Counted from the stretch's first letter, positions 1 to 64,000 are shown. The stretch: DNA of 64,000 bases from an uncultured Fibrobacterota bacterium (GCA_963753345.1 CAVWBU010000027.1:96001-160000); one strand, 5' to 3'. Notes: generated by a model not told the origin, from the letters alone. Program-made: numbers and translations.

Positions 1-345
1 GAGAACGGATTTCTTGTCGTCGCAGGATTCGATTCCAGCATCAACAAACTCGAAACCATTACGACGTCGGTGGAATTGTTCCCGGCGCACGAAATCACCG
101 AGGTCGTGAAGAGAAAAGGAATCGAAATAGGCGTGATCGCCGTTCCTTCGAAGGCGGCGCAGGAAACCGCCGACAGGCTCATCGACGGGGGAATACGGGG
201 AATCATTAATTTTTCGCCCGCATCCCTCAAGCCGAAGAACAATGTTATGATCCGCAACCTCGATCTGGTCGGCGAGTGTATGATTTTGTCAACATTACTT
301 TCATTTGAAGAGGGCGCGGCCCGCAACGAAACGGCATCAGTCTGA
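1..345 (+). CDS. rex: Redox-sensing transcriptional repressor Rex, C-terminal part (5' end outside window)
   Basis: Frame 1 is open from base 1 (ENGFLVVAGFDS...IEIGVIAVP...AQETAD...GIRGIINFSP), the typical Rex NAD(H)-binding C-terminal domain. Confidence 0.85.
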   Translation, partial: ENGFLVVAGFDSSINKLETITTSVELFPAHEITEVVKRKGIEIGVIAVPSKAAQETADRLIDGGIRGIINFSPASLKPKNNVMIRNLDLVGECMILSTLLSFEEGAARNETASV

Positions 346-442
346 TCACAAGACGCTCTGTTTCGCATGGAAAGAAGACCAATGAGCAATAATGTTCCCG
401 TTACCGCCATACAACCCAATGCAACCATCAAAGGAGGACCGC

Positions 443-1525
443 ATGGCCCGCGTGTTTAACTTCTCTGCCGGACCGGCAGTGCTGCCGGAACCGGTGCTCA
501 AAAAAGCAGCCGCAGAAATGCTCGATTGCAACGGAAGCGGAATGTCCGTTATGGAAATGAGCCACCGCTCCAAGGATTTCGAGGCGATTATAGGCGGCGC
601 GGAGGAGCATCTGCGCAGGCTCATGAATATTCCGGCAAACTTCAAGATATTGTTTCTCCAGGGCGGAGCGTCCACCCAGTTCGCCATGGTTCCGCTTAAC
701 CTGATGTCGAGAAGCGGCAAGGCGGACTTTATCAATACCGGGACATGGTCCAAGAAGGCGATATCCGAGGCAAAGCGCTACGGCGCGGCAAACGTGATTG
801 CCACATCGGAAGACAAAAACTTTTCCTACATACCAAAGGTAGCGAAAGAGAAGTTCGATGCCCATGCGAGCTATGTGCACATCACCACCAACAACACCAT
901 CGAAGGAACCAAGTACAATGCGCTTCCCGACGCCGGCGCCGTGCCGCTCGTTGCCGACATGTCGTCCAATATTCTTTCGGAAGCGACGGACGTGACGAAA
1001 TTCGGGCTCATCTACGCGGGTGCGCAGAAGAACATCGGCCCGGCCGGCGTCACCGTGGTGATCGTGAGGGAAGACCTGATCGGCAAGGCGCTGCCGATCA
1101 CTCCTACCATGCTCAACTATGAGACGCATGCTAAGGAGAAGTCCCTGTACAACACGCCGCCGACCTACGGTATTTACATCGCGAAACTGGTGTTCGAGTG
1201 GATGCTTGACATGGGCGGCGTTCCGGCAATGGAGAAAATCAATCGGGGAAAGGCGAAAATCCTGTACGATTTCATCGACGGGTCCGCCCTTTTCAAAGGA
1301 ACCGCAGCAAAGGAAGACCGTTCCATCATGAACGTGCCTTTCACGCTTCCCTCCGACGAACTCACCGACAAGTGCCTCAAGGAGGCGAAACAGAACGGCC
1401 TGGTGCAGCTCAAAGGCCATCGAAGCGTTGGCGGCTTGCGCGCCAGCATCTACAACGCCATGCCGGTTGACGGAGTGAAGAAGCTTGTTGATTTTCTGAA
1501 GAAGTTCGAAGCGTCGAATAAGTAG
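443..1525 (+). CDS. serC: Phosphoserine aminotransferase
   Basis: FNFSAGPAVLP, EMSHRS, GAQKNIGPAG (PLP lysine), GHRSVGG; AAGGAGG RBS precedes the ATG at 443. Confidence 0.97.
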   Translation: MARVFNFSAGPAVLPEPVLKKAAAEMLDCNGSGMSVMEMSHRSKDFEAIIGGAEEHLRRLMNIPANFKILFLQGGASTQFAMVPLNLMSRSGKADFINTGTWSKKAISEAKRYGAANVIATSEDKNFSYIPKVAKEKFDAHASYVHITTNNTIEGTKYNALPDAGAVPLVADMSSNILSEATDVTKFGLIYAGAQKNIGPAGVTVVIVREDLIGKALPITPTMLNYETHAKEKSLYNTPPTYGIYIAKLVFEWMLDMGGVPAMEKINRGKAKILYDFIDGSALFKGTAAKEDRSIMNVPFTLPSDELTDKCLKEAKQNGLVQLKGHRSVGGLRASIYNAMPVDGVKKLVDFLKKFEASNK

Positions 1526-1535
1526 GAAACAAACT

Positions 1536-1562
1536 CACCACAGAGACACGGAGAACACAGAG
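1536..1562 (+). repeat. Short degenerate tandem repeat (CACAGAG-type)
   Basis: CACCACAGAGACACGGAGAACACAGAG in the serC-serA spacer. Confidence 0.55.
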
Positions 1563-1583
1563 AAGAAACCGGAGGAGCAACAA

Positions 1584-2756
1584 ATGTTCAAAATACAAAC
1601 GCTCAACAAGATTTCCACCGTAGGCATTGAGATCTTCCCGCGTGACAACTACGAAATCGCGTCGGAGATCGTGCATCCCGACGCGGTCCTGGTCCGCAGC
1701 GCCGACATGCATGAAATGCAGTTTGCCGAATCGCTCAAGGCCATTGCGCGCGCGGGCGCCGGCGTCAATAACATTCCCGTCGACAAGTGCTCAGAAAAGG
1801 GCGTCGTGGTGATGAACACGCCCGGTGCCAACGCCAACAGCGTAAAGGAACTGGTCATCGCTGCGTTGCTTATGTCGTCGCGACGGCTTGTCGCGGGGAT
1901 TCAATGGGCCAAGAGTCTGGCCGGAAAGGGCGACGAGGTGCCCAAACTCATTGAGAAGGGCAAGACCAATTTCGAAGGACCTGAAATCAAGGGCAAGCGG
2001 CTTGGCGTGATAGGGCTCGGCGCCATCGGCGTGAAGGTCGCCAACGACGCGGTCTCGATGGGCATGGAGGTGACGGGGTACGATCCCGTTATCTCGGTTG
2101 AGGCCGCGTGGGAGTTGTCGCGGACTGTCAAGCGCGCGCTGTCGCTCGACAGCCTCATTGCCAAGTCCGACTACATCACGCTGCATGTGCCGCTCAACGA
2201 CAAGACCAAGAGCATGCTTAACAAAGACAAGTTCGCGCTCATGAAGAAGGGCGTTCGGATCCTCAATTTCGCACGGGGCGGGCTGGTGAAAAACGAGGAC
2301 CTCAAGGCCGCCATCAAGGACGGCACGGTGGCCGCATACGTCACCGATTTCCCGGACGAAGACCTGCTCGCCATCGACAGCGTGATTCCCGTGCCGCACT
2401 TGGGCGCGTCCACGCCCGAGGCCGAGGACAACTGCGCGGTGATGGCCGTGAACCAGATCCGTAATTTTCTGGAATACGGCAACATCAAGAACTCGGTGAA
2501 CTTTCCGGACTGCGAGATGGACCCGTCCGGAAAGGCGCGCATCCTGGTGGGAAACAGGAACATTCCCAACATGGTGGGGCAGATCACCACGCTCCTGGCC
2601 GCCGAGAAGATCAACATCGCCGACATGCTCAACAAGAGCAAGGGCGACCTCGCCTACAACATCATAGACGTTGACAGTGTGATAAACGAGGGGGCGCTGG
2701 CCAAGCTGCGGGCGATTGAGGGAATTATCATGGTGAGGGTGCTGGAGAAAAAATAG
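1584..2756 (+). CDS. serA: D-3-phosphoglycerate dehydrogenase with C-terminal ACT domain
   Basis: RAGAGVNNI, GxGxIG, LNFARG, PHLGAST, ACT-like C-terminus; follows serC; GGAGGAG RBS. Confidence 0.93.
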   Translation: MFKIQTLNKISTVGIEIFPRDNYEIASEIVHPDAVLVRSADMHEMQFAESLKAIARAGAGVNNIPVDKCSEKGVVVMNTPGANANSVKELVIAALLMSSRRLVAGIQWAKSLAGKGDEVPKLIEKGKTNFEGPEIKGKRLGVIGLGAIGVKVANDAVSMGMEVTGYDPVISVEAAWELSRTVKRALSLDSLIAKSDYITLHVPLNDKTKSMLNKDKFALMKKGVRILNFARGGLVKNEDLKAAIKDGTVAAYVTDFPDEDLLAIDSVIPVPHLGASTPEAEDNCAVMAVNQIRNFLEYGNIKNSVNFPDCEMDPSGKARILVGNRNIPNMVGQITTLLAAEKINIADMLNKSKGDLAYNIIDVDSVINEGALAKLRAIEGIIMVRVLEKK

Positions 2757-2778
2757 ATCAAGTACGCAAGGAAACATC

Positions 2779-2821
2779 CAGGGCGTTCCACCGCAGCCGC
2801 GTGGGAACGCCCTGTTTTTTT
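2779..2821 (+). terminator. Intrinsic terminator after serC-serA
   Basis: CAGGGCGTTCC ... GGAACGCCCTG stem followed by a T-run. Confidence 0.85.
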
Positions 2822-2846
2822 GACCCGGGCCGACGGAGAAAAACCG

Positions 2847-5800
2847 CTACATTCTCGCCACGCAGGCGTAGTAATCCGGCTGGTCGATGAGTTCCCAGTT
2901 GTCAAAGTCAAATCCGAGCGAGAAGGTGATGTGGTCGCCGCCGTAGGGTGCAGGACGGTTGAAGCCGTAGTCGTAGCGGAGGTCGAGGGCGACGGGAAAA
3001 CCGAACGAATGTGCCTTGAGCCGGAGTTCGGCCCCGGCCGACGAGATCCAGTCCTGCTTGTGAAAGGTGAGGATGTCCGAGGGCTTTTGCCAGCAGCCGC
3101 CTGCAGAAAAATTCACGGCGCCGTACAGCTGGTCCACATTGAGAAACCAGAATTTCCATCCGATCTGCGTGGTGGGCCAGAGCGGAAAGCGGTAGGCGAG
3201 ATTGACGGATGCAACTGCATTGCCGGTCACGAGCACGGTGTCGTACACGATGGAGTCGGCGCCGGCCGTCGTCTTGAGCGTGTCGCGGAAGAAATACGTG
3301 TAGCCCTTTATCCACTCGATGGGCTTGTAGTAGGAGGGAAGGTCCTTTGGGGAATAGTTCGTTCCGAAAATCTTGTTGCTGACCATTTCATTCGGGACTA
3401 CGCCAATGGCCTGAACTTCGGCGTACAGATCGTGCTTGTCGTACCAGGGAGTGGACATGCCGCCCTTGAGGGTAAGGTCAAGCTCGTGGTACTTGAAGAT
3501 GTCGTAGTTTTCCGTGAGTTTGCCGTTTTCGACCGTCACTCCCTTTGCGTTGAGCAGGTCCTGGTTCCAGTAATTGTATTGCAGCCTCGCGGCGAGCCCG
3601 CGGGGCGAGATAAAAGACCGCTGGTCGTGCTCGGGTGCAAGAAGGGAGAGAAATGCGCCGGCACGATACCCCTGGGCAAGATCGTAGGTGAGGTCCTTGT
3701 AGCCGGGCATATACTGGTCGAACGCCTCGGCGATGAGCAGGTAGACCTCGTACCAGTTGTAGCTTCCGAGCAGGTGAAGGTTGAGCCCCTCGGCGAGCGG
3801 ATGCGACAGCATGAGATCCACGTAGCGGAGGGTGATCTGATAGTTGAGCTGCTGCAACTGAGCGATGCCGAGAGAGTCGTCGGTCATGTAGAAGTAATCG
3901 CTCTGCGTGATGCCGCGTTGCATGAAGTCGAACGATGCGTCGACGGGCAGGGCTTTGGTCGCGGCAAATGCGCCGAGGTCGTAGTTGACTTTCCTGCCGA
4001 AGAACCCCTGGTCAAGGTTGATAAACTGGAAAATCTTGTCCGGTTCGAGGAAAAGGTACGCGCCCATCTGCGAGCCCATGCCGATTGCCGCAAGCGGGTC
4101 GTCGAGAAACGCGAGCACGCCCGCCTTAAAGATCATTTGGCCCTGGAACACGTTGTAAATCTGGGGCACGGCTTCTTCCCAGATCAAGGTCGGGACAATC
4201 ATGAACATGGTGGGAAAATACGAATAGGGCCGCGCCTCTCCGGCCCGGCTGGCGTCGATTGACACGGCGCGCACCGTGTCGGAACCCGTGAACAGGGAAT
4301 CGGAGTGCAGGGTGTCAAGTGCGCGCACCGTGTCGATGAGGTAGATGCCGTAACCGTCCTTATCGTAGTTCGCGCATACGAGACGTTTTCCGTCTTTGGA
4401 GACATCCGGCGAAAACGCTCCGCCGGACACGTTGGTGAGACGCGAAAGGTCTCTGCTTTCGGTGTTGTATCGGTAAATGTTAAAAATACCAGTGCGGTCC
4501 GACGAGAAATAGAGATTCCTGCCGTCCGCCGAATAGCGCGGATCGCGGTCGTCGTGGCCAGCCGTTCTTCATCATGGCAAACTGGTGCGTGAGCGTGTCG
4601 TAGATGCCGATCTTCCGGTACCCGGTGTCGATGTAGCTTATGGCGATGTGCCTGCCGTCCGCGTTCCAGTCGAGACTGTAGATGTACTTGAGGAGCGTGG
4701 CGCGTTCCGGGTGTACCGTGTCCGGATAGACAATCACGCTGTTCTTGCCGCTCGTATCCATGATGCACAGGTAGAATTTGTCAATTTCACGGCGGATGCA
4801 GGCAAGCTTTTCTCCGGTGGGCGAAAACACGGCGCCGAACACCCGCATGCGTTTGGTGACCTGGCGTTCGGACTTACGCTTGAACGGCGCGAACTTCGCC
4901 TTTTCGGGCGGGAGCGTATCGATAAAGGCGTCGAACGCGCGGTCGCCTCCTTCGTTGGGCGGCATCAGCGACTTGGGCGATTTCATGCTGGTGTAGGCGA
5001 TAAGCCCGGAGGCCGGGTGAATGGAATAGAACGTGGCAATGCCCTTCTCCTCCTTTATCCTTTTGTCTTCCTTGACCGTATCGACGAGACTGTACGAATA
5101 CAGGCTTTTCGAATAAAAAGAGTAATCGGCCTTGCCGTTTCCGATAAAGAATATCTTCTTCTGGTCCGGCGAGAACTTGGGCCAGTAGTTGTCGTATCCG
5201 TCCTTGTTGACTTTCACGCCGTACACCTGTTTTCCAAGTTTTTTCACCTGGTCGGTGTAGGTTCGCTCGAGCGAAGTCTTCCATTCGGCGTACAGTTGAC
5301 GTCCGGTAATGCCGAGCACGGCTTTCACCGCCTTGTCGAAGTCGAGCCGGTACACGTGGGCGCAATTGTGGAGGATAGCCGCCACCTTGTCGTAGCCCCA
5401 TGTGGCGGCGATGTAGCGTACCAGGGAAAACCCGTGGTTGTACGTTTTTTCAAAATCCTGCCCCTGTCCGGCGAATTCACACATCCGGTCCCACGAGAGA
5501 AGGTTGTGCGACACGGTGAGGCTGCGAAGGATCATTTCGCGGTGGGTGTCCCAGGAATCGGTGCCATAGCGCGAGTCCTCGAATTGCGCGATGCCCTCGG
5601 AAAACCAGGGCGGCAGAATGTCGTTGGGGAACACGTGGAGCGCTTCCACGCGGTTGGGGTCGTTGGGATGCGAGAAATAGCCGATCTGGAGTAATGCAAC
5701 CTCCGGGGCGAACTTGAAGCTTGACGTGATGGAAACCTCGTGCGCGTATTCGTGCGTGATGACGCCCTTGAGCCAGTCGTGCGTGCCGCGTTCGTTGATG

Positions 5801-6168
5801 TCGAAATCGTGCACCCAGATGGTGATGAAGTTGTGGATCGGATCGGTAAAACCGTTGGTTATTTCACCGTCGATCACCAGCACCTTTGTCTTGGCGTGAA
5901 GGACAATTCCATAAGTTTTCGAGTAAATGCCGTAGAGGTGCTCGAACTGGACGTCCGCCTCCCGGGCAATGCGTTCCAATCCCTGAGTGTAGGTGATTGA
6001 GAAATGCGGGCTTTCTATTGTGTAAACCTTGGTGCCGAAGGCGTTCCAGTTCAGATTGTCGTCCTGGGCAAGGGCCGGCCCGCGCATGACAAGCACGAGG
6101 GTGACAAGAGCCGGGAACGCAAAGGAAAGGGCGCAGAAACGCCGCTTTCCGGCGGTGAGGGGGCTCAC
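2847..6168 (-). CDS. Secreted/outer-membrane protein: HExxH peptidase-like domain, TolB/PD40 propeller and probable C-terminal beta-barrel; frameshifted near 4560
   Basis: GTG at 6168 overlaps the upstream stop (GTGA) and is followed by a signal-like N-terminus. HEYAH...PWFSEGIA; PD40-like repeats (PKFSPD, AVFSPTG, LDWNADG). The repeat pattern continues (DDRDPRYSADG, PDVSKDG) in the frame of ORF 2847..4430. Aromatic beta-rich C-terminus. Confidence 0.75.
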
Positions 6169-9100
6169 TTGACGACCGCCATTTTCCAGAGGGAAACGTA
6201 CTTCGTGCCGCCGACCACGGCCTCCATCCTGCAGCGGTACACGCCCGGGCCGTAGGTGTCCAGCGAAACCGGCGAAAGTTCGTTGTAGTCCGGGAAGCTG
6301 CCCGAAAGCCCGGTCTTGGAAAGCACGTGAAGTCCCGCCATGGTGAACACGTCGAGCCGCACGTTTTGCGCGGGGGCCGAGAACTTGTATTTGAACCAGA
6401 CATAGCGGCTGCCGTTTGTCGGATTGGGATACGAAAAGAACGTTATGGGCGCACTTTCGCGCACCAGGGCCGTCAGCGCCGGGCCGAGATAGGCGAAACA
6501 GCGGGTGCCGTCGTACCCGGCCTGCCGCCACAGGATCGAGTCGCCGATGACCGCGTTTCCGAGTTTCCACCGGTACACCCAGCCGTTTGCCCCCACGGCA
6601 ATGAGGTTGTTGGAACCGTCGCTGTCGAAATCGTCGAGGAGCGGCGACGCGGCGCCGGGCGCGCCCATGGTGAGCGGCCACTGTCGAAAAAAGCTGAGTT
6701 CGCGCCGATGTTAAACAGCGGCCGTCTTCCTGTTTTGTCAAGGGCATCCACGAATCCGCCGGGCAAAACAATGGGAAGCACGAGGGAATCGCCGAACACG
6801 AGCGCCGAATCGATGAATCCCGCGGAAAGGCCCTTCAGGGTGTCCGTCGACCCGTCGGCAAGGGTGTAGATGAGTGTTCCGGTCGCGGCGCTCGAGGTTA
6901 TGATTTTGCCGACTTGCCAGGTGTTATTGTCGCCCGTTGCAGAGCCGAACAGAACAAGCGGATTACCGGAGGCTGCAAATTTCGTGACTGCGGGCGAAGA
7001 GATAATGTTACCGCGCCAGAATCTATTGTCGAGTATGGCGGGCCATCCGGCAATGGACACGCCCTTGTAGTTCAGCGCGTACACGCCGCTGGTCCCTCCG
7101 GCCAGGATGTCGAGGCAGCCGTCGCCGTTGATGTCGGCGAGGGACGGCGGCGCAAGGTTGACGGGAAGCGCATGACGGTCGGTCGACGTGTCGAGCGCAG
7201 ACGCCCACTGGTTTGGAAGGCTGTTCCATCCCGGGAGCAGCGTAAGCCCAGTCGTGAACGCCCAGAGCCCTTTGCGGCTGTCGCACACGACAATTTCCGG
7301 CATGCCGTCGTTGTTGATGTCGCCCGTGACAAGCGAGTAAGGCGCGATGCCGCCCTGGATCTTTACACAGCGCAGGGGGCTTTGGGTGCCGACGGCGAGA
7401 AGAGACAGGCTGTCGTTCGACTGGATGCACACGAGACTGTCCGGAAATTTCGGCAGCGCGGCAAGGGCGCACACGGCGCTGTTGCCGCCGAGGCGGATCG
7501 AGTCGGATGCGGCCGTCATGGCCGCCGTGTCGCCGATCATCACCATGCCGTTCGAACAGCCGATTGCCCAGTATCTTCCCTGCATCTTGCAAACATAGGT
7601 GGACGGCGTCCAGGTAAATGCCGGCGTTGTATCAATCGATCGTGACGTGTCGGAGACGCTTGACACAAGATAAAACCGTTTTGTGAGCGACGGAATAACG
7701 AGCCTGCCGCTGACGACCGTGGGGAAGGTGAAGGCGCCGGCAAGAGAATCGTAGCCGACCGTGTCGGCCTGGACCGTCTGGTTTGTCTGCGTCACGTTGA
7801 TGGCGGTGCCCTGGACCGCGCCCCGCAGGTTGCTGTAGGGGACAACGACCGGTGGCTTGGATTGGTGGAGGATCTGATTCCCCGCAGGCCACACGTACAG
7901 CCTGCCGCTCTGCGACAGGAGCGCCAGTTTTTTTGATTTACCCGAGCCGAACACGGCCGGTTCGAAATACTTCTCCGGTACGGTGCGCTTGGGCCAGCCC
8001 GGCACGAGAAAGTTCCAATTCACCTTGACCGTGAAGAAGCTGTCGGCGAAATTGCGCACGAGCGAGCCGTAGACGAGGGACTGCTGATCGAGTTTCCCCG
8101 CCGTGCCGGCTGTGTCGAACTTGATTGACAAATAGGTCTTTCCGCCGTCGTTGCTCGTGGTGGGCGGCTTGGTAAACGGGGCCATGCTGTCGATGAGAAT
8201 CGTTTTGCCCGTGGAATCGGTCTTCAGGTGGGGGAATACGTCTTCCTCGCCGCCGAAATCAAAAACCGGGTTGTAGAAGATGTCCCTTCCCTCAATGCCC
8301 AAATCGTTGATGCCGTCGGCCTCCTCGAGCTTGACTGCCTTGTAGTTGGAATCGGCGTTGAGCAGGTCGTAGTTGATCCTGTCGCGAATGATGTCTTCGT
8401 CGACATGCCATACGAGAATGCCCGAGGCAGGAATGCCGACGTCGTAGTTGGTGGCGGAAATGATGACGTGCGAATCGTCGTTTGAAAGCGAGTCGGTCAC
8501 CAGGCGCGAATCGAGGTTGACCGGTGTGTACGGGTCGATGAGAATGGTGTCGTGCGTTCCGGTGAGCGTGTCCCATTTGAAAATCGCGCGGGCGCCGGTG
8601 AGGTTGCGCTGCCGGTTTTCGATGAGGTAATATTCGTGGCTGTTGATGGGAACCTGCAGAATGGTGGTGTCGCCGGAGACCGAGGCGCTCAGGGCCTTGA
8701 GCCGGCACGTATTCGCGTCGCCCGCGCGGACCGGAACAACAGGGTCCCAGCCCATGAAGGCGCGCACCCAGGCCGAGGGCCAGGGAGGGATAAAGCCGCT
8801 TGCCGCGGAGTAGCCGTAGGGATCCATGATGCAGAAACCGCCCACGGCCGTCATGCCGCTCGACGTTGAAAAAAGATCCGGAATTCCGATTTGTCGCGCA
8901 ATTTGGTTCACCATGATGCCGTGGATGCCGAAGTTGAGCCCGTCCTGATTCGATGTCTCCGAACACATCATCACTTCGTCTATCACGATGGTCGAATCGC
9001 CGGCGCCGTACACCTTCACGCCCACGGTGTCCATGGCGAGCGTATCCTTGAAGAACTGGAAGAACTGCCTGGAAATGAACGCGTCGATCATGTCCGACGG

Positions 9101-9847
9101 CGTGTTTGCCGCGGCCGAGCCCTGGGTGCCGCCGTCGGTGAGAAACGACGCGCCCGCGTGGATGATCATGAAGACGGTCGGATTGCCCAGGGAGTCCACC
9201 ACGGTTCCGTCGGGCAGCTGCCGAAGCGAGGTGAATGGGCCGCCGGCATTATTGGCGCTCTTGATCGCGTCGGCGGCAAACCTCATGAGCCCGACGGTCT
9301 TGCGCTCGTAGTAGGTGTCCCACGTTTGATTCTTGGGCTTGTATCCCGGAGAGTACTCGCTCATGGGATTGGGGACCGAGTACATCACGTTGCCGTTCGT
9401 GGGGTAGACCGTGTAGTCGATGACGAATTGTCCGCGCGACACCGTCGAAAAGTACTTCTTTACATAGTGAAACTGGCTGTTGAAATAGGAGAGGTCGTGG
9501 GGAAGATTGTCGTATTTGTAGACCGTGTCTGCGCTGTAGTACTGCTGCTCCTGCGGGTCGTGCCCGATGCCGAACAGCCCGTCGCCGGTGGTGAGAGGGC
9601 TGGTGTCGCTCTTGAATTCAACTCTGAATGCAACGACGTGCACTACGCTGGGTCCGCTGGCCGTGCGCTTGAACAGCAGCGAGCCGCCGTGGTTGGCGGC
9701 TGTTTCCACCACGTGTTTCTTCGATGATGCGCCGATAAGTTTTGCAAGAGCGGCCGGGAGCGGAGCGGAGGTCGCATGCTGCGCTGCCGCGAACAGCACC
9801 AGAGCGCAGCATAACGCGGCGACGCGGTGAAGACGGTGTGATGTCAC
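6165..9847 (-). CDS. M6 (immune inhibitor A)-like protein with FG-GAP repeats and T9SS-type C-terminal domain; frameshifted near 6690
   Basis: Signal peptide; M6-like segments IIHAG, GIPDLF, FCIMD, SAWVR, EYYLIENRQ, GILVWHVDE, EEADG; FG-GAP repeats (GDINNDG, ADINGDG). ORF 6165..6668 supplies the last repeat and the YPNP...GVY...K sorting domain. Confidence 0.75.
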
Positions 9848-9927
9848 GGTGTGAATTCCAATGGTTGCTCTTCTTTGTCACATTGTGCGCCGCTGCGGGC
9901 AAGAAGGCGCTGTGGAGAAACGAGCCG

Positions 9928-12315
9928 TCAGAAATTGAACATAAACGACGCTCTCCATTGGCCGTCGCGCGAACCGTTGCTTCCGTCGGGCGACTCAATG
10001 CCTTTCATGAACCCTTCGGGCGAATAAATGAACGACCAGTCGAAATTAATGTTCGCGTATCTGAAGCCGAGCCCGAACGTGAGCTCGAAACGGCGCCCTG
10101 CATAATCATAAAGGTGTCCCACGCGGAGCGCAAGCATGTTTGCGTACCAAAACTCTATGCCGCCATGGAGATTTATTTCTTCGAGGTTGCTCAGCAGGGT
10201 GGGGTAGTCCTCCTTGTCGTCAAGCATGCCGGTCCAGATCGCCGTATAGAAAGGATCGGGCTGTTTGTCCGGATAGTTTTTCACTATTTCGCGCTCCGCG
10301 TCGAACACCAAGCGAAGATCGAGAAATGGCGTCTGAATCGGCTTGTAGGACAAGCCAAGCCTTATCGTAAAGGGGATAGGATCCTGCTCTTGCGGGGAGA
10401 TGTAATAGATGGAGGGTCCCATGTTTTGAAGCATGAGACCAACGTCGAAATTCTTAAAGAGTAAATTTCTTTTGAGCAGGGCCGCGTCAACGGCGAACGT
10501 CATGCCCGTTCCTTCGTCACCGGGGCCGGAGCCGGGGGCCAGCGCGCTGTTCGCGTATTTGATATTCATGCCAACCGAAAAATCGTGGGCGAGGGACAGG
10601 CCGTACGAAAGCCCGAACACGCCCTCCCACGAACGGTATTCGGCGATTTCAACGCCCTGCTCGTTGGTGGAGGTATTGACGCCGAAATTGATGAAATTGA
10701 CCGACAGTCCGAGAGTGCCCCAGTCTTCCGTGGGAAGCACATAAGCAAGGTACACATGCCACAGATCGGGGATCTTGAAAGCGGGAAGCAGGGGTTCGTA
10801 GAAAACGAACACCTGCTGATTGGCATATTCGTATTTGTTAACAGCCTGTTTGGTGGCAAGCCACACGTCGTTTCCCTGAGTCGTAACCGCCTGAACGTCG
10901 TCGCCTTTGAGCGCGTTCTTGGAATGAAAGACTTTCCAGTCGGGCGGAGGCTGGTGGGTATTCCCGTGCGAATCCGTGCGCGTTTTCCCCTGATGGAACG
11001 AAATTGCGCCCTTGTTGGTGCCTATCCAGATGCCGCCGTTGGGCTGTTCCACAATTGAAGAAACGGTGGAGCCGGGGAATTTGTACCTTCGCCAGACAGT
11101 CTCGTCGAATATTGAAACGCCGTTCACGCCGCCCACCCACAGCCTGCCTTTCGAATCGACGAACAGCGCCCGGACGTCAGGATCCAAAAGTCCGTTGGCG
11201 GTGTCGACAACCGTCCACGCGGAATCCTTGCGGACCGCCAGGCCGCGGTGTGTGCCGACATACAGTGCGTCCCCTTTGCCGCAGGCGACCGCGGTTACCC
11301 CGGAATCCGGAAAACCGGAGGGAGGGCTTATGCGCGTCCATTTCCCATCGTCGTACGCAGCCAGGCCTTCATCGGTTCCCGCAAAAAATGTCCCGGAATG
11401 TCCGATACAGACGGCGGTTACGTAATTCGAGGGGAGTCCGTCGGCTTCCGAAAAGTAGTTCCATACCGAACCGTCGTATCGCCACAGCCCGTGCTGGGTG
11501 CCCGCCCACATGCGGTCGATTGAGTCAAGTGCCATTGTGGTGACGCCTTCGTCAACGGCGATCCGGAAGGGGACTTTAAGCTCCACGAGATCCTCAAACT
11601 GGAGGTCCTTCTTGGACAGGATCTTGACGATTTCATCGGCCATGGAGCTTGCTTTGAGTGAATCAACCTTGGTGGCGATTTTTCCGTAGATTTCTGCGGC
11701 CGTCCTGTCGCTTTTGGAAAGCGCCATGATGTCGTCCGCAAGATCGTCCAGGGAGAAGTTCTTCGCTTTCTGGATGGAATCCGTCACTTCCTTGCGCAGG
11801 TACTGTTGCAGCGCGCCGGTCCGCACCGCCTCGATCTTGTTCGCCTTCATGAGAATCATGACGGCGTGGCGGATAAGCGCGTCGTTGTCGATCGACAGGT
11901 ACTTCTTTGCCACGCTCTGCAGATTGTCGCCCTGAACAATGAGGTGGCGTTCATACGATTCCCACGCTTTGCCGTTGAAACGTATCACCCCGTGGTTTGT
12001 TCCCGCCCATATCTTCTCATTCATCCCGAAGGTTTTCCTGCGCTTTGACGCGATAGCCGTGAGGACGTCACCCGTGCTCATGGAATAGGCTTTCCAGGAA
12101 TTCGACATGGGGTCCTGGCCGAGCCCGGCCGGGTTGAAAAAGGTGGCGTTTGCGTCGTCAGCCACGCCGGTGAAAGCTTCGCCGAGGCCGGTTGCGCGTG
12201 CGCCCGGCGGGAAAACAAGGGTGATGACGGCGGACTGTCCCACGGCGTGGACGCCTGACACCAGGGCGCACAGCGCGAAAGGTACTGCAAGATATTTTAC
12301 AACGGGGAATCGCAT
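9928..12315 (-). CDS. PorV/PorQ-family beta-barrel with a large inserted beta-propeller region
   Basis: N-terminal PorV-type PGARATGLGEAF...DANATFFNPAGL; central repeats (GLPSNYV, DSKGRLWVG, GIWIGT); barrel C-terminus ending in F; clearly paralogous to 24361..25530. Confidence 0.8.
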   Translation of the reverse strand: MRFPVVKYLAVPFALCALVSGVHAVGQSAVITLVFPPGARATGLGEAFTGVADDANATFFNPAGLGQDPMSNSWKAYSMSTGDVLTAIASKRRKTFGMNEKIWAGTNHGVIRFNGKAWESYERHLIVQGDNLQSVAKKYLSIDNDALIRHAVMILMKANKIEAVRTGALQQYLRKEVTDSIQKAKNFSLDDLADDIMALSKSDRTAAEIYGKIATKVDSLKASSMADEIVKILSKKDLQFEDLVELKVPFRIAVDEGVTTMALDSIDRMWAGTQHGLWRYDGSVWNYFSEADGLPSNYVTAVCIGHSGTFFAGTDEGLAAYDDGKWTRISPPSGFPDSGVTAVACGKGDALYVGTHRGLAVRKDSAWTVVDTANGLLDPDVRALFVDSKGRLWVGGVNGVSIFDETVWRRYKFPGSTVSSIVEQPNGGIWIGTNKGAISFHQGKTRTDSHGNTHQPPPDWKVFHSKNALKGDDVQAVTTQGNDVWLATKQAVNKYEYANQQVFVFYEPLLPAFKIPDLWHVYLAYVLPTEDWGTLGLSVNFINFGVNTSTNEQGVEIAEYRSWEGVFGLSYGLSLAHDFSVGMNIKYANSALAPGSGPGDEGTGMTFAVDAALLKRNLLFKNFDVGLMLQNMGPSIYYISPQEQDPIPFTIRLGLSYKPIQTPFLDLRLVFDAEREIVKNYPDKQPDPFYTAIWTGMLDDKEDYPTLLSNLEEINLHGGIEFWYANMLALRVGHLYDYAGRRFELTFGLGFRYANINFDWSFIYSPEGFMKGIESPDGSNGSRDGQWRASFMFNF

Positions 12316-12454
12316 GACAGACTACCTCTGCTCCCTTTCTGTTGCCATGGCATCGGGGACGACGGCCGGTTGCTGCGGTGCATCGGCGGTGCGTCCGCGG
12401 GGGAGGAAAACGGCTCCGCCCCGGTGGCCGGTGCATTGCGTCCTTGCAGTGCTG

Positions 12455-13066
12455 CTAGTGGTCCGGACGGTAACTCGTGGAAAATGGGGTCTCAATTCTG
12501 GTGATCTCTTTCCACTCTGGCAGAGGAACTATTTCCCCGCTGCGAAATAACGGCAACATCCCGATCTCGGTGGTTTCGCGGAGCTTGTCTTTTCCCTGAT
12601 ACTTGCAAAGTTGACATCCGCAACCAAGGTGAAATGGAGGAATGACCTGAGGGTACTGAAAAATCTGTTCCCTCGTGACAAACCGGCCCTTGTGAATAAT
12701 CTTCGAGCATACAGGGTCGTCCCACTTGAAATCAAAGTAGTAGAACTCCGTGCCATCCTTGTCGCCCTGCTCGATCTCGCGTATGTTGGCCTCCATCTGG
12801 TCGTTCCACGCGGCGATGAGCTTCTCCGGACCGCCAAACGACATATTTACGTTTTTATCAATAAGATATTTGCGGATTTCTTCCTGCGAGGGCTTGTAGT
12901 CGCCGATGTTTTCGCGGGGGCTTCGCCGGATGATGGAGAAAATGCCGCTCCCGTGGATCATGGGGGACGGAACCTCCTCTTCCGGTTTCTCGCGTTTCAT
13001 GCCGATTCTGACCGCCAGCAGCAGGGCGAGCAGAAGCAGCAGGATTCCGACAACGGCAAGAATCAT
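12455..13066 (-). CDS. Membrane-anchored hypothetical protein with MuF-like Cys/His motif
   Basis: N-terminal hydrophobic helix; DDPVC...PPFHLGCGC. Confidence 0.7.
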   Translation of the reverse strand: MILAVVGILLLLLALLLAVRIGMKREKPEEEVPSPMIHGSGIFSIIRRSPRENIGDYKPSQEEIRKYLIDKNVNMSFGGPEKLIAAWNDQMEANIREIEQGDKDGTEFYYFDFKWDDPVCSKIIHKGRFVTREQIFQYPQVIPPFHLGCGCQLCKYQGKDKLRETTEIGMLPLFRSGEIVPLPEWKEITRIETPFSTSYRPDH

Positions 13067-13154
13067 GGAAAAACCGTTCGTTGCCGCGGCGCAGGGCCGC
13101 GTATCATGCTAAAACTAATTCGTCCTGGTTCGGCAATCAACAACCGCGGAGGCG

Positions 13155-14387
13155 TCACATCTTTTCGATGACGGCATTGCCAAATTCCGAGCATTTCAGT
13201 TCAGTCGCATTGTCCATGAGCCGCGCAAAATCATAGGTGACCGTGCGCTCCCGTATCGCGCCTTCCACTCCCTTTAAAACCAGATCTGCGGCTTCGGTCC
13301 ACGAAAGGTATCTCAGCATCATCTCTCCCGATAGGATAAGAGATGTCGGATTCACCTTGTCGAGATTCGCATACTTTGGCGCCGTGCCGTGCGTGGCTTC
13401 GAAGATGGCATGGCCCGTAACATAGTTGATGTTCGCGCCCGGCGCTATGCCGATGCCGCCGACCTGCGCTGCGAGCGCGTCGGAAATGTAATCGCCGTTG
13501 AGGTTCATGGTGGCGATGACGTCGAATTCGGCGGCGCGGGTGATGGACTGCTGGAAGAAAATGTCTGCGATAACGTCTTTGACAAGAAGTTTTCCTGCGG
13601 GCGCGGCACCGTTGCATTCCTCCCACGATACGACGGCCCCGCCGAATTCCTGTTTCGCAACCTCGTAGCCCCAGCGGCAGAATGCGCCTTCGGTGAATTT
13701 CTGGATATTGCCCTTGTGGACCAGGGTCACGCTGGCGCGGCGGTTCTCCACCGCATAGCGCAGGGCGGCGCGCACCAGACGCTTGGACCCCGATTCCGAA
13801 ACCGGCTTGATGCCGATGCCTGAATCCTCGCGGATGTCCCAGCCGTATTCTGAGCGTAAAAACCCCAGCAGTTTTTTTGCACCGGCGGATCCCGATTCCA
13901 GCTCCTTGCCGCTGTAGACGTCCTCGGTGTTTTCTCTGAACACGACCATGTTCACTTTTTCGGGGTGGCGAACAGGGGAGGGAACGCCCGGGAAGTGACG
14001 TATCGGCCTCAAGCACACGTACAGATCCAGAATCTGCCGCAGGGCGACATTGAGCGAACGGATGCCGCCGCCCACCGGCGTCGTGAGCGGCCCCTTGAGG
14101 CCTACACGGTATTCTTTGAATTCGTCAAGCGTTTCCTGGGGGAGCCAGTTTTTTGTCTTTGTAAAGGCCTTTTCGCCCGCAAGAACTTCTCTCCACGAGA
14201 TTCCGCGGCGGCCGCCGTAGGCTTTTGCAACGGCCTGATCGAGGACGTGTTTTGCCGCGCGCCATATGTCCGGCCCTATGCCGTCACCTTCGATGAACGG
14301 TACTACCGGGTTGTCCGGAACAAAAAGCCTGCCGTCTTTCTGCGATATTTTTTCTGTCATAGCCTCGTCCGCAATTGCGGCGGACAT
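13155..14387 (-). CDS. icd: NADP-dependent isocitrate dehydrogenase
   Basis: [49 protein letters not shown]. Start may be 14387 or 14360. Confidence 0.97.
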
Positions 14388-14566
14388 CTCCAATCACGTC
14401 ATCTCACCACGAGCTTTGCACAATAAAACGGGCTTCCGGAGATTGTGCGCACCAACTCACACCCTTACCGCATACTGTTGGAGCCGGTGGAACGGAATCC
14501 CTGAAAACCCTGCCGAATGGCCTCATGAAAATACTCTATATCCCGGCATTCCAACAAGGGAAAGTG

Positions 14567-14596
14567 TTGACACCAAAAGGGGATAGAAACTATCTT
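14567..14596 (+). promoter_or_regulatory. Probable sigma70 promoter for tRNA-Gly
   Basis: TTGACA-18 nt-TATCTT about 40 bp upstream of the tRNA. Confidence 0.5.
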
Positions 14597-14636
14597 AAAA
14601 CCTGTTCCGCCGGGCGAGATTGGCCGTCGTTTATAT

Positions 14637-14708
14637 GCGGGAGTAACTCAACGGTAGAGTGTCACCTTCCCAAGGTGAAGGTTGCGGGTTCGATGCCCGT
14701 CTCCCGCT
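14637..14708 (+). tRNA. tRNA-Gly (anticodon CCC); CCA not encoded
   Basis: Acceptor GCGGGAG/CTCCCGC; anticodon arm TCACC-TTCCCAA-GGTGA; T arm GCGGG-TTCGATG-CCCGT; U discriminator. Confidence 0.96.
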
Positions 14709-14726
14709 TTTTACAAAGTCAAAGCT

Positions 14727-14817
14727 TAAATGCGTATATGCGTGAAAGCGTGTATGCGGCAAACCGGCAGCTCCGCCGGTCTTGGCGCATCTATGCATAT
14801 ACGCGTTCACGCATTTA
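14727..14817. repeat. Imperfect inverted repeat built from 8-bp tandem units
   Basis: TAAATGCGTATATGCGTGAAAGCGTGTATGC pairs imperfectly with GCATCTATGCATATACGCGTTCACGCATTTA, between the convergent tRNA and CDS. Confidence 0.7.
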
Positions 14818-15375
14818 CAATCTCGGTTTGCACACGATCTCGTGGACCTTGAGCTCGAAGAAACTCTGCGCATTCGCAGGCGTCAAGACAACCGCGGTGT
14901 CGCATCCGCTGCCCGTTCCCGCTATACAGAGCGCTTCCCGCTTCGTCGACACAAGGCCCGCATCCGCAGCCATGACCGCGATTTCCACGCATACCTTGAA
15001 TCCTTGGCCCATGGTGCGGAGCGTATAGGCGAGAATCTCGTCAAGCTGGTAGGTGTTCAGCTTGCGGCGCACGGCCCGGTTCACACCGCCAAAAGCGTGC
15101 TGACAGGTAAGAACGCGACAACCTGCACCTTCGAGTTTCACCCTTCGTTTAGGAGAAAGCTCCTGTAAGTCGTTCCCGTCAAAACCGGTTGAATGTGTGA
15201 CACATATGATAGTATTCATCTCAAATAACTTTAAGGCCTTAAGAGCTGTTGCACCGGTCGATGATGCCACCGCGATTGTTCCGATGGAAAGCTCGCAGGC
15301 TCGCTTGGCTGCAAGCGCAAGGGTCGCGGCGGTATTTGAAGGACCGGGTCTGCTGAAATAGATGATGTCCGACAT
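14815..15375 (-). CDS. Stand-alone pyruvate kinase alpha/beta (C-terminal) domain-like protein
   Basis: YFSRPGPSNT, VASSTGATA, VTH, GQGFKVCVEIAVMAADAG, AGTGSGCDTA match this small family of archaea and anaerobes. Confidence 0.8.
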   Translation of the reverse strand: MSDIIYFSRPGPSNTAATLALAAKRACELSIGTIAVASSTGATALKALKLFEMNTIICVTHSTGFDGNDLQELSPKRRVKLEGAGCRVLTCQHAFGGVNRAVRRKLNTYQLDEILAYTLRTMGQGFKVCVEIAVMAADAGLVSTKREALCIAGTGSGCDTAVVLTPANAQSFFELKVHEIVCKPRL

Positions 15376-15391
15376 TGCAGGATACCCCTTT

Positions 15392-15428
15392 AAAAAAAGA
15401 ACTCCCGCCTTTGGAGAACGACGGGAGC
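15392..15428 (-). terminator. Intrinsic terminator after the Gld-like ABC operon
   Basis: Minus strand CTCCCG ... CGGGAG stem followed by TTCTTTTTTT. Confidence 0.65.
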
Positions 15429-15456
15429 TGATGATACGACCGTTGTATTGCCGGAA

Positions 15457-16590
15457 CTATTTGCCCGCTTTTGCCGCTGCCTTTTTCTGTGCAGCCTTTT
15501 TCTTGTCGTTCTTTGCTCCGGCCGGAGTGATCTTGGGCGCGGGTTCAGGTTTCTTTTCCGGAATGCCGCGCAGCGCGTTCAGGCTCCGGTCGATGTTCTC
15601 GATGTTGTATTTGTAAATGAGGAACGTTGCCGATTTGTCGGACGACCGGACCCACCGCTTCCCTTCCGAACCCTTTTCATTGCCGATGAAAACCGATTTT
15701 CTGTCGCCGTTTTCAAACGACAGGCTGACCTGCAGAAAGGGTTTGGTGAATCCAAGGCTGTCCGCGGTGATGGCGGTATCTTCCTCGAAATCCGCGGCCG
15801 AGAAGTTCGCAAGCGTGTTGAGTATCTTGTCAACTTCGGAATTCCTCGCGCTGTCCTTGACCGGTGACGTTATCCGCCACACGGGCCGCCCGGTGGTGTC
15901 CTTGGGAGACGGGGCAACAAGCGACAGGAGAATTGAGGCGCTGTCGCGCTTCGCAAGTTCGATGCCCTTCACGAAGCCGCGGTCGAATTTGCTGATGACC
16001 TTGTTTTTCCACCGGGATCTGTCGGTGAAAAAGGAGTTTTTAAGGCCGCCGCCCACGAGGTACACGTCGTCGCTTCCCTTCGCTCGCACAAAGTTGGATG
16101 ACCAGTCGGCGCCGCTTTTTCCCACATAGAACGTGCCGATGCAGGCCATTTTTGCGTTGTAGATGTCGACCCTGGTCGCCTGGATCGTGTCGACCTCCAG
16201 CTCCGCCTGTTTCTCACGATTCTGCGAAATGAGATCCTCTCGTTTCATGGATTTCAATTTGTCGATCGCCGTTTGGACAAAAGCGCTGTCGGCGGGGTAT
16301 TCGGATATTTTCCTCGCCTTGCCGGAAGAATCGGAAGAAAGAAACGACGGGGCCGTATTGTCGGAAGGCCTCCGGTTCATCACCACCCAGTCCTTGCCTC
16401 TGTGGACAAGGAAAACCGAGTCTCGCAGGTCCTTTGCAACGATCATTCCGCAGTCGGTTTCGGAAAACTGCGGGAACCAGGCCAGGGAATCTTCCGACGG
16501 CCGCCGGTTGCTCAACTGGTTCGCGACGATGATGATGCCGACAAGCACGGCGAGAATAACCGCAAGTAAAGGGAGATGCTTCATATTCAT
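15457..16590 (-). CDS. DUF4340-like membrane-anchored protein
   Basis: N-terminal TM helix, repeated domain, Lys/Ala-rich tail; overlaps the stop of the GldG-like gene, the usual position for DUF4340. Confidence 0.75.
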   Translation of the reverse strand: MNMKHLPLLAVILAVLVGIIIVANQLSNRRPSEDSLAWFPQFSETDCGMIVAKDLRDSVFLVHRGKDWVVMNRRPSDNTAPSFLSSDSSGKARKISEYPADSAFVQTAIDKLKSMKREDLISQNREKQAELEVDTIQATRVDIYNAKMACIGTFYVGKSGADWSSNFVRAKGSDDVYLVGGGLKNSFFTDRSRWKNKVISKFDRGFVKGIELAKRDSASILLSLVAPSPKDTTGRPVWRITSPVKDSARNSEVDKILNTLANFSAADFEEDTAITADSLGFTKPFLQVSLSFENGDRKSVFIGNEKGSEGKRWVRSSDKSATFLIYKYNIENIDRSLNALRGIPEKKPEPAPKITPAGAKNDKKKAAQKKAAAKAGK

Positions 16591-18338
16591 TTTGTTTTTT
16601 CCTCCGTTTTTTCCGTGAGTGCGGGCGCGGAAACCATTTCACGCCGCCCGAAGAAAATAAGAAGGCCTACGATTATCACGATGACCGGCATGAGGAGAAT
16701 GTTGACATACCGGATCACGTTCGACGTTGCAGAACCTTCCTTGAGGTTGTCCTTCGACAGGGTGCGGTCGACCATGGTGCGCGTCCGGATGCTGATGAGA
16801 TTGTCGCCGGTGGACAGCCAGTCCACAACGTTGAGCAGGAAAGCCACGTTGCCCTGCATGGCGAACTGGCCGGAGAGAAAAGCAGATTCGCCGACGACAA
16901 CAAGATGGCGTCCCTTGTTTTCCGTAACGATTGACCGGTTCTTTGCCGTGCTGTCGGACAACAGCGCAATCTTGTGCAGCGAATCCTTGGCCGCCGAAAG
17001 GTCGGGTTCCTTCACAGGTGGAATCGGTTTCCCTGCAAAGTAGCTCTTGAAGTTGCCGTTCAGGTACACCGCAAGCCTGCTCTGTTTGAACCCCTGCTGG
17101 GGTGTTGTCCATTTCTGCTGCGGATTGAGATCGAATGAGCCGCCCACCACCCAGCTCTTGGGCGATGACGTGATGAGAACCGTGCCGGTGACCGCTCCGG
17201 AATCTTTCGCGCTTGCGGCACCTTTTTCCGGAACAAGGAGCGCCACGGGACTCACCCACGGCAGGATCATCTCATTAAGCGTGGACACCGCCGGATTGTT
17301 CTTGTTGAGGTCCTCACGGATGATTCTCACAAAATACGGGTAGTTCATGGCAACGTTCATCTGGAAGGGCCCCACGCGCTGGGGGATTTGGACCTGGCCG
17401 CAGGCCGCGTCGCACACAAGGTAATGCTCAACCCGTGCGCCGTAGTGCTCAAGGAGTTTCAGAATGCCAGGGTCCTGCGGCGCCGCAAACGCTCCATACT
17501 GAAAATTCACGCGGATGGCGTCAGCGCAGACGATGAGGTTTCCGCCCTTCATGAAATATTGGTCGATTTCGAAAAGGGTCCGGTTTGAAAACGACGTGCC
17601 GCCCGGCACGATGAGCGTCTTGATGTCCGGATCGATGGGCTTCCCGTCGGAGCAGGTGACCGTTTCGACGGTGTAGTTTTTCTCGAGGTTTTCGAAAATG
17701 GGTTTGTATTTCTCGTGCACTTCGTCGGGGTTGGCCGGCATCTGCTCCCTGTATTGCGGAGGGATAACGGGGAGCGTGTCGGTCTTGAGCACGCCGATCT
17801 TCGGGTTCTCTTTTCTGGAAACCTTCTGGATCGCTTGGGTGAGATCGTATTCCAGATTGGTGAGGTTCTGAACGACGGGCATCACTTCCTTCTTTGCGCC
17901 GTACAGCACCGCGATCCCCATGAAGCAGTTGACAACCTGCGCCTTGTCCTTTTCAAAGGTCTGCATCTGAAGTTCGGGAATTCCCATCTGGGTCACCTTG
18001 CGTTTTTCCTCTTCGCTTTTTCCCGGATCTTCGTAGCTGATCTGCAGGTTGTGCCCTGCATACGCCTTGTATTCGGACAGCATGTCGCGCACGTCCTTTT
18101 CAAGCGTCTTTACGTTGACGGGAAGGTTCTTGGAAAAGTAGACCTTGACGTTCACGATGTCGTCGAGCTTGCGCAAAACGTTTTTCGTCGCTTTTGATAC
18201 GCTGTACATCTTCTTCTCGGTGAGGTCGGCGCGCACGAAGAACTTTGTCGAGAGGTAATTGACGACGCAGATGAACCCGAGGATCACGAGCGCGTAAATG
18301 ACAAGCTGCGAACTGTTTCTGATTTTTCTGTTTTCCAT
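16587..18338 (-). CDS. GldG-family ABC transporter auxiliary component
   Basis: RADLTEKKMYSVS, LEYDLT, IDQYFMKGG, FLLNVVDWL, C-terminal TM; ATG at 18338 with GGGAG upstream. Confidence 0.85.
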   Translation of the reverse strand: MENRKIRNSSQLVIYALVILGFICVVNYLSTKFFVRADLTEKKMYSVSKATKNVLRKLDDIVNVKVYFSKNLPVNVKTLEKDVRDMLSEYKAYAGHNLQISYEDPGKSEEEKRKVTQMGIPELQMQTFEKDKAQVVNCFMGIAVLYGAKKEVMPVVQNLTNLEYDLTQAIQKVSRKENPKIGVLKTDTLPVIPPQYREQMPANPDEVHEKYKPIFENLEKNYTVETVTCSDGKPIDPDIKTLIVPGGTSFSNRTLFEIDQYFMKGGNLIVCADAIRVNFQYGAFAAPQDPGILKLLEHYGARVEHYLVCDAACGQVQIPQRVGPFQMNVAMNYPYFVRIIREDLNKNNPAVSTLNEMILPWVSPVALLVPEKGAASAKDSGAVTGTVLITSSPKSWVVGGSFDLNPQQKWTTPQQGFKQSRLAVYLNGNFKSYFAGKPIPPVKEPDLSAAKDSLHKIALLSDSTAKNRSIVTENKGRHLVVVGESAFLSGQFAMQGNVAFLLNVVDWLSTGDNLISIRTRTMVDRTLSKDNLKEGSATSNVIRYVNILLMPVIVIIVGLLIFFGRREMVSAPALTEKTEEKTK

Positions 18339-18342
18339 TGTA

Positions 18343-19059
18343 TTACTCCCACTTCCTGCTGCCGAGCGAGCAGACATTCAAGAAAAGAAAGAACCCTACG
18401 ACCGAAAAGTAGTAAATGATGTCCCTGCTGTCGATGACGCCCCGGCTGATGCTTTCAAAATGACTGCCGAGCCCCACAAACGTGAAGAGGGGAGCGATAA
18501 ACGGAGGCAGAACCATGGTGACAAACGGGGTGCTTATGATAAAGAGAACAAAGGTCGCGACCGCTCCGATGATAAAAGCCACGATCTGGTTTTCCGTCGT
18601 CGAGGACACCCACAGGCCGATGGCAAGGTAGGCCGCCCCCATCAGGAGCGCCCCCAGGTACTGGCCCACGATCTGGCCCATGTCCGGGTGCCCGATGATC
18701 GCTATGGAGATCGGTATGGTGATGGACAGCACCACGACGATGGCGAGGAGGGCGAAACTGGCCAGGAACTTGCCCAGCACCACTTCGATGTCGCTTACCG
18801 GCCATGTGAGGAGCAGCTCGAGCGTTTTCACCTTCTTCTCTTCCGCCCACGATCGCATGGTGATCGCCGGCGCGAAAATAAGAAACACCCACGGCAGAAT
18901 ATCGAAATAACCGCGCATGTCGGCCTGATTGATAAGGAAGAATCCCTGGAAGAACAGGAACGCGGTAATAATGAGATACACGGTCATGAAGATGTACGCG
19001 ATGGGCGACAGGAAATAAGTCTTGAATTCTTTTTTAAATATTGCCGCAATGTTCTGCAT
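18343..19059 (-). CDS. GldF-like ABC-2 permease
   Basis: KKEFKTYFLSPIAY, PAITMRSWAEEKK, ELLLTWP, GKFLA, TENQIVAF. Confidence 0.88.
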   Translation of the reverse strand: MQNIAAIFKKEFKTYFLSPIAYIFMTVYLIITAFLFFQGFFLINQADMRGYFDILPWVFLIFAPAITMRSWAEEKKVKTLELLLTWPVSDIEVVLGKFLASFALLAIVVVLSITIPISIAIIGHPDMGQIVGQYLGALLMGAAYLAIGLWVSSTTENQIVAFIIGAVATFVLFIISTPFVTMVLPPFIAPLFTFVGLGSHFESISRGVIDSRDIIYYFSVVGFFLFLNVCSLGSRKWE

Positions 19060-19063
19060 GGTC

Positions 19064-20032
19064 CTAACCCCTTGTAAGTTGTGTAAAGACGTCTTCGAGA
19101 CTCGCCGAATGCCGCTTGAGTTCGGCAAGGCTCCAACCGTTTTCGGAAACGCACTTGTATATTTTCTCGCCGACATCCTCCTTGCCCGACGTCACGGTCG
19201 CCTCGAGCCAATCGCCGGATTCCTGGATGGTGACCGCAGTCACGCCCGGAATCGCGGAGAGCTTCGATTGCACCTGCGCCTTCGTCCCCTTCACCTTGAG
19301 AACGAACCCGCCGGATTGCGACGCGTTTGAGGTGAGTTCGTCGGGCGTGCCTGAAGCGACGATGGACCCTTCGTTGATGATAAGGATGCGGTTGCACGTG
19401 GCGGCGACTTCCGACAGAATGTGCGAACAGTAGATGACGGTCTTTTCTTCGCCCATCTTCTTGATGAGCTGGCGTATTTCGATGATCTGGTTCGGGTCGA
19501 GGCCCGACATGGGTTCGTCGAGGATAAGAAGATCGGGGTTGTGCAGCATGGCCTGGGCAAGCCCGACGCGCTGTTTGAAGCCTTTTGAAAGTTTGCCCAC
19601 CTGGCGCTTTGCCATCTTGGTGAGACCGCACACCTGGAACATCTCGTCGATCCGGCTTTGCAGCTTTGCACCCTTGAGCCCGCGTATTTCGCCGACGAAT
19701 TTGAGGTACTCGTCCACCAGAACGTCCTGGTACAGCGGGTTGTTCTCGGGCAGGTAGCCGATTCTTTTCCGGACTTCGAGGTCGTTCTGGACCGTGTCCA
19801 TGCCCGAGACCTTCACGGTGCCGCTCGATGCGGGGATAAAGCAGGTGATGATGCGCATCGTTGTGGTTTTTCCCGCGCCGTTGGGTCCAAGAAAGCCCAG
19901 CACTTCGCCTTTTTTCACTTCAAAGGTGAGGTTTCTGATGGCGTGGACGTTGCCGAATTTCTTGTTGAGGTCTTTCACCTCGAGCATCACGGAATCGGAT
20001 GATTGAATCATAATGCACCGCCGCGGATACAT
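19064..20032 (-). CDS. GldA-like ABC transporter ATP-binding protein
   Basis: GPNGAGKTT, LSKGFKQR, LILDEP, H-loop; exact start uncertain. Confidence 0.92.
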   Translation of the reverse strand: MYPRRCIMIQSSDSVMLEVKDLNKKFGNVHAIRNLTFEVKKGEVLGFLGPNGAGKTTTMRIITCFIPASSGTVKVSGMDTVQNDLEVRKRIGYLPENNPLYQDVLVDEYLKFVGEIRGLKGAKLQSRIDEMFQVCGLTKMAKRQVGKLSKGFKQRVGLAQAMLHNPDLLILDEPMSGLDPNQIIEIRQLIKKMGEEKTVIYCSHILSEVAATCNRILIINEGSIVASGTPDELTSNASQSGGFVLKVKGTKAQVQSKLSAIPGVTAVTIQESGDWLEATVTSGKEDVGEKIYKCVSENGWSLAELKRHSASLEDVFTQLTRG

Positions 20033-20303
20033 GAAATCATAATACCCCCTTGGTATGCTCTTGAGTTTATACTAATAACATGGTCCTGTCGGGCTTTCCG
20101 CTGAAAGGCGCAGCGGCACGCCCGATTTTTTGAAGCTTAAATATGAATACTTGAAGGATGCGATGTCAAGACAACTCATAGCTTGATAGCCATTAAATAT
20201 ATGGGCGTTTAAGGATGGTTATTACGCATCGGTACGGAATTTATTGCAGGCGCAAAAACTTGCGTTTGCACAGTCCGCGCCCATGGTCCTGTTGCCGAGA
20301 GGT

Positions 20304-20489
20304 TCAGGCAGGCTGTTCGTCGGCCTTCTTCTTGGCTTCCTGGATCTCGGTGCGGATTTCCTGGCAGATCTTCTTTATGCTCTGGAGGTTCTTTCGTGCG
20401 CGTGTTCCCGCCGACCTGTTGCCGCGCTCGAATTTCTCGTATTCCGCTTTGAGCAATTCTATTTCGTCAAAGAGTTTCTGAAGGCTCAT
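20304..20489 (-). CDS. Histone H1-like protein (Hc1 family)
   Basis: 61 aa, GNRSAGTRARK motif; AAGGAG RBS before the ATG at 20489. Confidence 0.8.
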   Translation of the reverse strand: MSLQKLFDEIELLKAEYEKFERGNRSAGTRARKNLQSIKKICQEIRTEIQEAKKKADEQPA

Positions 20490-20602
20490 TCCGTGCTCCT
20501 TTGTTGTGATGAAGTGGCGTTCCCGGATGCTAGGTAGTATACAAATTGCGCCGGGCCGGCGCACCAAAAAACTTCCAAAAGTGCCCGCAGCGGGCCGCGC
20601 TC

Positions 20603-21487
20603 CTAGAACCTCCTGTCGTACAAAAAATAGGAACCGGCCGGCACAAAAGTGTTTTGCAGGGCCGGAAACTTTTCCGCCAGCTCGCCGAAGAGAAGCCTGT
20701 GCAGGTAGGGCTCGCGCTTTTTCTTTTCGACGATCTCCGCCGAGGGCGAAACGTCGGCAAGCTTTCTCAGATAGTCGGCCGCGTCCTGCAGGCTTCCGAG
20801 CGTGTCCACCAGTCCGGAACGCAGCGCCTGCCGTCCGGTCATGATCCTCCCGTCCGCTATCGGCCGCAGCGAATCCGCGCTAAGGGAGCGGGCGCGGCAT
20901 ACGTCGGCGATGAACTGTTCATGAATATCCGTGAGTATGCCGGCAAACAGCTTTTTTTCCTCGGGCGTCATTTCACGCTGAGGGCTGCCCATGTCTTTCG
21001 CCTCGCCGGACTTGAGCACCTCCATGGAGATTCCCAGCTTGTCAAGGAGTTTGTAATACTTTGGGAAGCTGAAAATAACCCCGATGCTTCCCGTGATGGA
21101 GCCGGGGTTGGCAAAGACCCTGCGAGCGCCGCACGCGACATAGTAGCCGCCCGACGCCGCCACGTTGCCGAAGCTCGCGACGAGCGGCTTCTTTACATCA
21201 CGGAATTTCATCACCTCGTGAAATATTTCCTGCGAAGGGGCGACCGCTCCGCCCGGCGAATCAACGCGCAGTAACACGCCGGCAACAGACTCGTCCTCGC
21301 GAAGCGTGCGCAGCTGCTTCACCGCTGCGTCCGAAGAAAGAATGACGTCGGTGATCTCCACAAGGCCGATCTTCTTGAATGTTTTTCCGGGCAGTGATGA
21401 ACAGCCTGCAAGCATCGAAACAAACAGGCCGAGCGCCAGCGTCAGGCCGCGTAGGAAGGGCCGCGCGGTTCCGGGTGATTGAGTCAC
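20603..21487 (-). CDS. sppA: Signal peptide peptidase SppA (36K type)
   Basis: LRVDSPGG, AASGGYYVA, TGSIGV; GTG start overlaps the upstream stop (GTGA). Confidence 0.92.
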   Translation of the reverse strand: MTQSPGTARPFLRGLTLALGLFVSMLAGCSSLPGKTFKKIGLVEITDVILSSDAAVKQLRTLREDESVAGVLLRVDSPGGAVAPSQEIFHEVMKFRDVKKPLVASFGNVAASGGYYVACGARRVFANPGSITGSIGVIFSFPKYYKLLDKLGISMEVLKSGEAKDMGSPQREMTPEEKKLFAGILTDIHEQFIADVCRARSLSADSLRPIADGRIMTGRQALRSGLVDTLGSLQDAADYLRKLADVSPSAEIVEKKKREPYLHRLLFGELAEKFPALQNTFVPAGSYFLYDRRF

Positions 21488-23661
21488 GGATTCTCCTTCT
21501 GCGCCGCCGTCGGCGCTCTGTTGGGTTTTGGGTCCGCCTCCGGGGGTTTCTTTACATAGGGGATTTTTATGAGGTCGCCCGGTTTGATGACCGTCGACGG
21601 GGACATGTTGTTCGCCCGCAGCAGGCTGGCCACGCTCACCGAAAATGATGCGGCGAGCGTATGCAAATTGTCGCCTTTGCAGACCCTGTAGAACAGCGTG
21701 TCGGGCTCGCGGAACCGCGCGTCGATGCGGCGTCCGGGTTTGTACAGAAGGGTCTGCCCGGAGAAAATCGCGGGATTGCCGGGGTTCATGCCGTTCCATG
21801 CGATCAAATCGCCCACCGAAACGGAAAGGAGGCGGGCAATGGAGAACAGGGTTTCACCTCTGCGCACGCGGTACTTTGCAAAGGGAGAATTGCCGCCGGG
21901 TGCGCCCTCCCCGGCATCGGCGGTCTGGGAAGACGCAGCCGGTTCAAGCCTTAGAATGAGGCACTGGCCTGCGTGCATCCGGCGGCTGGTGAGGTTGTTC
22001 CACGTGCATATGTCGTTTTCGCTGACGTGGAACAGCTCGACAAGGTCCTGGATAGTTTCGCCGGCCCGCACCTGGTAGCGGATGGTGCCGCCCCTGCCCG
22101 GCGCGGCATTATCGTGGGGTTCGCTCCTGGCGAGGTCGCGGGCGATTTCGTAGGCCTGGTCGGTTGACATATGAACTGGAATGGGAATAAGCACTCTCTG
22201 CCCGGTGGTGAGCCGGCAGCCGGTCCCGAGGCCGTTGATCGAAAGCAGCGCGTCCGGCGGGATTTTGAACTGTCGGGAAATGGCGGCAATGTTGTCGCCC
22301 TGTTTGGCGCGATAACCGTACCACTCGACGCGAAATGCGTCGGGTCTGCGCTCCATCAATTGTTCAAACCTGGCGCGTTTGTCGTTCGGCAGGTACATGC
22401 GCACCCGTGCGGGTAACGGCGGCGTGCACCAGTGCAGGATATGCGGATTCATCGACCGCAGGCGCTGGACCGGGATCCCGAGCGAATCCGCAACCGCCTG
22501 CAGGTTCATGCATTCGTCAATGAACACGGCGTCGAGATCGAAGGTGTCGCGCTGTGAAATGGCGTACCCGAAACACTCCGGGTTTTTTGCCACGATGAGC
22601 GCCGAAATAAATTCCGGGACATAGTTTGTTGTTTCGCGCGGAAGGGAAAGGCGCCAGTAACTGCCCGAGGGCGACCTGGCGAGCGCGCCGGTCACGCCGT
22701 TCTCGCCGCAATTGTACGCTGCAATGGCGAGCGGCCAGTCGCCGAACTGATTGAAAAGCTTCCGAAGATAGGATATTGCAGCTCCTGTTGACTGTAGGGG
22801 ATCGCGGCGTTCGTCAAGCCAGTAGTTTTTCCGCAGGCCGAATTTCGTTCCGGTCGAGGCAATGAACTGCCAGATGCCGCACGCGTGCCTGCGGGAGTAT
22901 GCGTTCGGGTCGAACCCGCTCTCTATAAGCGGCAAATAGGACAGGTCGGTGGGAAGGCCGCTGTCGGCGAACATGCGCTGCATGAACGGCTGGTAATACG
23001 CGGCCCTTGCGAGGCATTTTTCGAGAGACCCCTTCCTGCTGCGGGCGAAAAAACAGATGGAACGGTACACCCGGTCGTTCCACGTGATCGGAAAATTGTA
23101 GGATATTCCCTTCTGACAAGACAGCCTCTTGAGAACCGTGCTGTCGCTTTCGGAGAGCTTGAGCGTGTCGAGGGAGCGTGAAAGCTGCTTCTGAAACACG
23201 AGCATCGATATTTCGTCGGGAATACTGTCCGAATACTCCTCCGGCATGTCGTCGGCGTATATGCCGGCAGCTGTCCTGGAGTACGATTCCGTGTCGGCCC
23301 AGGTCCTGTCGTCGTCGGCTTTCTGACTGATAAGCGCAAGCGTTTTCCGCAGGAAGGCATGCGCTTCCCCGAAGCTGTCGGCTTTGCAGGCGTTTTTCGC
23401 GCTTTCCAAAAGGTACTCGATTTCCGGGTATTCCGGGGCATTTTCGGCCTGAAAGCCGTATTTGTCAATGAACCTGTCCGCGTCCACCACGGTGTCGCTG
23501 GAGGTGCCGCGGAGCTGGGGGGGTGCCTTTGAGGCCGAATCGGGTGCAAGGCTCACGGCGGGGCCGGAGCGGGTCGCGGCACCGGGAACGCATCCCACCA
23601 TTGCGATGCAACACCCGGCGAAAAGCGCGAAAAGAGACTTTGTCTGTGTGAGTGTCCGCAT
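21484..23661 (-). CDS. MltD-like lytic transglycosylase with multiple LysM domains (lipoprotein)
   Basis: Lipobox-like MVGC; SLT motifs IESG, GIWQF, AAYNCGE, RETTNYV; four C-terminal LysM repeats. Confidence 0.9.
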   Translation of the reverse strand: MRTLTQTKSLFALFAGCCIAMVGCVPGAATRSGPAVSLAPDSASKAPPQLRGTSSDTVVDADRFIDKYGFQAENAPEYPEIEYLLESAKNACKADSFGEAHAFLRKTLALISQKADDDRTWADTESYSRTAAGIYADDMPEEYSDSIPDEISMLVFQKQLSRSLDTLKLSESDSTVLKRLSCQKGISYNFPITWNDRVYRSICFFARSRKGSLEKCLARAAYYQPFMQRMFADSGLPTDLSYLPLIESGFDPNAYSRRHACGIWQFIASTGTKFGLRKNYWLDERRDPLQSTGAAISYLRKLFNQFGDWPLAIAAYNCGENGVTGALARSPSGSYWRLSLPRETTNYVPEFISALIVAKNPECFGYAISQRDTFDLDAVFIDECMNLQAVADSLGIPVQRLRSMNPHILHWCTPPLPARVRMYLPNDKRARFEQLMERRPDAFRVEWYGYRAKQGDNIAAISRQFKIPPDALLSINGLGTGCRLTTGQRVLIPIPVHMSTDQAYEIARDLARSEPHDNAAPGRGGTIRYQVRAGETIQDLVELFHVSENDICTWNNLTSRRMHAGQCLILRLEPAASSQTADAGEGAPGGNSPFAKYRVRRGETLFSIARLLSVSVGDLIAWNGMNPGNPAIFSGQTLLYKPGRRIDARFREPDTLFYRVCKGDNLHTLAASFSVSVASLLRANNMSPSTVIKPGDLIKIPYVKKPPEADPKPNRAPTAAQKENP

Positions 23662-23852
23662 GAGGTTCTGAAATTCCCGGCACTACAGCGTTTCCGGCTT
23701 CGCTACCCGTCATCGTTAAAAATAACTCACCGCGGCCGGGTACGGCCGGATCGTCAAACGGCGTCAATCGTGGAAGCTGTGCAGTAGCCTTGCGGGATGT
23801 TCAATGTCTTCGTGCAGGAGGGGCGGGGTCGTCCATCTTGACAGAAGCGCTT

Positions 23853-24086
23853 TTAGACGCCTGCGCCGGCCATGATCTTATCGGCTTTCCGGTGCGGGGT
23901 CGGGGCGGCGGAGACGATGCTCTGCAGCATGTAGCCGTGTTTGGACCTGCAATCGGATATTGCGGCGCGCACATGGCCTTCCACATTGTGGAAGGTTGAG
24001 CCGCAATAGTTGACGAACATCCTTGTTTTTTTTGGGCAGGAATCGTAGTGAGGGCATTGCGAACAGGTAATCTTGAAAAGCTGCAT
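23853..24086 (-). CDS. Small Cys-rich hypothetical protein (77 aa)
   Basis: CAGGAG RBS, ATG at 24086, CSQCPHYDSC...YC...DC; strong promoter directly upstream. Confidence 0.7.
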   Translation of the reverse strand: MQLFKITCSQCPHYDSCPKKTRMFVNYCGSTFHNVEGHVRAAISDCRSKHGYMLQSIVSAAPTPHRKADKIMAGAGV

Positions 24087-24148
24087 TTTTATCTCCTGGT
24101 GGAGGAATACCGTCAACCATGATAGAGTTGTCAGCAATTCTTGACTTA

Positions 24149-24177
24149 AGTATAACTAACAACATATGGTATGTCAA
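24149..24177 (-). promoter_or_regulatory. Near-consensus sigma70 promoter
   Basis: Minus strand TTGACA-17 nt-TATACT. Confidence 0.8.
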
Positions 24178-24204
24178 GTCTAAAATAGATACAACATATT
24201 GCGT
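24157..24204. promoter_or_regulatory. Tandem NrdR-box-like operators
   Basis: TAACAACATATGGTAT (24157) and ATACAACATATTGCGT (24189), 32 bp apart; both resemble the NrdR consensus acaCwAtATaTwGtgt. Confidence 0.6.
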
Positions 24205-24360
24205 TTTAGGTATCTTGTTGTTATTGAAGGACTTGGCGGGTCGGAATTCACCGATTTGTTTTATACCGGAATGAAAGAGGTAGCAAGGATCGTTCCGTAA
24301 ACTATTTTGTCAATATCAGCAGGGTCCAAATTTCCTTTGCGACTTCTAGGAAATACTGCC

Positions 24361-25530
24361 ATGAATCTCTGCCGCCGGTTTTCCTGTTTGTTGATCGTGA
24401 CGTGTGTAAGCAGCTCTTTTGCCGTCGGCCAATCCGCGGTAATTACTCTCGTGTTTCCCTCCGGTTCACGGTCGCTTGCAATGGGAGAAGTCGGGACTGC
24501 CCTGGCGGATGACGAAGACGTTCTGTTCTACAATCCGGCGGGGCTGGGGATTCCGAACAAGCGGTGGGACAAGGGTGCGGGAACGAATTTCTTTGAACAG
24601 TTGCTTCCCGCATTCAAGATTCCCGACTTGTGGCACGGCCATTCTGCGATACTGTATCAGCCCGAAAGTCCGCTGTATGGGGGATATGCCGTTGACCTCA
24701 ACTACCTAAATTTCGGTCTCAATACATCTACGGATGAACTAGGAAATGCAATTGCTCAGTACATGAGCTACGAATATGTTCTTTCCGCAGCCTGGGGGTT
24801 TTCACTTGAAGAAATCGGCATTCATAATCACTTTTTCGGCGTTGCGCTGAAACTTATCAATTCCGCTCTTGCGCCCGGCATTGGTCCAAACGGCCAAGGG
24901 ACTGCTATCTCCTATGCGGTTGATGTCGGATACATCTGGCGGTTTCTTCCGTATATGCGTTTCGGATTGACATTTGCAAACATGGGACCGTCGATACACT
25001 ACATCAGCCCCCAGGACGCTGATCCGATTCCTTTTACCATCAACCTTGCCTTGGCCTATAAAAACACATTCATGATAAAGAACTTTCATTTTCTTGACGT
25101 AAACGCCGAGGTGAGGGCCGATCGTGAAATAGTGAAAAATTACCCTGACAAACAGCCCGACCCGTTCTACGTTGCACTCTACACCGGTTTTCTCAACGAC
25201 ACGTCATCAACAACAAAGGAACAGTGGCAGGAAGTAAACTGGCATGCCGGCGCCGAGGTCACCTTCGCGAACACGTTTTCCCTCCGCAATGGATGGCTTA
25301 TTGATATCGCTGGAAGACGATACGAAACCCACCTAGGATTCGGGTTCCGTATTTATGACCATTTTCAATGGGACTTTTCCTATATATATTCTCCCGAAGG
25401 CTATATGAAGGGGTTGTTTACTTCCGACGGGTCTAACGGCGCACGCGACGGGCAATGGAGCACCAGCATTACCTTCTTCCGCGTGGGAAGCTGGTCATCC
25501 ACAGACGGCAAATGGTTTCTCAAGCCGTAG
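24361..25530 (+). CDS. PorV/PorQ-family outer-membrane beta-barrel
   Basis: Signal peptide, then VGQSAVITLVFPSGSRSLAMGE...FYNPAGL; uninterrupted paralogue of 9928..12315. Confidence 0.82.
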   Translation: MNLCRRFSCLLIVTCVSSSFAVGQSAVITLVFPSGSRSLAMGEVGTALADDEDVLFYNPAGLGIPNKRWDKGAGTNFFEQLLPAFKIPDLWHGHSAILYQPESPLYGGYAVDLNYLNFGLNTSTDELGNAIAQYMSYEYVLSAAWGFSLEEIGIHNHFFGVALKLINSALAPGIGPNGQGTAISYAVDVGYIWRFLPYMRFGLTFANMGPSIHYISPQDADPIPFTINLALAYKNTFMIKNFHFLDVNAEVRADREIVKNYPDKQPDPFYVALYTGFLNDTSSTTKEQWQEVNWHAGAEVTFANTFSLRNGWLIDIAGRRYETHLGFGFRIYDHFQWDFSYIYSPEGYMKGLFTSDGSNGARDGQWSTSITFFRVGSWSSTDGKWFLKP

Positions 25531-25678
25531 AAAACCGCACCCTGCCCGGTATTTTTATTGCCTCACAATAAAGAACTCTTTTATATTTGAACGTCTTGTC
25601 CTTACCCGGCGGCGGCGTTGCCGTCTTGTGCTTTCGGAAATCAGTCTACTGCACGTTGCGTTGCACATCGGAGGATGC

Positions 25679-27769
25679 ATGAAGAAGTACGAGGCCGGTT
25701 CGATTCGAAACGTCTGCCTTCTTTCACACGGCGGCGTGGGGAAAACGTCCCTTCTTGAGGCCGCCTGTTTCACATCGAAAGGCACCGCAAAGCTTAACAA
25801 AGTCAACAACGGCACCAGCATCTTCGACTCCCGACAGGATGAGAAAGACCGCAAGATGACCATCGCCATGAAGCTCGGGTTCTGCGAATGGAACAATACC
25901 AAGATCAATTTTCTCGATACACCGGGATTCCTTGACCTCCAGGGAGACGCCAGAGCCGCGTTGAGGGTCGTGGAGTCTGCGGTGATCCTGGTGAGCGCGC
26001 TCGACGGCGTACAAGTAGGGACCGAGCTCGTTTCTCGGTTCGTGGAAGAGGCGAAAATGCCGAAGCTATTTTTTGTCAACGGCATGGACAAGGACAACGT
26101 TGATTTTGAGAAGACCCTGGTCGCACTCAAGGAGACCTACGGCACGTCGGTGGCGCCGCTGGCGATCCCCATGGGAACGGGCGCCTCGTTCAAGGGCGTT
26201 GTCGATCTTGTCAATAAGGAGGCGTTCGAATACGCCCGTGAGGGCAATGGGATCGGCAAGAAAGTGGAAATCCCGTCCGAGCTTTCCGCGAGAGTGGACG
26301 CGCTCCGGTCATCGCTCATGGACGCGGTGGCCGAAACCGACGAAGCCCTGATGAATAAGTACTTTGAAAAAGGCGAGCTCACGCTTGACGAGCTGAAACA
26401 GGGGCTTGCAAAAGGGTTCCTGGACGGTACCGTTGCCCCTCTGCTCAGCGGAAGCGCCACGCTCAACATGGGCACCGATGTTCTGCTTACCACTATCGCA
26501 AATGTGTGCCCGTCGCCGCTGTCGCGCACGGACGTCGAAGTGATAGCGGGCGACGAGAAGAAGACGATCCAGGTTTCCGAGTCGATGCCCGTCTCCGCGT
26601 TCGTTTTCAAGACGCTCTCCGAGGAACACATCGGCGATTTCAACTGTGTGCGGGTGTTTACCGGGAAACTCGCCATGGGAAAGGACGTCCAGAACCTTAC
26701 GCGCGGCTCGTCGGAGCGGATCAGCAACATGTACTTTCTGCGCGGCCACGAACGCACCGACACGCCGGAAATAGGGTTCGGTGACATCGGTGCGCTGCTC
26801 AAGATGAAGGACACGCACACCAACGATACGCTCGCCGACAAGGGCGTGCCATATGTATTCCCTCCTATCAAGTTTTCCGAGCCCCTGGTGAACGTTGCGA
26901 TCACCTCGAAAAACAAGGGTGATGAGGACAAGATAGGGCTGGGGTTCGTAAAATTGCACGAAGAGGACCCGACGTTCGTCTACAAGTATCATGGCGACAT
27001 CAGACAGTCGGTTCTGTCGGCGATGGGCGACATTCACATCGACATCATTCTGACCAGCCTTAAGCACCGATTCAAGGTTGAAGTCGAAAAGAAACAGCCG
27101 AAAATTTCGTATCGCGAGACGATAACCAAGGCCGTCAAATACGTGGAGTATTCGCACAAGAAACAATCCGGCGGCGCCGGGCAGTACGCCAAGGTCGCGA
27201 TCGACATTGAGCCGCTGCCCAGGGGATCGGGGTACGAATTCGTCGACAAAATCGTCGGCGGCGTCATCGATCAGTCGTTCCGCCCCAGCGTTGACAAAGG
27301 CGTACACGCCAAGCTCGAAGAAGGTATTGTGGCCGGATATCCGATCGTTGACGTTCGCGTGTACCTTGTCGACGGCAAGACGCACCCGGTCGACTCCAAG
27401 GACATAGCGTTTCAAATTGCGGGACGGGAAGTGTTCAAGATCGCGTTCGAACAGGCAGGTCCCATTCTGCTTGAGCCCATTTGCGACATGCGAATCACCG
27501 TGCCCGACGATTACACGGGAGACGTAATGGGAGACCTCTCATCGCGCCGCGGAAAGATCGGCGGCATGGAGCCTGAGGGAAAGTTCCAAAGCATCGTGGT
27601 AAAAGTGCCCGAGGCTGAAGTACAGAATTACTCACAAGCGCTTCGTGCGCTTTCGCAGGGCAGGGGTTACTTCTCAAAGGCCTTTTCGCACTATGAGCCG
27701 GTTCCCACGGAAGTGGCGCGAAAAATCATTGAGGCTTCACGGCAGACGGCTCAGGAAGTCAAGGAATAA
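25679..27769 (+). CDS. fusA: Elongation factor G paralogue (EF-G2-like)
   Basis: SHGGVGKTS, DTPG, EEDPTF, HKKQSGGAGQY, HPVDS, LLEP; outside the str operon; GGAGG RBS before the ATG at 25679. Confidence 0.92.
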   Translation: MKKYEAGSIRNVCLLSHGGVGKTSLLEAACFTSKGTAKLNKVNNGTSIFDSRQDEKDRKMTIAMKLGFCEWNNTKINFLDTPGFLDLQGDARAALRVVESAVILVSALDGVQVGTELVSRFVEEAKMPKLFFVNGMDKDNVDFEKTLVALKETYGTSVAPLAIPMGTGASFKGVVDLVNKEAFEYAREGNGIGKKVEIPSELSARVDALRSSLMDAVAETDEALMNKYFEKGELTLDELKQGLAKGFLDGTVAPLLSGSATLNMGTDVLLTTIANVCPSPLSRTDVEVIAGDEKKTIQVSESMPVSAFVFKTLSEEHIGDFNCVRVFTGKLAMGKDVQNLTRGSSERISNMYFLRGHERTDTPEIGFGDIGALLKMKDTHTNDTLADKGVPYVFPPIKFSEPLVNVAITSKNKGDEDKIGLGFVKLHEEDPTFVYKYHGDIRQSVLSAMGDIHIDIILTSLKHRFKVEVEKKQPKISYRETITKAVKYVEYSHKKQSGGAGQYAKVAIDIEPLPRGSGYEFVDKIVGGVIDQSFRPSVDKGVHAKLEEGIVAGYPIVDVRVYLVDGKTHPVDSKDIAFQIAGREVFKIAFEQAGPILLEPICDMRITVPDDYTGDVMGDLSSRRGKIGGMEPEGKFQSIVVKVPEAEVQNYSQALRALSQGRGYFSKAFSHYEPVPTEVARKIIEASRQTAQEVKE

Positions 27770-27795
27770 CGGTCATTGTGAACCAGGGCAGGCAG

Positions 27796-27827
27796 AAGGG
27801 GCGATTGCGGATCGCCCCTTGCATTTT
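27796..27827 (+). terminator. Hairpin / probable terminator after EF-G
   Basis: AAGGGGCGAT-TGCGG-ATCGCCCCTT perfect 10-bp stem, short T tract. Confidence 0.55.
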
Positions 27828-27887
27828 GGACGGGCGAATTAATGCGGCCACATTGAACGGTTGAGGTCGGAAGAAAGCGGTTTGCAT

Positions 27888-28931
27888 ATGCCACGTCTTA
27901 AGACCATTGAATGGACCGACAATTGCGCACGCATCGTTGACCAGACGCAACTACCAGGCGCGCTTGTCTACAAGGACATCCGTTCGTCGGAAGAGATGTT
28001 CACCGCAATAAGGACGTTGCAGATCAGGGGTGCGCCCGCCATCGGTGTGGCGGCCGCGTTCGGCGTGTATCTCGGAATCCGCGACATTCCCGAATCGGTT
28101 TCTCTCCCGGTGTTTGCATCGGAACTCAAAAAACAGGCCAACCGTATTGTCGCATCGCGCCCCACCGCCGTCAATCTGCCGTGGGCGGTCGGCAGGATGC
28201 TGCGTCGCGCGGCGGCTCAGACGGGCGCCGGCATTGCCGAGATCAAAAGGTCTCTCCTTGACGAAGCGCAGAACATTCTGGAAGAAGACCGCCGTATGTG
28301 CCGGGCGATCGGCGAATTCGGGTTTGAACTTGTCAAGGATTCCAGGGCCGTCCTCACGCATTGCAACGCGGGCGGTCTTGCCACCAGCGAGTTCGGCACT
28401 GCGCTCGCCCCGGTGTATGTCGCCCAGGAAAAAGGCAAGCTCATCCGCGTGTACGCGGACGAGACGCGGCCGGTTCTCCAGGGTGCCCGCTTGACTGCGT
28501 TCGAACTCATGGCCGCGGGCATACCGGTTACCTTGATTTGTGATAATATGGCGGCCACGGTCATGGCACGCGGCCTAATCGACGCGGTGGTGGTCGGCGC
28601 CGACCGCATAGCGGCGAACGGCGACACCGCAAATAAGATAGGAACGTATGGCCTGTCGCTGCTGGCAAAGGCTCACGGCATTCCGCTGTACGTGCTTGCC
28701 CCTTCCTCGACATTCGACCGCTCGCTTGCCACCGGGCGGGAAATTCCCATCGAGGAACGGCCGGCGGAGGAAATAACCTGCGGTTTTGGCCCAAGAATCG
28801 CCCCGGAAAACGTGGCCGTATTCAATCCCGCGTTTGACGTAACCCCCTCCAAGTTTATTTCCGCCATTGTCACCGATAAGGGAGTGATCATGCCGCCGTT
28901 CGCGGAAAATATAGCAAAGGTCCTGGCCTGA
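27888..28931 (+). CDS. mtnA: S-methyl-5-thioribose-1-phosphate isomerase
   Basis: IRGAPAIG, RPTAVNL, LTHCNAG, DETRP, GADRI, NKIG, NPAFDVT. Confidence 0.95.
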   Translation: MPRLKTIEWTDNCARIVDQTQLPGALVYKDIRSSEEMFTAIRTLQIRGAPAIGVAAAFGVYLGIRDIPESVSLPVFASELKKQANRIVASRPTAVNLPWAVGRMLRRAAAQTGAGIAEIKRSLLDEAQNILEEDRRMCRAIGEFGFELVKDSRAVLTHCNAGGLATSEFGTALAPVYVAQEKGKLIRVYADETRPVLQGARLTAFELMAAGIPVTLICDNMAATVMARGLIDAVVVGADRIAANGDTANKIGTYGLSLLAKAHGIPLYVLAPSSTFDRSLATGREIPIEERPAEEITCGFGPRIAPENVAVFNPAFDVTPSKFISAIVTDKGVIMPPFAENIAKVLA

Positions 28932-28935
28932 GCAT

Positions 28936-29148
28936 ATGGTGCAGGGAACGGTGAAATGGTACAATGAAGGCCAGGGGAGAGGGGTCGTCATTTCTGATTC
29001 GGACAACGCTGAGGTTTCCGTGGCGTGTTCCGATATCGCGGCCGAAGGCTTCAAGATTCTTTTCGAAAATCAGCGGGTGATGTTCGATGTTGTTTTGACC
29101 TCAAGGGGCCCGGCGGCGAGGAATCTTGTGCTGTCCGACGGAGAGTGA
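28936..29148 (+). CDS. Divergent cold-shock domain protein
   Basis: GTVKWYN...EGFKIL...Q.V.F...GP.A.N; 70 aa. Confidence 0.8.
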   Translation: MVQGTVKWYNEGQGRGVVISDSDNAEVSVACSDIAAEGFKILFENQRVMFDVVLTSRGPAARNLVLSDGE

Positions 29149-29188
29149 CGCGACCACGCAACCGGCTGTGCCGTTCCGCGCCTGTGTC

Positions 29189-30058
29189 TTACCTCAGAAC
29201 CGCGTAGTTCTTCCGGAATTTCCACAGGGGAGTGCCTTTTGCAAAGTGCGGCATCACGTAGCCGCGCGCCAGAGCGTTTGACAACGGTGGTCTGCTGATC
29301 GCACGCTCGATGACGTCATCAACGGAATCGTACGAGTAGATGCCCCACACCGGCACGATGCCCCGTCCGGCATGCCTGCGGCGGTTCGCGTACGAAGTCG
29401 CCGCAGTGTAGCCTGCCTCGCGCGCGGCATTCCACACACGGCTGTTCCATTGACCGAAGGGAAACGACAACGAAGTAATGGGCTTGCCCGTTATGTCTTC
29501 CAGAATACTTTTCGAACGCGAAAGTTCGTCGCGGAGATCGGCGTCGCACAGCAGGGTGAGGTTTGCATGGGTCACGGTGTGACTGCCGATCTCGTGTCCC
29601 AGTCCAGCGATTTCGCGCAGTTGTTCTTTTGTCAAATGGGTTTGCGGGGGCAGCGTGTCCCACGTCGAGGGCCTGCCGAGATATCCGGCAACAGGGAAAA
29701 CAGTCACCTTGTATCCATGTTCCTGAAGAAGCGGGAGTGCGGCCGTGTGAAAACTGTCGAAACCGTCGTCAAAGGTCATGACAATGGTAGGAGGATGGTC
29801 GACGCCTGACCATTCCGGGCCCGCCGCCTCGGAGACCGTGGCAAATGTTGCGTTCTCCTGTTTGAGAACGCGGAGAAGCGCCGCAAACTTGACGGGGGAA
29901 TAGAAGGAACAATGGGGCTGTGGTTTTTCCAAGATGGTGTGCAGGAGGAGGCCGACAGGACCTGGACGGGAGGGACGTGCGCCGAACAACAGGAGCGCGG
30001 CAGTTCCTAGACACAGGGGAAACACCAGAAAAGCGATTGCGATATACGCTGCCGTCAT
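29189..30058 (-). CDS. Polysaccharide deacetylase (CE4/NodB family)
   Basis: N-terminal TM helix, TFDDG, GSHTVTH, SFPFG. Confidence 0.88.
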   Translation of the reverse strand: MTAAYIAIAFLVFPLCLGTAALLLFGARPSRPGPVGLLLHTILEKPQPHCSFYSPVKFAALLRVLKQENATFATVSEAAGPEWSGVDHPPTIVMTFDDGFDSFHTAALPLLQEHGYKVTVFPVAGYLGRPSTWDTLPPQTHLTKEQLREIAGLGHEIGSHTVTHANLTLLCDADLRDELSRSKSILEDITGKPITSLSFPFGQWNSRVWNAAREAGYTAATSYANRRRHAGRGIVPVWGIYSYDSVDDVIERAISRPPLSNALARGYVMPHFAKGTPLWKFRKNYAVLR

Positions 30059-30117
30059 AGGTTGTGGAACCGGACAAAACAGATACGGTGGTGCTATAAC
30101 GGGAACCGGCGCACCCG

Positions 30118-31008
30118 CTACGAACCGTTTCGGGAGCGGTTGAAAAAGCGCGAAAGAATGCCCTTTTCATTCTTGATTTTTTGAAAAGCGGCCTTTCCTT
30201 TTGCCTTGTTCTTAAGGTAGTTCATTGAAGTGAAGTACAGGTATTCGGTGTTGCTTGGCGGAGGAATTCTTCTGAGGACCGCTGGCGACAGCGATCGCGT
30301 GCGCCCTGTTTCGGCATGGGGGACCGTGGCCAGAACTTCGTCCGGAGCGCGCGTTCGGGAAGGAGGTTCTTCCTTCTGGACCGAAGCAAACTCAAGATGC
30401 TTGGTTGCCGGCGGCGGCGGAATAATCCGGGCGGTTTCCCGCGCGCGGGTCTTCTGGCCGCCGCCCGTGGCGGTCGACGGAACGGCCTCGCCTTCCGTAG
30501 ACTCAGGACCGTTTTTCTGCCCGTCAAAGAACGAGTCGAAACCCTGTTCGACATCATCCTGTGAGAGCGAGGGCATCGCCATGGGCCCCTGAAACAGGTT
30601 TTCCATGTTGCGGCTGATCGCGGCAAGCGCCTCCTGCAGCAAGCCGACATGTCGCTCGATGCCGGCGTTTACCGTGGAGAGTTGCACCGACCTGTCGAAT
30701 ATTGTCGCAAGAATCGTGTTGTCGTCGACGAGCGAAATAAAAAGGTTTTTCGAATTCCCGCTGTGCAACATCGTTCCGAACTCGTGCTCGCCGATGAGGC
30801 CGGCAATCGCCTGCGTCGAAGCAAAACTGCCCACGATGAGGGCGGCGAGCGCAGACATGTCGAACATCGCAAGCGTGCCTTGATGGGCGAGAAGGCGCGT
30901 GTCCTTGTTGATGAGGAGCGCCGAAATGATCTTGGTTTCGCTAACAAACGCCTGCAGGATGGAATTAAGCCTGTCAATGTCTTCCTTGTAAAGAATTACA
31001 TCGCTCAT
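30118..31008 (-). CDS. mglB: MglB-like Roadblock/LC7 protein with long C-terminal extension
   Basis: Roadblock domain (ALLINK...[22 protein letters not shown]...IFD); start overlaps the mglA stop. Confidence 0.8.
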
Positions 31009-32390
31009 TGAGGTTTGTCTTTGTTGAGAAATTTTGAGAGAAAGCTGCCCTGCGGTTTTGACTTGGGGTTGACGGGACGCTTAATTTTCTTGCGCTGACC
31101 TGTATTGACAGAGGTGAAAAACAGCGGCTGTTCTCCGTCGGAAGCCGCTGGAGCTTCCTGGACGTCGTCTGCTTCGGCTTCCTGATATTCCTGGGCCTGC
31201 TCGTCGGATGCGGGCGCGTTGTAAACGTCATAACTGCCTTTTTGAGGCGCGGGGAAGGTGTTCCGCTGCTGCTGGGCGGGAGAGGAGAGCGCATCCTGCG
31301 GCTGCTGCGCCTGGGGCGGCTGCGAGGAAGATTGGAGCGTCCGCAGCCTGCGTTGTTTCTCCTCTATTTCACGCTGGTATTTTTCTATTTCAAGATCGAG
31401 CTCTGTCTTGCTGTCAACCGGCGGTTGCGGCGCGACCGGAGCCGGTTGCGGGGCAGGGGACGATTGGGCCATGGGCTCCAGGTCGATCGTTCCATAGTCG
31501 TACCCGTAATCCTGGCGCGGCGCCTGCGGCTTTTGGGGCTGCGGCGGAGGAGCGACAGGACGGGGCGCGGGCTGCGCCTGAGGCTGCGGACGGAAGGTCT
31601 GCTGAGGCTGCGGCGCAGCCTGAAAAATGTCCTGCTGATATTGTTGCGGAGCGGGAGACGGACGCTGCGGCATAAACGGCGTCTGCTGCTGCGGTCTTTG
31701 CGGAGGAGGTACAGCGTACGGTTCCGCTGCAGGCCGCTGCTGCGGTATCGGTGCCGCCTGAATCGGCGGGCGTTGAACCGGAGCCGCTCCCAAGGAAGGC
31801 CTGGAATACTTTTTGTTAAGACTGTCGATCACGATCTTACCGATGATCTTGAGGGATTCGAAAACGCCTTTTCCCTGGTTCGCCACCGCTTCGTTCCACG
31901 GGTAGCCGAACCTGTTGAGCGCCTTTTCGATGGTCTCCACCGGTAGAGCATTCGGAAGATCGCGCTTGTTATACTGAATTACGATGGGAATGCTGCCTTG
32001 CTTTATGCCGTATTCAGCGAGGTTGTCGTGAAGGTTCTGGAAACTTTCCTGGTTCTCCTGCATTTTGTCCTGGGCCGAATCGGCGACAAATACGACTCCG
32101 TCAACGCCGCGGAGAACGAGCTTCCTGGTTGCGTTGTAGTAAACCTGGCCCGGAACGGTGTAGAGCTGAAATTTGGTGGAAAATCCTTTGATCTTTCCGA
32201 GATCAAGAGGAAGGAAATCGAAAAACAGGGTTCGGTCGGTCTCCGTGGCGAGCGACACCATATCGCTCCGGTAGTCAACCGGGATCTTCCTGTGGATTAC
32301 CTGCAGGTTGGTTGTCTTGCCGCTGAGGCCGGGACCGTAGAAAACGATTTTTACGCTTATTTCTCTGATCGCATAATTAATTGAAGCCAT
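31005..32390 (-). CDS. mglA: MglA-family small GTPase with Pro/Gln-rich C-terminal extension
   Basis: [41 protein letters not shown] are hallmark MglA motifs; about 260 extra C-terminal residues. Confidence 0.92.
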
Positions 32391-32638
32391 CGATGGTTCC
32401 CTCTCTTAATCACGAGGCAAAAAAACTCTTGTGCGGTTATACGCTCCAATCGGCCAACGATGCACCCACGTTTTCACAATTAATATAGTTCCGAAAGAAA
32501 GCAGATGCAAGGAAAGTGTAGGTAGCACAAAACAATCGCTCATGGATTTTTTGTCGCTTTGCAATGTCCGAAATTCTCCCTCAATCTGCTGCAAGATTTC
32601 GCGAGGGGAGGGACCTGCGTCACATCGCATGTACCATG

Positions 32639-33712
32639 TTACTGCTGAATGCCGCGGAAAATTTTGGTCTCCCTGCCCGTAACCGCATCAACCTTTGAAA
32701 TGAGACCGGCCTTGACCAGCGATGCGGCGTCAGAAGGCGGTCGTCCCTGCAACGCCCTGTACTGAAGAGCGGCAATCGCGGTCTTCCGCGTATTCCATTG
32801 CATCTCCACGGTTGCAATGGATTGAAGACGGCCCATCTCTGCTTCGCGTAAAAAGGTCTTCTTGCCGAAAAATGAAAACAGAAAAAGCGCCGACATCCAG
32901 AGCAGAACGATGATTGCGGATCCCATGGCCGCAATAACTTCGGCAATCAGCTTTCCAATTGAAACGGCCGGCGCTTTTGCCTGCTGATGTTTGACGGCAA
33001 GCGGTGCGATTGTGGAATTCTGCCATAATGCAAAAAGAGTTTCGTAAACACGATACGAGTGAATGATTGATTTTTCGCAGAGCGCCCCCACGGCTGTTTT
33101 CCCGTCCACGAGAGACAACACGTAATCCGAGAGATTGGCAAGCGGCGATGCCGGCGCCGCGGAGGGCACGGCGGGTTTGTTGACAATGGAAAATATCGTG
33201 TTGTTTGAGATATGCTGGCGGATCCTTTTCCATTCGTCACTCCGGCGCATTGCCTCCATGGTGATCGCGTCAACCGGAAACGATACGCCGCCGACGACGT
33301 ACTCCTGGATGCTTTCGAGCGAGTCGAACCGATAATTGCCGTCGTCCCACAGGAAAAGGCCGCAGGCGAGGTCTTCAACCCCCATTTGCGCAAGGGTGGC
33401 AAGCTCATTGGCCGCAAGATAATTCCTATTCACCAATTCCCGCGAAAACTGCCGCATTTCCCCGTGGCACACGTACAAGAGTTCGTTGATCTCTTCGTTG
33501 GAATAATGACGCATTGTCTTGAGATACCGAAAGAGAAATGTCTGCAGATTCTGTTCGCTCGTGCCGGCCGCAATCACGGAACCCTGCGAAAAGATGACAA
33601 ATGCTTCGCTGTCGCGGTGTGAGAGGACCAGCTGCCCGGTCTTGGAGTCGCGGGAAATAAGCTGAAAGATTTCCGAAAGTTCGAACTCGCGAAGACTGCC
33701 CCGGAGTGCCAT
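32639..33712 (-). CDS. DUF4388 (PATAN-like) domain membrane protein
   Basis: MALRGSLREF.LSEIFQLI....KTG.L, LFLWDDG.Y.F, MEAMRRSDEW; one TM helix near the C-terminus. Confidence 0.82.
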   Translation of the reverse strand: MALRGSLREFELSEIFQLISRDSKTGQLVLSHRDSEAFVIFSQGSVIAAGTSEQNLQTFLFRYLKTMRHYSNEEINELLYVCHGEMRQFSRELVNRNYLAANELATLAQMGVEDLACGLFLWDDGNYRFDSLESIQEYVVGGVSFPVDAITMEAMRRSDEWKRIRQHISNNTIFSIVNKPAVPSAAPASPLANLSDYVLSLVDGKTAVGALCEKSIIHSYRVYETLFALWQNSTIAPLAVKHQQAKAPAVSIGKLIAEVIAAMGSAIIVLLWMSALFLFSFFGKKTFLREAEMGRLQSIATVEMQWNTRKTAIAALQYRALQGRPPSDAASLVKAGLISKVDAVTGRETKIFRGIQQ

Positions 33713-33713
33713 G

Positions 33714-35873
33714 TCAATTTCCCCGCTTGGTGAAAACTACCACAGTGCCGACGATCCCCCGGATCGCGAAAATGCCGAAGTATATTCCAACGGCGCAATA
33801 CAACGGCACGGTAACCATTTGTATCGCCCACGCAGGGTAATCAAAAGTTGCATGACGAAGCGAGAAGAAAAGGGCATACACCATTGACGTTGCCGCAAGA
33901 AGCGGCAGCGATTGGTACAAAGGCGCCTCACGGCAAACGAAGCCGGCTCCCGGGAAGAAAAGATCGAGCACCATCGCCCGTACCATTTGAAACCTGATCG
34001 TCCCCAGCTGGATTTTTTCCATAATGCGCTGGCGGATCTGCTCGTTGCGGATGCTCTGGGTCGCCTTGAAACAACTGCTGCAAATACTCCCGCGCTTGCA
34101 CTTGCGACATACCGGTTTCTGACAGACCTTGCAGGATGCCACCCTCCGCACCATGTCTTTTGACCATACGGCATTATCGAGAACGAGAAGCAAAATGAAG
34201 AGAATTACGGACAGGAAACTATACCAAAGGAGCGGAAGGCCGAAAAAGAGTCCGCCGAATCTCTTCTGCGTCGTTTCCCAGGAGCCGCAATAGGCGGGGA
34301 ATATGTTTTTCCAGAAATACCCGGGGCTGAAATCCGGCCAGATGAGCTGGCGGAGAGGCGGCCAGTCTTTTATAATTGGAAAATAGTCGTCATTTTTCTT
34401 AATAAACGCGTCCACGAACTCGGGATCCATGCGTGAGGCCTGGGTTGTGTAATCCATGCCCTTGGCCGTCTCCATGGTCCCGTAATAATAATATTGACCG
34501 AGGTTGAAATAGGGGGGGGCGTAGCCCGGATAGAGGCTGATGCAGTGCTCGTACGCATTTCTGGAGCCGGGAAGGTCGCCGGCATAGTAGAGAGCATTTC
34601 CCGAGGCGGTGATCACAATAGGGTCGTCTTTCGCAAGCGATTGCGCCATTTTAAGGTAGGGAAAGCCTGCAAGCGGCGTCCCTTTTTTGCAGAAGCAAAG
34701 TGCGACCGCGGTTTGGGCAAGGAAGTCGTTGCTGTTGTGCAGCGCGTGCAAACCGACCGTCGTCTCGAGCGGGCCGTAATATCCCTCATCAAGCACCTTC
34801 TTGTAAAGCTCCACCGAACCGTTCGCGGAAAGCGTCTGGTCGAACATGTCGTTGACTTTAACGCCGAGAGGGACAAGGAGAAACATCACGAGGGCGACAC
34901 CGGCGAGCCATTTGTCCTTGGGAACAAATCGCCGCCACAGGATAAAAAAGCAGACCCATGCAAAGGGAAGCATGCCGAGAAATGCGACAGATCCTACCGC
35001 CGCCATCGCGAGAACCAGTTTCCCTCTGGCGTTGAGAATATCCGGGAACCGCTCCGACAAGAGATGGAGCGCAATTGGTGCGCACCGTACCGCGAGGCCC
35101 AGCAGAATCCCCGCTATTAAAAACTCGACCACCAGGGAGAGCCAGCGAAACAGGGCGCGGACGCATGCAAGCTGGGTTTCCCATGACGCGGAAAACGACC
35201 CCCCCATGTCGCGGAGCAAGTCTACGGCCTTCGCAAGGTCAAGAATCCCGGCGTGTTCGATGGAAAAAACTGCGGGCCACAGGCAGCGTCGGTCGAACCT
35301 CTGCGCCCAACCGGTATAAAATTTAATATCGTTCCCGTTACTGCCGGCAAGTGCGACCGACGAGCGATAGAGGAGCTGCTGCACGATGACGGGAGCGGCT
35401 CTCGCACCGGACGTTAGAAAAAGCTGTTCAAGCTTCTTGAGGCATTTTTCCTCCCACGCAGCCAATTCGCACCTGTCAAACTCAACGGCAAGGACCCATA
35501 GTTTGCCGGGATCCCCTTCCGCCGCGGCAACGGCGCGGGCAAACCAACTGGCGGCAACGTTGATGTCGTTGCCGGAAGCTAGCCCTCTCAGAAAGCAGAA
35601 CCACGGAGTGGTGGTGTCCTGCACCGCCGTGCGGATATTGCCCGGTTCCGCCGTCAAATGCTGGAACCGGGCGCTGTCGATGCCCGCTTCGCGATAGCAA
35701 CTGTCCCGCGAATCAAGCGCCGAGGAGATTTCGTGCTCCCAGAAGACCGGATCGGCCCGGGGTGCCAAAGGAACCAGCGCGACAAACCCCAGCCAGACAA
35801 GAAGGGGCATGCCGACACGGCCACGGCCGGACGGGAAGAGAAGATGTTGAAGGAGCACCGTTGTTACTTGCAT
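33714..35873 (-). CDS. Multi-TM TPR protein with C-terminal Cys cluster
   Basis: Several TM helices, TPR-like repeats (GNALYYAGD, YFNLGQYY), CKVC...CRKC...CSSC; exact start uncertain. Confidence 0.72.
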   Translation of the reverse strand: MQVTTVLLQHLLFPSGRGRVGMPLLVWLGFVALVPLAPRADPVFWEHEISSALDSRDSCYREAGIDSARFQHLTAEPGNIRTAVQDTTTPWFCFLRGLASGNDINVAASWFARAVAAAEGDPGKLWVLAVEFDRCELAAWEEKCLKKLEQLFLTSGARAAPVIVQQLLYRSSVALAGSNGNDIKFYTGWAQRFDRRCLWPAVFSIEHAGILDLAKAVDLLRDMGGSFSASWETQLACVRALFRWLSLVVEFLIAGILLGLAVRCAPIALHLLSERFPDILNARGKLVLAMAAVGSVAFLGMLPFAWVCFFILWRRFVPKDKWLAGVALVMFLLVPLGVKVNDMFDQTLSANGSVELYKKVLDEGYYGPLETTVGLHALHNSNDFLAQTAVALCFCKKGTPLAGFPYLKMAQSLAKDDPIVITASGNALYYAGDLPGSRNAYEHCISLYPGYAPPYFNLGQYYYYGTMETAKGMDYTTQASRMDPEFVDAFIKKNDDYFPIIKDWPPLRQLIWPDFSPGYFWKNIFPAYCGSWETTQKRFGGLFFGLPLLWYSFLSVILFILLLVLDNAVWSKDMVRRVASCKVCQKPVCRKCKRGSICSSCFKATQSIRNEQIRQRIMEKIQLGTIRFQMVRAMVLDLFFPGAGFVCREAPLYQSLPLLAATSMVYALFFSLRHATFDYPAWAIQMVTVPLYCAVGIYFGIFAIRGIVGTVVVFTKRGN

Positions 35874-36095
35874 TGATCAGCAGTCGTTCGTTCTGAAAAA
35901 AGTGGTCTGGTCGCAATCGCACACCGGCCAAACACGGCGTTTCACAATTGCATTATATAAATTCTACATCCGGGGCACTCGAAAGGCAATTGTAATCATC
36001 ACGGAAATACAGTAATGCGGGCACGAAATCGATCCAACGGAAAATACACGCACGGCGGCAGCAGAAGAAAATCAGCCCGTGCTGTGCTGCCGTCG

Positions 36096-37337
36096 CTAGC
36101 CCTCGCCGCGGACAAGGTCCGCGTTCGATTCGCGCTTTCGCACGACGGCAAAGGAGGTTCCGTCAACGAGCACTTCGCAGGGACGAGGGCGCGCATTGTA
36201 ATTCGACGACATCGAGAAGCCGTACGCTCCTGCGCCGCGCACCGCAATGAGATCGCCCTGGGCGAGACGGTCGATCTCTCGCCCCAGCGCGAGAAAATCG
36301 GACGACTCGCACACCGGGCCGACAATGTCGGCGGTAACGCGATCGGCTCCGGAGCGCCGGACCACGGGGACCGCGTCATGATAGGCGTCGTACAACGGCG
36401 GACGGATGAGGTCGTTCATACCAGCGTCGCATATGTAAAACAGTTTCGATTGCGTCTGTTTCACGTAGGTCACGCTCGTAAGCAGCACTCCGGCGTTGCC
36501 CACGATGAACCTGCCCGGTTCAACGATAAAATTGCATTTCAGCCTGTCGGCCCAGGGAGCGAGGACGCCGGCGAATTGAATGGGGGTGAACGGAGTTTCG
36601 TCTTTGTAAACAATGCCGAAACCGCCGCCGATGTCGATGGTGTGAACGTTGATGCCGTTTTTGTGTAGCCTGGCATACAGGTCGCCGAGTGCTTCGAGCG
36701 CAAGGCGGTATGGCTCCAGCGAGAGAATGGGCGAACCCAGGTGCACATCGATCCCGATCGGGTTGACATGAGGCAAAGCATGAGCTTTGCCGTACAATGC
36801 AACAGCCTCGGCAATGGGGATGCCGAATTTGTTTTCCTTTTTCGCGGTCGTCGTGAAATGATGCGTTCGCGCGTCGATGTCGGGATTTACGCGAAAGGAA
36901 ATCGGGACAATGGTATCCATCGATGTTGCGATATCGGAAACGGCGTGAAGCTCCGCCTCCGATTCGATGTTGAACATGCCGATGCCGCTTTCAAGGGCGT
37001 ACCGCAGCTCCGCGGCGGTCTTGCCGACGCCCGAGAACACGATTTTCTGCGGTTCGATGCCTGCCGCAAGCGCCCTGAAAAGCTCGCCGCCGGACACGAT
37101 GTCGGCGCCGAGTCCTTTGCCTGCGATGACGCGCAGAATGCCCAGGTTAGCGTTCGACTTGACGGAAAAGCATATGCGGACATTGAGCGACTCAAACGCT
37201 CCCACGAGCAATTCGATGCTGTTGACGATGCTTGCTTTGCTGTAGACGTATGCGGGTGTACCTACGTCGCGGGCAATTGACGAAAGCGAAACGTTTTCGC
37301 ACCACAGTTCTTCGCCCACAAGATGAAAATTGATCAT
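36096..37337 (-). CDS. lysA: Diaminopimelate decarboxylase
   Basis: GTPAYVY, SVKSN, SGGE, HLGS, DIGGG, EPGR, GPVCESSD, MSSNYN. Confidence 0.96.
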   Translation of the reverse strand: MINFHLVGEELWCENVSLSSIARDVGTPAYVYSKASIVNSIELLVGAFESLNVRICFSVKSNANLGILRVIAGKGLGADIVSGGELFRALAAGIEPQKIVFSGVGKTAAELRYALESGIGMFNIESEAELHAVSDIATSMDTIVPISFRVNPDIDARTHHFTTTAKKENKFGIPIAEAVALYGKAHALPHVNPIGIDVHLGSPILSLEPYRLALEALGDLYARLHKNGINVHTIDIGGGFGIVYKDETPFTPIQFAGVLAPWADRLKCNFIVEPGRFIVGNAGVLLTSVTYVKQTQSKLFYICDAGMNDLIRPPLYDAYHDAVPVVRRSGADRVTADIVGPVCESSDFLALGREIDRLAQGDLIAVRGAGAYGFSMSSNYNARPRPCEVLVDGTSFAVVRKRESNADLVRGEG

Positions 37338-37383
37338 TCTTCATCCTTGCCGGATTCGTAAAGCGGAAAGAAAAGAACGGGGA

Positions 37384-37644
37384 CTACTTGGCCAGCAGCT
37401 TGTTCACATGAATGCAGAGCCGTGATTTCTTGTTGGCCGCGTTGTTTTTGTGAATGAGTCCGCCGCAGGCGCACTTGTCGATAAAGGACACGGCCGCCTT
37501 GAGACGGTCCGGCGCGGTTTTCTTGTCGTTTGAGTCGAGGACGCTGCGGATGACGGTGCGGAGTTTTGACCATTCGCTCCGGTTCCTGAGATTTGCTCTT
37601 CTGCTTTGTCGGATATGTTTTTCACACGCTTTGTGCTGGGGCAT
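37384..37644 (-). CDS. rpsT: 30S ribosomal protein S20
   Basis: MPQHKACEK...IDK....G.IHKNNAANKKSRL; AAGGAG RBS. Confidence 0.93.
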   Translation of the reverse strand: MPQHKACEKHIRQSRRANLRNRSEWSKLRTVIRSVLDSNDKKTAPDRLKAAVSFIDKCACGGLIHKNNAANKKSRLCIHVNKLLAK

Positions 37645-37898
37645 CGAGAAAACTCCTTGGAGACTTTCTTGTGAAAGGTGTCGACACGGGATTTGAAACG
37701 ATTCAAAATACATTGGTTCTCGGATGGTAGTCAATAGCTGTCGCCGCACCGGCAGGATCTGCTTTGCGCGGCAGGCCCCCTCAACAATAATTACCAGTTC
37801 CGCGCCGTTAAAGGTATTTTTATTGTGCCTTGTTTTCTTGTCCGGTCATGAACGACAAACGGCAATGCCCGTCACGGGCGGAAGGCAACAACGGCGCG

Positions 37899-38963
37899 AT
37901 GGACGGATCCTTTACCCATACGGAACTGCGCGGGGCGATTCACCTGCACACGACGTATTCCGACGGCGGGGTTTCTTACCCTGTGCTCATCGACACGGCG
38001 GCGGGGCTCGGGCTGGATTACATCGTTGTCACCGACCACGGATCGCTTGCGGGAAGAGAGGCCGGATACGAGCGGTTTCACGGGGACCTGTTCGTGTGCG
38101 TCGGATACGAGCACAACGATGCCGGCAACATCAACCATTACCTTGCGATCGGGTGCGAGTCGGTGGTGAGCTGGCGCGACACCCCGCAGGGGTACATCGA
38201 CCGGATAAAGGCTCAGGGCGGCGTGGGGTTCATCGCCCATCCCATAGAGGTGCGCCACTACTTCGAGAAATATCCTCCGTACCCGTGGACCGCATGGGAC
38301 GCAACGGGATTCGACGGCATAGAGCTGTGGAACCAGATGTCCGACTGGCTGGAAAGCCTGCGGCACAGGCTCCATTTTGTCAAGTTATTCTACCCGCGAA
38401 GGTTTCTTCTGGAAATACGGAAGGAGCTTCTGGCGAGATGGGACGCCATGAACCGCAGCCGCTTCGTGGCCGGCATCGGCGGCGTCGACGCCCATACCAT
38501 GAAGGTCAGGTTCGGGCCGCTCAGCCGTACCATCTTTCCCATCAAGGTGGAACTCAAGGGGATCAGGACGCACCTGTACGTCGAGCGGCCGCTGCCGGCT
38601 TGCGATGTCGCCGGCGCAAAGGCAATGCTGCTGTCGGCGCTCAAGAACGGGAACGGATTCATCAGCAATTTCAGGAGGGGCGACGCAAAGGGAACGCGGA
38701 TGTTCTTCCTTGACAACAAAGACCGCGCGGTGCCGCCCGGGCTCTGCGGCATCGCCGCGGAGGCGCCCGGACGCCTCGTCGTGCAGGTCCCGGAACAGGC
38801 CGAGATCGTTCTTGTGCGCAATGGCGAGCGCATCGCGTCGCACGGCGGACGGGAGGCGGAGTTTGCAATCAGGAATAGTGGCGTTTACAGAATAGAAGCG
38901 CGAAAAGGAAAATATGGCTGGATTTATTCAAATCCTTTCCCCGTGGGAAGCTATCCGCTGTGA
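37899..38963 (+). CDS. PHP-domain metallohydrolase
   Basis: HLHTTYSDG, TDH, AHP, GGVDAH, WIYSNP; start may be 37848 or 37899. Confidence 0.85.
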   Translation: MDGSFTHTELRGAIHLHTTYSDGGVSYPVLIDTAAGLGLDYIVVTDHGSLAGREAGYERFHGDLFVCVGYEHNDAGNINHYLAIGCESVVSWRDTPQGYIDRIKAQGGVGFIAHPIEVRHYFEKYPPYPWTAWDATGFDGIELWNQMSDWLESLRHRLHFVKLFYPRRFLLEIRKELLARWDAMNRSRFVAGIGGVDAHTMKVRFGPLSRTIFPIKVELKGIRTHLYVERPLPACDVAGAKAMLLSALKNGNGFISNFRRGDAKGTRMFFLDNKDRAVPPGLCGIAAEAPGRLVVQVPEQAEIVLVRNGERIASHGGREAEFAIRNSGVYRIEARKGKYGWIYSNPFPVGSYPL

Positions 38964-39005
38964 TTGCCGCCGTTCGGCCCCGTTCGGGGCGGGGAACGGG
39001 CGCTC

Positions 39006-39971
39006 ATGAGTCTCCCGCTGCCGCAGCGTTGCGCGGACGCCGTATTTCTTTCCCGTCCGCTGCTGTTGATACCGGTTTGGGGCTTCTGCAGCTTCGGGTA
39101 TGTCGCCGGGCTGCGGTGCGTGAGGGGAGTGGCGTTCGCCTTCGGGTGGGGCGCTCCGTTTCCGAAATTCGGTTGGATGCTGGTATTCTCGCTTTCAGTG
39201 GCCGCAGTCTACGTCTTCAATCAGATAACCGACCGCAACGTCGACGCGGTGAACGCCGGCTTCCCATTGTTGTCAAAGGGGAACATCCCGCTCCGGGTGG
39301 CGTGGGCCAGCGCCGCTCTTCTCGCGCTTGCGTCGGTTCTCATTCCGCTGTGGACGCGTCCTGGTGTGGCGGTGTTTTCGTGCCTGGCGCTTGCAGTGGG
39401 GTTTGCCTACAGCGCAAAACCGGTGCACCTTGCGGGACGGCCGGTGTGGGATTTTCTCGCAAACGCCTCGGGATACGGTCTCATCGCGTTCGGCGCGGGC
39501 TGGCACCTGTCGGGCGCCGCGTTCGGGGCGCGGTTTCTCGCTTCGAGCCTGCCGTATTTCCTGCTCATGTGCGCCGGTTCCATAAGCTCGACGCTGCCGG
39601 ATTACGAAGGAGACCGGCGATACGGCAAAAACACAACGGCCGTTTTTCTCGGCGTGAGAAAAGCCCATCTTGTCGCGTGCGTATTCATTGCGGCGGGACT
39701 CGCATGCTCCCTGCTGGTGCGCGACTGGGCCGCGGCGGCATGCGCCGGATGCGCCGTTCCGCTGTATGCGGCGCATGCCGTTCGCAATACGGTGAGGAGC
39801 ATGGAGGCGACCTATAAAATCGGCGGCATGCTCATGATGGTCGCCGCCGCGGTTCTTGTTCCCTGGCTTGTTCCGGCGTCTCTGGTGTCTCTTCTAGCAA
39901 CGGTGATGTACTTCCGCCTGAGGTTTCATGTCTCGTATCCTTCGCTCGTGCCGATTCCTCCAAAGGGTTAG
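39006..39971 (+). CDS. UbiA-family prenyltransferase
   Basis: Multi-TM; NQITDRNVD, AYS..P, LPDYEGDRRYGKNT. Confidence 0.88.
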   Translation: MSLPLPQRCADAVFLSRPLLLIPVWGFCSFGYVAGLRCVRGVAFAFGWGAPFPKFGWMLVFSLSVAAVYVFNQITDRNVDAVNAGFPLLSKGNIPLRVAWASAALLALASVLIPLWTRPGVAVFSCLALAVGFAYSAKPVHLAGRPVWDFLANASGYGLIAFGAGWHLSGAAFGARFLASSLPYFLLMCAGSISSTLPDYEGDRRYGKNTTAVFLGVRKAHLVACVFIAAGLACSLLVRDWAAAACAGCAVPLYAAHAVRNTVRSMEATYKIGGMLMMVAAAVLVPWLVPASLVSLLATVMYFRLRFHVSYPSLVPIPPKG

Positions 39972-40980
39972 GATTGCCCTGGGTGCGGCGGCGCTGCTGG
40001 CCGCGGCCTCGCCGTGTGCCGGGTTTTCGCTTCCGGCAGACAGGTCCGCTCAGGCAAGGGCGGTTGTTGACAGGCTTGTTGCGGGCGACTATGACGCGTC
40101 GCTGCTTCTGTGCGACTCAATGATCCGGTCCGACGAAGCCGATCCGCTCGGGTGGATGCTCAAGCTCTCCGCCATAGGGCTCCACGACCTCGACCTTGAC
40201 AGCGCGACAGAATCGCTTGATTTCGGCGGCGTTTTCAGGAAGACTTCAAATGTTATTTACAAATATGAGCGTACCCACGGCGTTTCATCCTATTCGCGCA
40301 CGATCAAGGGATTTTCGCGGGGTATGTCGGCCGCCTACAGTTTGTGGAGGAAAAAATACCTGGCAGGGCTCGATCTCGGCTTCGGCGCCATGGACGACCT
40401 GCAGGAGGCGAAGAAGCTTGACAATTCGAACTTCGACGTCGATTTCTTTCTCGGGTTCTATACCTATGTGCGGGCCGACCTCAAGAAGAATTTCGGCTGG
40501 GCTTTTTTCTGGTACTCCGGCGACAAGGAAGAGGGGATAAGGGCCATCCGTCTGTGCAGCAGAAGCGCGCAGTTCTGCCGCCGGGCCGCGGCATTGCTGT
40601 TGAGCGAGGTCCTGTACCGCGAGGGCCGGTTCGCCGAGTCCGATTCGATCACCGCCGATCTGCTGCGCTTGTTTCCCGGCAGCCGTCTCGTGCAATGGAC
40701 ATGCGCGAAACGGGCCGAAGCGGCGCGGTCGTGGACCGAGGCGGCGGCTTCGTACACAATGCTTGCCGACGCCTACGAGTCACTGCCGAGCGCTCGGAGA
40801 AACTCCCTGGTCACGCGGGACAGGGCGGCGCACATGTATTTTTGTGCCGGCGATTTCGGCCGTGCCAGGCTTGCCTGCAACAAAATTCTCGGACGTGCCT
40901 GCGCGCGGGGCGACGCGTTCTGCCGTCAGATCAGCGAGGACGCCGCAAAACTTCTTGCCGGGCTGCCGGCGGTGCGGTGA
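39928..40980 (+). CDS. Secreted TPR-like helical hypothetical protein
   Basis: Signal-like N-terminus and helical repeat character; coupled to both neighbours. Confidence 0.65.
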   Translation: MSRILRSCRFLQRVRIALGAAALLAAASPCAGFSLPADRSAQARAVVDRLVAGDYDASLLLCDSMIRSDEADPLGWMLKLSAIGLHDLDLDSATESLDFGGVFRKTSNVIYKYERTHGVSSYSRTIKGFSRGMSAAYSLWRKKYLAGLDLGFGAMDDLQEAKKLDNSNFDVDFFLGFYTYVRADLKKNFGWAFFWYSGDKEEGIRAIRLCSRSAQFCRRAAALLLSEVLYREGRFAESDSITADLLRLFPGSRLVQWTCAKRAEAARSWTEAAASYTMLADAYESLPSARRNSLVTRDRAAHMYFCAGDFGRARLACNKILGRACARGDAFCRQISEDAAKLLAGLPAVR

Positions 40981-40994
40981 CACAAGGGAACACC

Positions 40995-41180
40995 ATGATT
41001 GCCGTTGACCAGACACTGTGCGACGAGTGCGCAACCTGCGTTTCCGTGTGCCCGACCGATGCAATGATTCTTGACGGAAAGATAATTATTGACGAAGGAA
41101 AATGCATTTCGTGCGGGAATTGCGTTGATGTGTGCCCGTTCGGGGCGCTGTCGCAGGCCCCGGCGCGGGGAAAGGGCTAG
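40995..41180 (+). CDS. 2[4Fe-4S] ferredoxin
   Basis: CDECATCVSVCP and CISCGNCVDVCP; AAGGGA RBS. Confidence 0.93.
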   Translation: MIAVDQTLCDECATCVSVCPTDAMILDGKIIIDEGKCISCGNCVDVCPFGALSQAPARGKG

Positions 41181-41183
41181 GCA

Positions 41184-42344
41184 ATGGCGCAGCCAAGGCA
41201 CTTCGACATCACCGTCGTCGGCGGCGGGCCCGCGGGAATAGTCGCCGCAATTCATGCGGCGCGCGGCGGGAGAAAAGCGTGTCTTGTCGACCGCAAGAAA
41301 AACACCGGCAGTCCGGTCCGGTGCGGAGAAGCCATCGGCCTCAAGGGCTTTTCGTCGAGCGTAAGCCTCAAGCCGGAATGGATTAAGTGCAGAATTTCCC
41401 ACATGAAGCTCGTTTCGCCGTCCGGGATGGCCGTGACCGTGCCCAACAGCTATGAAGGGTACAGCATCGACAGGGAAAAAATGGAAAGCGATCTTACGCG
41501 CGAGGCTGTCACTCTCGGCGTTGAGTTCTTTCCGGACACGTCAATCGTTTCGGTGCAGCAGGACAACGGCGGGTACCTTTGCGAAAGCAAGGACGCGGCG
41601 TTCGCGTCCCAGTGCGTCATCCTTGCGGAGGGCGTCGAATCCAGGCTCGGCCGAAGCCTCGGATGGAAAACTGTTCTTGACAGAGGAGATATCCATTCAT
41701 GCGCGTTCGCCCGCGTTGCGCATGATCGCGTGGAGCCGGGCGCATGCGTCTTTTACCTGGGTTCCCGGCGCGCGCCGGGCGGGTACGTCTGGGTGTTCCA
41801 CCGGGGCGGGAACACCGCCAACGTAGGGCTCGGCGTCATCGGGGACCGCTGCCGGGCGGGAATGCCGAGGGCGCTATTGGAAGAATTCATCCGCGAGGAA
41901 TTCCCCGGCGCGCAGGTTTCGGACGTGCACTGCGGCGGAGTTCCCATGGCCCGGTGGATACGTCCGCTGGTGCGCGGCGGCGTAATGCTCGCCGGCGACG
42001 CCGCGCACATGATGAACTGCATGAGCGGCGCGGGCATCGCCTATGCCCTCTATTCGGGAAAAACCGCCGGCACGGTCGCGGCCGAATCCTTTGCAGAAGG
42101 GAAATGTCGGCGGAAACTGTTGATGCGCTATCAGGATCAGTGGGCTTCCTTTTACGGCAAACAGCAGAACCGGTCCTATGCCGTAAAAGAAGCCATGATC
42201 GGATTCCCGGACGCCTTTCTCGACGACATTGCCCGCGCCGTGACGCGCAAGGGCGCCAAGCCCATGAGCATTCTTTCGATTTTCATACGCGCCTTTTATA
42301 AAAGGCCCTTATTATTGATGAAAGTCATCCGCCTTCTCAAATAA
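41184..42344 (+). CDS. Geranylgeranyl reductase-family FAD oxidoreductase
   Basis: VVGGGPAG, RCGEAI, APGGYVWVF, ANVGLG, LAGDAA, SGAGI. Confidence 0.88.
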   Translation: MAQPRHFDITVVGGGPAGIVAAIHAARGGRKACLVDRKKNTGSPVRCGEAIGLKGFSSSVSLKPEWIKCRISHMKLVSPSGMAVTVPNSYEGYSIDREKMESDLTREAVTLGVEFFPDTSIVSVQQDNGGYLCESKDAAFASQCVILAEGVESRLGRSLGWKTVLDRGDIHSCAFARVAHDRVEPGACVFYLGSRRAPGGYVWVFHRGGNTANVGLGVIGDRCRAGMPRALLEEFIREEFPGAQVSDVHCGGVPMARWIRPLVRGGVMLAGDAAHMMNCMSGAGIAYALYSGKTAGTVAAESFAEGKCRRKLLMRYQDQWASFYGKQQNRSYAVKEAMIGFPDAFLDDIARAVTRKGAKPMSILSIFIRAFYKRPLLLMKVIRLLK

Positions 42345-42445
42345 CCCCCTTTTTTATATAAATACCTCCCTAGGCTATAATCTATTTTTAACAAATTATT
42401 CACCTTGGAAAAATATTTCCGATTACTGAAAGTAAAGGAGCGGGG

Positions 42446-44530
42446 ATGGGGCGTGACATTCTCGAACGGGTCGCCGACAATATCAGAATCCTTTCCGCCG
42501 CAATGGTCGAAAAGGCAAAGTCCGGCCATCCGGGCGGCTCCATGGGCGGCGCGGATTTCATCGCTGTCCTGTACTCGGAGTTCTTGTGCTTTGACCCGCA
42601 AGACATGCAATGGCCCAACCGTGACCGGTTTTTTCTCGACCCGGGACACGTGTCGCCCCTGCTCTATTCCATGCTCCATCTGCTGGGGCTTTACACCTTC
42701 GACGACATCCGCAATTTCCGCCAATGGGGGAGCGTCACTCCCGGGCATCCTGAACTCAACGTTGCGCGCGGGATAGAGAACACGTCCGGCCCCCTCGGCC
42801 AGGGACATGCAATGGCGCTCGGGGCGGCCATTGCCGAGCGGTTTCTTGCCGCGCGGTTCGGAGAATGGCTTTCGCACAAGACCTACGCGTACATCTCCGA
42901 CGGCGGCATTCAGGAGGAGATCGCCCAGGGCGTGGGCAGACTCGCCGGGCATCTCGGGCTTTCCAACCTCATCATGTTCTACGATTCGAATTGCGTGCAA
43001 TTGTCAACAACGACTTCCCTGGTCACGAGCGAGGACACGGCGAAGAAATACGAGGCGTGGGGATGGCGCGTGGAGTCGATTCAGGGTAACGATATCGCAC
43101 AGATCCGCAAGGCTCTTGCCCGGGCGACTGCGGAACAATCGAAGCCGACGCTCATCATCGGTCACACGCGCATGGGAAAGGGCGCTCTTGACGAAAAGGG
43201 AGGGAGCTTTGAAGGGCGGGTGGCAATGCACGGCATGCCGCTTTCCAAGGCGGGCGCGTCGTTTGCAAAGACCGTGGAGAACCTCGGCGGTGACCCGAAA
43301 GATCCCTTTGCCGTTTTTCCTGATGTCAAGAAATACCTCGACAGCGTTCGGGTAAGCAAAACGACGCAGTCGCGCGCAAGGCGCGACGGCCAGGCCCAAT
43401 GGGAAAAGAGCAATCCCGGCGAAGCGGCGAAACTCCGGGGTTTCCTGTCTGGCGAACTTCCCCCCATAGACTACGCCGCCATCGCGCACGCGCCGAACGT
43501 CGCGACGCGCGTCGCCTCCGGCACCGTGCTTTCGGCGTTCGCCACGAAGGTCGAGAACATGATTGTTTCTTCGGCCGACCTGTGCAACAGCGACAACACC
43601 GAGGGATTTCTCAAAGGCGGCTCGCGCATCTTTTCAAAAGGCGACTTCGGCGGCGGCTTTCTGCAGGCGGGCGTGTCCGAACTCACCATGGCCGGAATCA
43701 TGAACGGCATCGCCCTGCACGGAGGCGTCATTCCCGTGTGCGGCACGTTTTTTGTTTTTTCCGATTTCATGAAGCCCGCCATCCGTCTTGCAGCCCTCAT
43801 GAAGCTGCCCGTCAAGTACGTGTGGTCGCACGACTCGTTCCGCGTGGGCGAGGACGGACCCACGCACCAGCCCATCGAACACGAAACCCAGATCCGCCTC
43901 CTGGAGAACATGAGCAATGCGGACGGGAAACGGAGCATGCTCGTGCTCAGGCCCGCCGACGCGGCGGAAACAACCGTTGCCTGGCAGATGGCCATGGAGA
44001 ACAAGCACCGCCCCACCGCCCTTCTGCTCTCGCGCCAGGCCATGACCGATCTTGCCGCACACGCGGCCGCAAGCCGGTACCTTGACGCGTGCAAGGCCGC
44101 GCGCGGCGCCTACACGGTGTTCGAAAGCGGCGCACGGCCCGACCTCGTGTGCATCGCAAACGGGTCCGAGGTCGCCACGCTCGTCACGGCGGCGAAAAAG
44201 CTGTCCGAGGAAAAGGGAATGGCGGTGCGGGTGGTTTCGGTGATTTCCGAAGGGTTGTTTTTCGACCAGACCGTCGAATACCGCGAAAGCGTGATCCCGT
44301 TCGGCGTGCCCGTGTTCGGGCTCACCGCGGGACTGCCGCAGGCCCTGAGGGACGCGGCCGGCGTGTTCGGATCGGTTTACGGATGCGAGCGGTTCGGCGC
44401 GTCGGCGCCGTTTGCGGTGCTCGAGGAGAAGTTCGGGTTTACCCCCGATTCGGTGCTCAGGAAGATCGAACTGTTCCTGGGCGACCACGCGCGGTTCTGC
44501 GAAAGGCTCGCCGCCGCGCTCAAGCGGTGA
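42446..44530 (+). CDS. tkt: Transketolase
   Basis: SGHPGGSMG, TPGHPE, GPLGQG, SADL, GEDGPTHQPIEH, RPAD. Confidence 0.96.
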   Translation: MGRDILERVADNIRILSAAMVEKAKSGHPGGSMGGADFIAVLYSEFLCFDPQDMQWPNRDRFFLDPGHVSPLLYSMLHLLGLYTFDDIRNFRQWGSVTPGHPELNVARGIENTSGPLGQGHAMALGAAIAERFLAARFGEWLSHKTYAYISDGGIQEEIAQGVGRLAGHLGLSNLIMFYDSNCVQLSTTTSLVTSEDTAKKYEAWGWRVESIQGNDIAQIRKALARATAEQSKPTLIIGHTRMGKGALDEKGGSFEGRVAMHGMPLSKAGASFAKTVENLGGDPKDPFAVFPDVKKYLDSVRVSKTTQSRARRDGQAQWEKSNPGEAAKLRGFLSGELPPIDYAAIAHAPNVATRVASGTVLSAFATKVENMIVSSADLCNSDNTEGFLKGGSRIFSKGDFGGGFLQAGVSELTMAGIMNGIALHGGVIPVCGTFFVFSDFMKPAIRLAALMKLPVKYVWSHDSFRVGEDGPTHQPIEHETQIRLLENMSNADGKRSMLVLRPADAAETTVAWQMAMENKHRPTALLLSRQAMTDLAAHAAASRYLDACKAARGAYTVFESGARPDLVCIANGSEVATLVTAAKKLSEEKGMAVRVVSVISEGLFFDQTVEYRESVIPFGVPVFGLTAGLPQALRDAAGVFGSVYGCERFGASAPFAVLEEKFGFTPDSVLRKIELFLGDHARFCERLAAALKR

Positions 44531-44592
44531 GGGCTCGCCGGCATGGAAAAGATGTGCGGGCTTGACGTCTGCAAAACGGCGGAGGTGCTCGT

Positions 44593-45120
44593 ATGAAAAT
44601 CGGCGTCGTAAGCGACACGCACCGGAACGTTGAATATCTCGTTGAAGCGGCGGACTGGCTGTGTTCGCGCCAGAAGATCGCCATGCTGTACCACCTCGGC
44701 GACGACTACGATGATGTAAAGGCGCTCGCGGACAAATACATCGACATCGTCCAGGTGCCGGGCATATACGACGAGCGCTACACCGACGGCTCCCTTCCCA
44801 AGAAGATCGTGGAAAACGTGCTGGGCGTCCGGATCATGCTGGTTCATTCCATGGAAAAGGACGTTACCCCGAAAGACAAGATGACCGTCGACATAATTCT
44901 CCACGGCCACACGCACCATAGCGGGCTCACGGTCGAAGACGGCCTCTTGTGCATGAACCCCGGCCATCTCAAGGGCCCCAAGGACAAGAATTTTCCTCCC
45001 ACGTTCGGGCTGCTTGACATACAAGACAAGAACATCCATGCCACAATATTCGGCCTGGATTTCAAGCAGGTGTCGTCCATGGAAGTGTTCCGCTCCGAAA
45101 ATAGGCTGTACAAGGCGTAA
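44593..45120 (+). CDS. YfcE-like metallophosphoesterase
   Basis: SDTH, HLGD, HGHTH, NPG. Confidence 0.85.
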   Translation: MKIGVVSDTHRNVEYLVEAADWLCSRQKIAMLYHLGDDYDDVKALADKYIDIVQVPGIYDERYTDGSLPKKIVENVLGVRIMLVHSMEKDVTPKDKMTVDIILHGHTHHSGLTVEDGLLCMNPGHLKGPKDKNFPPTFGLLDIQDKNIHATIFGLDFKQVSSMEVFRSENRLYKA

Positions 45121-45175
45121 CAACGGCGGGGCGTGCACTGCCGCGGCGTTTTCCGTGAAAGGCGCATTTGTCCAG

Positions 45176-47170
45176 ATGGAGATGCCGTTTCTCAGCACCA
45201 CGGTCATCGTCTTCGGCCTTGCCATTCTCGTGCTCCTCGCCTGCTACCGCCTGAGAATCCCCACCATCGTCGGATTCCTGCTCACCGGTCTCCTCGCGGG
45301 CCCCGGCGGTTTCGCGCTCGTTTCAAACGAAAAAGTGGTCGAGTCCCTCGCGCAGATCGGCGTCGTGATCCTCCTCTTCAGCATCGGGCTTGAATTCTCC
45401 CTGCAGAACCTTCTTCAATTGAGAAAAACGGTCTTTGCCGGCGGGTCGGTCCAGGTCCTCGCCACCATCGCCGCTGTTGCCGCGGTTTCCCTGTTGACAG
45501 GCCGCACGCTGCCGCAGTCGCTGTTCATGGGGTTTCTCCTGTCTCTTTCCAGCACGGCAATTGTCCTCAAGTGGTTCCAGGAGAAGGCCGAAGTGGAAAG
45601 CCCTCACGGGAAGACGAGCCTCGGCATTTTGATTTTCCAGGACCTGGCTGTTGTCCCCATGATGCTTCTCGTCCCCGTTATTTCGGGGGCATCGTCCAAT
45701 GTCGGCTCGTCAATCGTCACGCTGCTCTTGAAAGTCGCGGGGACCCTGGTCTGCATGTTCGTCCTCACGAGGTGGGTGGTCCCCAAGGTTCTGTTCTGGG
45801 TCGCAAAAACGAGAAGCAGGGAGCTTTTTCTTCTCGCAATCATCGTGATCTGTTTCTCCGTTGCATGGCTTACGTCAAGCATGGGGCTGTCGCTCGCGCT
45901 CGGCGCGTTTCTGGCGGGGCTCATTCTGTCGGAATCGGAGTATGCCTATCAGGCCCTCGGATCCATCCTGCCGCTTCGAGATGTTTTTACGAGCGTTTTT
46001 TTCATCTCCATTGGCATGCTGTTCGACGTCGCGTTCTTCCTGCGCCATCCGGTGCTCATTCCCGCGCTTGCCGTCGCGGTTTTTGCGGGCAAGTTTATCA
46101 TTGCATTTTTTGTTCCGGCAATCCTGGGTTTACCCCTCCGCACCATGGCGCTCACCGGACTTGCCCTCGGCCAGGTGGGAGAGTTCGCGTTCATTCTTTC
46201 GCGCACCGGCCTGGATTACCGGCTCCTTGACAGAAACTACTACCAGGTCTTTCTCGGCGTTTCGATCTTGACAATGGCGGCAACGCCGTTTGTGATGGCG
46301 GCCGGTCCGAAAATCGCCGATCTGCTGCTTTTGCTTCCTTTTCCCGGCCGCCTCCGGTCGGGATTGCGCACGTCGGAAAGCAATGGAAGCGCCTCGGTCT
46401 CCCCGCAGCTTTCGGACCACCTCATTATCGTCGGGTTCGGGGTAAACGGCCGCAACGTCGCCCGTGCCGCTCGCGCCGCGGGCGTCCCGTACGTTATCAC
46501 TGAAATGAATCCCGAGACCGTGCGCAAGGAAAAGGCGGCGGGAGAGCCCATTCACTTCGGCGACGCAACCCAGGACGCAATCTTGTTGCATGTCAAGATC
46601 CAGAACGCCCGGGTCGTTGTCGTCGGAATACCCGATCCCGTGGCCACGCGACGCGTGGTGGAAATCGCCAGAAAGCTCAATCCGTCGGTCCACATCATTG
46701 CGCGCACACGGTTTTTTCACGAGACAACGCACCTGTATTCACTCGGCGCAAGCGAGGTGATCCCCGAGGAATTTGAGACGTCGGTGGAAATCTTCGCACG
46801 CGTGCTTGTCAAATACCAGGTCCCGCGAAATCTGATCAACCAGTTCATCGCCGAAATCCGGTCCGACAGCTACCAGGTGCTGCGGAGCAACTCTGGAGAA
46901 AAGGCCACGGTTGCTGACCTCAAGTTCGCGGTCCCGGACGTGGAAGTGAACATGGCGTGGGTGGGCGAGGGCGCGTTTCTCGCAGGCAAGACCATTGCGG
47001 AGCTCAACCTGCGCCGCACCTACGGCATAACCCTGCTCGCGGTGCGCAGAGGAGCGGAGATCATCTCGAATCCGGACAGCGGGCTGGGGCTGGCAGAGGG
47101 TGATATTCTGGTTTTTCTGGGGAAGCCTGGGGATAATGGGAAGTTTGCGGAGGCGATGAAGGGGAAGTGA
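45176..47170 (+). CDS. Kef-type (CPA2) cation/proton antiporter with TrkA-N and TrkA-C domains
   Basis: LFSIGLE, LSSTAIV, FQDL, GAFLAG, GEFAF, GFGVNG, GDAT, C-terminal TrkA-C. Confidence 0.92.
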   Translation: MEMPFLSTTVIVFGLAILVLLACYRLRIPTIVGFLLTGLLAGPGGFALVSNEKVVESLAQIGVVILLFSIGLEFSLQNLLQLRKTVFAGGSVQVLATIAAVAAVSLLTGRTLPQSLFMGFLLSLSSTAIVLKWFQEKAEVESPHGKTSLGILIFQDLAVVPMMLLVPVISGASSNVGSSIVTLLLKVAGTLVCMFVLTRWVVPKVLFWVAKTRSRELFLLAIIVICFSVAWLTSSMGLSLALGAFLAGLILSESEYAYQALGSILPLRDVFTSVFFISIGMLFDVAFFLRHPVLIPALAVAVFAGKFIIAFFVPAILGLPLRTMALTGLALGQVGEFAFILSRTGLDYRLLDRNYYQVFLGVSILTMAATPFVMAAGPKIADLLLLLPFPGRLRSGLRTSESNGSASVSPQLSDHLIIVGFGVNGRNVARAARAAGVPYVITEMNPETVRKEKAAGEPIHFGDATQDAILLHVKIQNARVVVVGIPDPVATRRVVEIARKLNPSVHIIARTRFFHETTHLYSLGASEVIPEEFETSVEIFARVLVKYQVPRNLINQFIAEIRSDSYQVLRSNSGEKATVADLKFAVPDVEVNMAWVGEGAFLAGKTIAELNLRRTYGITLLAVRRGAEIISNPDSGLGLAEGDILVFLGKPGDNGKFAEAMKGK

Positions 47171-47256
47171 AGCCGATGTGACAAGTGAGGATAGAGTACC
47201 AGCTTCACAAAGGATCAATGATATGGCAGAGGAGGTATCACCATTGTTCCCGCCGG

Positions 47257-48204
47257 TCAGTTCTTCACAAACGTCTCTTCCACCTGTTCCCAATATTCCT
47301 TCATTGTTTTCGTCCTTTGTGTTTTCCTCAATCTTTCTTCCGGTCCTGCAAACGAAAACGAGAAAAAACACCAAAATTGTTTAAGTCTTCCAAGCAGCAT
47401 CTGCCCCGAAAATCCGATTGCCTGGTATCCTCGTACGACATCTTCGTGAAATCGGTAGAGCCTCTCGCTATATGTCTTTTTGGAACAATTGGTTAATCCT
47501 TTTATCCGTTCGGCAAGTGACGGGTCCATTAACAACCCCCGGCCTATCATAAAAGAATCAATTTTGTCAAACCGTTCGGCGATTTTTTGGAACGAGGCAA
47601 CATCCGTAATGTCTCCGTTGTAAATAACGGGATGCCTCGAAAGCGCGAGACATTCGGCGAACGAATCCAGGTCAACCGATCCGCCATACATCTGCCTGGC
47701 TGTCCGTGCGTGGATAATCACCCCGGCAAGCGGGAAGGCATTGAGGACATCAAGCACGGCCGGAGCTTCGGATGGTTCGTTCATGCCGAGCCGCATCTTT
47801 GTCTCGATCCGACACTTGACATTAGGGACAACCGATTCGAGGAAACGGGCGATCATTTCCGGATGGGGAAGCAGGCCTGCGCCGCGCTTCTTGTTGACCA
47901 CCATGGGGTAGGGACAGCCAAGGTTCCAGTTTACCGTTTCGTATCCGAGGGAAAACAGTTGATTCGCAAGAACGATGAATTCATCCGCATCTTTGCCTAT
48001 GATCTGGGGAATAAGACAGCTCGCCTTGTTGTATTTGGGAAGAACGTCGCGGAGGTGTGAGTCTCGAACGGTTTTCCCTTTGACTGTTGTGATGAACGGC
48101 GAATAGCATGCGTCAATTCCGGCAAAATGCTTGAACAGGATGTTGCGGAAAACGAAATCGGTATGCCCGTGCATTGGCGCGAGAAGAAGTTTCACGGGAA
48201 TCAA
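47257..48204 (-). CDS. tRNA-dihydrouridine synthase family protein
   Basis: LAPM.G, NLGCP, GAGLL, HART, YNGDI, MIGRG; TTG start overlaps the upstream stop. Confidence 0.9.
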   Translation of the reverse strand: MIPVKLLLAPMHGHTDFVFRNILFKHFAGIDACYSPFITTVKGKTVRDSHLRDVLPKYNKASCLIPQIIGKDADEFIVLANQLFSLGYETVNWNLGCPYPMVVNKKRGAGLLPHPEMIARFLESVVPNVKCRIETKMRLGMNEPSEAPAVLDVLNAFPLAGVIIHARTARQMYGGSVDLDSFAECLALSRHPVIYNGDITDVASFQKIAERFDKIDSFMIGRGLLMDPSLAERIKGLTNCSKKTYSERLYRFHEDVVRGYQAIGFSGQMLLGRLKQFWCFFSFSFAGPEERLRKTQRTKTMKEYWEQVEETFVKN

Positions 48205-49817
48205 AGGCCTTTGCGATCGTGGCCGAAGTAAAGCGGGCTTGTGGCGGCAAAGGTAAGAGAGCCGTCCTCCCTTTTGCAGACCGCCTCGGTGCGAAGGTAA
48301 CCGTTGCGCGTTATCGTGGAGAGTTTTATTTCCTCAACCGCCCTCTTTTCACCCTTGAATGTTTTTGAGAATATTATACGCTCGGCTCTTTCGCCAGGCT
48401 CGCCTGCAAAAACCTGAATGAAGTTGAGCCCTCCGAATTCGCAGGAGCTTATAGCCTCGATAGTTGCAGATTGACAGTCCAGAGGAACGGCCATTGGCTT
48501 TTCGCTGAGTTGAGTAGGAGCCAGCCGGAGAAACGGCCCGCTCGTCACAAACGTTTCGCCGTTTATTATGGCGGCAATGATGTCCTCTTGTGACCGTGCC
48601 TTGCGGTAAATGCCCGTCCTGGCGCCCGACAAGTGGCGGGTGAAGCTCTCCGCTATGTCAAGAAAGGGGACGCTCACATACCGGTACCTGTTGAAATCGC
48701 CGTGGGAATCGTTGCCGGCCACGAGCGGCATTCGTCTTCCTTTGAGCAATTCGGCGATCCAGAGGTTCCTTGCGCGGAGCCATGAATTGCCGAATCCGTT
48801 ATTGACGGCCTGCACTGCGTCAAGCTCGACGCTCATGTCTTTCCGGGACCAATTGCCGCGATGCAGAAAAAGCCGCTGGCTGAATCCGAACCTTGAACCG
48901 GGGTGCGCCGCAACCGCTATGCCGCCTTGCCTGTGGATGTGCCGGATTGCGTCAGTCAAGCTCAGAGTCGGCAGTTTTCCCGACCGTGCTCCATCGGCAG
49001 AGCCTGATATAAAACGAGAAATTCCTATGCCGCAGAGATGGACCGCCTTGCGCCGGGAATTGAGGACGGATATTTCTTCGCCCTGCAGCACAACAGTCTT
49101 GAAGCCGTCGGAACGCGTGATTTCCTCGGAGGATGATTTCCATCGGGTGAGGCCGCTGTCCGCTTTCAGGAAATCGGTCATGCTGCAACAGAGATCGTAG
49201 GAATGATCGGTGATCGACAGGAAGTCAAGCCCGCACGTATCGGCAATCGTGTCGATGACGCGGATCGGCGGGCCGAACTCGACATGGCTCTGGGAATACT
49301 GGGAATGCACGTGAAGGTCGCCGAACGAACAGCGATCCGCGCCCGGCAGCGGCTCGTTTGCGGCGAAACATGAAAACGGCAGCTTTGACGTTGTGGCGAA
49401 GTTGTCGTTGACGACTGTCCAGCTCCGCTTCCTGCTTGTCATTACCGCCTTGCAATTGACAAGGATTCTTCCCGACGGAATTTCATCCCGTTTGATGACA
49501 AAGCGGAAGACGCGTGATTGTCCTCCAAACGGGTGCGGGATAAGGCAGGACCCCGGATCGCCAAACGTAAAGAGGATCGGCTGCATTCCTTTCTGCGAGA
49601 CGGTTATGGACGTTTCCTTCACTTCTGCGGGGAATTGATCCACGTCGTTCACCATGAGGACAACGGGGAGGTCCTTTCCGGGACCGCAGCGGTAGGGGAG
49701 GTCGAAAACAATCTCGGGTTCTTTTTTGAAAAGAATGCTGGGAAAAAATGGAAAAAAACGGAAATGGGTTTCCGGGTAGAGAAAAACAGGTGTGGGAGGG
49801 ACTGATGGAAGAAACAT
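48201..49817 (-). CDS. PHP-domain metallohydrolase (CehA/McbA-like)
   Basis: GDLHVHS, TDH, GEE, AHP, GNDSH, TSGP, ATSP. Confidence 0.82.
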   Translation of the reverse strand: MFLPSVPPTPVFLYPETHFRFFPFFPSILFKKEPEIVFDLPYRCGPGKDLPVVLMVNDVDQFPAEVKETSITVSQKGMQPILFTFGDPGSCLIPHPFGGQSRVFRFVIKRDEIPSGRILVNCKAVMTSRKRSWTVVNDNFATTSKLPFSCFAANEPLPGADRCSFGDLHVHSQYSQSHVEFGPPIRVIDTIADTCGLDFLSITDHSYDLCCSMTDFLKADSGLTRWKSSSEEITRSDGFKTVVLQGEEISVLNSRRKAVHLCGIGISRFISGSADGARSGKLPTLSLTDAIRHIHRQGGIAVAAHPGSRFGFSQRLFLHRGNWSRKDMSVELDAVQAVNNGFGNSWLRARNLWIAELLKGRRMPLVAGNDSHGDFNRYRYVSVPFLDIAESFTRHLSGARTGIYRKARSQEDIIAAIINGETFVTSGPFLRLAPTQLSEKPMAVPLDCQSATIEAISSCEFGGLNFIQVFAGEPGERAERIIFSKTFKGEKRAVEEIKLSTITRNGYLRTEAVCKREDGSLTFAATSPLYFGHDRKGL

Positions 49818-49977
49818 GCTGTATTTTATTGGATGATGATAGGTGGGTTACCGTCGTCTGTCTTGTCATTCCCGCTTGCGCGAAAGTGATACCCGGCATC
49901 GAAACAAATTATGTGCTCATGCTTATGATATGAATTGCTTTGTAAATATAGGTTGTTCCTCCCAGCCGGACTAAAAA

Positions 49978-51015
49978 ATGAAGACCCATGAATTCGATTA
50001 CTCACTTCCTCCGGACCTCATCGCGCAGCATCCGCACCATGAACGCGACCAATGCAGGCTGCTCTTCCTTTCTCGGAAGACAGGGGAGGTGCGCGATCAT
50101 GAATTCAAAGCTCTTGTCGGTCTTCTTTCACCGGGAGACCGGCTCGTTTTCAACGACACCAAGGTGATCCCGGCGCGGCTTTTCTGCCGCAAGGAATCAG
50201 GCGGAAAGGTGGAACTGCTGCTTACGGAACCGGAATCCGGCGGCGCCTGGAGAGCGCTGGTGAGACCGGGACGCGGTCTGCGGACAGGCACAAGACTCCG
50301 CGTCGAAGCGGCGCCGGATATTGCCATTGACATCGTTGGCGTGCAGGAGGATGGAACGCGCACAATAATGCTTGACAAAGGCACCAATCTTGTGTTTTCC
50401 GATGTGCTGAAAAACTATGGGGTGATGGCCCTTCCTCATTACATCAAACGGCCCGCCGGTGCGGACGATCGGGTGACCTACCAGACTATTTTTGCCAGGA
50501 ACGAGGGAGCCATCGCGTCTCCGACGGCGGGTCTTCATTTTTCCACCGGAATCGTGGAAGCGCTTTCGGCACGGGGCGTGGAAACGTCTCATATAACCCT
50601 GCACGTCGGCGTGGGAACGTTCAAGCCCGTCACTGAGGAGGATCCCCGTGACCACGTCATGCATGACGAACGGTACGAGTTGACCGGAGAGACTGCGGAC
50701 GAGATTTTGCGCACTAGGAAACAAGGGGGCAGGACAATCGCGGTGGGAACAACCGTTGTGCGCGTTCTGGAACATTGCGCAGAAGAGGACGGCAGCTTGC
50801 GGCCTTCGCACGGCAGAACAAACCTGATGATCCTGCCGGGGTACAAATTCAAAACAGTTGACGGAATGATAACAAACTTCCACGTGCCGAAATCAACGCT
50901 GCTCATGCTGGTAAGCGCGTTCGCCGGCCGCGATCGTGTGCTTGACGCGTACAACCACGCCGTGAAGCAGAAGTACAGGTTTTTCAGTTACGGCGATGCG
51001 ATGCTGATTCTATAA
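49978..51015 (+). CDS. queA: S-adenosylmethionine:tRNA ribosyltransferase-isomerase
   Basis: FDYSLP, NDTKVIPAR, PTAGLHF, LHVG.GTF, TNFH.P.ST, FFSYGD. Confidence 0.97.
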   Translation: MKTHEFDYSLPPDLIAQHPHHERDQCRLLFLSRKTGEVRDHEFKALVGLLSPGDRLVFNDTKVIPARLFCRKESGGKVELLLTEPESGGAWRALVRPGRGLRTGTRLRVEAAPDIAIDIVGVQEDGTRTIMLDKGTNLVFSDVLKNYGVMALPHYIKRPAGADDRVTYQTIFARNEGAIASPTAGLHFSTGIVEALSARGVETSHITLHVGVGTFKPVTEEDPRDHVMHDERYELTGETADEILRTRKQGGRTIAVGTTVVRVLEHCAEEDGSLRPSHGRTNLMILPGYKFKTVDGMITNFHVPKSTLLMLVSAFAGRDRVLDAYNHAVKQKYRFFSYGDAMLIL

Positions 51016-51044
51016 CCTCTATTTTAATTTAGATACGAAATTGG

Positions 51045-51546
51045 GCGCCTGCCTCCTGGCACCGGTTCTCCTCCAGGCTCGGCTATTCGCCTCGTTGCCG
51101 GTCCGCCCTATGCCTGTCGGCTGGGCACCCCGTCGGGTGCTTCCAAGGGTCGTCGGCCGGCACAAGGCAAGCGACATAATAACAAAGCGCGAAGCGCTAT
51201 TACCATACCTTGGGGAACGAAGTGACAATTCGCTCTCGCTCACCCTCCGTCGCCCCTGGCGCAAGAAACTACCCCTGCACGTTCAATGTAATTAGTACCT
51301 GTTACAACTGTACGATTACTTGTCAAATGATAGCCACCTACGATTGCATGAATGCGCATTTGCTTGTTTTACGCGTTAGGGGCGACCGGAGGCCGCGCTG
51401 GAGCGCGGTGCCGCCCGGACCCGGCCCTGTGGGCCATAGGGCCGAGGCGGCCCGAGGCCCTCGGCTGAGACCGGAGGAAGAACCGGCCCGAGCCTGAGCA
51501 TTTGCGATGGCGAGGGAAACGCCCATTATTTAACATTGCTCAGGCT
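51045..51546. repeat. Pair of diverged, oppositely oriented hairpin-rich elements
   Basis: The reverse complement of about 51060-51270 and the plus strand of about 51366-51487 share ordered blocks AGGGGCGAC(C)GGAGG, CATAGGGC, CGAGGC and GGAGGA(A)GAACCGG. Confidence 0.65.
51164..51229 (-). repeat. ~65-bp dispersed repeat, copy 1
   Basis: Its reverse complement aligns to 55289..55352 at 55 of 66 positions by manual count; central GCGC-GAA-GCGC hairpin. Confidence 0.85.
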
Positions 51547-51558
51547 AATGCAAGAGTA

Positions 51559-51587
51559 TTGACAAATATATTTCCACCGACTATATT
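51559..51587 (+). promoter_or_regulatory. Near-consensus sigma70 promoter
   Basis: TTGACA-17 nt-TATATT. Confidence 0.75.
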
Positions 51588-51598
51588 TATTGTGATTC

Positions 51599-51636
51599 AA
51601 GCCCGCACGCTTTTGGCTTCGCGGGCTTCATTTTTT
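51599..51636 (+). terminator. Terminator-like hairpin
   Basis: AAGCCCGC ... GCGGGCTT followed by CATTTTTT. Confidence 0.6.
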
Positions 51637-51795
51637 GTCTGCGCCTGGTTCTGGTAAACGGACATCGCTCGCGGTACAAATTACCTTCTCGTTCGCTATC
51701 AAATAACAATCACGCTCCACGGCACCCGCGGACGGCCGGCTCGTGCGGTTTCCGTTGCGCGCGTCCGTTGAAGACGCATCGAAAGGAAGTGCAAT

Positions 51796-52710
51796 ATGAG
51801 CACCGGCACCATGATGAAATCTCCGGACGGCATACTCTGGCAGGACTATCGCGCGTCAAACACCGGCATGGTGGTGTTCTACGCGTCTGACCCCGTGTCC
51901 GAAATCGCGGTACGCGAGATTGCAGAAGACATTGATTCTCCCGTGGTCCCGGAGCCGAACTATGAATCGGGCACCTACGGGTTCTACGGCTGTTCGAGGA
52001 CCAAAATCCGCGGAGCATTCGCAAAAAGCAAGATTCGCTATCTGTTTTTTCTCACGAAGTACGCGGGGAATAAGGACGGTTACAAGGACAAGATGCTCGT
52101 TACCGGCTATTTCCGCATTGCCAAGACTGCCGACGTGCAGAAACTGCACCTGCGCTATCTGAGCGAGTATTCCTGCATCGACGCGCCCACCTGCATCGCG
52201 CTGAGGGCCGACGAAGTTCGTTTTGTCGGTCTGCAGGACGCCTTTGAAGTGTCTCCCGACCAGCTCAAGACGTGGGGATTCAACGCAAAAGTATCAAAGC
52301 AATTACGCATCATTCTGAGCGTCGAGCAGACGTCACAGCTTCTTGAATTCCTCAAGAGCAAGCCCAACCAGCTTGATGTTTACGTATCGGAGACCAAGCG
52401 GCTGTCTCCGTTCGATGAAGAAGCTGCGGATGAAGAGGAAGAGGAGGAGTCACTAGAATTTAAACAAAGCGAGGGGCAAGAACCTGTAACCGAGGCTTCT
52501 CCCGATGTGCCGCAACCAGTTGAAAATCAGTCACCCGCATCGGAGCTGCCAATGCAGGGTGAGGTGAAAGAACCTCCAGCCGAAATCAAAATAGAAGCCC
52601 CCTTGCCAGTGCCGGACGCAACTCCATTGCCGCAGGAAACTACCCAGGGTGATGCGGTCGTGCCGCCTCCCCAACAGGAAGGTTTTGCCGGGCAGCCGCC
52701 GGTCGTGTAG
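51796..52710 (+). CDS. Hypothetical protein with acidic/Pro-rich tail
   Basis: AAAGGA RBS; globular ~205-aa N-domain (EPNYESGTYG), then a Glu/Pro-rich tail. Confidence 0.75.
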   Translation: MSTGTMMKSPDGILWQDYRASNTGMVVFYASDPVSEIAVREIAEDIDSPVVPEPNYESGTYGFYGCSRTKIRGAFAKSKIRYLFFLTKYAGNKDGYKDKMLVTGYFRIAKTADVQKLHLRYLSEYSCIDAPTCIALRADEVRFVGLQDAFEVSPDQLKTWGFNAKVSKQLRIILSVEQTSQLLEFLKSKPNQLDVYVSETKRLSPFDEEAADEEEEEESLEFKQSEGQEPVTEASPDVPQPVENQSPASELPMQGEVKEPPAEIKIEAPLPVPDATPLPQETTQGDAVVPPPQQEGFAGQPPVV

Positions 52711-52740
52711 CCGTGCACCACGACGTCGGATAACGCAATC

Positions 52741-53802
52741 ATGGAGCGCATAATTGAGGCCCGTGTCCAGAGGGCCATCAGCGAAAAAGTGTTTCCCGGC
52801 TGTGTTGTCGGTTTTGTGTCCAAAGCAATGCCGCCGACAATTCTGCCTTTTGGCCGGCACACGTATGATGTGCATTCCACGACGATGAACGAAGATTCCA
52901 TTTTCGACGTGGCATCCATCACCAAGGCGATTCCTACATCGAGCCTGGCGCTGCAGCTTATCGATTCAGGCAGACTCCCGCTCGACGACAAGATAAACAA
53001 ATTCATTCCAAAATTTTCCAGCTCACAAAGCGATAAGGTGCTTGTCCGCCATCTCCTCACCCAGACCGTCAATTACAATTTCCGGCTTTCCTCGCTCAAG
53101 GACGGCGGTCCGCAGGCCATTCTCAACGCGATTTGCACCGGCGAACTTGCCGACGAACCGGGTTCAACATTCTTCTATTCGAACGCGACCAGCATTCTCC
53201 TCGGAATGGTCGTGGAAAAAATTTTCGGGGAAGGTCTTGCCGTGTCGGCGCAGCGGGAATTTTTTGACCCTCTCGGGATGACTCGCACATCATTTTTTAC
53301 GGAGGGATTCTCAAGGAACGACATTGTTCCAACGGAAATAGATCCATGGCGGCGCCGTACGATACAGGGTGAGGTTCACGATGAGAGTGCATGGGCGCTC
53401 AGGCAAGTCATGGTGGCGGGTTCGGCAGGATTGTTTTCCACGGTCCCGGACATTCTGCGCTTTCTAAGAATGTTGCTCAATGATGGTTTCCAGGGGGGCA
53501 GAAGATATTTTTCAGCCTCTTGTCTTGAGCAGATGGTTACCAACCAGATCCCTTCCCTTGGTCTGCAGGCGGGACTCGGCTGGGAACTCAACCAGGAGCG
53601 CTACATGGGTTCTTTTTGCTCGCGTTCCACGATAGGCAAGACAGGATTTACCGGGTGTGTCTGCATGGCCGATATGGCCGCGAAATCGGCCTTGGTAATG
53701 CTGTCGAACTGGACGTATCCGTCCCGGAAACCAGACGCCGCGGCGATAGACTGCGTGCGGCGCGACATTGCCGACATCATTTTTTTATCCGTCAATAAAT
53801 AA
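52741..53802 (+). CDS. Serine hydrolase (beta-lactamase class C-like family)
   Basis: FDVASITK (SxxK), YSN, GEVHDE, AGSAGLFS, KTGFTG. Confidence 0.88.
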   Translation: MERIIEARVQRAISEKVFPGCVVGFVSKAMPPTILPFGRHTYDVHSTTMNEDSIFDVASITKAIPTSSLALQLIDSGRLPLDDKINKFIPKFSSSQSDKVLVRHLLTQTVNYNFRLSSLKDGGPQAILNAICTGELADEPGSTFFYSNATSILLGMVVEKIFGEGLAVSAQREFFDPLGMTRTSFFTEGFSRNDIVPTEIDPWRRRTIQGEVHDESAWALRQVMVAGSAGLFSTVPDILRFLRMLLNDGFQGGRRYFSASCLEQMVTNQIPSLGLQAGLGWELNQERYMGSFCSRSTIGKTGFTGCVCMADMAAKSALVMLSNWTYPSRKPDAAAIDCVRRDIADIIFLSVNK

Positions 53803-53829
53803 GAGAACTCTCGTGGAGGGAGCCTGCAA

Positions 53830-55215
53830 ATGACGAAACGGAAATTCAGAAAACGCATAGCATGCGTCGGCGCAGGATATGTGGGCGGTCCCACCATGGC
53901 CGTTATCGCGTCGAAATGCCCGGATATCAAGGTCACGGTGGTTGACATCAGCGCACCCCGCATTGCGGCGTGGGAGAGCGACAACCTGCCTATTTACGAA
54001 CCCGGCCTTCTCGACGTGGTGAAAAAGGCAAGGGGCAGGAACCTGTTTTTCTCCACGGACATCGACGCGGCGATCCGTGATGCCGGAATCGTGTTCGTGT
54101 CGGTCAATACGCCAACGAAAACGTTCGGGGAGGGCACGGGAAAGGCGGCCGACCTTCAGTACTGGGAGAAAACCGCGCGGAACATCGTGCGGGTCGCGGA
54201 TTCCGACAAGATAATCGTGGAGAAGAGCACCCTGCCGGTGCGCACGGCCCACGCCATGGAAAGGATTCTCAACGCCAACAGCAAGGGCATTCATTTCGAG
54301 GTTGCGTCGAATCCGGAATTCCTGGCCGAGGGAAGCGCGGTCAAGGATCTCCTGAGTCCCGACCGTGTTCTCATCGGGACGCATGAGACAAAGTCGGGAT
54401 TTGCCGCGCGGAGGGAACTGGTCGATCTTTACGCTCACTGGGTTGACAGAAAGAACATCGTCACGAGCAATGTGTGGAGCGCGGAATTGTCAAAACTCGC
54501 GGCCAATGCATTCCTTGCCCAGCGGATATCGTCGATCAACAGCATCTCAGCCATCTGCGAAAAGACCGAGGCGGATGTGGCGGAGGTGGGGCATTCCATC
54601 GGCATGGACAGCCGTATCGGTTCAAAATTCCTGCAGGCCAGCGTGGGGTTCGGCGGGTCATGCTTCAGGAAGGACATCCTTAACCTTGTGTATCTATCTG
54701 AGCACTATGGACTTGCGGAAGTTGCTCATTATTGGGAGATCGTAGTTCAGATGAATGATTTTCAAATGACACGGTTTGTTCGCACCATGATAAGCGCAAT
54801 GTTCAACACTATCGCAAAGAAGCGAATCGCCATCCTGGGCTTTGCCTTCAAGGCGAACACGGGAGACACGCGCGAGTCGCCGGCAATTTACATAACGAGA
54901 AAGCTTCTGGAAGAACAGGCGCATGTGGTGATAACCGACCCAAAGGCGCTTGCAAACGCAAAGGCCGACCTCGCGGACTGCAAGGGGACGGTAGAATTCG
55001 TGAGCGATCCGTATGCCGCGGTAAGGGGCGCGCATGCCATGGCCGTGTGCACGGAATGGGATGAGTATACGCGGCTCGATTTCAAACGGATATATGCGAG
55101 CATGGAAAAACCGGCGTTTGTTTTTGACGGCCGCAACATCCTCGATCACCGGCGGTTGTTTGAGATCGGGTTCAACGTGTTTCCGGTTGGGAAGAGGCCG
55201 TTCACCCATTTCTGA
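53830..55215 (+). CDS. ugd: UDP-glucose 6-dehydrogenase
   Basis: GAGYVGG, EKST, NPEFLAEG, GFGGSCF, FKANTGDTRES, DGRN. Confidence 0.96.
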   Translation: MTKRKFRKRIACVGAGYVGGPTMAVIASKCPDIKVTVVDISAPRIAAWESDNLPIYEPGLLDVVKKARGRNLFFSTDIDAAIRDAGIVFVSVNTPTKTFGEGTGKAADLQYWEKTARNIVRVADSDKIIVEKSTLPVRTAHAMERILNANSKGIHFEVASNPEFLAEGSAVKDLLSPDRVLIGTHETKSGFAARRELVDLYAHWVDRKNIVTSNVWSAELSKLAANAFLAQRISSINSISAICEKTEADVAEVGHSIGMDSRIGSKFLQASVGFGGSCFRKDILNLVYLSEHYGLAEVAHYWEIVVQMNDFQMTRFVRTMISAMFNTIAKKRIAILGFAFKANTGDTRESPAIYITRKLLEEQAHVVITDPKALANAKADLADCKGTVEFVSDPYAAVRGAHAMAVCTEWDEYTRLDFKRIYASMEKPAFVFDGRNILDHRRLFEIGFNVFPVGKRPFTHF

Positions 55216-55288
55216 TATTTGGCGGGGATGTTTGATGAATCCCACAGCGAGCGACTATAAGTATGTTTTCTTTCCATAGGGATGGAAG

Positions 55289-55352
55289 ATTGTCACTTCG
55301 TTCCCTAAGGTGTTGTAGTTGCGCTTCGCGCAAATATTATGTCGTTTGCCTT
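55289..55352 (+). repeat. ~65-bp dispersed repeat, copy 2
   Basis: ATTGTCACTTCGTTCCCTAAGG...GCGCTTCGCGC...TATTATGTCGTTTGCCTT, flanked by hairpins TTCCAT/ATGGAA and CCCCGCAGC/GCTGCGGGG. Confidence 0.85.
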
Positions 55353-55438
55353 TTCCCCGCAGCTTGCTGCGGGGTTCTTCAATACCGGGAGTGCAGGTCG
55401 TCCTGCTCGCGCATAAAGTTCGATTGACGTATCAATCC

Positions 55439-55475
55439 AAAAAAAAACAACCGATTCATCACCGGTTGCTTTTTT
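55439..55475 (-). terminator. Intrinsic, possibly bidirectional, terminator between ugd and trpB2
   Basis: A-run, CAACCG ... CGGTTG stem, T-run. Confidence 0.75.
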
Positions 55476-55508
55476 ATCAATAGACAAGTCCGTCAGCAAT
55501 TCACCTTC

Positions 55509-56909
55509 TCACCACTTGCCGGTCTTGACCATTTTTGCCTTCGGAAGGGCCTTAAGGTCCGCCTCTGCGCGCTCGATCTCCGATTGCGGAAGATCAAAGT
55601 CGCTGAGCTTGCCGTCGAAGAATTTCTGGTACCCTCCGAGGTCAAGCATGCCGTGGCCGGAAAGGTTGACAAGAATGACTTTTTCCTTGCCTTCCTCTTT
55701 TGCTTTCTTTGCTTCCTGGATCGTAGCGGCAATCGCATGGGACGTCTCGGGCGCCACCACAAAACCTTCGGTCTGCGCCCAGAGCATGGCGGCTTTGAAG
55801 CACTCTATTTGAGCTACGGCGCGCGGTTTGAGAAGTCCTTCAACAACCGCCTGACTCACCAGCGGCGCCATGCCGTGGTACCGCAGTCCGCCGGCGTGGA
55901 TGGGCTCGGGGACAAAGTTGTGTCCCAGAGTGTACATGGCGGCCAGCGGCGTCATTCCCGCCGTGTCGCCCGAATCGTAGGAAAATATGCCGCGGGTCAT
56001 TGAGGGGCAGGATGTTGGCTCAACCGGGATGATCTCGATCTGCGCGCCGTTGATCTTGTCGTAGACAAACGGGAAAGCGATGCCGCCGAAATTGCTGCCG
56101 CCGCCCGCGCAGCCGATGATGATATCCGGCTTCTTGATGCCGACCTTGGCAAGCTGTTTCTTTGCCTCGAGGCCGATTATCGTCTGGTGCATAAGCACGA
56201 AATTGAGGCAGCTGCCGATGGAATAGCGTGTTTTGCCGGTCGGGTCGGTCACGGCAGCTTCAATGGCTTCGCTTATCGCCATGCCGAGGCTTCCCGGAGT
56301 ATTCGGGTCCTTGGCAAGGAACGCGCGGCCTGCCTGTGTTTCGCTGCTTGGCGAGGCGATGCATTTTCCGCCCCAGGCTTGCATCAGGCTTTTGCGAAAA
56401 GGTTTCTGCTCAAAGCTGATGCGAACCATAAACACCTTGCATTCAAGGCCGACAAGCTTGCATGCGAGACTCAGGGCCGATCCCCACTGTCCTGCGCCGG
56501 TCTCGGTCGTCAAACGCTCGAGTCCGAATTGCTTTGCGTACCACGCCTGAGGTATCGCCGTGTTCGGCTTGTGGCTCCCTGCAGGCGACACACTTTCGTC
56601 TTTGTAATATATCTTGGCCGGCGTGCCAAGGGCTTCCTCGAGGTACACGGCGCGGCGGAGCGGCGACGGTCTCCAGCGGTACAGCATATCGAGGATTTCC
56701 TGGGGAATGTCGATCCACCGCTTGGTGCTGTATTCCTGCTCAACAAGGTTCATGGGAAAAACCGGAGCCCAGCCTTCGGGCGGGACCGGCTTGCCGTCCG
56801 GACCGAGGTAGGGAAGCATGGGAGACGGAAGGTCGGGTTTCAGGTTGTACCATTGGCGCGGAATCTCGTCTTCGTTCAGAAGGATTTTTACGGGCAGCTT
56901 GACGGGCAT
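55509..56909 (-). CDS. trpB2: TrpB-like PLP enzyme (TrpB2 type)
   Basis: IPRQWYN, SPAGSHKPNTA, TETGAGQWG, GGGSNF, IHAGGLRYHG, NLSGHG; AAGGAG RBS before 56909. Confidence 0.93.
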   Translation of the reverse strand: MPVKLPVKILLNEDEIPRQWYNLKPDLPSPMLPYLGPDGKPVPPEGWAPVFPMNLVEQEYSTKRWIDIPQEILDMLYRWRPSPLRRAVYLEEALGTPAKIYYKDESVSPAGSHKPNTAIPQAWYAKQFGLERLTTETGAGQWGSALSLACKLVGLECKVFMVRISFEQKPFRKSLMQAWGGKCIASPSSETQAGRAFLAKDPNTPGSLGMAISEAIEAAVTDPTGKTRYSIGSCLNFVLMHQTIIGLEAKKQLAKVGIKKPDIIIGCAGGGSNFGGIAFPFVYDKINGAQIEIIPVEPTSCPSMTRGIFSYDSGDTAGMTPLAAMYTLGHNFVPEPIHAGGLRYHGMAPLVSQAVVEGLLKPRAVAQIECFKAAMLWAQTEGFVVAPETSHAIAATIQEAKKAKEEGKEKVILVNLSGHGMLDLGGYQKFFDGKLSDFDLPQSEIERAEADLKALPKAKMVKTGKW

Positions 56910-57129
56910 AACGGCTCCTTTATGGTTCGTGAAATACAATGGCCTGATGAAACGATTAGTGATAAAATACTTTAGCCGTGCGTACTGTCAAGAAAATCAG
57001 ACGTTTTCCGCATAAACATCTGCCGACCTGTGCGATGAAGTCGCCGCAATAATGCCTCCCTGCGGCGAAATCTATTTTGAAGCCGTCGTTCTTCATCACC
57101 CCTTGTCTTATACGAACGGGAATTCTCCC

Positions 57130-59406
57130 ATGAACCTTATGGTTGCCGTTTACACCGTTTTTCTCTGCGCAGCCGTCCCGCCGCAGGCCCAGAAAAAACT
57201 TGTTGTTCTCGCCTCCGGCGAAACGCATGCGACGCTTGACGCATGCGATTGTCCGAACGCTCCGGGCGGCGGGTTCGCCAAACGTGCGACACTGGTGGCG
57301 AAAATGCGGGACTCAAGCGAAGTCGTTCTCGTGGACGCGGGAGGGTTTGCGGGCGGCGGGGTCTACGATGCGTACACCGGGGGCCGCGCCCAGGATTCTA
57401 TGCGGACGCTGGCGGCCCTCCGCGCCATGGGATACATGAAATACGATGCCGCGTGCATCGGAGACGACGATCTCCAATACGGCGGAAGATGGCTTGCATC
57501 GCAGGCCGCGGCCGCGGGGGTTCCTCTCGTGTCTGCGAATTGCTTCGGGCCGGACGGCAGGGTCCTGGGGGCTTCGTATGTGATAGTCCAGCGTGGCGGG
57601 CATGTGTTCGGCATCACCGGCGTGACCACGCAGGAGCGAATCGTACAAATGGATGATTCCGTTACGGTAAAGCCGCCGGTCCCCGCGATTCGCCGTATCT
57701 GGGCGGACCTGAGAAAGAAATCCGAGTTTCAGATAATTCTGGCGCATCTCGGCGAAGACGACAGCCGCAGCCTCCTCGATTCGTTTCCCGAATGCGCTCT
57801 TGTCGTCAATGGACACCGCAAGAGTTCCACTGATGAATTCATCACCGATCGCGGCCAGGTGATGCTGCAGTTCGGGTTCCAGGGCAAGGCGCTTTCTTTT
57901 GCGGAAATCGCGCCCGACAGCAGGGGCATCGGCATTGCAAGAAACGGATGGCTGGACGTCGGGCCCGCAATCCCCGATGAACCGGTGGTTGCAAAGCTCG
58001 TCACGCTTCCATCAGTCGGCGGTGCGCCGGGCGCGAAAACCGTTTTCGACCTGTATATTATGTCGCAATGCCCGTACGGTTGCGCCGCTCTCAGGGAATT
58101 CGTGTCGTTTGCCGCAGCATTCCCGCAGGCGGAATGGCATGTATGGTTCATCGGCTCGGTGTCCATCGACGGCAGCATGACCTCGCTTCACGGCGCGGAC
58201 GAAGTGAGCGAGGAACTTCTGTGGCTTTCGGTGCATGCACTGTATCCCGGGAGATGGCTTGAATTCCTCACGAAACGTTCCGCTTCATTCGAGACAAAGA
58301 CGGAGGCGGTGATACGGTCCATGGGGCTTGACGTGTCCAAGCTGCGGACCTGGGTTGCCAAGAAGGGCCGGGCCGAGCTTGCCATGCAGTATACCAGGTC
58401 GATGCGCATGGGCATCAATTCTTCTCCATCGCTTCTTGTCAACAACACGATATTTCAGGACGACATTACGAAACCAAGGATTGCAAAAATCGTATGCGGT
58501 TCAGGCGAGGGAAAGTCCGCGTACTGCGATTCACTGCCCGAGTGCTTTGCAGATCGTGACTGCAGAAAACCGGGGAAAACCGGCACGTGCGTTTCGCATA
58601 AAGGCGCGAAAGCTGCATGCGAGTTCACCGATGCAGTGCGTTTCACGCTTGCCGTCCTTATCCCCGACACCGTATTTTCGCATCCGGAAACAGGGGCTAT
58701 TGCAAGCCTTCTCGCAGATTTTCCCGGCATGGTAATAGACACCGTGCGGCTTAGTTCGAAGCGCGGCGCATCCATGGCTGCGCTGTATAATCCACCGTTC
58801 CTGCCGTTCTTCCTTTTCGATACTGCGATTGCCACAACGCCCAATTATCGCGGCGTTGCGTCGACGCTGGTGCCGGCGCGGAACAAATTCACGTTCGGCC
58901 CCGGCATGGTCAAGCCGTCGTACTTTTACAAGCGGAAAACAATGCCGCGGGCGTTTGCATTGTATGTCGATCCGGCATTTCCCGGTGCGAAAGACGCGGT
59001 CCGGATCGTACTTGACGCGGGCAGGAAAAGCAAGGGCGTTTCAGTGAAGCCTCTGGTGTATGATTCGGCCGGTCCCGGCACAGAGGAGACGATGCGCAAC
59101 GAAGAAGCGCTCCGGTGGCTTGTGCTTGCGGGCAAATATCCGGCGGTATTCGGGCGCTACCTTGAGCGTTTTGTCGAAAGGGCAACCACGTCATACTGGT
59201 TTACGGACTGCAAGAAGCTCGGGATCAATGTTGACGAATTCGTAACCATGGTGCAGAAAAACGGCCCGCTGCTGGCTGCGCACCGGAAGGAAATTGCGGA
59301 GCTGGGCATGCGGGAACCCGTGGAGGTTCTCGTTGACAACAGGGAAGTGGTGGCGGTGAAGAACCAGAAGGAACTGGGTGATTTGCTGTGGAAAGTGTTG
59401 AAGTGA
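57130..59406 (+). CDS. Secreted multidomain protein: UshA-like metallophosphoesterase fold plus thioredoxin/GILT-like domain
   Basis: Signal-like N-terminus; LDACDC...GGFAKRAT, VDAG, VSAN, LAH, NGH; then IMSQCPYG...SLHGADE; Cys-rich module. Confidence 0.7.
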   Translation: MNLMVAVYTVFLCAAVPPQAQKKLVVLASGETHATLDACDCPNAPGGGFAKRATLVAKMRDSSEVVLVDAGGFAGGGVYDAYTGGRAQDSMRTLAALRAMGYMKYDAACIGDDDLQYGGRWLASQAAAAGVPLVSANCFGPDGRVLGASYVIVQRGGHVFGITGVTTQERIVQMDDSVTVKPPVPAIRRIWADLRKKSEFQIILAHLGEDDSRSLLDSFPECALVVNGHRKSSTDEFITDRGQVMLQFGFQGKALSFAEIAPDSRGIGIARNGWLDVGPAIPDEPVVAKLVTLPSVGGAPGAKTVFDLYIMSQCPYGCAALREFVSFAAAFPQAEWHVWFIGSVSIDGSMTSLHGADEVSEELLWLSVHALYPGRWLEFLTKRSASFETKTEAVIRSMGLDVSKLRTWVAKKGRAELAMQYTRSMRMGINSSPSLLVNNTIFQDDITKPRIAKIVCGSGEGKSAYCDSLPECFADRDCRKPGKTGTCVSHKGAKAACEFTDAVRFTLAVLIPDTVFSHPETGAIASLLADFPGMVIDTVRLSSKRGASMAALYNPPFLPFFLFDTAIATTPNYRGVASTLVPARNKFTFGPGMVKPSYFYKRKTMPRAFALYVDPAFPGAKDAVRIVLDAGRKSKGVSVKPLVYDSAGPGTEETMRNEEALRWLVLAGKYPAVFGRYLERFVERATTSYWFTDCKKLGINVDEFVTMVQKNGPLLAAHRKEIAELGMREPVEVLVDNREVVAVKNQKELGDLLWKVLK

Positions 59407-59450
59407 GATTGGCTTTGATTGGTACCTTGAAAAACAACCCACCAATCCAA

Positions 59451-61172
59451 TCACCAGATAAAATCCTCCTTCGCCGGCAAGGTCAACCCCTTAGCACTTT
59501 CGAATTCATATTCCTGTTTGTCGGAAAACACAACGATCTTTCTTCCGTCACCCTTTAGCCCGGAGGCCCCCTGGGGATTTTTTCCTCGCACGATATTGAG
59601 AAGACAGATTGCTTTTTCCAACCCGTCGCCGCGGCCGTAATTCCACACCTCGTCGGGCTGTGCCATGCGGTTTCCGTCATAGATGGATTCGCTGGGCAGT
59701 TTTTCAAGGGCTGCCGCAGTTTCCTTGATATCAAGCTTTGCCGCGCCCGCAATGCTCACGGGGTTCCTGTCGAGTGCGGCCTTGAGAAAAGGCTTCCATG
59801 GGCTGCGGCTGAGATCGCGGAATGCAGCGAAGGCAAGATCGGCCACGGGGTTTTCGGAGCGGACAGACTCAAGGCAATCGACGATCCGCTCCCGCGGCCA
59901 GTCGGCCCCGATCTCAATGGAGGGCGATTTCTCCCAGGTCTTGTTGTCAGAAGGCAGTCGCGGCGCGATGCGGCAGAAGTTGACAAGGTCTTTCATGACT
60001 TCTTCGGAATTGAAGCAACTGTGGTGCAGGTATTTTTTTAAGTTGTCAATTGAGGGAATGCTGTCAAGCGAAACCCGGTTGTTTTTGAAGAACTCCTCAA
60101 CTTCGCGGAGCAGGAGGCGGTCGGGGAGCGGTTCGGGATAGAATTCGTCCTCGTCTATTTCGTGAAGGAGCTGGTTGCGTGTGCCGTCGCTCACCTTGAA
60201 TTTGCTGTTATGCTCGTACGAATAAACTTTTTCCGCCTCGATATACCGTGGTTTCCCGCAGCAGTCGTGGATTATCTGAAAGCACTTTTGCAGCCGGCTG
60301 TTCTGCCTCAGGAAATTCGCCAGAATTTCAAAGGTGATGTCGGTGGTGAGGTACTCCGTCAACCGCCTTGAAAAATGCTCGTAAGACCCTTTTGAAATGG
60401 TTGCGTTGTCGTACAGGGTGTGGATGTACCCCGTATGGTTCGCCACCACGGTGACGCGCTCATGTTCCAGGGCGCGACGGGCCTTCTCGCTGAGTTCGGT
60501 GCCGTTGAACCACATGTTTTTGGTGACGATGCGGCGGTTGTTGGTGATTATTCCGTCGTTGATGTCCACGAAGTTCTGCGAGTGGAGGGGTGTCGCCATC
60601 AGGTAGATATTGACGAGCGGGACGCCGGCGGTCACGAACAGCGCGCTGGCGTACAGGGTTGAAAGCGACACGCATTCACCCGCGCCGCCGGTGTATCCCG
60701 GTTTGTGGCGAAAGGCCTCCATGGCCTCTACGGTTTCCGTTTTCCAGTACGGGATGATGTTTGACGTGTATTTGTCAAGACCGAAATGCCGGCGGATGTC
60801 TATGTCGAAGTAGTATTTGTCTCCCTCATAACCGAACAACGCATTGCTCTGCGCGAGCGCTTCCGGGCCAATAAACGACGAAAACCGCGCCAGTTCCTTT
60901 TCCTTTGTGGTAAGTCCCCAGGTGTCAAGATCAAGGTTGAAGGAAAAACGGTCGATAATATATTGTTTCGTCCGCAGAAGCCGCCGGTACTGATTGAGTG
61001 AATCCATGCCGGAAAACCACGGAAGCGTTTTCCACTTCCACAAGGCCGGCGACATGATGTTGGCGAGAACGAGCGCGAAGAGAAGCTCGGGGAAGATAAA
61101 GACTTCCATATCGGAAAGCGTTATCGCCGAGGAATACTTTTCAAGCGAGGCTGGATTGTCCGGGTCATACAT
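59451..61172 (-). CDS. Hypothetical protein, possible transglutaminase-like fold
   Basis: Likely start MYDPDN at 61172 (the longer ORF overlaps pdxB on the opposite strand); GECVSL...PLHSQNFVD. Confidence 0.75.
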   Translation of the reverse strand: MYDPDNPASLEKYSSAITLSDMEVFIFPELLFALVLANIMSPALWKWKTLPWFSGMDSLNQYRRLLRTKQYIIDRFSFNLDLDTWGLTTKEKELARFSSFIGPEALAQSNALFGYEGDKYYFDIDIRRHFGLDKYTSNIIPYWKTETVEAMEAFRHKPGYTGGAGECVSLSTLYASALFVTAGVPLVNIYLMATPLHSQNFVDINDGIITNNRRIVTKNMWFNGTELSEKARRALEHERVTVVANHTGYIHTLYDNATISKGSYEHFSRRLTEYLTTDITFEILANFLRQNSRLQKCFQIIHDCCGKPRYIEAEKVYSYEHNSKFKVSDGTRNQLLHEIDEDEFYPEPLPDRLLLREVEEFFKNNRVSLDSIPSIDNLKKYLHHSCFNSEEVMKDLVNFCRIAPRLPSDNKTWEKSPSIEIGADWPRERIVDCLESVRSENPVADLAFAAFRDLSRSPWKPFLKAALDRNPVSIAGAAKLDIKETAAALEKLPSESIYDGNRMAQPDEVWNYGRGDGLEKAICLLNIVRGKNPQGASGLKGDGRKIVVFSDKQEYEFESAKGLTLPAKEDFIW

Positions 61173-61422
61173 CGCGGAACCTCTGTATTGTAAACATGCC
61201 GATGATTTAGGATTTGAGATCACAAATATACGTCGGAACCTCGAGGAATAATCTGTTGGCGGCATGAGACAATTGTTTATTTTCAAAGTATAAGAATTCG
61301 AAAAATTATCCTCGGGGCGGAAGACTGAATCGTGCTCTTGGGTGTTCCGCATCAACAAAAGCCCCGTGATTAAGGGAAGATGTTCTGTTGAAACCTGTTT
61401 TTGAGACCATCGCAGGGAGAGC

Positions 61423-62577
61423 ATGAGAATTCTCGCCGATTCGAACATTCTATTTGTCCGCGAAGCGTTTGCACAGTTCGGCAATCTGACTACGATGGAC
61501 GGACGCGCCATCTCCCGGGATAAGCTGAAAGGCGAGGACGCGCTTCTCGTGCGTTCTGTTACGGGGGTGAATGCGGAACTCCTGAAAGGCACCGGGGTCA
61601 AATTCGTTGCGAGCGCCACCAGCGGCACCGACCATGTTGACATGCGCTATTGTGCCGATAACCACATCGGGTTCGCCTATGCGCCCGGCTCGAATGCAAA
61701 TTCGGTTGCCGAGTATGTCGTGGCTGCGCTCCTTAACTGTGCTGCTGCAAGAAACGTGCGGCTCAAAGACCTCACGCTCGGCATTGTTGGCGCGGGAAAC
61801 ATCGGTTCGCGGGTTTTTACGCTTGCCCGGGCGTTTGGAATGCGATGTTTGCTCAATGATCCCCCTAAGAAGGCATTGACAGGAAGCGAAATTTATCTGC
61901 CGCTTGAGACCGTGCTTGCGGAATCGGACATCGTAACCCTGCACGTGCCGCTTGCGGCCTCCGGATCAAACGCCACGCTGCGGATGGTAAACAGTGGCTT
62001 CGTCCGTTCCATGAAGAAAGGCGCGTTTCTCATAAATACCAGCCGGGGAAACGTCATCGACGAAGCCGCGCTCATAAAAAACCGGGACAGGCTCGGTTCT
62101 GTTGTGCTTGACGTATGGCAAAATGAGCCGGCGCCCGATCCGGCGACCGTCGCGCTCTGCGATATCGCCACGCCGCATATCGCCGGCTACTCCTACGACG
62201 GGAAGGTGCGCGGCACGGAAATGATCTGCGCTGCGGCGGGCTCGTTTTTTTCCATGGAGAACACGTGGCGGCTGCCGCAGACCGCCATCATACAACTCGT
62301 TCTTCCGCCGGTGCGGGACCCGGATGCGGCCGTCGCGGAAGCGGTGACACGTGCGTATCCCCTTGAGGAAGACAGCACGAGGTTTAAAAGAATTCTTTCG
62401 TCGAAACAGAATGAGCGGGGAGCATTCTTCGACGAAATGCGGCGGAGCTATCGTCAGCGTCTCGAATTTCACCATTACTCGGTATGTATAAACAATAATA
62501 TGCCGGAATCCGTGGTTCCAATGCTTACGGGCCTGGGGTTCGGCATGAAAACAGGCGGCGCGGAAGGAAAACACTAG
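61423..62577 (+). CDS. pdxB: Erythronate-4-phosphate dehydrogenase
   Basis: ILADSNI, LLVRSVT, ATSGTDHVD, APGSNANSV.EY, INTSRG, DVW..EP, TPHIAGYS.DGK.RGT. Confidence 0.93.
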   Translation: MRILADSNILFVREAFAQFGNLTTMDGRAISRDKLKGEDALLVRSVTGVNAELLKGTGVKFVASATSGTDHVDMRYCADNHIGFAYAPGSNANSVAEYVVAALLNCAAARNVRLKDLTLGIVGAGNIGSRVFTLARAFGMRCLLNDPPKKALTGSEIYLPLETVLAESDIVTLHVPLAASGSNATLRMVNSGFVRSMKKGAFLINTSRGNVIDEAALIKNRDRLGSVVLDVWQNEPAPDPATVALCDIATPHIAGYSYDGKVRGTEMICAAAGSFFSMENTWRLPQTAIIQLVLPPVRDPDAAVAEAVTRAYPLEEDSTRFKRILSSKQNERGAFFDEMRRSYRQRLEFHHYSVCINNNMPESVVPMLTGLGFGMKTGGAEGKH

Positions 62578-64000
62578 TGGAAAAGAAATGCGACATCGGG
62601 GTTGTCGGTCTTGCCGTCATGGGCGCCAATCTTGCGCTCAACATTGCCGATCACGGATTTTCGGTGGTGGTTTACAACCGAACACTTGAAAAGATCCGTG
62701 AATTCATTCTCGGGCCGGCCAGCGGAAAGGACATTATCGCTGCGGGATCAGTTTTAGACCTGTCGCGCCTCCTCGTCCGTCCGCGAAAGATTCTTCTTAT
62801 GGTGAAAGCCGGAAAAGCGGTAGACGAGGTCATTGATGCGCTGATTCCGCTGTTGTCGAAGGGCGATTGCATCATTGACGGCGGCAATTCGCATTTCGCG
62901 GATACGCAGCGGCGCGCGGCGCGCATGGAGTCGGCGGGCATGCTGTATGTCGGATGCGGTGTTTCGGGCGGCGAAGCTGGTGCGCGCAACGGCCCGTCCC
63001 TGATGCCCGGCGGAACCGCGGCCGCATGGCCGATGGTGCGGCCGGTTCTCCAGAAAATCTGCGCAAAAGCCCTTGACGGCACTCCGTGCTGCGACTGGAT
63101 AGGCGCAGGCGGGGCGGGACATTTTGTAAAGATGGTCCACAACGGCATCGAATACGGCGACCTGCAGCTCATCGGTGAATCATACCAGTTCCTCCGCGAC
63201 GGGCTCTGCCTCAGTGCCGCTGAGTGCTCGGAAATTTTTGCGCTGTGGAACAAAGGAGAACTAGAGAGCTATCTCATTAAGATCACGGGAGACATTCTGA
63301 AATTCAAGGGCGACGATGGATCGTACCTTGTCGATGGTATCCTTGATGTGGCGGAACATAAGGGAACCGGCGCGTGGGCCGGTGCAAGTTCGTTTGACCT
63401 GGGCGTGCCCGTTACCCTCATTGCCGAAGCCGTGCTCGCCAGGTTTTTGTCCTCGCTGAGGCACGAGCGGACCGTTGCCGCCTCAGCGCTCGATGGCCCG
63501 GGCAGAAAAATCGCAGGAGACAGGGAACAGCACATCGCGGAACTGGCGAACGCTTTATACGCATCGAAGATCGTGAGCTATGCGCAGGGGTTCATGCTGC
63601 TGCGCGCGGCTTCGGCCCGGTTCTCATGGGACCTCGATTTGGGGAACATTGCGCTTTTGTGGCGCGCTGGATGCATCATCCGCAGCGGGTTTCTCGACAG
63701 GATACACCAGGCCTTTGCACATGATAAAAACGTATCGTCGCTTATTATTGACGGGTACTTCCGCGACGTGCTTGCGAAATGTCAGGACGGATGGAGAACA
63801 ACCGTGTCTGCGGCCGCTATCGCAGGCATTCCAATGCCCGCGCTTTCCGCTGCGCTGTCCTTTTACGACGGATACCGGTGCGGCCGTCTCCCCGCGAACC
63901 TGCTTCAGGCGCAGCGGGACTGTTTCGGTGCGCACGGATACGAACGCATGGACGGACCGGCCGGACGGTTTTTCCACACCGATTGGATGGGTGGAGGAGG
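62577..64000 (+). CDS. gnd: 6-phosphogluconate dehydrogenase (decarboxylating), runs off the window end
   Basis: Not in the ORF track because there is no stop in the window. From the GTG at 62577: MEKKCDIGVVGLAVMGANLALN...VYNRT...DGGNSH...GVSGGE...KMVHNGIEYG...AQRD.FGAHGY...FHTDW. Confidence 0.95.
   Translation, partial: MEKKCDIGVVGLAVMGANLALNIADHGFSVVVYNRTLEKIREFILGPASGKDIIAAGSVLDLSRLLVRPRKILLMVKAGKAVDEVIDALIPLLSKGDCIIDGGNSHFADTQRRAARMESAGMLYVGCGVSGGEAGARNGPSLMPGGTAAAWPMVRPVLQKICAKALDGTPCCDWIGAGGAGHFVKMVHNGIEYGDLQLIGESYQFLRDGLCLSAAECSEIFALWNKGELESYLIKITGDILKFKGDDGSYLVDGILDVAEHKGTGAWAGASSFDLGVPVTLIAEAVLARFLSSLRHERTVAASALDGPGRKIAGDREQHIAELANALYASKIVSYAQGFMLLRAASARFSWDLDLGNIALLWRAGCIIRSGFLDRIHQAFAHDKNVSSLIIDGYFRDVLAKCQDGWRTTVSAAAIAGIPMPALSAALSFYDGYRCGRLPANLLQAQRDCFGAHGYERMDGPAGRFFHTDWMGGG

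Follow-up and report, generated by a model that had tools for sequence, protein, structure and literature searches.

Five closely spaced genes of a Chitinivibrionia-type member of Fibrobacterota (94% complete genome) form one tight operon, whose most likely role is to make or saturate an isoprenoid lipid of archaeal style. The operon lies within a 64-kb stretch of DNA, hereafter the window, and codes for a PHP-type protein, a UbiA-superfamily prenyltransferase, a TPR-like protein, a ferredoxin and a reductase. By sequence, the reductase is a geranylgeranyl reductase (GGR) family protein nearest to archaeal DGGR, and the ferredoxin is its presumed electron donor. The prenyltransferase belongs to a large family that we call UbiA-B and is probably not the DGGGP synthase of the organism.

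A conserved five-gene operon

Translation of the window gives five open reading frames on the + strand between positions 37899 and 42344 (Table 1). Inter-gene gaps range from -44 to +42 nt, confirming the tight spacing noted in the preliminary description.

Table 1. The five genes of the operon (positions counted from the first letter of the window)
Product	Position	Strand	Remarks
PHP-type protein	37899..38963	+	354 aa; in-frame alternative starts at 37830 and 37849
UbiA-superfamily prenyltransferase (UbiA-B)	39006..39971	+	321 aa; PF01040; reading frame open from 38964, database form begins at 39006
TPR-like all-alpha protein, predicted exported or membrane-anchored	39928..40980	+	AF2 fold
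2x[4Fe-4S] ferredoxin	40995..41180	+	61 aa; PF00037
FAD-dependent geranylgeranyl reductase family protein	41184..42344	+	TIGR02032, GGR_cat

Among 51 related genome loci, a set that takes in several loci cut by contig ends, the TPR gene is found in 46, the ferredoxin gene in 44, the GGR gene in 42 and the PHP gene, upstream of the cluster, in 35. Since the partners are kept across these loci, the arrangement is no chance grouping. Gene order is retained across families of the order at 41-50% protein identity while the flanks differ, and the genes conserved downstream of the Fibrobacterota operon code for signalling proteins (HDOD, CheX and a response regulator). A deacetylase gene lies 8 kb upstream in the window and is homologous to a NodB-type gene that neighbours UbiA-B in metagenome loci.

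The TPR protein is a conserved partner of the UbiA gene: of the 43 Fibrobacterota-set loci with both genes (the window's segment included), 41 have it directly 3' of UbiA, as do 16 of 52 metagenome loci, and a natural UbiA::TPR fusion exists (P0122; hhalign probability 100). The window protein itself has no Pfam match, and its repeats are recognised through an orthologue in locus L012 (TPR_14, 27.3 bits; cut-off 23.5) and through its fold. AF2 (pLDDT 89.9) models the protein as a 16-helix, all-alpha TPR solenoid, which matches designed and natural TPR solenoids (E 3e-5 to 1e-3, TM 0.4-0.55). The N-terminus carries a hydrophobic, signal-like segment.

For the PHP protein, the scores fall just under the cut-offs of both PF02811 (25.5 bits; cut-off 26.4) and the CehA/McbA metallohydrolase model NF038032 (71 bits; cut-off 80), while orthologues reach 31.9-35.8 bits on PF02811. 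Its AF2 model (pLDDT 85.3) has a C-terminal beta-sandwich domain and is closest to PHP phosphoesterases (E 1e-8 to 1e-10, TM 0.4-0.6), among them the uncharacterised 3E38 (E 7e-10) and 2ANU. By predicted fold, the product is probably a PHP-family metal-dependent phosphoesterase. Ten residues are invariant in 20 orthologues (H15, H17, D22, H47, E71, H80, H114, D197, H199 and H225); by analogy, these residues, including the HxH start, would be metal ligands.

An archaeal-type reductase with a presumed ferredoxin partner

The reductase falls within the geranylgeranyl reductase family by score as well as by motifs. It reaches 174 bits on TIGR02032 (GG-red-SF; cut-off 158.8) over model positions 1-296 of 297, and 69.1 bits on GGR_cat (PF22578; cut-off 27). 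Its translation shows the FAD motif GxGxxG as VVGGGPAG, the predicted catalytic Cys47 within RCGE, LAGD272 and the segment APGGYVWVFH. The PxGYxWxF motif previously seen in this segment is read as PGGYVWVF (P198-F205), followed by H206 where the orthologue consensus has proline. Cys47, PxxYxWxF(P) and LxGD are motifs named for archaeal GGRs in PMC10821996.

A profile of GGR orthologues has its best solved relative in the DGGR of Thermoplasma acidophilum (3OZ2), matched over its full length with 248 bits (E 1.5e-72); the same profile gives 119 bits with Sulfolobus GGR. Of the three GGR paralogues in the genome, the operon's comes out on top with DGGR models (157 and 136 bits, versus 50-88), although it remains far under the equivalog cut-offs of NF041160 (157 vs 780), NF041080 (136 vs 580) and NF041385 (35.5 vs 700). 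MenJ (NF045655; 63.1 bits, cut-off 700) and ChlP/BchP (TIGR02023, 98 vs 343.3; TIGR02028, 75.8 vs 505.3) were considered as identities and rejected. All sampled genomes of the order, and f11-f14 as well, have GGR orthologues (>340 bits). These include genomes without UbiA-B, such as G087 (100% complete) and G089 (93%), so that the reductase does not depend on UbiA-B and the shared operon could be a matter of convenience.

The ferredoxin matches Fer4 (PF00037; 62.3 bits) in two stretches and packs two CxxCxxCxxxCP motifs, CDECATCVSVCP and CISCGNCVDVCP, into its 61 residues, as befits a 2x[4Fe-4S] protein. Its TAG stop codon occupies 41178-41180 and the reductase ATG begins at 41184, so that the 3-nt gap reported earlier is exact. 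The two genes adjoin in all 42 loci that hold both. They also stand together without UbiA or TPR in five of five same-order loci fetched from genomes lacking UbiA-B, and in g15 genomes the pair is found by itself but for a flavodoxin-like gene. Natural Fd::GGR fusions are found in L016 and L145. Methanosarcina GGR requires a ferredoxin encoded beside it (PMC10821996; PMC7852524), and the M. acetivorans protein, like that of the operon, is accompanied by a small 2x[4Fe-4S] ferredoxin (PMC10821996). The present system differs in being bacterial and in having the ferredoxin gene upstream, sometimes fused in relatives. That the ferredoxin is a dedicated partner of an archaeal DGGR-type FAD reductase is well supported by computation; the earlier comparison of this pair with archaeal lipid reductases is supported by the 3OZ2 match and the fusions.

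The UbiA-B prenyltransferase and competing readings of the operon

The prenyltransferase scores 79.4 bits on PF01040 (cut-off 34.2), and the NQxxDxxxD and DxxGD motifs ascribed to it are present in the translation as NQITDRNVD and PDYEGD. Across 22 sequences N72, Q73, D76, D80, D199 and D203 do not vary, and score and motifs together place the protein in the UbiA superfamily. Within this superfamily, all NCBIfam equivalogs are far under cut-off. The best is ChlG (NF005742; 52.6 of 313 bits), and lower scores are obtained for BchG (TIGR01476; 46.2, cut-off 212.3), homogentisate phytyltransferase (HPT; 39.7) and MenA (TIGR00751; 20.7, cut-off 102.15); TIGR01474 (4-hydroxybenzoate polyprenyltransferase) is absent from the matches at E<=0.01. 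The weak best matches, to ChlG, HPT and generic 'prenyltransferase' models, are to enzymes that act on non-glycerol acceptors. None of 37 diverse UbiA-B members comes near any curated family, with ChlG, HPT and generic 'prenyltransferase' models leading weakly. Judged by these profiles, UbiA-B is a large family (250 representatives at 50% identity library-wide, E<=1e-30) covered by no curated NCBIfam model. It has matches in 72 of 201 Fibrobacterota genomes and none in f10 (0/78) or f15 (0/22). Most relatives carry two tandem paralogues, by a count of genomes (56 of the 72) and in a separate count of loci (35). The best solved match of the UbiA-B profile is the archaeal UbiA homologue AfUbiA (4TQ3; 54.6 bits, residues 13-239), which, like the DGGGP synthase 6M31, shares the fold family and the two Asp-rich motifs. 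In a quick tree that lacks external reference enzymes, the window protein falls in the UbiA-B clade.

A genome-wide search located the GGGP synthase that is missing from the window: it lies on contig C35 (TIGR01769; 224 bits, cut-off 161.55) and exceeds two curated cut-offs. A DGGGPS-like UbiA paralogue is found on contig C49, with 137 bits on NF009521, 100 on NF009522 and 144 on PRK12884, and orthologues of it have nearly the same genome range as those of GGR. Both genes sit amid unrelated genes and are not linked to the operon. The corresponding search for a G1P dehydrogenase-type gene came back empty in the 94%-complete genome, as did that for CarS. GGGPS is present in 191 of 201 Fibrobacterota genomes, including 78/78 in f10 and 21/22 in f15, all without UbiA-B; because it is almost phylum-wide, its presence says little about the operon.

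The preliminary description had pointed towards the operon UbiA as the DGGGP synthase, which would form the second ether bond on GGGP before the ferredoxin-GGR pair saturates the chains and PHP dephosphorylates the product. The UbiA fold with both Asp-rich motifs, the GGGPS gene in the genome and the operon shared with a DGGR-type reductase and ferredoxin all agree with this, and with two tandem paralogues, as in most relatives, two ether bonds would in principle be feasible. However, neither score nor grouping assigns the protein to the DGGGP synthases (NF009521, NF009522, NF009512): NF009521 gives it 35.8 bits (cut-off 296) and NF009522 31.5 (cut-off 353), well below the C49 paralogue, and the UbiA-B profile gives only 31.5 bits with M. 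jannaschii DGGGPS (6M31). The quick tree pairs the C49 paralogue with a DGGGPS-like gene of L145 (SH-aLRT 98), apart from the window UbiA. L145 itself, in the order UbiA-B ... DGGGPS-like - Fd::GGR - GGGPS, holds a UbiA-B member a few genes away from a separate DGGGPS-like gene adjoining GGGPS, a co-localisation that is effectively one lineage (L138, L140, L145). With a much better candidate elsewhere in the genome, the operon UbiA is probably not DGGGP synthase, and we regard this assignment as quite unlikely. Another reading starts from the classical pairing of UbiA and GGR in chlorophyll, tocopherol and quinone pathways. UbiA would prenylate an aromatic or tetrapyrrole-type head group and GGR would reduce the side chain, in the style of ChlG/ChlP, HPT or MenA/MenJ. 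Chlorophyll synthase and homogentisate phytyltransferase are likewise membrane UbiA proteins with NQ/NDxxDxxxD, working with a ChlP-type GGR that makes phytyl chains; the first UbiA motif here is of that type, and the ChlG/BchG/HPT families lead the matches. Yet these matches are 4 to 6 times under cut-offs, the reductase is nearer to DGGR (157 bits) than to ChlP (98 and 76) or MenJ, and the host shows no sign of phototrophy. No aromatic-pathway genes appear in any conserved neighbourhood, and for menaquinone head-group synthesis the 94%-complete genome has neither MenD/MenG at cut-off nor any MqnA/D match, which leaves the prenyl-quinone product allowed for earlier a weak alternative. We consider an aromatic product very unlikely.

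A sugar-containing product deserves more credence, even if we hold it to be improbable. UbiA would here build an envelope glycolipid or lipid-linked glycan by moving a phospho-sugar or prenyl group onto or off a polyprenyl phosphate or lipid phosphate, on the model of decaprenyl-phosphate phosphoribosyltransferase; PHP would remove the phosphate, the exported TPR protein would take charge of the product, and GGR would provide a polyprenol that is partly saturated (dolichol-like). In mycobacteria, a phosphatase acts after the UbiA-type transferase. In other lineages, the commonest UbiA-B neighbour is a NodB-type deacetylase, which precedes UbiA in 18 of 52 metagenome loci (sister clades), and GT4, GT2, LpxL-like acyltransferase, LpxD/Skp and uppS-cdsA genes neighbour it in several others. 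The deacetylase together with nearby glycosyltransferases speaks for a product that contains sugar and against a plain diether. The homologous deacetylase in the window, GT2 and HAD phosphatase genes downstream in L012, and DPPR synthase (8J8J) as second-best PDB match go in the same direction. That match is weak, however (32.7 bits over 86 residues; 27 bits on NF008978), a true DPPR-synthase family member exists separately on contig C18 (269 bits; cut-off 234), and the Fibrobacterota operon has no sugar genes, with signalling genes conserved downstream instead. Finally, the cluster could be mere synteny, with ferredoxin-GGR as one unit, UbiA-TPR as another, PHP unrelated and no common pathway. 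The lone ferredoxin-GGR pair of g15 would fit, as would G071 (locus L079), where UbiA and TPR are both missing and PHP remains directly before ferredoxin-GGR; most metagenome loci have UbiA-TPR but no GGR, and close relatives likewise keep the housekeeping flanks rpsT, lysA and tkt in synteny. Against this, the genes are tightly spaced or overlapping and keep their order across families while the flanks change, and GGR independently adjoins a UbiA-B member in other lineages, namely in 5 of 80 metagenome loci (L084, L090, L122, L132, L145) and in three arrangements. We rank mere synteny as the least probable of these readings.

A proposed role in isoprenoid-lipid synthesis

Archaeal-like lipid genes have precedents close to the host. 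Candidatus Cloacimonetes, of the same superphylum (FCB group), have GGGPS and DGGGPS as archaeal-like ether lipid genes (Villanueva et al., PMC7852524), and G1PDH, GGGPS and DGGGPS are reported for Chitinispirillum and Chitinivibrio of the same phylum (Coleman et al., PMC6431249). Like Cloacimonetes, the present genome combines GGGPS, DGGGPS (here a DGGGPS-like UbiA) and GGR homologues without CarS. It differs from these sets in that its GGGPS and DGGGPS-like genes are unlinked and that no G1PDH-type gene was found. The portions of the two papers available to us make no mention of this operon, a second UbiA family, or a TPR, PHP or ferredoxin partner.

The explanation we favour, at somewhat better than even chances on computational evidence, is that the operon belongs as a whole to the isoprenoid-lipid machinery of the host. 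The isoprenoid-lipid reading first put forward is retained in part: its archaeal-type reductase with ferredoxin is supported, while DGGGP synthase as the function of the cluster UbiA is held to be improbable. In the proposed route, the reductase would, by family, hydrogenate geranylgeranyl-chain double bonds to give phytanyl-type saturated chains. Its substrates may be prenyl (ether) lipids begun by the C35 GGGP synthase and extended by the C49 DGGGPS-like paralogue, a reading favoured on genomic grounds by these two genes and by the layout of L145. The operon UbiA, with both Asp-rich, predicted Mg-diphosphate-binding motifs, would carry out a further transfer with a diphosphate leaving group on this lipid class, adding an isoprenoid group or performing a head-group-building step rather than forming the canonical second ether bond, and may act with its exported TPR partner at the outer face of the membrane. 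The PHP phosphoesterase would strip phosphate from an intermediate, which would suit a pathway without CDP-archaeol synthase. From such a route we would expect a cell-envelope lipid or glycolipid with saturated isoprenoid chains.

Operon structure and conservation

The genome that holds the window (4.5 Mb, 55 contigs, 94% complete) places it at C27:96001-160000, and close homologues bear the names of Fibrobacterota, namely Chitinivibrionales and Chitinispirillaceae-type MAGs. The five genes of interest encode a PHP-type protein, a UbiA-family protein, a TPR-like protein, a ferredoxin (Fd) and a geranylgeranyl reductase (GGR), and are flanked by rpsT and lysA (minus strand) on one side and tkt (plus strand) on the other. 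The arrangement given in a preliminary description of this DNA is borne out by the ORFs and by Pfam and NCBIfam matches for UbiA, Fer4 and GGR, and the motifs quoted there are present in the proteins. A scan for terminator-like sites was uninformative (7 found versus 7.5 expected), and the sole promoter-like site precedes tkt. Operon DNA occurs in 13 sequencing runs, 0 of which are recorded as RNA; two studies on peat and freshwater sediment account for the metagenome runs with near-identical DNA (0.6-0.92 of the sampled words), and one soil run has 0.25 of the sampled words. The minus-strand genes of the Roadblock/LC7-GTPase-DUF4388 row listed in the table resemble a GTPase module of the polarity or motility type.

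Genes in the window, elsewhere in the same genome (G000; C-numbers are its contigs) and at metagenome locus L145
Feature	Location	Strand	Remarks
Polysaccharide deacetylase	window 29189-30058	-	PF01522, 108 bits; 8 kb upstream of operon
Roadblock/LC7 protein, Arf/MglA-like small GTPase (461 aa), DUF4388 protein	window 30118-33712	-	in a row
TPR membrane protein, 719 aa	window 33714-35873		synteny with operon in 13 relatives
PHP-type protein	window 37899-38963	+	PHP domain just below Pfam/NCBIfam cut-offs
UbiA protein	window 39006-39971	+	ORF open from 38964; Pfam UbiA 79.4 bits
TPR-like protein	window 39928-40980	+	44-nt overlap with UbiA gene
Ferredoxin, 61 aa	window 40995-41180	+	starts 14 nt past TPR stop; Fer4 62.3 bits, two stretches
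Reductase	window 41184-42344	+	3 nt past ferredoxin stop; TIGR02032 174 bits vs cut-off 158.8
Second GGR paralogue, 436 aa	G000:C16:97477-100737		TIGR02032 166 bits; directly upstream of squalene-hopene cyclase
UbiA-superfamily gene	C40		heme O synthase-like
UbiA-superfamily gene	C18		decaprenyl-phosphate phosphoribosyltransferase family member, 269 bits vs 234
UbiA-superfamily gene	C27:348776-350686		IspH-UbiA fusion (L007, outside window), 636 aa
UbiA-superfamily gene	C49		DGGGPS-like
Skp, LpxD, NodB-type deacetylase	L145:4359-13853, genes 1-3		
UbiA of the window's family	L145, gene 4		33% identical to window's
Pyruvyltransferase-like gene; 556-aa protein	L145, genes 5-6		second with faint PHP-like match
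DGGGPS-like	L145, gene 7		31% identical to C49 protein
Fd::GGR fusion	L145, gene 8		
GGGPS	L145, gene 9		54% identical to genome's own

A scan of species-representative genomes yielded 51 loci, all except one labelled Fibrobacterota-type. By tblastn, TPR was found at 46/51, Fd at 44/51, GGR at 42/51 and PHP at 35/51, many of the absences being loci truncated where a contig ends. In 35 loci, PHP and UbiA-B (the window's family) are separated by another UbiA paralogue, UbiA-A (approximately 150-175 bits on the UbiA-B profile); in the window, as in its closest relatives, UbiA-B is the only one of the two. Among 201 sampled genomes of the phylum, the UbiA family was detected in 72 at E<=1e-30, with at least 2 matches in 56 of these; it is frequent across the window's order and families f11-f14, and at this threshold was not found in f10 (0/78) or f15 (0/22). 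Both the gene set and its conservation are well supported computationally. Genes for HDOD, CheX and response regulator proteins, conserved on the 3' side in relatives, were rejected as operon members, being unrelated signalling genes that are absent from the window.

A ferredoxin-coupled reductase of the DGGR type

A profile of 20 reductase orthologues matches the digeranylgeranylglycerophospholipid reductase (DGGR) of Thermoplasma acidophilum (3OZ2) over its full length with 248 bits (E 1.5e-72), compared to 119 bits for Sulfolobus GGR. The protein carries the FAD motif GxGxxG, Cys47, PGGYVWVF and LAGD; the available text of PMC10821996 names Cys47, PxxYxWxFP and LxGD as GGR features. Since the reductase scores below the curated equivalog cut-offs for DGGR, MenJ and ChlP, its assignment goes no further than the GGR family, a placement that is well supported. 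The genome encodes three GGR-family paralogues, of which the window copy is top on the DGGR models (157 and 136 bits versus 50-88). The position of the C16 paralogue next to the squalene-hopene cyclase gene suggests that hopanoid or squalene-type lipids have a reductase of their own. All genomes sampled from the order, as well as f11-f14, have orthologues of the window reductase (>340 bits), and the GGR matches in f10 and f15 are at paralogue level only (<=250 bits).

In same-order genomes without UbiA-B, all five fetched loci have Fd directly before GGR; one of them (L079, genome G071) has the gene order PHP-Fd-GGR. Fd and GGR form a single ORF at two loci. The L145 ORF has 468 aa and contains both a Fer4 and a GGR_cat domain; in L016, the fusion may be a sequencing error given the low coverage of that MAG. 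Because the pair is kept without UbiA-B and is fused at these two loci, we regard Fd-GGR as a fixed core, and the coupling is well supported. According to the accessible part of PMC10821996, the Methanosarcina GGR requires a ferredoxin from the same locus, and the adjacent ferredoxin is very probably the electron donor here too. The preliminary proposal of an archaeal-type reductase with an adjacent ferredoxin is supported by the match to 3OZ2 and by the conserved coupling. In the genus g15, three loci (L075, L076, L077) keep Fd-GGR and have no UbiA, TPR or PHP; at L076, the one g15 locus with annotated upstream genes, the pair is preceded by a 165-aa flavodoxin-like gene, with two M16 peptidase genes further upstream.

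A UbiA-TPR unit probably distinct from DGGGP synthase

The window UbiA is one of five UbiA-superfamily genes in the genome. Its top curated match is ChlG, at 52.6 bits versus a cut-off of 313. The preliminary description took it for a candidate DGGGP synthase (DGGGPS), and this part was not borne out: it obtains 35.8 bits on a DGGGPS model, compared to 137-144 bits on DGGGPS-type models, below their cut-offs, for the C49 paralogue. A quick tree of 43 sequences, built with IQ-TREE, places the window UbiA inside the UbiA-B clade (SH-aLRT 97-99), separate from the C49 paralogue, whose partner in the tree is the DGGGPS-like gene of L145 (SH-aLRT 98). This tree comprises the genome's own paralogues, on long branches, without outside reference enzymes (curated MenA, UbiA, ChlG, HPT and archaeal DGGGPS), and the placement relies on it together with the NCBIfam scores; the family placement as such is well supported. 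Among solved structures, the family profile best matches AfUbiA (4TQ3, 54.6 bits), with M. jannaschii DGGGPS (6M31) at 31.5 bits. The IspH-UbiA ORF combines a complete IspH/LytB (TIGR00216, 276 bits versus a cut-off of 188), the enzyme that ends the MEP pathway, with a prenyltransferase: its C-terminal part is a membrane domain resembling UbiA (PF01040, 42 bits).

When the UbiA profile was searched against 1.84 billion representatives, 3741 proteins matched at E<=0.001, of which 250 reached E<=1e-30. None of 37 diverse members is near any curated NCBIfam, their best matches (E approximately 1e-22) being generic 'prenyltransferase' models, ChlG and HPT. Clusters neighbouring the family in the Atlas come from WOR-3 and Zixibacteria.

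The TPR gene directly follows UbiA in 41/43 Fibrobacterota-set loci that have both, including the window's own segment. In P0122 (659 aa) the two are fused, residues 328-657 aligning to the TPR alignment with an hhalign probability of 100, and the basic-hydrophobic linker is retained. Of 80 loci found in a metagenome scan with the sister-clade alignment A6, 52 have a length of 6 kb or more; a TPR homologue directly follows UbiA in 16 of the 52 and is present anywhere in 19. As the adjacency recurs in this sister clade, UbiA-TPR is an old two-gene unit, and its coupling is well supported. The predicted structure of the TPR protein (pLDDT 89.9) is a solenoid of 16 helices, and its fold matches are all to generic TPR proteins. 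Judging by its hydrophobic, signal-like N-terminal segment, which frequently ends in AxA, the protein is most likely exported or anchored outside. Complex prediction for UbiA-B with the TPR protein scored 0.00, which bears neither way.

The AF2 model of the PHP protein (pLDDT 85.3) consists of a PHP barrel and a C-terminal beta-sandwich. The closest folds are those of 3E38 and 2ANU, both uncharacterised phosphoesterases, with RNase AM and nucleotide phosphatases lower. The protein is plausibly a phosphoesterase. The sandwich (residues ~265-354) has a weak Foldseek match (E 6e-3 to 8e-3, TM ~0.27) to PDE6-delta, a prenyl-binding protein; other Ig-like sandwiches match equally weakly, and the modelled likeness is a lead only.

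Ether-lipid genes in the genome and a proposed pathway

A search of the genome for GGGP synthase (GGGPS), proposed in the preliminary description, finds the gene on C35, outside the window (TIGR01769, 224 bits versus 161.55; NF003198, 287 versus 247). GGGPS is present in 191/201 phylum genomes, including all 78 f10 genomes that have no UbiA of this family, so its presence is not specific to the operon. DGGGPS-like orthologues (C49 query, E<=1e-25) occur in 85/201 genomes, mainly in the order and f11-f13, approximately the range of the GGR orthologues; this is a clade-level pattern among related genomes and not a set of independent events. In this 94% complete genome, CarS (CDP-archaeol synthase) was not found, and the companion search for a G1P dehydrogenase likewise found no such gene, the top PF13685 match being a generic iron alcohol dehydrogenase. 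Coleman et al. (PMC6431249), in the text available, list G1PDH, GGGPS and DGGGPS orthologues in Chitinispirillum and Chitinivibrio.

In other lineages, GGR adjoins UbiA of the family at five metagenome loci (L084, L090, L122, L132 and L145) in three arrangements; the supposed GGR neighbour at L115 and L120 was rejected, the gene encoding a DUF362-Fer4 protein. At L145, the UbiA family, the ferredoxin-coupled reductase and both ether-bond enzymes share one neighbourhood. By its gene content, L145 is a compact archaeal-type ether-lipid cluster of a Gram-negative-type bacterium. Bacterial GGGPS-DGGGPS co-localisation seemed confined to Ca. Cloacimonetes in the accessible text of Villanueva et al. 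(PMC7852524). L138, L140 and L145 look like one lineage, and the co-localisation hence counts as one observation.

From these data we infer the substrates and all reaction steps of the following pathway, which is the reading with the most support. The ferredoxin-driven DGGR-type reductase would saturate geranylgeranyl chains in the synthesis of an isoprenoid lipid, probably an ether lipid, for which the enzymes of the first two steps would be those encoded elsewhere in the genome. The UbiA-TPR unit would add a step other than the canonical DGGGPS reaction, and the PHP protein would take off a phosphate. Of the saturated prenylated lipid cluster envisaged in the preliminary description, the reductase is supported and a GGGPS is encoded in the genome, but the assignment of UbiA as DGGGP synthase is not supported.

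The same description allowed for a quinone or another product. A quinone or tocopherol-type product is a weak alternative because no head-group pathway was found in the genome (94% complete). A glycolipid or lipid-linked glycan is kept alive by the sugar-modifying neighbours of UbiA in other lineages: a NodB-type polysaccharide deacetylase, homologous to the window's minus-strand deacetylase (32% identity), lies just upstream of UbiA in 18/52 metagenome loci, and GT4, GT2, an LpxL-like acyltransferase, uppS-cdsA and ispG also recur nearby. A more specific version of the ether-lipid pathway, which we consider unlikely as a whole, is that UbiA-TPR represents a new, widespread bacterial membrane-transferase family (none of the 250 representatives at E<=1e-30 falling under a curated model) through which isoprenoid ether lipids undergo a third step not known from archaea. 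Together with PHP, it might place a head group or a further isoprenoid unit onto the lipid phosphate without CDP activation, with the exported TPR protein passing the saturated lipid or glycolipid towards the outer envelope.

Archaeal-like lipid genes in FCB-group bacteria, including this phylum, have already been published (PMC7852524 and PMC6431249, as far as their available text goes). No description of the operon, the UbiA-TPR family or the Fibrobacterota Fd-GGR module was found in the open-access literature searched, and the supplements of these two papers may list some of the genes. FCB-group bacteria serve as the principal living test case for 'mixed' archaeal/bacterial membranes, for which chain saturation and lipid completion without CDP-archaeol synthase are open questions in bacteria. 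The operon offers clonable candidates for both, i.e., a ferredoxin-coupled DGGR-type reductase and an uncharacterised UbiA family that comes with a constant exported partner and with a phosphoesterase, in a lineage for which cultured relatives exist. If the UbiA-TPR and PHP step is real, it would explain how archaeal-type lipids are completed without CarS, and if the UbiA family is indeed a new lipid-building step, annotation would follow for several hundred clusters of sequences from uncultivated phyla.
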